NCBI GenBank assembly: GCA_036149055.1
Contig: JAYZQJ010000035.1
Coordinates: forward strand, 1 to 23,521
Direction: 5' to 3'
Source of the DNA: Myxococcota bacterium
GTDB lineage: Bacteria; Myxococcota_A; Polyangia; Polyangiales; Sandaracinaceae
Length of the DNA: 23,521 nt
Within the stretch, counting starts at the first letter, position 1. Every line of letters begins with the position of its first letter. Positions 1 to 23,521 of this stretch are shown in pieces. A program made the translations under genes and the position numbers. A model generated the notes under the pieces. It worked only from the letters and a program-made list of their open reading frames with translations. It ran no database searches and had not been told where the DNA came from.

Positions 1-122
1 CCCCATTGGCGCTTTGCCCAATGGGGGGAGGGTTTGCACCAAACCCTCCAGCAAGAAGCAGCGGGAGGGGGGCCCCATTGGCGCTTTGCCCAATGGGGGG
101 AGGGTTTGCACCAAACCCTCCA
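1..122. repeat. Tandem pair of identical 50-bp double-hairpin (REP-like) units, period 72 bp; may continue left of the window
   Basis: ccccattggcgctttgcccaatggggggagggtttgcaccaaaccctcca occurs at 1-50 and 73-122. Each unit has a ccccattgg/ccaatgggg 9-bp stem and a ggagggtttg/caaaccctcc 10-bp stem. It lies 6 nt beyond the cdaR stop. Confidence 0.9.
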
Positions 123-128
123 AGAAAA

Positions 129-1073
129 TCACCGCGCGGGGACGACGAGGACTTCGGCGGGATCGGGGGTGCCGACGATGCCGTCGGGGAGGCCTCGGAT
201 CTGGACCGGGAGGGGCTGAGCGCCGCGGCCTTCGCCGAGGGCCGAGACGTCGACGAAGGGCACGACGCGCCGGGGGTGGAGGTCGTCCACCCGGGCGCGC
301 GGGCCGCGGAGGCGGACGTCGACGCGCGCCGGACGGAGGGCGACGTCTTCGCCGCCGACGACGCTGACCTCGAGGTCCTCGAAGTTGCGGCTCCCCTCCT
401 CCTCCTCGACCGTCACCGTGACGACGACCGAGACGGTGTCGACGTAGGTCACGTGATCGGGGAGCGCGGTGAGGGGCACACGCCGCTCGTGCCGACCGGG
501 GCCGATGCCGGTGAGGTCGACCGGCTGAGTGCGCACGACCTCGATGCGGCGGGCCTCGCTGGCCGCGCCGCGGATCTGCACGTTGCTCGGATCCACCACC
601 GAGCCGACCAGGAGGTTGCCGTCGGCGACCTCGCCCTCGAACACCGGATCGACGCGCACGCGGCGCTCGGCCCGGTCGACCCAGGTGAGCGGCACCGCGG
701 CCGGCGCGATCTGCACGATGCTCGCCCCGGCCGGCAGCTCGAGCTCCTCCTGCTCGAAGTAGTAGAAGTGCGCGCTCGCGTCGCGCAGGTCCATCTGGAT
801 GGGCTGCATTCCGTCGCGGCGGACCGCGTTGAGCACCGAGCGCGAGCCGCGCAGGGTGACCCGGATCTCGTCCGGGATCTCGCTCACCAGCATGCGCTCG
901 GTCGACGGCGGCGGGAGCAGCGCGACGACGTCCACCGAGATGCTGATCTGGGCGTCCTCGGTGCCGCGCACGATCACGAAGAGCCCGACGGAGGCGACCA
1001 GCGCCACGAGCTTCAGCCCGAGGTGGTCGGTGAGCGCCCGCATGAGGAAGCTCTTCTTGGCCGGCGCGCTCAC
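129..1073 (-). CDS. cdaR: YbbR-like (CdaR family) membrane-anchored protein, putative diadenylate cyclase regulator
   Basis: 314 aa. N-terminal anchor (LGLKLVALVASVGLFVIV) followed by YbbR-type beta repeats (PDEIRVTLRG, VDPSNVQIRGAAS, RPARVDVRLRGP). Overlaps the cdaA stop by 4 nt. Confidence 0.85.
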   Translation of the reverse strand: MSAPAKKSFLMRALTDHLGLKLVALVASVGLFVIVRGTEDAQISISVDVVALLPPPSTERMLVSEIPDEIRVTLRGSRSVLNAVRRDGMQPIQMDLRDASAHFYYFEQEELELPAGASIVQIAPAAVPLTWVDRAERRVRVDPVFEGEVADGNLLVGSVVDPSNVQIRGAASEARRIEVVRTQPVDLTGIGPGRHERRVPLTALPDHVTYVDTVSVVVTVTVEEEEGSRNFEDLEVSVVGGEDVALRPARVDVRLRGPRARVDDLHPRRVVPFVDVSALGEGRGAQPLPVQIRGLPDGIVGTPDPAEVLVVPAR

Positions 1074-2062
1074 GGGGCGCTCTCCTCGGCCTCGGACACC
1101 GGGCCGTCGAGGGTCGAGCGCTTCGGCGCCTCGTCCTCGGAGGCGGCCGCCGGCTCGACGCCGGGGCTGCTCTTGCTGACCTCGTCCGGCACGTGCGAGG
1201 CGCGCGAGGCGTCCTCCTTGGCCTTGCGGGCGCGGTCGCGCGCCTTCGGCGGCGTCTTCGCCTTGCCGCTGCGCTTCTCGAAGAGACCGACCAGCGCCTG
1301 ACGCAGCATGTTGGTGTCGAGGTCGCGCACGATGTTGCCGCCGAAGCAGAGGCTCGCGCTCCCGCGCTCCTCGCTGACGACCACGATCACCGCGTCGCTC
1401 TCCTCCGAGAGCCCGATCGCCGCCCGGTGGCGGGTGCCGAGGGTGCGGTCGACCTTTCGCGACTCGGTGAGGGGCAGGAAGGCGCCCGCCTCCCAGACCC
1501 GGCCGTCGCGGATCACCACCGCGCCGTCGTGCATCGGGTTCTCGTAGCTGGGCACGAAGATGCTGTAGAGCAGCTCCTTCGAGACCTCGGCGTCGAGCTT
1601 GGTGCCGTGCTCGATGAACTCGTCGAGGCCGGCCTCCCGCTCGAACACGATGAGCGCCCCGATGCGCTTCTGAGCGAGGGCCTGGGCCGCCTTCACGACC
1701 TCCTCGATCACCTGCGACTCGCGCGCGCTCTGACGGCCGCGGAAGAACGGGCGGCTGCCGACCCGCATCAGGGCGCGGCGGATGTCGTTCTGGAACAGGA
1801 TGACGATGATGATGACCACGTAGGTCAGCAGCGCGTCGAGGATGGTGAAGAGCGTGATCAGCCCGGCGCGGCGCGCCAGCGTGTAGACCAGGAACACCAG
1901 CACCAGGCCGACGCCCATCTGCATCGCGCGGGTGCCGCGGATGAGGAGCAGCACGCGATAGAACAGGTAGGCGACGAGCAGGATGTCGAGGATGTCGACG
2001 ACCACCCGCAGCGCGTCGCGCTCGAGGAAGAAGGCGGCGGTGGCGTCGATGATCTCGTTCAT
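1070..2062 (-). CDS. cdaA: Diadenylate cyclase CdaA (c-di-AMP synthase; N-terminal TM helices + DAC domain)
   Basis: C-terminal part of ORF 1070..2362. Start ATG at 2062 (MNEIID) with a GGAGG RBS and an ATGA overlap with the folP stop. TM region DILLVAYLFYRVLLLIRGTRA; FQNDIRRAL; catalytic HDGAVVI and GTRHRAAIGLSEESDA motifs. Confidence 0.95.
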   Translation of the reverse strand: MNEIIDATAAFFLERDALRVVVDILDILLVAYLFYRVLLLIRGTRAMQMGVGLVLVFLVYTLARRAGLITLFTILDALLTYVVIIIVILFQNDIRRALMRVGSRPFFRGRQSARESQVIEEVVKAAQALAQKRIGALIVFEREAGLDEFIEHGTKLDAEVSKELLYSIFVPSYENPMHDGAVVIRDGRVWEAGAFLPLTESRKVDRTLGTRHRAAIGLSEESDAVIVVVSEERGSASLCFGGNIVRDLDTNMLRQALVGLFEKRSGKAKTPPKARDRARKAKEDASRASHVPDEVSKSSPGVEPAAASEDEAPKRSTLDGPVSEAEESAP

Positions 2063-2985
2063 CGCGCCTCCCGCATCGCCTCGGAGACGCGGGCCGCCTG
2101 GGCGCTCGCGAAGACGTCGTGGACCCGGACCGCCGCGCAGCCGGCGAGCGCGGCCGCGGTGACCGCGGCGAGGCTGCCTCCGAGGCGCGCGTCGGGCGCC
2201 GGCGCCTCGCCCCCGGCCGCGGCCACGGTGCGCGCGATCCACGACTTGCGCGAGGCTCCCACGAGAACCGGGTACCCGCTCCGGGCGAAGACGTCCAGAT
2301 TGGCGAGCAAGGTCACGCTCTGGGCCGCCGTCTTGGCGAAGCCGAGGCCCGGATCGATCCACACCTCGCGGACGCCGAGCCTCTCGGCCCGCGCGGCGGC
2401 CTCCCGCAGCTCGCTCAGCACGTCCGCCACCACGTCCCCGTAGGCGCAGGTCTCCGGATCCACACGGCCGCCGTTCCGGGTGTGCATGAGGACCAGCGCC
2501 GCGCCGCGCTCGGCGGTCGCGCGGATCAGGGCCTCCGACGCCCCGCCGCTGACGTCGTTCACGTAGGCGGCGCCGGCGTCGAGCGCGGCCGCGGCCACCT
2601 CCGCCTTCACGGTGTCGACGCTGACCGGCACCGCCGGGTGCGCCGCGCGCAGGCGCTCGACGACGGGCACCACCCGCCGGAGCTCCTCCTCGAGCGAGAC
2701 CCTCTCGGCGCCGGCGCCATAGGTCTGACCGGGGGGTCGGCTGCTCTCGCCGCCCACGTCGATGACGTCGGCGCCCTCCTCGATCATGCGGGTGGCCCGG
2801 GCCAGCGCGGCGTCGGCGTCGAGGTAGCGCCCGCCGTCCGAGAAGGAGTCGGGGGTCACGTTCAACACGCCCCAGACGGCGCAGCGAGACGGCGCGCGCA
2901 CATGCGCGAGCCCGCGCACGAGATCCTCGTGCGCGGGCGCGTTCGTCGTCTCTCCGGAGTCCCTGCGGGGCTCCTCCCCCATCAC
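2059..2985 (-). CDS. folP: Dihydropteroate synthase
   Basis: Motifs GVLNVTPDSFSDGG, DVIDVGGESSRP, SVDT, IDPGLGFAK, GASRKS, VRVHDV. Directly follows ftsH. Start is GTG 2985 or ATG 2982. Confidence 0.97.
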   Translation of the reverse strand: MMGEEPRRDSGETTNAPAHEDLVRGLAHVRAPSRCAVWGVLNVTPDSFSDGGRYLDADAALARATRMIEEGADVIDVGGESSRPPGQTYGAGAERVSLEEELRRVVPVVERLRAAHPAVPVSVDTVKAEVAAAALDAGAAYVNDVSGGASEALIRATAERGAALVLMHTRNGGRVDPETCAYGDVVADVLSELREAAARAERLGVREVWIDPGLGFAKTAAQSVTLLANLDVFARSGYPVLVGASRKSWIARTVAAAGGEAPAPDARLGGSLAAVTAAALAGCAAVRVHDVFASAQAARVSEAMREAR

Positions 2986-2986
2986 G

Positions 2987-4915
<1,929 letters not shown>

Positions 4916-4976
4916 GAAAACCTCGGAGTGAGGGCGTGCCCCAGATGCCGCTCGACCCGGGTCTGGGCCGAATGTC

Positions 4977-5005
4977 TAGCTAGCACACGCATTGCACTAC
5001 ATCAA
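4977..5005 (-). promoter_or_regulatory. Candidate sigma70-type promoter for ftsH-folP-cdaA-cdaR
   Basis: Minus strand TTGATG-N17-TAGCTA in an AT-richer patch ~60 nt upstream of ftsH. The -10 is imperfect. Confidence 0.35.
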
Positions 5006-5091
5006 CGATCTGAGGCCGTACGGCCGGGATGCAAACCCCGGATTTCTCCGGGTCCGGGAGCCGCCCTCACACAGGGTGACGTACGGCCCGC

Positions 5092-6045
5092 TCATGGAGA
5101 ACTTTCCGCCGGGCGGCTGCGGGTGGGGCGATCGGGCTCGGGGGCCGCGACCAGGACTCCGTCCTCGATCCGGGCCACCGTGCCGCCGGGGAGGAGCACG
5201 TCGCCGGGCCCGCCGCCCACCAGGCGCTCGAGCGCGTCGAGGTGCGCTCGCTTGGCCGGCCGGCCGCTCCGCGCCTCGACCCAGCGGCTCAGCCGCGCCC
5301 GACGCCCGAGCGGCGCCGCGGCGGCCAGCGGGGCCACCGGGAGGCGCGCCTCCGGCTCTTCGTCGGAGACCAGCGCCGCGAGCCCCCGCGCCTCGTCGGC
5401 GAGCCGGGCGAGGTGCTCGACCACGCGGGGATCCTCCTCGCGCAGGGTCGGCAGGAGCGCGCGGAGCCGCACCCGCTCGAAGCGGGGATCGGCGTTGCTC
5501 GGATCCTCGACGTGCGGCAGCCCGTGGCGGGCGACGTGGGCGCGAACGTCCTCGCGCCGGCAGTCGATCAGGGGGCGGATCACCCCGTCCTCGCGGGCCG
5601 GATCGATGCTGGCGAGGCCGATCACCCCGACGCCGCGGAGCAGCCGCGACAGGACCGTCTCGGCCTGGTCGTCCTGGGTGTGCCCGACCGCCACGTGCGA
5701 GGCGCCGACGCGCGCCGCCTCGGCGTGGAGCGCGGCGTATCGCGCCTCCCGGGCGGCCGCCTGCAGCGAGCCCTCGCGCTTCACCTCCACCCGCAGCGCG
5801 GTGAAGGGCACGTCCAGCGACGAGGCGAGCGCGCGCGCCGCCTCGACGTCGCGATCGGCGTCGGGGCGGAGGCCGTGGTTCACGCTCGCCGCGAAGAGCG
5901 AGAGCTCCCGCTCGGGGGCGATCCGAGCCAGCGCATGGAGCAGCGCCGCGGAGTCCGGTCCCCCGGAGCACCCCACCAGCACGCGAGCGCCGCGCGGGGC
6001 CAGCTCCCGCTCGTCGAAGGTGCGTCTGACGCGAGCGAGGATCAC
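5092..6045 (-). CDS. tilS: tRNA(Ile)-lysidine synthetase TilS (short form)
   Basis: PP-loop SGGPDS, VNHGLR, AAREARY, GHTQDDQAET, IRPL, DPSN..RxRLR. Conserved tilS-ftsH-folP order. 317 aa. Confidence 0.96.
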   Translation of the reverse strand: MILARVRRTFDERELAPRGARVLVGCSGGPDSAALLHALARIAPERELSLFAASVNHGLRPDADRDVEAARALASSLDVPFTALRVEVKREGSLQAAAREARYAALHAEAARVGASHVAVGHTQDDQAETVLSRLLRGVGVIGLASIDPAREDGVIRPLIDCRREDVRAHVARHGLPHVEDPSNADPRFERVRLRALLPTLREEDPRVVEHLARLADEARGLAALVSDEEPEARLPVAPLAAAAPLGRRARLSRWVEARSGRPAKRAHLDALERLVGGGPGDVLLPGGTVARIEDGVLVAAPEPDRPTRSRPAESSP

Positions 6046-6051
6046 CCGGCC

Positions 6052-6091
6052 AAGGTAACGCCATCCGGCGCGATTGCCCGGATGCTATCCT
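6052..6091. promoter_or_regulatory. Back-to-back TAnnnT -10 elements, each 6 nt upstream of a GTG start (putative divergent leaderless promoters)
   Basis: Minus strand: TACCTT (6057-6052), 6 nt, GTG of tilS (6045). Plus strand: TG-C-TATCCT (6083-6091), 6 nt, GTG at 6098. No obvious Shine-Dalgarno for either gene. Confidence 0.5.
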
Positions 6092-6097
6092 CCCGGC

Positions 6098-7411
6098 GTG
6101 CGCCTGGACACGCGCTGGCTGCTCGCCGCCACGATGCTCCTCTCGCTGGGCTTCGACTTCCGCGGCTGCGGGGGCGGCACGCCGGAGGGCGCGCCCCTCG
6201 ACGCCGGCCGCCCGCTCCCGGTGCGCACCGGCCCGTGCCTGGTCGACGCGGACTGCGCGAGCGACGACATGTGCGCGCTGATGGTCTGCCGCGCGGGCCG
6301 ATGCGTGGACGAGGGCCCGCCGTTCGACAGCGACGGCGATCGGGTCGCGCCGCCGCCGTGCGGAGACGACTGCAACGACCGCAGCGCGAGCACGTTCCCC
6401 GGCGCGGCCGAGATCTGCAACCGGGTCGACGACGACTGCGACGGAGCGATCGACGAGGACGCGCCCGGCGCCCAGGCGTTCCCGGGCCCTCCCCTCCACC
6501 TCGCCCGCCTCGCGGCGCTCTCGGACGGCTGGGCGTACGTCGGCCTCTCCCTGGAGGGAGACCTGCTCGCGCAGACGGTGGCCCTCGACGGGACCGTGCG
6601 GGACCCGAGCGTGATCGCGAGCCGCGCCGACGTCGGGGACGTGGTGGACGTCGCCGCGCACGGGCGGGGGAGCCAGGTGGTGGTGGCGCTCGCCCGCGGC
6701 ATCACCGGGCCGCCGCTCCGGCTGGTGATCGACCGCGTGGGCGACGCCCTCGTGCCCACCGGGCCCCCCGCCGAGCTCGGCGACGTGGGCGCGGAGCGGG
6801 TCGCGCTCACCGTCTTCGGCGGCAGCGAGTGGCTCGCCTGGGACACCACCGCGGCCCGCGCGCTGCTCCGGGTGGCGGACGGCTCGGTGCGCGCCCTCGA
6901 CCGCGGCGACGGATTCGCCCGGCCGAGCTTCGCCACCGACGGGGAGCGCCTGGCGGTGACCGACGGCGACGCGCGGATCCGGTTCTACGACGCGGGCGGC
7001 GTGGAGGTCGCGACGCAGACGATGGCCGGGCCCCTCGCGGCCTCCGCCCTCGCCTCCGGCGACGGAGTCGTCTACGTCGCCTACCGCGACGCGATCGACC
7101 ACCTGATCGCCGAGGTGTCGATCGACCGGGTCGGCTCCGGGGTGGTCGCGCCGGCGGGCGCGCGCGACGACGCCGTCTCCCTCGGACGCACCGACGCCAA
7201 CCTCGTCGTGATGCGCGCCGACGCCCGGGGCGCCCGCGCCACCCTGATGACCCTCGACCTCCGCGAGTTCGTGGGCGCCTTCGACCGCGTCACCCTGGTC
7301 GCCGGCACGCCGCGGCGCATGATGACGGCCACCAGCGGCGCCGGCGTGACGGCGGTCGGGACCGCCTACGAAGGTGAAGCCGGGCTGGGCATTCTCCGCT
7401 GCGGCGAATAA
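6098..7411 (+). CDS. Exported (possibly lipo-) protein with a Cys-rich segment, one MopE-related putative metal-binding motif and a beta-rich C-terminal domain
   Basis: ORF 6074..7411, likely GTG start 6098. Signal-like [33 protein letters not shown]...[30 protein letters not shown] matches the MopE-related repeat pattern. Confidence 0.8.
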
Positions 7412-7422
7412 GGTCGGGGGTC

Positions 7423-7983
7423 ATGGGCAAACGACCAGAGACCGACCGGCTCGTCTGGATCGACCTCGAGATGAGCGGCCTCGATCACGAGAAGGAGCGC
7501 ATCCTCGAGATCGCGACCCTCGTCACCGACGGGCAGCTGAACATCCTCGACGAGGGGCCCGAGCTGGTGATCCACCAGCCGGACAGCCTCCTCGAGGCGA
7601 TGGACGCGTGGAACACGAAACACCACGGCGCGTCCGGGCTCGTCGATCGGGTGAAGGCGTCGACCATCTCGACCGAGGACGCCGAGGCGCAGACGCTCGC
7701 GTTCCTCGCCGAGCACGTCGAGGAGGGCGCGGCGCCGCTCGCCGGCAACTCCGTGCACCAGGACCGGCTCTTCCTGGCCAAATACATGCCGAAGCTCACC
7801 GCGCACCTGCACTACCGCAACGTCGACGTCTCGACGGTGAAGGAGCTGGTGAAGCGCTGGCACCCGGAGGCCTTCGAGGGCCGCCCCACCAAGAAGGGCC
7901 AGCACCGGGCCCTCGACGACATCCGCGAATCGATCGAGGAGCTCCGCTACTACCGCTCCGCCGTCTTCGTCCCCCCATCCTGA
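7423..7983 (+). CDS. orn: Oligoribonuclease
   Basis: DEDDh motifs [66 protein letters not shown]. 186 aa. Confidence 0.98.
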
Positions 7984-8015
7984 CCCTCCGACCGCCACCC
8001 GGCTCGGGTCCCCCG

Positions 8016-8238
8016 ACTCGCAGGAAGCGAGGAAGGGAGGAAACGAGGAAGAAAGGGCTGGCCGAGCGTCGTCTGCCCGCCGGTCCACGACCGCGAGCCG
8101 GCTCGGCCCCTGCTTTACGGGGAGGGGGGAGACGGGAGGGAGGAGAGAGAGCGGCTCGACCGCCCAGGCGCGCCGAGCCGCCGAGGCCCGGCTGCCCCTC
8201 TTCCTCCTCGCTTCCACCCTTCCTCGCTTCCTGCGAGT
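8016..8238. mobile_element. MITE-like non-coding element with long purine/pyrimidine-skewed terminal inverted repeats
   Basis: actcgcaggaagcgaggaaggg (8016-8037) is the perfect reverse complement of 8217-8238. Pairing continues imperfectly to ~40 bp. It lies between convergent genes. No target-site duplication is seen, and mobility is inferred only. Confidence 0.6.
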
Positions 8239-8266
8239 AGCGAGAAGCGAGAAGCGAGAAGCAAGA
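8239..8266. repeat. Heptamer tandem repeat (AGCGAGA)x3 + AGCAAGA
   Basis: Read directly; abuts the right inverted repeat of the 8016-8238 element. Confidence 0.85.
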
Positions 8267-8297
8267 ACGGAGGGAGGCGGCGCTTCCTGGCTTCCCG

Positions 8298-9008
8298 CTA
8301 CCAGGTACCGGTGACGAGCGGGATGCGCAGGTCGGAGGCCTGGCCGAGCATCATGTGGGCGCGCTCCTCCTGCGTGAACATGTCGGCGGAGTGCACCATG
8401 GGCACGCCGAGCAGGAGCTGGCCGTCGGCGAAGCGGAGCACGCCGCCGCCGCCCGCGAGGGTGCGGCGCAGGGCGCTCTGGGCGGCGTCTTCTTCGGCGT
8501 CGCCTTCGTCCCCTCCGGGGGCCTCGGCGTCCTCGTCACCCGAGGCGCCCTGGCCGGTGTCCGCGCCGGGGTTGTAGCTGGTCAACGCCAGCACGCCGAC
8601 GAAGGTCGGGACGATCAGCGCCATGCCGACCGCGAGCACGATGACCGAGGCCTCGGCGAAGCCGGACTGGGCGACGCCCATCGCGTCGTACGCCGGGTCC
8701 TCGAGCGCGAAGTAACCGGCGACCGCGCCGCCGGCCGCGCCGATGGCCGGGAAGAGGATCCAGGCCCAGGCCTCGTCGAGCTCACGGGCGCCCGCGCTGA
8801 CGATCAGCGCGGGGATGATGAAGCCGATCTCGGCGCCGAGGATGCCGCCGCCGAGGATGCCTTTTCCGTCCGGGCCCACGCGGTTGCACAGCTCGCTCGC
8901 GGGGTCGCACTGCGCCTCCGCCCGAGGGGTGGACACGAAGGCCTGACCCGCGACGAGCGCGGCGGTGAGAATGGCAACGAAGCTCAGGTGATGAAGTCGC
9001 AAGCCCAC
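8298..9008 (-). CDS. Hypothetical exported membrane protein
   Basis: 236 aa. Signal peptide ending AEA, three Gly-rich hydrophobic segments, an acidic linker and C-terminal LVTGTW. A GGAGG RBS fits a TTG start at 9002 better than the GTG at 9008. Confidence 0.8.
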   Translation of the reverse strand: MGLRLHHLSFVAILTAALVAGQAFVSTPRAEAQCDPASELCNRVGPDGKGILGGGILGAEIGFIIPALIVSAGARELDEAWAWILFPAIGAAGGAVAGYFALEDPAYDAMGVAQSGFAEASVIVLAVGMALIVPTFVGVLALTSYNPGADTGQGASGDEDAEAPGGDEGDAEEDAAQSALRRTLAGGGGVLRFADGQLLLGVPMVHSADMFTQEERAHMMLGQASDLRIPLVTGTW

Positions 9009-9040
9009 CCCTCCCTCGGGACGCTCAGAAGCTGCCGGCG

Positions 9041-9069
9041 ACCTTAGACGCTGGGCGCCAGCACAGCAA
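9041..9069 (-). promoter_or_regulatory. Candidate sigma70-type promoter for the 8298-9008 gene
   Basis: Minus strand TTGCTG-N17-TAAGGT, ~33 nt upstream of the start. Confidence 0.55.
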
Positions 9070-9120
9070 GCCCATGGTTCTCGGGTGCCCCGGCGGCCGA
9101 GATCGTTCAGCTCCAGCCGA

Positions 9121-10872
9121 TCACGCCAGGCCGCCGATGCGGAGCTCGATGGCGCCGCCGCCCCGGTAGGTGTCCGGCCGGAGGCTGCCGAAGAGGCTGA
9201 CCTGGGCGCCGATCTCGCCGGCGAGATCCCCCATCTCCCAGCCGAACGCGGTGAGGCCGGTGTCGCCCACCCGGAGGGCGAGCTTCAGGTGGCCCTGGCC
9301 GACCACGCGGATGTCGTCGACGGCGGCGCCGTCGAGCAGGAACTGGGGCTCGGCGTTGCCCTCCCCCACCGGCTCGAGCGCGGCGAGCTCCGGCGCGGTG
9401 GGCAGCGGGTAGCCGTCGCCGAGCACCACGTCGATCCAGGGGCGGGCGTCGAGCGGCGGCAGCGCGGCCCGGGTCCCGCGGCAGACGTCGTCGAACTGGG
9501 CGCGGAACGCCTCCAGCCGGGCCTGCGAGAGGCTGAGGCCGGCGGCGGCGGCGTGCCCGCCGAACTTCGTGAGGTGCGAGCGGCACGAAGCGACCGCGTC
9601 GTAGATCGAGAAGCCATCGGGGGTCCGGCAGCTGCCGTGGCCCACGCCGTCCTCGAGGCCGATGACGACCGTGGGCGCCTCGAAGCGCTCCACCACGCGC
9701 GCGGCCACGATGCCGACCACGCCGCGATGCCAGCCCTCGGCCGCGACGACGATGCCGCCGTCGACCCGCTCGCCGTAGACCTCGCGCACCTGGGCGATCG
9801 CCTCGGCGGTGATGGTCTCCTGCAGCGCCTTGCGCTCCTGGTTGATCTGCTCGATGCGCGCCGCGAGCATGCGCGCCTCCTGCAGGGTGGAGGCCTGGAG
9901 GAGCTTCAGCGTGATCGCCGGGTCGCCGAGCCGGCCGGCCGCGTTCAGCCGCGGGGCCATGCGGAAGGCGACGTCGACGCCGCCGATCGGCGAGCCGTGA
10001 CGGATCCGCGCCGCCTCGCGGAGCGCCATGACCCCGGGGCGCGCGCGGGCCGAGGCGAGCGCGACGAGGCCCGCCTTGGTCAGCCGGCGGTTGTCTCCGT
10101 CGAGCGGGGCCACGTCGGCCACCGTGCCGAGCGCGACCAGGTCGAGCCACGGCCGGATGTCGAGCTTGCTGTTCACCGCGGCCCGCACCGCCGCGCCGAC
10201 GCTGAGCGCCAGGCCCGCGCTGCAGAGGCCCTTGTAGGGGAAGCCGCAGTCCGGGCGGTGCGGGTTGAGGAACGCGTTGGCCGGGAGCGGCTCGTCGGGC
10301 ACGAGGTGGTGGTCGACGACGATGACGTCGACCCCGCGCTTGCGGGCCGCCTCGATGCGCGGGTGATCGCTCGAGCCGCAGTCGCAGGTGACGATGAGCG
10401 TCGCGCCGGTCTCGAGCGCCCGGGCCAGCGCGGGCTCGCTGAAGCCGTAGCCGCCCTCGAAGCGGTTGGCGACGAGGCAGCGGCAGTCCGCGCCGAGCGC
10501 GCTCAGGACGCCGCCGAGGATCGCGGCGCTGGTCGTCCCGTCGACGTCGTAGTCGCCGAAGATCGCCACCACCTCTCGGGTGCGCACCGCGTGGGCGAGC
10601 CGCTCGGCCGCCGCGTCGCGATCCGCCATGCCGTCCGGCGGCGTCAGCCCGGCGAGGCGCGGCAGGAGGTAGTCCCGCCCCTCCTCCTCGGTGGAGATGC
10701 CCCGGTGCAACATCACCTGCGCCGTCGCCGGCCCCACCTCGCACGCGCGCCCCAGCTCCTTCGCGGCCGCGAGATCGCCCTCGCGGATGCGGTAGCCCGC
10801 CTTGGTCCCCACCGCGGTCTCGGCGCCGACGGCGGCGGGCTCGGAAGGCGGGCTCGAGGTGGCGGTCTCCAT
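9121..10872 (-). CDS. recJ: Single-stranded-DNA-specific exonuclease RecJ (DHH/DHHA1)
   Basis: ORF 9121..11046. Motifs IFGDYDVDG, NRFEGGYG, VTCDCG, VDHH, GTVADV, APRLNAAGRL, GSCR, GGHAAAAG, LEPVGEGNAEP. Start uncertain: ATG 10872 or ATG 10953. The ORF-track start at 11046 lies inside the secF terminator. Confidence 0.95.
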   Translation of the reverse strand: METATSSPPSEPAAVGAETAVGTKAGYRIREGDLAAAKELGRACEVGPATAQVMLHRGISTEEEGRDYLLPRLAGLTPPDGMADRDAAAERLAHAVRTREVVAIFGDYDVDGTTSAAILGGVLSALGADCRCLVANRFEGGYGFSEPALARALETGATLIVTCDCGSSDHPRIEAARKRGVDVIVVDHHLVPDEPLPANAFLNPHRPDCGFPYKGLCSAGLALSVGAAVRAAVNSKLDIRPWLDLVALGTVADVAPLDGDNRRLTKAGLVALASARARPGVMALREAARIRHGSPIGGVDVAFRMAPRLNAAGRLGDPAITLKLLQASTLQEARMLAARIEQINQERKALQETITAEAIAQVREVYGERVDGGIVVAAEGWHRGVVGIVAARVVERFEAPTVVIGLEDGVGHGSCRTPDGFSIYDAVASCRSHLTKFGGHAAAAGLSLSQARLEAFRAQFDDVCRGTRAALPPLDARPWIDVVLGDGYPLPTAPELAALEPVGEGNAEPQFLLDGAAVDDIRVVGQGHLKLALRVGDTGLTAFGWEMGDLAGEIGAQVSLFGSLRPDTYRGGGAIELRIGGLA

Positions 10873-11034
10873 GGCCGCCGACCATGAACGATCCCCCCGC
10901 CGATCGGTAGGAGTCTCCGGCGATACGGGCGCGTCGGCGTCGAAAATCGGCATCGATCCCCCAGACGCGCGCGCCTCGAGGCGACTGACGCAGATCGCCG
11001 TCACCGCATGCGACGAGGAGAGAAAGGGAGGCCG

Positions 11035-11074
11035 AAAAAAAGGCACGCCCCGGCGATCTGCCGAGACGTGCCTT
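11035..11074 (-). terminator. Intrinsic terminator of yajC-secD-secF
   Basis: Minus strand AAGGCACGTCTCGGC-agatc-GCCGGGGCGTGCCTT (15 bp including 2 G-U) running into a 7-T tract, ~35 nt after the secF stop. Confidence 0.85.
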
Positions 11075-11107
11075 CTGGGTCGCGATCGACCGGGGGGAGC
11101 GGGTCGC

Positions 11108-12289
11108 TCAGGCCTTCTTGCGCTGCTTCGAGCGCGCGCGGCGGGCGCGGGCCTTGGCCTTGCTGAAGAAGCGGCGGTCCATCCACTCGGTGAGCGGCGC
11201 GGCGACGTAGATCGACGAGTAGGTGCCGATCAGGATGCCGATGAAGAGCGCGAAGCTGATGTCGCGGATGACCGAGGTGCCCCAGATGAAGAAGGCGCTG
11301 ACCGAGAGCAGGGTGGTGCCCGAGGTCATGATGGTGCGCGAGAGCATCTGCGACGTGCTGATGTTGATCACGTCGTAGAGGCTCTTGTCGCGGTAGCGCC
11401 CGAGGTTCTCCCGGATCCGGTCGTAGACGACGATGGTGTCGTTGATGGAGTAACCGACGATCGTCAGCAGCGCGGCGATGATCGTGAGGTTGAACTCCTT
11501 CTGCAGGAGCACGTAGATGCCCACCGTGATGAGCGCGTCGTGCGCCATGGCGATGACGCCGCCCGGCGCGAAGCGCAGGTCGAAGCGGAACGCCACGTAC
11601 ACCATGATGAAGGCGATCGCGTAGAGCAGGCTCTTGATCGCCGCGTCGCGGAGCTGGGCGCCGGCGCGGGGACCGACGCGCTCGATGCGGTCGGGGGTGT
11701 CGGGGCCGCGGTCGCCGAGGCGATCGCGCAGGCCCTCGAGCAGCTCGGTGGCCACGCCCGCGAGCTGGGCCTCGTAGGTGTGCGCCGAGGCGGTGCCGAA
11801 GCGCGCGACCCGGATGACCTGCACGCCCGCGTCGGCGATCGCCTGCGAGAGCACGGCCTCGTCCACGTCACCGGTCAGCTCGATGCGGACCTTGTCCCCG
11901 CCCTCGGGGATGCGGACCCGCCGGACCGAGGCGCCGTCGACCCCGCCGAGGGCGGTCTCGATGTTGGCGCGGATCTGGTCCTTCTGCTCCTCGCTGATCG
12001 CGCTGAACTCGCGCGTACGGATGATGTACGCGTTCTCCTGCTCGACGACGGCGACGACGTCGGCGCCCTCGTAGCCGAGCTCGGTCAGCGTGGTGCGCAG
12101 CTCGTTGCTCGAGACCGCGCCGCCGAAGGCGACCTGGATCTCGGTGCCGCCGAGGAAGTCGGTGCCGTAGTTCGGCCCCGGATAGAAGATGGCCGCGATG
12201 CTCGCCGCCACCAACGTGAAGCTGATCGCCATGTACACGCGCCGGTGGCGCATGAAGTCGATCAGAAGCCCTGGCTTGAAGAACTCCAT
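11108..12289 (-). CDS. secF: Protein translocase subunit SecF
   Basis: [68 protein letters not shown]. Confidence 0.98.
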
Positions 12290-12293
12290 GCCC

Positions 12294-14189
12294 TCACCCG
12301 ACCCGCAGTCGCTGAATACGAAGGCCGCGAACCAACCAATCGAACATCACCTTCGAGCAGAACACGCCCGTGAAGAGCGAGGTGATGATGCCGATCATGA
12401 GGGTCTTCGCGAATCCCTGGATCTCGGGGCTGCCGTACTGGAAGAGCACGACGCCCGCGATGAACGTGGTCAGCTGACTGTCGAAGATGCTCCAGAAGGC
12501 GCGGCGGAAGCCCTGATCGACGGCGGCGCGAGCGCTCTTGCCCATGCGGAGCTCCTCGCGCATGCGTTCCGTGATCAGCACGTTGGCGTCCACCGCCATA
12601 CCTACCGTCAGCGCGATCCCCGCGATGCCCGGTAGGGTCAAGTCGTTGTTGAAGAAGGCCATGATGGAGAGCATGAAGACGAGGTTCAGCACCACCATCA
12701 CGTCCGCGACGACGCCGGCCACCTGGTAGTAGATGCCCATGAAGAGCAGCACCAGGCAGATGCCGATGAGCGCGCCCTCGGCGCCGCGGATGACCGAGTC
12801 GCGGCCGAGCGTCGGGCCGATGAGCTGCTCGTTCTGCGGGATGATCGGCGCGGGGAGCGCGCCGGCGCGCAGCACGATGACGAGGTCGTTCGCCTCGTTC
12901 AGCAGGCTGTTGTAGTCGCGGAAGCCACCGAGCGTGATCTGACCGCTCGCGCCGATGCGGCTCTGGATGGTGGGCGCGCTCGCGACCTCGTCGTCGAGCA
13001 CCACCGCCATGCGCCGCTTGACGTTGTTGCCGGTCATCTCCTGCATGAGCCGGGCGCCGTCGGGCTTCATCGAGAAGAGCACGAGCGGCTGCCCCGACTG
13101 CGGGTCGTTGCCGACGCGCGCGTCCTCGAGGTGCTCACCGCCGACCGGGTCGGAGCCGTTCGGGGGCTGCTCGTAGAGGAGGTAGGTGCGCCAGGCGTCC
13201 GGCTCCTCGTCGGGCTGCAGCTCCTCGTCGGTGCTCGCGCGACCGAGCGCGAGGGAGCGGCCCTCCGGGACCTGCCCCTCGACCGACTGCACGAAGCCGC
13301 GGAGCCGGGTCTTGGCCGTGCACTGGCCGTCGGCCGCGTCGGCCTCGACGCCCTCCGGGCAATCGCCCGAGCCCTCGGCGAAGAGGTAGTAGCTCGTGAC
13401 CGCCGGGCGGCTCTCGCCCGCGCTGACGCCCTCGCTGAGGAGCGTGACGCCCTCGGGGAGCTGCGCCTGCATCTCGGTGAGCCAGGTGTTGCCGTCGTCG
13501 ACGATCTTGAACTCGAGGCGCGCCGTCTGGCCGATGATCTCGCGGATGCGGTCGAACTGCGTCTCGTCGGCGCCGGGGACCTCGACGATGATGTCGATGT
13601 CGCGGGCGCGGACGTTCGCCTCGCTGATGCCCAGCTCGGCGATGCGGTTCTTGATCGTCTCCTGCGCCTGGTTGACCGCGACCTCGCGGAGGTCGTCGAT
13701 GCTCTCCTCCTGCAGGACGAGGCTGACGTTGTCGGCGCCGCGGCTGTCCTCTCGGAGGTCGCCGAAGCTCGTGACCAGGTCGCGGTCGAGCTGCGCCATG
13801 TCGTCGGCGTCCTCGAAGGTCAGCCGGATCAGGCGCGAGTCCGCGCTGCCGATCTGGGCGTTGACCCGGGCGCGGATCTGCGAGAGCTGCTCCTCGTCGG
13901 GGGCCTCGCCCTCCTCGACGATGTCGAGCTTCTCACCGAGCCGACGGAGCAGCTGCTGGGCGCGCGCCCGCTGCCGGTCCTCGACCGCCGCCTCCATGTC
14001 GACCGTGTACATCAGGCGGAGACCGCCTTGGATGTCGAGGCCCGGCGTGATGCGGTGATCGACGTTCTCGAGCACCCAATCGGGCGCCGAGACCCAGTCG
14101 TTGTGATGCAGCGTCGGCCACATCACGAACCAGGATCCGACCAGCGCGACCAGCACGAGGCCGAATCGGAAGTACCAACCCCTGTCCAT
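12294..14189 (-). CDS. secD: Protein translocase subunit SecD
   Basis: GLDIQGG, IIVEVPG, TARLEF, AVVLDDEVASAP, LRAGALPAP, IGPTLG, LTLPGIAGIALTVGMAVDANVLITERMREE, IFDSQLTT, GFAKTL. Confidence 0.98.
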   Translation of the reverse strand: MDRGWYFRFGLVLVALVGSWFVMWPTLHHNDWVSAPDWVLENVDHRITPGLDIQGGLRLMYTVDMEAAVEDRQRARAQQLLRRLGEKLDIVEEGEAPDEEQLSQIRARVNAQIGSADSRLIRLTFEDADDMAQLDRDLVTSFGDLREDSRGADNVSLVLQEESIDDLREVAVNQAQETIKNRIAELGISEANVRARDIDIIVEVPGADETQFDRIREIIGQTARLEFKIVDDGNTWLTEMQAQLPEGVTLLSEGVSAGESRPAVTSYYLFAEGSGDCPEGVEADAADGQCTAKTRLRGFVQSVEGQVPEGRSLALGRASTDEELQPDEEPDAWRTYLLYEQPPNGSDPVGGEHLEDARVGNDPQSGQPLVLFSMKPDGARLMQEMTGNNVKRRMAVVLDDEVASAPTIQSRIGASGQITLGGFRDYNSLLNEANDLVIVLRAGALPAPIIPQNEQLIGPTLGRDSVIRGAEGALIGICLVLLFMGIYYQVAGVVADVMVVLNLVFMLSIMAFFNNDLTLPGIAGIALTVGMAVDANVLITERMREELRMGKSARAAVDQGFRRAFWSIFDSQLTTFIAGVVLFQYGSPEIQGFAKTLMIGIITSLFTGVFCSKVMFDWLVRGLRIQRLRVG

Positions 14190-14192
14190 GAT

Positions 14193-14639
14193 TCAGTCCC
14201 GGGCCTCTTCTTTGGACCCGTCCTTGTCGTCTTTGGCCTTGCCGCCGCCGGCCGCATCGGCCTTCCTCGACGACTCCACCGTCTGGATGTTGGAGCGCAG
14301 AACGTTGACCCGCGTCTTGTCGGCGATCTGCAGGATCACGTGATCGTCGGCCACCGTGACGACGGTCCCGAGGATGCCGCCCGTGGTGCGCACCTCGGTG
14401 CCCTTCGTGATCGCGGCCAGCATCTCCTCGTGCTCCTTCCGCCGCTTCTGCTCGGGGCGGATCAGGAAGAAGTAGAAGAAGACCATCACCAGGGCGAAGA
14501 GGCCCGCGTTCATCGCGCAGGCGTTGCCACCGAGGCCGCCCGCGGCGCCCGCGCCGCCGCCACCGCCACCACCCCCTCCTCCACCGGAGGAGGCGGCGGG
14601 CTGCAGCCACCAGAGAAACTCGAGAATCGTCAGGAGCAC
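14193..14639 (-). CDS. yajC: Preprotein translocase subunit YajC with an N-terminal poly-Gly extension
   Basis: FYFFLIRPEQKRRKEH...KGTEVRTTGGILGTV motif; upstream of secD. GTG start with GAAGGA about 10 nt upstream. Confidence 0.93.
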   Translation of the reverse strand: MLLTILEFLWWLQPAASSGGGGGGGGGGGAGAAGGLGGNACAMNAGLFALVMVFFYFFLIRPEQKRRKEHEEMLAAITKGTEVRTTGGILGTVVTVADDHVILQIADKTRVNVLRSNIQTVESSRKADAAGGGKAKDDKDGSKEEARD

Positions 14640-14770
14640 TTGGAACGCTTCCTTCGGCGACGTTCGCGCCGAGCCTGCGGCCGTCGGGCGGCTCGCTCTA
14701 CCCCCGAGAGAGGCGCGTCATTCCCACGCGCGAGGCCCCGACCGAGACGGCCGGGCCCCAGGGCCGCGGG

Positions 14771-14799
14771 GTTGTACTCTACGGGTCTGGACCCGTCAA
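14771..14799 (-). promoter_or_regulatory. Sigma70-type promoter of yajC-secDF overlapped by a perfect inverted repeat
   Basis: Minus strand TTGACG-N17-TACAAC. ACGGGTC-tg-GACCCGT (14781-14796) covers the spacer and part of the -35. Confidence 0.65.
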
Positions 14800-14910
14800 C
14801 CGAGCCCCGAACACGGGGTCGCCCCACCCCGCCCGCCTCCGCGCCTCGGGAGATTTCCGAAACAATTCTAGCCTCCTGGCCGGGCGCGCGGCGCCTATCC
14901 TGGCACGACC

Positions 14911-17820
14911 ATGGCCCTCACCGATGAAGCCCAGGCCGCCCTGGCCCTCTACGCCGAGCGAGGCGGAGACGCGGGCGACCCCGCCGAGGCGGACGCGGTG
15001 GCGAAGCTCGCCGACCACGCCCCCTCGCTCCTCGGGCTCGTCCGGAGCGATCCCTCCATCATCCCGGACGTGCTCGCCCGCCCCATCGAGCACCCGAGCG
15101 ATCGAGACACCCTGCGCGCGGCCCTGGCCCGGCGCCTCGAGGGAGAGGACGGCGACTCGCCCTCGGCCCGCAGCGCGCTGCGTCGCTTCCGGCACCGGGC
15201 GATCGTGCGCATCGCCCTCCGGGAGATCCTCCGGGTCGCCGACGTCGAGCACACCAGCGCGGAGATGGCCTGGCTCGCGGCGGTGGTCATCGACGCGGCC
15301 CTCGACCACGCGACCCGCACCGAGACCGAGCGCCACGGCCGGGCCCTGACCGAAGGCCGGGTGGTCCCGCTGACGGTGCTCGGCATGGGCAAGCTGGGCG
15401 GGCTCGAGCTCAACCTCGGGAGCGACGTCGATCTCTGCTTCTTCTACGAGACCGACGACGCCGAGGTCGAGGGCGGCGAGCTGACGGTCAACGAGCTCTA
15501 CGCGCGGATCGCCCGCCGGTGCAGCGAGATGATCTCGGAGGTCACCGAGGACGGCTTCTGCTTCCGGGTCGACCTGCGGCTGCGCCCCGAGGGCTCGCGG
15601 GGGCCGCTGGTGAACTCGCTGGCGAGCGCCGAGCGCTACTACGAGTCCTGGGGCCGCACCTGGGAGCGGGCGGCGCTGCTCCGCGCCCGGGCGATCGCCG
15701 GGGACGAGGCGTTCGGCGCGGTGCTGCTCGAGACCCTGCGGCCCTTCGTGTTCCGGCGCGCGGTGGATCCGAGCCTCGCCGAGGCCATGCACGAGATGCT
15801 CCTCCGGTCCCGGCGCGAGCTGCGGGTCGACGAGGAGCGGGACGTGAAGCTCGGCCGCGGCGGCATCCGGGAGGCGGAGTTCTTCGTGCAGACGCTCCAG
15901 CTGGTGTGGGGCGGTCGACACCCGGAGCTGCAGGTCGCCGGCACGCTCGAGGCGCTCTGGCGGCTGCGCGGGGCGGGGCTGGTCAGCGATCGCGAGGCCG
16001 AGACCCTCGCCGACGGATGGGCGCTGCTGCGGCGCGTGGAGCACCGGGTGCACGTGTGGACCGGCTATCAGACCCACCGCGTCCCCGACGAGCCGCGCTT
16101 CGCCGAGAGCCTCGGCTACCCGGATCAGGCGAGCCTGGAGGCGGCGCTCGGCCGGGTGCGCGAGGGCATCGCCGGCCTCTTCTCCACCCTGCTGCCCGGC
16201 GAGGCGCCGCCCGATCGCGACTGGGACGCGATCGGCGATCTGGTGGCGGACGGCGCCGAGATCGACGTCATCGCCGAGGCGCTCGCGCAGCGCCTCCCGG
16301 TGCGGGACCCCCACGACGCCGCCGCGAACCTCGCCCGCCTCGGCCGGCGCGCCGACGGTCCGCTCGGGCCGGTCACCTGGCAGCGGCTGCCCCAGCTCGG
16401 CCGGGCGCTGCTCGACGAGGTGGCGCACGTCGGGGATCCGGACACCGCCCTCCTCCTGCTCGCCGACTTCTGGGGGCGCATCGGAGGCACCGGCTCGTAC
16501 GGGCGGCTCTTCGTGGAGGAGCCGCGGCTCACCCGCCGGCTCGTGGGGCTGCTCGGCGCGAGCGGCACCCTCTCGAGCGCCCTGGTCGGCCACCCCGAGG
16601 ACGTCGACCTGCTGCTCGTGAGCGGCGCGCCCCGCGTGGAGGAGCTGACCGCGCCCCACGACGCGCTGCTCGCCGATCTCGAGCCCGACCCGGATCCCGA
16701 GGAGGTCGTGCGCGAGCTGCGCCGCCTCAAGCGCACCGGGACGCTCCGCACGGGCCTGGCCTACGTCGCCGGCGAGCTGGACCTCGAGGGGGCGACGGCG
16801 CGGCTGTCGGCGCTGGCCGAGGGGCAGGTGCGCGTGTCGCTGGAGGCGGCGCGGCGATGGGCGGAGCGACGCTGGGGGCGCGCGACGTCGGGCGGCCTGA
16901 TCGTCTGCGCGATGGGCAAGCTCGGCGGGCGGGAGCTCGGCTTCGGCGGAGACCTGGACCTCGTCTTCCTCTTCGGCGAGGAGGGCGAGACGGAGCCCAC
17001 CGCGAGCGGCCGCTCGGTGACGCACGGCGAGCTGTTCGCGCGCATGGCGCAGCGCACGATGCAGCTGCTCCGTCAGCGCGACGCGGAGGGCCCGGGCTAC
17101 GAGACCGACACCCGGCTCCGCCCGAGCGGGAGCAAGGGGACGCTGGTGGTCTCGCTCGCCGGCTTCGACGCCTATCACGAGCGCGGCGCCGCCGACTGGG
17201 AGCGGCAGGCGCTCGTCCGGGCGCGCCCGCTCGCCGGCGATCCCGAGGTGGCCGCCGCCGCGAAGGCGCGCTTCGAGACCCTCGCCTACGAGCGCGGGCC
17301 GACGCCGGGGGACGAGCTGGCCCGGGTGCGGGGGCGGCTGCAGACCGAGCTGGGAAGCGAGAGCGCCGAGCGATACCATCCGAAGCTCGGCTACGGGGGC
17401 CTCGTCGACGTGGAGCTATCGGTGCAATGGCTGCAGATGCGGCGCGGCGACGACCCGCGGGTGCGCACGCCCAACACGCCCGAGGCGATCGAGGGGCTGC
17501 GGGAGGCGGGCGCGCTGAGCGAGGTCGACGCGGACGCGCTCACCGAGGCCCACCGCTTCTTCCGGCGCGTGGAGCTGGCGCTGCGCCTCTTCGACGAGCA
17601 CCGCGAGCCGCTGCTCGAGCCGCGCGGCCGCACCGGATCGCACGTGGCGCGGAGCCTCGGCTTCCGGGCGCGCGACGGGCTCTCGCCCACCGAGGCGCTC
17701 GAGGCCACGTATCGACGGCACGCGGCGGCGGCGCGGCGGCTCTTCGAGCGCGAGGTGGGCGAGGTCGGCGCCCCGGCGCCCTGGGGTGGTCAGGCGAGCG
17801 CGGGTGAGGCGAGCGCGTGA
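14911..17820 (+). CDS. glnE: Bifunctional glutamine synthetase adenylyltransferase/adenylyl-removing enzyme
   Basis: 969 aa with two nucleotidyltransferase domains: GMGKLGGLELNLGSDVDL / RVDLRLRPEGSRGPL / WERAALLRAR / DVKLGRGGIREAEF, and AMGKLGGRELGFGGDLDL / DTRLRPSGSKGTL / WERQALVRAR / KLGYGGLVDVE. Confidence 0.97.
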   Translation: MALTDEAQAALALYAERGGDAGDPAEADAVAKLADHAPSLLGLVRSDPSIIPDVLARPIEHPSDRDTLRAALARRLEGEDGDSPSARSALRRFRHRAIVRIALREILRVADVEHTSAEMAWLAAVVIDAALDHATRTETERHGRALTEGRVVPLTVLGMGKLGGLELNLGSDVDLCFFYETDDAEVEGGELTVNELYARIARRCSEMISEVTEDGFCFRVDLRLRPEGSRGPLVNSLASAERYYESWGRTWERAALLRARAIAGDEAFGAVLLETLRPFVFRRAVDPSLAEAMHEMLLRSRRELRVDEERDVKLGRGGIREAEFFVQTLQLVWGGRHPELQVAGTLEALWRLRGAGLVSDREAETLADGWALLRRVEHRVHVWTGYQTHRVPDEPRFAESLGYPDQASLEAALGRVREGIAGLFSTLLPGEAPPDRDWDAIGDLVADGAEIDVIAEALAQRLPVRDPHDAAANLARLGRRADGPLGPVTWQRLPQLGRALLDEVAHVGDPDTALLLLADFWGRIGGTGSYGRLFVEEPRLTRRLVGLLGASGTLSSALVGHPEDVDLLLVSGAPRVEELTAPHDALLADLEPDPDPEEVVRELRRLKRTGTLRTGLAYVAGELDLEGATARLSALAEGQVRVSLEAARRWAERRWGRATSGGLIVCAMGKLGGRELGFGGDLDLVFLFGEEGETEPTASGRSVTHGELFARMAQRTMQLLRQRDAEGPGYETDTRLRPSGSKGTLVVSLAGFDAYHERGAADWERQALVRARPLAGDPEVAAAAKARFETLAYERGPTPGDELARVRGRLQTELGSESAERYHPKLGYGGLVDVELSVQWLQMRRGDDPRVRTPNTPEAIEGLREAGALSEVDADALTEAHRFFRRVELALRLFDEHREPLLEPRGRTGSHVARSLGFRARDGLSPTEALEATYRRHAAAARRLFEREVGEVGAPAPWGGQASAGEASA

Positions 17821-19739
17821 GCCGGGTCCTCGTCGTGCACGCCGACGCGGCGACCGCGGAGCGCGTCGCGGCCCGCCTGCGGGAGGACGGGCTGACCGCG
17901 CACGCGGTGACGAGCGGCGAGCGCGCGATGGACCTGTTCAACCAGGAGCCCGCCTACGTGTTGGTCAACGACTCCGCGCTCGGGGGGCGCGACGGGCTCT
18001 CCACCGCCGAGGCGATCCGCTGGATGCCCGGCGGCCGCCGCGGGCGGCTGATGCTGACCGCCGCGCGCGAGCCCGAGGACGCCTCGCTCGCCCGGCTCGG
18101 CGCGGACGTCGACGCGTTCGCGGCGCTGGTCGGGCCGACCGACGACGACCGGCTCGCCCGCGAGGTCGCCGCCGCCGCGGCGGTGGAGCCGCACACCGCG
18201 GAGACCCGCATCCTGGAGGTCGAGGAGGCGCTGCTCGAGGCCGAGCGCTCGCGCGAGCTCGCCCCCGACGAGGAGACGATCGAAGGCGACCTCGACACGC
18301 CGCGCGCCCTCGAGTTCCGCGACGAGACCTTCGACGAGCCCTCCCCCGCCGGCTGGGAGCTGGACGGGAGGCTCGAGGGGCGGGAGGTGCGCGCGCTCGC
18401 CGAGGAGGCCCGCGAGACGCACTCGGATCTCTTCGGGAGCTTCGACCAGATGCCCTTCGCCCGGGTGCTGCATCGGCTGGCGAGCAAGCGCGCGACCGGC
18501 GCGCTGATCTGCGTGCACCCGCCCGACGAGCGCGCGACCACCGAGGGCACCGAGCCGACCAAGGTCGTCTACTTCCGCGCGGGCGTCCCGGTGCACGTGC
18601 GCAGCAACCTGGTGACCGAGTGCCTCGGGCAGGTCCTCACCCGCAGCCGCCGCATCGGCCCCGAGGCGCTCCGCGCGTCGCTGTCGGCGGTGCGCCGCGG
18701 CGAGGGCAAGCAAGGCGAGGTGCTCGTCTCCATGGGCGCCATCGGCCCCCTCGAGCTGAGCGAGGGCCTCGCCGAGCAGCTGCGGATCAAGCTCTTCGAT
18801 CTGTTCGCCTGGCGGCGGGGCACCTTCCGCTATTCGGCCGAGCGGCGACCCCCGCGCGAGCTGGTGGATCTCGAGCTCGGGCTCGCGGAGATCGCGACCG
18901 TCGGGATCCGTCAGGGCCTCCCCAAAGGCGACGTCCTCGCGCAGCTGGAGGGTGAGCGGGCGCGCTACGTGATCCCGCGAGCCCGCGAGATGGTGCGCTT
19001 CGTCCAGCTGCGACTCGACGAGGGGCTTCGCGCGCTGATCCGGCGGATCGACGGTCGTCACACCCTCGGCGAGCTGCTCGACGAGGCGTCCGACCCGGGC
19101 GAGGCCGCGCAGCTCGTGCACGCGATGGAGTGCCTCGACGCGGTGCGCTTCGACGACGCGCCGCTGCGGCCGCGCTCGCGCCCTCCGGCGGCCCTGCCGA
19201 GCGTGCCCGACGAGGCGGTGCTCGCCGAGAGCGAGGAGGCGCCGTTCGAGGCGGACATCACCGACCCGACGATGGAGCCCGCGCCGATGCCGGACGAGGG
19301 ACCGGAGCCCGAGCCCGCGCCGGACCCGGAGGGATCGGGGACGCGGCGGTCGCCGAGCGCGTCTCCCGAGGCGCTGGACGACCGGGTGGCGCGGCTCTTC
19401 GAGGCCGAGCGGCACTTCCGCCGGGGCCAGCGAGCGCTCGACAAGGGCGACGCCGAGCGGGCGAGGGGCGCGTTCGAGCGCGCGGTGGCGCTCTGCGGCG
19501 ACGAGGGGCAGTTCGTCGGCTACCTCGGCTGGGCGCGGCACCTCGCCTCACCCGACGACCCCGCGGTGCTCGACGCGGCGCTCGTGAGCGCCGGAGAGGC
19601 CTGCGAGCTCGCGCCCGACATGGCGGACGTGCACCGCCTCCGGGGCCGCCTGCTCGAGGCGGCCGGGCGCCACGAGGAGGCCCGGGACGCGATGACGCGG
19701 GCGCGCTCGCTCGACGCCGAGGCGGCCCAGCGCGAGTGA
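17817..19739 (+). CDS. Atypical receiver domain + DUF4388-like domain + C-terminal TPR protein
   Basis: N-terminal REC-like RVLVVHAD...SGERAMD...VLVNDSALGGRDG. DUF4388-like GSFDQMPFARVL..ATGAL..KVVYFRAG..LGQVL..LFAWRRGTFRY. Pro/Glu linker, then TPR-like helices. GTGA overlap with the glnE stop. Confidence 0.85.
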   Translation: MSRVLVVHADAATAERVAARLREDGLTAHAVTSGERAMDLFNQEPAYVLVNDSALGGRDGLSTAEAIRWMPGGRRGRLMLTAAREPEDASLARLGADVDAFAALVGPTDDDRLAREVAAAAAVEPHTAETRILEVEEALLEAERSRELAPDEETIEGDLDTPRALEFRDETFDEPSPAGWELDGRLEGREVRALAEEARETHSDLFGSFDQMPFARVLHRLASKRATGALICVHPPDERATTEGTEPTKVVYFRAGVPVHVRSNLVTECLGQVLTRSRRIGPEALRASLSAVRRGEGKQGEVLVSMGAIGPLELSEGLAEQLRIKLFDLFAWRRGTFRYSAERRPPRELVDLELGLAEIATVGIRQGLPKGDVLAQLEGERARYVIPRAREMVRFVQLRLDEGLRALIRRIDGRHTLGELLDEASDPGEAAQLVHAMECLDAVRFDDAPLRPRSRPPAALPSVPDEAVLAESEEAPFEADITDPTMEPAPMPDEGPEPEPAPDPEGSGTRRSPSASPEALDDRVARLFEAERHFRRGQRALDKGDAERARGAFERAVALCGDEGQFVGYLGWARHLASPDDPAVLDAALVSAGEACELAPDMADVHRLRGRLLEAAGRHEEARDAMTRARSLDAEAAQRE

Positions 19740-19811
19740 CGCGGCGCGTCGAGGGCAGCCGGCGGAGTTGTGCTATGACCGCGTTCGCCGCTCGCGGCGT
19801 AGGAGGAGACG

Positions 19812-20729
19812 ATGGTCGACAAGGTCGAATCGATCTGGATGGACGGCGAGCTCATCCCCTGGGACGACGCCAACGTGCACGTGCTCACGCACACGCTGCA
19901 TTACGGGCTCGGCGCGTTCGAAGGCATCCGCTGCTACGAGACGGAAGACGGCCGCAGCGCCATCTTCCGGCTCAGGGAGCACGTCCGCCGGCTCTTCGAG
20001 TCCGCGCACATCGTGACGCTCGACATCCCGTACACGCAGGATCAGATCGTCGACGCGTGCCTCGAGACGGTCCGCGCGAGCGGCCTCAAGAGCTGCTATC
20101 TGCGCCCGCTCGTGTTCCTCGGCTCCGGCGCGATGGGCCTCGGCGCGATGACCAACGCCACCCGCGTCGCGATCGTGGTCTGGAAGTGGGGCGCGTACCT
20201 CGGCGACGAGGGCATCCAGAAGGGCATCCGCGCCCGCGTCAGCTCCTTCACCCGCCCCGGCATCAACATGCAGATGGCCAAGGGCAAGGTCGTCGGCCAC
20301 TACGTGAACTCCATCCTCGCCAAGCGCGAGGCGCTCAAGACCGGCTTCGACGAGGCCATCCTGCTCGACGCGCAGGGCTACGTCAGCGAGGCGAGCGGCG
20401 AGAACATCTTCATGGTGCGCGACGGCAAGATCGTCACGCCGCCCATGGGCAGCTCGATCCTCGGCGGGATCACCCGGGACACGATGCTCCGCATCGTGCG
20501 CGACATGGGCATCGAGGTCACCGAGCGGCTGATGGCTCGCGACGAGCTCTACATCGCCGACGAGATCTTCATGTGCGGCACCGCCGCCGAGGTGACCCCG
20601 GTCCGCGAGATCGACGGCCGCACCATCGGCAAGGGCGAGCGCGGCGAGCTCACCAAGCGCGTGCAGGATCGCTACTTCCAGGTCGTGCGCGGCGTCGAGG
20701 CGCCCGAGGAGTGGCTCACCTACCTGTGA
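19812..20729 (+). CDS. ilvE: Branched-chain amino acid aminotransferase
   Basis: IWMDGELIPW, LHYGLGAFEGIRCY, YLRP, AKGKVVGHYVNS, EASGENIF, ILGGITRDT, ADEIFMCGTAAEVTPVREID. AGGAGGAG RBS. Confidence 0.98.
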   Translation: MVDKVESIWMDGELIPWDDANVHVLTHTLHYGLGAFEGIRCYETEDGRSAIFRLREHVRRLFESAHIVTLDIPYTQDQIVDACLETVRASGLKSCYLRPLVFLGSGAMGLGAMTNATRVAIVVWKWGAYLGDEGIQKGIRARVSSFTRPGINMQMAKGKVVGHYVNSILAKREALKTGFDEAILLDAQGYVSEASGENIFMVRDGKIVTPPMGSSILGGITRDTMLRIVRDMGIEVTERLMARDELYIADEIFMCGTAAEVTPVREIDGRTIGKGERGELTKRVQDRYFQVVRGVEAPEEWLTYL

Positions 20730-20760
20730 GCGCTTCCGGGCGGCCAGCCCCGAACGAGAG

Positions 20761-20795
20761 AGGGCGAGCTCTTCGGAGCTCGCCCTTCTTCGTTC
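20761..20795 (+). terminator. Intrinsic terminator after ilvE
   Basis: AGGGCGAGCTC-TTCG-GAGCTCGCCCT, a perfect 11-bp stem with a cUUCGg tetraloop, followed by TCTTCGTT. Confidence 0.85.
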
Positions 20796-20883
20796 TGGCA
20801 GCCTGATTGTGGCGCCCGGTCGTTCTCCGAGCGAAGAACGAGGTAGCCGCACGCGCCCTCCTCGGGTCCATCCCGCGGCAGCG

Positions 20884-21254
20884 GGCGGCCAGCGAGCGCG
20901 CAGCGCGAGCCGCAGGCCCCCCAGCGCCCCGTCGCTGGGGTCGCGCGCGAGCGGAGCGACGCGCGCGAAGTGGGTGGGGCCCCGCGGAAGAGGCGCAGCG
21001 AGGTTTGCGGACGGCGAAGCCCGGAGGGACATCCCGGAGCGAACATCCCGGAGCGAACATCCCGGAGCGAGCATCGTCGTGCCGCCGCCGTGGGGGCGGC
21101 TGCGGACGGCGGCGGACCCGCCCCTACCCAGCAAGGACAGGCGGCCAGCGAGCGCGAAGCGCGAGCGCGAGCCGCAGGGCCCCCAGCGCCCCGTCGCTGG
21201 GGTCGCGCGCGAGCGGAGCGACGCGCGCGGAGTGGGTTGGGGGGGCCCCGCGGA
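20884..21254. repeat. Two direct copies (20884-20988 and 21140-21254) of a ~105-115-bp palindrome-containing repeat
   Basis: Both read ggcggccagcgagcgcgNagcgcgag..ccgcagg..cccccagcgccccgtcgctggggtcgcgcgcgagcggagcgacgcgcgcgNagtgggt..ggggccccgcgga. Internal stem ccccagcg/cgctgggg. Confidence 0.9.
21029..21070. repeat. 14-bp tandem repeat (ACATCCCGGAGCGA)x3
   Basis: Three perfect copies at 21029, 21043 and 21057, with partial copies on both sides. Confidence 0.95.
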
Positions 21255-21357
21255 GCCGGCTGACCCGTCGCTGCGGAGGGTGCGGAGCACCCGCAGCGGG
21301 GACGGGTCTGACGGCGCAGCGGGGGGGAGGGGTCGAACCCGACCCCGCCCAAAGAAC

Positions 21358-22071
21358 TCAGTCCATCACCACTTCCTTGTGGAACAGGAAGCGCTGGCAG
21401 GCCTGGCACTGGTAGAAGTCGTCGCCCCGGATGATCTGGTTGTAGAGCTGCGGGGAGATGCTCATTCGGCAGCCCTGGCAGACGCCGTCCGCCGCCTCGA
21501 CCACCGCGGGGTGGATCTTCGGGCGGATGCGCTCGTAGCGGCGGTAGACCGGCTTGGGGACCTTCGGCACGTACTCGGCGCGCCCCTTGGTCTTCTCCTC
21601 CAGCTCGGCCTTCAGCCCCGCGAGCTTCTCCTCGCTACCAGCCTCCGCCTCGGCCAGACCCTTCTGCTGCTCCTCGAGCTCCTTGAGCGGCTCGTCGAGC
21701 ACGCTGCGGGTCTGCTCGATCACGCCTTGCAGCCGGCCCTTCTCTTCCTCCGCGTCGCGGATGGCGCGGCGGATGGCCTCGAGCTCTCGCTCCGCGGCCT
21801 GCGCCTCGCGCATGTTCCGCGCCTTCGCGCTCTTCGCCTTGCTCTTGGCGAGCAGGTCGTTGCGCGAGCGCAGCTCCTCTTCCTGCTGCGCGAGTAGACG
21901 CTCGGCCTCTTCGAGCTGCCCACGCTGTCCGTGGACGAGCGCGTCGAGCGCCTTCACGGCGGCGCGTCGCTCCTCGAGCTCCTCGGGGATGCCCTGGAGC
22001 TGCTCTTCCACGTCGCGCGCGGTCGCGTCGATCTCGGCGAGTCGAACCAGTGCCCTCAGCTTGTCGTGCAC
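21358..22071 (-). CDS. Coiled-coil + C4-type zinc ribbon protein (CT398/HP0958-like family)
   Basis: ORF 21358..22155; likely GTG start 22071 with AGGAGG 9 nt upstream. LVRLAEID, a long coiled coil, YERIR, CQGCRMSISPQ...CQACQRFL. Confidence 0.92.
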   Translation of the reverse strand: MHDKLRALVRLAEIDATARDVEEQLQGIPEELEERRAAVKALDALVHGQRGQLEEAERLLAQQEEELRSRNDLLAKSKAKSAKARNMREAQAAERELEAIRRAIRDAEEEKGRLQGVIEQTRSVLDEPLKELEEQQKGLAEAEAGSEEKLAGLKAELEEKTKGRAEYVPKVPKPVYRRYERIRPKIHPAVVEAADGVCQGCRMSISPQLYNQIIRGDDFYQCQACQRFLFHKEVVMD

Positions 22072-22182
22072 GCCCTCGGTCCTCCTGTCGGCCCCCGCTA
22101 CGTTCGTGGATGACGGGGACGGTGACGCGACCGAGTTGGATTCGATGTGGCTCACCGACCGATGCCCTCCACGGACTGCGCG

Positions 22183-22211
22183 TGACTAACGCGCATCGGG
22201 ACTCCATGCAA
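22183..22211 (-). promoter_or_regulatory. Candidate sigma70-type promoter for the zinc-ribbon gene
   Basis: Minus strand TTGCAT-N17-TAGTCA. The -10 is imperfect. Confidence 0.4.
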
Positions 22212-22369
22212 GCCCCGCCGGGTTGCTCGGTGGTGGGGGGTGGGTTCGACGGAGGGGTTCTCGGTGGCGATTTCTTCGTTCGTTCGTGGAGCTCGACGAG
22301 TGGGCTCGGCCGCTTGGATTGGGATGGGGTGCGGATCCGGAGCGCCTGTTTTCGCTCGGCGTGGAACCG

Positions 22370-22429
22370 GCGGCAGCGGGGGCGGCAGCGGCAGCGGTAG
22401 CGGGGGCGGCAGCGGTAGCGGGGGCGGCA
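22370..22429. repeat. Array of ten GCGGNN hexamers (GCGGCA/GCGGTA/GCGGGG)
   Basis: gcggca gcgggg gcggca gcggca gcggta gcgggg gcggca gcggta gcgggg gcggca. Confidence 0.9.
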
Positions 22430-22434
22430 GTTGT

Positions 22435-22456
22435 TCGGGGACGATCCTATTCGTTC
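22435..22456. repeat. Upstream copy of the 22-bp motif TCGGGGACGATCCYATTCGTTC
   Basis: tcggggacgatcctattcgttc, 21/22 identical to 23291-23312. Confidence 0.9.
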
Positions 22457-22665
22457 GCCAAACTCGGCGGAGGTGCGACGGCTGCGGGCTGCGAATACGT
22501 CTGCGGGACCGACCCGTCCGGCCTAGCTATTTCTCCTCGCCTCCCACCTCTCCTCTCCCTGGATACCGCCAACACAACGAGCGCGTCGGGCTCGGTGTCG
22601 GTGTCCTACTACGCATCCCGCGTTGCGATCTATAGGCCGGCCGCGGACTCGATTGAAGGGGGCGC

Positions 22666-22824
22666 CTCGTCGGTGAGCCCCACCGTGTACGCCGGTGCTC
22701 GGGCGTGTAAAGGGGGCCTGCGGCCCCGGCTGCGCGCTGCGCGCTCGCCGGCTTCGGCGCCTGCGGCGCCTCGCCCTCGCCCCGCCCTGCGCGCCGGCGG
22801 GGGGGGGTGGGCGTCACCGACGAG
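22666..22824. repeat. 159-bp inverted-repeat-bounded, hairpin-rich element upstream of the four-helix-bundle gene
   Basis: ctcgtcggtgagccccacc (22666-22684) pairs 17/19 with ggtgggcgtcaccgacgag (22806-22824). Internal stems ggggcc-tgc-ggcccc and ggcgcc-tgc-ggcgcc. Confidence 0.75.
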
Positions 22825-22871
22825 TCGCGCGACGATCGCGCGCCAGGCTGCGGTGACTCGGAGAACCGCTC

Positions 22872-23195
22872 ATGCAGCTCAGGATCTATCGCGACGCCGT
22901 CGCCATGGTCACCGAGGTCGGACCGCTCGTTCAGGCGATCCGCCGCGACGACACCGACCACGCGCGCCAGCTCCGCAAGGCCGCCAAGTCCGTGCCGCTC
23001 AACATCGCGGAGGGCACCTACTCGCGGGGGCGCAAGCGGCAGGTCAGCTACCACGTCGCTCTCGGGTCCGCGAACGAGGTGGTCGCTTGCCTCGAGGTGG
23101 CCGTCGCGGACGGCATCCTCGTCTCGGTCGACCCCGCCATCCTCGACCGGCTCGACAAGATCATCGCGACGCTCGTGAAGCTCACCGACAAGTGA
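22872..23195 (+). CDS. Four helix bundle protein (23S rRNA intervening-sequence protein family, structurally related to DGR Avd)
   Basis: 107 aa with the family signature LRIYRDA...RQLRKAAKSVPLNIAEG...YHVALGSANEVVACLEVA..G..LDKIIATLVKL. GGAG RBS 8 nt upstream of the ATG; host-like codon usage. Confidence 0.92.
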   Translation: MQLRIYRDAVAMVTEVGPLVQAIRRDDTDHARQLRKAAKSVPLNIAEGTYSRGRKRQVSYHVALGSANEVVACLEVAVADGILVSVDPAILDRLDKIIATLVKLTDK

Positions 23196-23204
23196 GCCTG
23201 ACCT

Positions 23205-23246
23205 GACCCCGGGGCGCGGCCCTCTCGTGGGCTGCGCCTCGGGGTC
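23205..23246 (+). other. 18-bp stem-loop just after the four-helix-bundle stop, without a U-tract
   Basis: GACCCCGGGGCGCGGCCC-tctcgt-GGGCTGCGCCTCGGGGTC: 16 Watson-Crick + 2 G-U pairs on the + strand. Confidence 0.8.
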
Positions 23247-23289
23247 CCAACCCACCTCACTGCTTCGGGGCGCGAGACCGCTCCGGATG

Positions 23290-23374
23290 GTCGGGGACGA
23301 TCCCATTCGTTCATCGAGCTCGGGAGCGGGCGGCCTTCGGATGTGAGTCGGGGACGATCCCATCGGTCATCGAG
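23290..23374. repeat. Two downstream copies of the GTCGGGGACGATCCCAT..TCATCGAG motif (23290-23318, 23347-23374)
   Basis: gtcggggacgatcccattcgttcatcgag vs gtcggggacgatcccatcggtcatcgag; both have cggatg just upstream. Confidence 0.9.
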
Positions 23375-23387
23375 ACCGGCCGCGGGC

Positions 23388-23521
23388 GCGGCAGCGGAGG
23401 CGGCAGCGGAGGAGGCGGCAGCGGAGGCGGCAGCGGAGGCGGCAGCGGAGGCGGCAGCGGAGGCGGCAGCGGAGGCGGCAGCGGAGGCGGCAGCGGAGGC
23501 GGCAGCGGAGGCGGCAGCGGA
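23388..23521. repeat. 12-bp tandem repeat (GCGGCAGCGGAG)n, about 11 units, running off the window
   Basis: Perfect units except one extra GAG at 23412-23414; the last unit is cut by the window edge. Confidence 0.97.

Follow-up and report, generated by a model that had tools for sequence, protein, structure and literature searches.

A transposase-free, position-shifting cassette around an Avd-like four-helix gene in Myxococcota, with a candidate single-strand promoter

Structures have been solved for proteins of the four-helix-bundle family PF05635, and to our knowledge no function is known for them outside diversity-generating retroelements (DGRs). Single-strand promoters, for their part, are established for conjugative plasmids. 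Proteins of the PF05635 family are encoded in the 23S rRNA intervening sequences (S23p/IVP) of Coxiella and Leptospira, selfish and patchily distributed elements for which the accessible part of PMC4990558 leaves the mode of spread of the ORF-bearing forms unresolved; comparable four-helix genes have been noted inside cas loci (available portion of PMC3936711). In DGRs the basic protein Avd has the same four-helix fold (4dwl, 8ube; PMC10053308, as far as its accessible text goes). The Frpo/ssi sequences of conjugative-plasmid leading regions are long upstream stem-loops that carry -35 and -10 elements on a template fold-back (PMC9849209 and PMC11541004, accessible portions), and in TIRtrons, with their TIRYT genes, and in TnpA-REP subclass 2.1 a HUH/Tyr gene is flanked by inward GGGGAC-headed repeats, the TIRs being dispersed also as singles, dimers and clusters (PMC3733652 and PMC6006769, in the parts open to us). 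Here we analyze a locus that shares traits with each of these systems, and we tentatively read it, at a little under an even chance, as one copy of a transposase-free, position-shifting cassette that is probably copied via single-stranded DNA, its leader folding as the promoter.

The locus and its four-helix gene

The window, by which we mean the whole 23,521-nt stretch analyzed, is one entire contig (C35 of genome G000), and because this contig ends within the right-hand array the right boundary of the cassette is not visible. Its relevant features are the following.

21358-22071, minus strand: C4 zinc-ribbon gene (PF02591, by Pfam profile), a host neighbour outside the unit
22370-22429, plus strand: left hexamer array, 10 GCGGNN units
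22435-22456, plus strand: copy 1 of the 22-bp motif M1, a putative single TIR arm, apparently passenger rather than core
22527-22553, plus strand: second dispersed motif, M2, pyrimidine-rich
22668-22822, no strand: fold-back leader, 155 nt, a long imperfect stem with three small capping hairpins
22682-22689, minus strand: -10-like hexamer on the antisense strand of the far arm, TACACG (spacer 16) or CACGGT (spacer 18)
22706-22711, minus strand: TTTACA, a -35-like hexamer in the far arm, antisense strand
22777-22782, plus strand: near-arm -35 position, TCGCCC, decayed in this copy
22826-22842, no strand: small hairpin between the leader and the Shine-Dalgarno-like sequence
22860-22864: Shine-Dalgarno-like GGAGA
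22872-23195, plus strand: four-helix-bundle ORF (PF05635/TIGR02436, S23p/Avd-like), 107 aa, pI 9.25
23205-23246, plus strand: 18-bp hairpin past the stop codon, without a U-tract
23291-23312, plus strand: M1 copy 2 (same putative TIR arm)
23348-23368, plus strand: M1 copy 3, degenerate, with one base missing and one changed
23388-23521, plus strand: right hexamer/12-mer array, cut by the contig end

A first-pass annotation of the sequence had placed a 107-aa four-helix gene opposite a zinc-ribbon gene, and this layout is confirmed by the ORF call and by the PF05635, TIGR02436 and PF02591 profiles, the ORF being divergent from its minus-strand neighbour. The ORF reaches 51.1 bits against PF05635 (cut-off 33.8) and 49.8 bits against TIGR02436 (cut-off 24), and sequence matches too agree with membership of this family. 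Its predicted structure consists of four helices (pLDDT 97), and Foldseek aligns the model with Xcc0516 (2gsc), the closest solved structure, at TM 0.85, with BT_0352 at 0.81 and with Avd (4dwl) at about 0.70 and 12-14% identity. The GCGGNN arrays described at 22370-22429 and from 23388 to the end are present in direct orientation, and the overall order is array, motif, gene, motif, motif, array, with arrays and motifs all on the same strand. For the 22-bp motif three sites had been claimed; those at 22435 and 23291 stand, whereas the one at 23348 is degenerate. The inverted-repeat element reported before the gene corresponds to the folded stem at 22668-22822 and the 18-bp hairpin behind it to 23205-23246, which a terminator scan did not call; a hairpin after the stop codon is found at the equivalent position in paralogues.

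No Rfam match was obtained within 20500-23521, and Pfam recognized no RT, integrase or transposase among the 17 main ORFs of the window, in agreement with the absence of rRNA and of such enzymes noted before. The flanking genes of the window are housekeeping genes. RNA contigs stop at about 22166-22168, upstream of the zinc-ribbon gene, which therefore likely has its own promoter. The tRNA-rpoD pair was rejected as the right-hand neighbour, for this arrangement holds in G003, G004, G013 and G014 but not in G000, where rpoD and the tRNA lie inside contig C167 beside another neighbour, so that the window's own empty site is undefinable. The G001 contig with the zinc-ribbon gene ends 889 nt beyond it, a stretch that contains other repeats and no four-helix gene, and G004 and G014 have a compact zinc-ribbon/tRNA/rpoD layout with no four-helix gene there.

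Copies, position shifts and the 22-bp motif

Comparison with related genomes indicates that the gene is part of a discrete multicopy unit which has no transposase of its own and shifts position between genomes, and the mobile unit proposed from the window is upheld to this extent. G000 has 10 four-helix genes; matches to the gene occur in 19 of the 31 genomes searched, up to 30 per genome (31-32 by profile), and the copy number across relatives thus spans 0-32. A scan of a genome collection returned two relatives only. Three filled/empty pairs distinguish G000 from a congener, G001 being filled in two (1,935 vs 120 nt and 2,220 vs 94 nt) and G000 in the third (about 3,600 vs 43 nt); 3 of the 23 loci compared were clean in this respect, the remainder being contig ends or synteny breaks. 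By eye no target duplication was found in these three pairs, the flanks of which are just 74-88% identical, and a repeat of the GGGGAC type is present close to one edge of each filled site. Copies sit at unrelated sites, with head-to-head and tail-to-tail pairs among them, and their flanks differ, with no fixed terminal inverted repeats and no transposase within the unit. Arrays of period 6/12 border 45 of the 47 rows with a leader, against 19 of 400 randomly drawn windows; in the 30 rows with arrays on both sides, these are direct in 16, inverted in 6 and different in 8. The M2 motif, with 70 sites, is enriched beside four-helix genes: it is present in 8 of the 15 repeat clusters at such genes and in 43 of the other 936.

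The ORF of the window is one of four subfamily-A copies that are 97-98% identical, and a pN/pS of 0.07 among these, and of 0.16 among the five B copies, indicates that the paralogues are under purifying selection. The strength of this selection would suit a gene that serves the host, namely one for a nucleic-acid-binding protein induced by single-stranded DNA (upon damage, uptake or transfer), with copies spreading passively via gene conversion among repeat-rich intergenic hot spots. The loci are indeed mosaics of several unrelated repeat families, and no mobilizing enzyme tracks the cassette. We nevertheless consider such a host role quite unlikely, given that copy number ranges from 0 to about 30 among relatives, that no four-helix gene was found in 12 of the 31 genomes searched (near-complete ones among these), that subfamilies expand genome by genome, that several copies are broken in the complete genome G003, and that four-helix genes show no enrichment of the two commonest repeat families (1/15 and 0/15 clusters).

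The 19-nt core of M1 lies within 1 kb of 8 of the 10 four-helix genes, where about 0.1 sites would be expected, and M1 is present in 8 of 15 four-helix repeat clusters vs 20 of 936 others (p 1e-9); the enrichment of motif and arrays suggested earlier thus holds even against other repeat clusters. Because the gene changes position and the motif and arrays are enriched beside it, the picture that the first-pass annotation had set against its own, a syntenic and repeat-free gene with motifs scattered genome-wide, does not apply. In G000, 25 of 33 M1 loci lack a four-helix gene up to 1 kb away (12 of the 25 are near contig ends), and the core was found in the four-helix flanks of 3 of 19 genomes only. 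M1 is the terminal repeat of an intact Y1/HUH (TIRYT-like) transposase gene at G000:C209:58106-58999, which carries HLH and YHHRNP, and cognate arms flank 8 of 14 homologous Y1 loci, in G000, G001, G007, G008, G016 and G017. All 13 aligned Y1 members match NF047646, that of G000 below the cut-off, and the match of the transposase C-terminus to HTH_31 is under the cut-off too (E 0.17). The head of M1, GGGGACGA, fits GGGGWSAS at six of eight places and differs at the last two; other TIRs lack this head motif according to the accessible part of PMC3733652. On this sequence evidence, M1 is the TIR of a TIRtron-like system riding along in this genus and not the cassette's own signal.

Y1-type genes are present in G000 and in 5/5 further genomes tested, the PF01797 profile failing to recognize either the Y1 genes of G003 or the cognate TIRYT. 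Between Y1 loci (10 in all) and four-helix flanks no common repeat of at least 18 nt was detected in G003, G004, G014, G028 and G063. Seven RAYT-like genes of G000 were rejected as owners of M1, as they carry a different repeat, and an IS91/rolling-circle (Y2) origin was discarded with PF04986 absent from G000, G001, G003 and G004.

The initial proposal had taken the motif and the direct arrays as the unit's own ends, which an enzyme acting in trans (here TIRYT) would excise. In addition to the enrichment of M1 at four-helix genes, this would accommodate the intact cognate HUH enzyme in G000, the GGGGAC-type repeat at the filled sites and the cassette of G017, which carries G017's own TIR variant. 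However, M1 is on both sides in the window copy only, among 10 copies; its arms point inward at the transposase gene and are direct in the window; array orientation is variable; and M1 is missing from the 13 and 14 flanks inspected in G003 (about 10 copies) and G004 (about 30), genomes whose Y1 genes are only distant ones. Moreover, no clean excision or circle junction, including those predicted from 22435 to 23291 or 23348, was found in the read contigs, which come from 4 DNA and 4 RNA runs of the 20 carrying the locus and whose summed depth gives no copy number. Joints such as 22466-23291 were rejected as excision events, for they have other letters between the two sides and fit tandem motifs elsewhere. 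We therefore regard this explanation as highly improbable.

The fold-back leader as a candidate promoter

To judge from the upstream regions compared, the conserved partner of the gene is the 155-nt upstream hairpin and not the 22-bp motif. Folded as DNA, the antisense strand of the leader gives z -2.4 in the window copy and z -4.4 in paralogue C156. For the sense strand, folded over a longer stretch, the value is not significant (z -1.3 as DNA, -0.7 as RNA). Full-length matches to the leader profile in G000 lie before four-helix genes only, and a genome-wide scan with looser criteria yielded 43 hits, of which just 4 lie at four-helix genes. Of 99 upstream regions taken from relatives, 61 reach an arm-pairing score of at least 11 (some 20 of these being near-copies from G001, and five appearing false by eye), vs 0/99 shuffles, 2/82 downstream regions and 4/600 ordinary upstream regions; among more distant upstream regions, 5/27 pass the geometry test. 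Spacers pair with their own arm at a mean score of 8.3 and with the arms of other leaders at 1.0 +/- 3.1, 66 of 182 cross pairs reaching the lowest own-pairing score, a comparison that is partly circular because arm pairing was used to pick the leaders. Within the leader, structure is better conserved than sequence. On the tree the genes with a leader group together, a single group (support 87/84) taking in 28 of 32 rows, and the four-helix clades of G026, G022 and G027 have spread without a fold-back leader. A search of a plasmid collection with the leader returned 9 weak partial matches, none at 80% coverage.

Both hexamers, -35 and -10, are carried by a single uninterrupted stretch of the far arm's antisense strand, and the -10-like box, at the border of a mismatch bubble, is confined to this strand in 54 of the 61 leaders passing the geometry test: A at -11 together with T at -7 occurs in 54/61 far arms and 0/61 near arms. 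In 14 non-redundant leaders the -10 score is at least 3 on 13 far arms and at most 2 on all 14 near arms. At the level of the family, the upstream stem-loop rebuilds -35 and -10 on the template-strand fold-back, a trait degraded here at the near-arm -35, which reads TTGACA in paralogues C156 and C164 and in the contig of another copy; the leader of the window copy is probably weakened. The -10-like hexamer at 22682-22689 lies at the edge of a mismatch bubble facing a G run. As a group the -10 boxes are weak, CAnnnT being the usual form; inspection of the bases before the -35 shows G+C-rich hairpins in place of an A+T-rich UP element, and a consensus scan called no promoter at the window locus. 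Three candidate Frpo sequences in the supplement of PMC11541004 have, by eye, the same layout of -35, 15 nt and TAnnnT, and by this analogy the layout of the leader is that of Frpo single-strand promoters.

In our preferred reading, the cassette would comprise the hexamer arrays, the fold-back leader, the Avd-like gene and the 3' hairpin. On a single antisense strand, the far arm would give -35 and -10 as the non-template strand, the promoter being duplex to about -12 and unpaired from -11, so that transcription by the host's sigma-70 RNA polymerase would proceed in the direction of the gene and its product would be the gene's mRNA and/or a second-strand primer, as in the Frpo of the F plasmid. 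In the duplex form, where the arm on the gene side lacks a -10, little expression of the gene would be expected. The leading candidates for the source of the single strand would be the resident Y1/HUH transposases, acting in trans. The protein, in view of its Avd fold and basic charge, may assemble into a ring that binds single-stranded DNA or RNA of the cassette, with the arrays as a possible site, and this ring would help the cassette to recombine into repeat-rich intergenic sites without target duplication.

The same -35/-10 pair could act as an outward-facing promoter on double-stranded DNA. The leader of an otherwise mobile cassette would then be an ordinary promoter for the arrays or for a head-to-head partner, and its stem a folded RNA in read-through transcripts. 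The location of the pair on one continuous antisense strand is compatible with this view, as are the head-to-head and tail-to-tail pairs and one RNA-library contig that spans the whole leader and the gene start, which would fit either folded RNA or DNA carry-over. Yet an outward promoter leaves unexplained that TTGAC is kept on the near arm as well, that the stem stops just short of the -11 A and that 15-16-nt spacers are compensated by a 1-nt bulge on the template arm; as a weak hint, the stretch 22180-22303, which DNA contigs span, is free of RNA contigs in four runs belonging to two studies. The absence of RNA cover over the gene itself in two runs carries no weight. We deem an outward promoter of this kind unlikely.

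Reverse transcription appears very unlikely as the source of the folded strand, even if the cDNA of the mRNA has the polarity required by a fold-back promoter. The Avd-like ring would in this case recruit a host RT in trans, the leader folding on the first-strand (antisense) cDNA, in keeping with the fold common to DGR Avd (TM 0.70) and with the presence of RT in 12/12 leader-bearing genomes tested. But RTs are common anyway (24/31 genomes), G000 and G001 have one RT each, not beside an assembled copy, and that of G000 (C177) looks retron-like. Furthermore, a transcript from this promoter would be without the far arm, and read-through RNA would be needed; G027, which is 92% complete, has 9 copies of the leaderless clade and no RT found.

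Implications and comparison with known systems

Beyond the reading of copying via single-stranded DNA, the cassette might represent a distinct class of transposase-free element, the only gene of which encodes an Avd-like ring protein and the promoter of which exists only on the single-stranded intermediate. Such an element would sense its own mobilized state and make the protein that protects and re-integrates it, with the arrays as binding or landing sites; we regard this as possible, though doubtful. If true, it would also explain how ORF-bearing rRNA intervening sequences move. A fold-back promoter tied to one four-helix clade offers a sharp test and predicts that the protein acts during the single-stranded phase of its own DNA. 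The use of a single-strand promoter by a multicopy cassette in the chromosome would be new and, if this promoter is real, would suggest that selfish DNA can move in a manner not described so far. The reassignment of the 22-bp motif to a known TIRtron-type system removes a false lead. In the open full-text literature (subscription papers excluded) we found no description of the cassette, and nothing that joins the family with TIGR02436, with repeats or mobility, or with single-stranded DNA promoters; the accessible parts of PMC4679880, PMC8700078, PMC5524665 and PMC3936711 do not describe it, and PMC5581495 adds nothing specific.

In contrast to insertion sequences and MITEs, the cassette is without its own transposase or fixed terminal inverted repeats. 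The likeness to TIRtrons covers the motif only, which is dispersed and arranged at the transposase gene as TIRs are, and not the cassette; the accessible part of PMC3733652 reports no link of TIRs to four-helix genes. The protein resembles DGR Avd in fold and basic character but, unlike in DGRs, its gene is solo and multicopy, and neither an RT nor a template/variable repeat adjoins it in the assembled flank. The leader resembles Frpo as a long upstream stem-loop with -35/-10 on the template fold-back; unlike Frpo, it is chromosomal, lies among housekeeping genes and is tied to one gene family, and it is a candidate promoter only, with a weak -10 and no visible UP element. The 23S rRNA intervening sequences share with the cassette the PF05635 family, a selfish and patchy distribution and, in what is accessible of PMC4990558, a mode of movement that is not known. 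Unlike them, the cassette is not in rRNA but multicopy and intergenic, with a protein gene as its neighbour; in the window copy no single stem encloses the ORF, and arrays and motifs are direct; and it has a promoter-like fold-back leader together with hexamer arrays.

The four-helix gene, its copies and its neighbourhood

The source genome (G000, 9.9 Mb, 73% G+C) is probably that of a myxobacterium, since the nearest named relative detected comes from an uncultured Myxococcales genome. It carries on contig C35, which coincides with the window over its full length and terminates within the right-hand hexamer array, the following features:

21358-22071, minus strand: zinc-ribbon gene, the host neighbour
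22370-22429 and 23388-23521: hexamer arrays
22435, 23291 and 23348: copies of the 22-bp motif
22668-22822: fold-back stem (leader)
22872-23195, plus strand: four-helix gene

The 107-aa ORF lies above the cut-offs of both PF05635 and TIGR02436 in profile searches, and the predicted structure of its product has four helices and matches Xcc0516 (TM 0.85), BT_0352 (TM 0.81) and the Avd of diversity-generating retroelements (TM 0.70). The positions that the first-pass annotation had assigned to the motif copies, the arrays, the upstream inverted-repeat element and the 18-bp 3' hairpin were all confirmed; the third motif copy is degenerate, and the hairpin lacks a U-tract. Scans of parts of the window detected neither an RNA family nor an RT, integrase or transposase. 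Two other repeats occur there: a very abundant palindromic repeat (approximately 150-190 overlapping BLAST matches; 112 sites for a 20-mer), present in two copies at 20828-21365 between ilvE and the zinc-ribbon gene, in a region that differs among strains, and a 50-nt repeat in two tandem copies at 1-122 (102 sites genome-wide), which co-occurs with it. The palindromic repeat shows no enrichment beside four-helix genes.

The gene is multicopy, as G000 has ten PF05635/TIGR02436 members: four of subfamily A, including the window copy, which are 97-98% identical among themselves, and five of subfamily B, which share about 35% identity with A; the tenth is an outlier. Family matches were found in 19 of the 31 genomes searched (1 to 30 per genome; 12 have none) and, by an alignment-based search, in 37 of 151 genomes of the class at E 1e-15. 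The paralogues evolve under purifying selection (pN/pS 0.07 in A, 0.16 in B). Movement between genomes is recorded by clean empty sites, namely two among 20 loci of the congener G001 mapped onto G000 (1,935 vs 120 nt; 2,220 vs 94 nt) and one among three G000 loci mapped onto G001 (about 3,600 vs 43 nt), the remaining mapped loci meeting contig ends or synteny breaks. No target duplication is visible at the filled and empty pairs, whose flanks have diverged.

The 3.6-kb insert missing from G001 (L100:1372-4976, on G000 C128) also contains a 234-aa hydrophobic ORF adjoining a TIR dimer, together with several further repeat families. Four-helix loci are often found at G000/G001 synteny breaks (L076, L081, L083, L098, L099 and the window's right end), a tally in which only four-helix loci were counted. 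Several copies are frameshifted in G003, the only complete genome (L059, L061, L063, L065), and the leader is still recognisable in three. Genes of two four-helix subfamilies often stand tail to tail around a common hairpin in G004, G026, G028, G070 and G089 (e.g. L003, L006, L015), and pairs in the head-to-head arrangement are seen in G001, G007 and G169.

In G004 and G014 the layout at the zinc-ribbon gene is compact, with a tRNA and then rpoD; because the tRNA-rpoD link is broken in G000, no empty site can be assigned to the window copy itself. At this gene the congener G001 has other repeats as far as a contig end. In G003, an unrelated four-helix gene without a fold-back leader lies near the same zinc-ribbon gene, beyond the tRNA and before rpoD (L034:2470-2960), bracketed by inverted repeats that are nearly perfect, about 60 bp long and made of hexamer-like words. 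In G013 (L035) the zinc-ribbon/tRNA gap is occupied by two small genes, which we take to be a HicA/HicB toxin-antitoxin look-alike, and thus the spot appears to attract insertions. RNA contigs from two studies end at 22166-22168, which puts the end of the zinc-ribbon transcript near 22168. In this region (22166-22212) they stop below a minus-strand -35/-10-like pair that, judged by eye, is kept in relatives and is likely the promoter of the zinc-ribbon gene. No RNA contig cover was seen at 22180-22303, which hints weakly against a strong outward transcript.

The 22-bp motif and candidate mobilising enzymes

With two mismatches allowed in its 19-nt core, the 22-bp motif has 49 sites in 33 G000 loci. 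It is enriched near four-helix genes (8/15 four-helix repeat clusters vs 20/936 others); 25 of the 33 loci lie elsewhere, 12 of them near contig ends, and eight near such genes. A second dispersed motif, M2, is likewise enriched (8/15 vs 43/936), whereas the two commonest repeats are not. M2 (22527-22553 in the window; 70 sites) is pyrimidine-rich with anti-Shine-Dalgarno-like CCTCC runs and often closes a hexamer array; a search for its cognate enzyme found none.

In extended context the 22-bp motif is a single arm of a palindrome of about 65 nt, complete at several sites, and a 297-aa HUH/Tyr ORF at C209:58106-58999 has such arms on both sides, facing inward. Cognate arms surround 8 of 14 homologous loci in six genomes, with a tail specific to each genome; NF047646 is matched by all 13 aligned members, the G000 protein scoring under its cut-off. 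Motif and enzyme agree with the TIRtron/TIR families described in PMC3733652. Rather than the cassette's own signal, as previously proposed, the motif is the terminal repeat arm of this separate gene. Its 10-nt core occurs in four-helix flanks of G000, G001 (5/26) and G017 (1/2) and was not found in those of the 16 remaining genomes, among them G003 (0/13) and G004 (0/14). The motif is therefore a passenger or accessory at the level of the genus. All three filled sites carry such a repeat near one edge, and the motif's enzyme may play a part in the cassette within the genus.

Regarding other movers, no IS91-type transposase was found in G000, G001, G003 or G004, and RTs are common and unlinked to the cassette. 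Y1 genes, found in each of the six genomes inspected closely, share flanking repeats with the cassette in only some of them. No clean excision or circle joint was seen in contigs of public runs. G000 also has seven related RAYT-like genes (C132, C4, C83, C116, C198, C143, C29); on either side of most of these stands a distinct repeat that belongs to them. Two further Y1 genes, of a different type, sit at the ends of contigs C191 and C144, and C63 carries a second TIRYT-like gene together with a TIR of its own. At C177:9781-14649, roughly 4 kb separates the genome's sole RT, presumably retron-like, from a B-type leader that the contig end truncates, perhaps by chance.

The fold-back leader and the hexamer arrays

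The leader is the conserved partner of the cassette. Full-length profile matches of A and B leaders, which differ in stem sequence and have a common architecture, occur in G000 exclusively before four-helix genes; contig ends truncate three further matches, and two more are partial, without a gene. In a test of arm pairing anchored on -35-like hexamers, 61 of 99 upstream regions of relatives passed (including about 20 near-copies from G001 and five that looked false by eye), compared with 0/99 shuffles, 2/82 downstream regions and 4/600 ordinary G000 upstream regions. When both arms were scored alike, A at -11 with T at -7 was present on the antisense strand of 54/61 far arms and in 0/61 near arms, which are G-rich at these positions; the contrast is 13 to 0 in 14 non-redundant leaders. 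With structure-only anchoring, 9/13 have an A as the first base that is unpaired, and a one-base bulge on the opposite arm offsets short spacers. Most leader-bearing genes (28/32 rows) fall in one group with support 87/84, the tree showing six changes, and more distant four-helix clades are largely leaderless (5/27 pass). The window copy has a decayed near-arm -35 and a weaker antisense fold (z -2.4) than the paralogue on C156, which has an intact leader (z -4.4). One RNA-library contig spans the leader and gene start of another copy.

Period-6/12 arrays accompany 45 of the 47 leader-bearing rows whose flanks are of sufficient length vs 19/400 random windows (82 rows scored, a few of them duplicated; the window copy was excluded, its right flank being too short). 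The arrays, formerly regarded as directly oriented ends of the unit, vary in orientation among the 30 two-sided rows (16 direct, 6 inverted, 8 with unlike units); they belong to the cassette design, yet constitute no fixed ends.

Proposed mechanism and comparison with known systems

Our tentative proposal, which we hold to be a real possibility though somewhat short of an even chance, is that the cassette is copied through a single-stranded DNA form, the antisense strand of which would fold so as to give host RNA polymerase a promoter or a site for priming; the gene product made in this way, a putative Avd-like nucleic-acid-binding ring, might aid re-entry into repeat-rich intergenic DNA. The data show the multicopy state, the movement between genomes, the selection and the geometry of the leader, from which promoter activity, a single-stranded form, binding by the protein and the route of integration are inferred. 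Masai and Arai reportedly found in 1997 that Frpo, the single-strand promoter of the F plasmid, also primes DNA synthesis.

Taken singly, the four-helix family, IVS elements, Frpo promoters and TIRtrons are all known already; a description of them in combination was not found in the open-access literature. That the cassette forms a distinct class of mobile element seems rather unlikely. The leader has the geometry that PMC9849209 and PMC11541004 give for Frpo, in which a stem-loop of the template strand restores -35 and -10, and three Frpo candidates in a supplementary table of the latter, which are candidates only, have by eye the same 15-nt layout as the leader.
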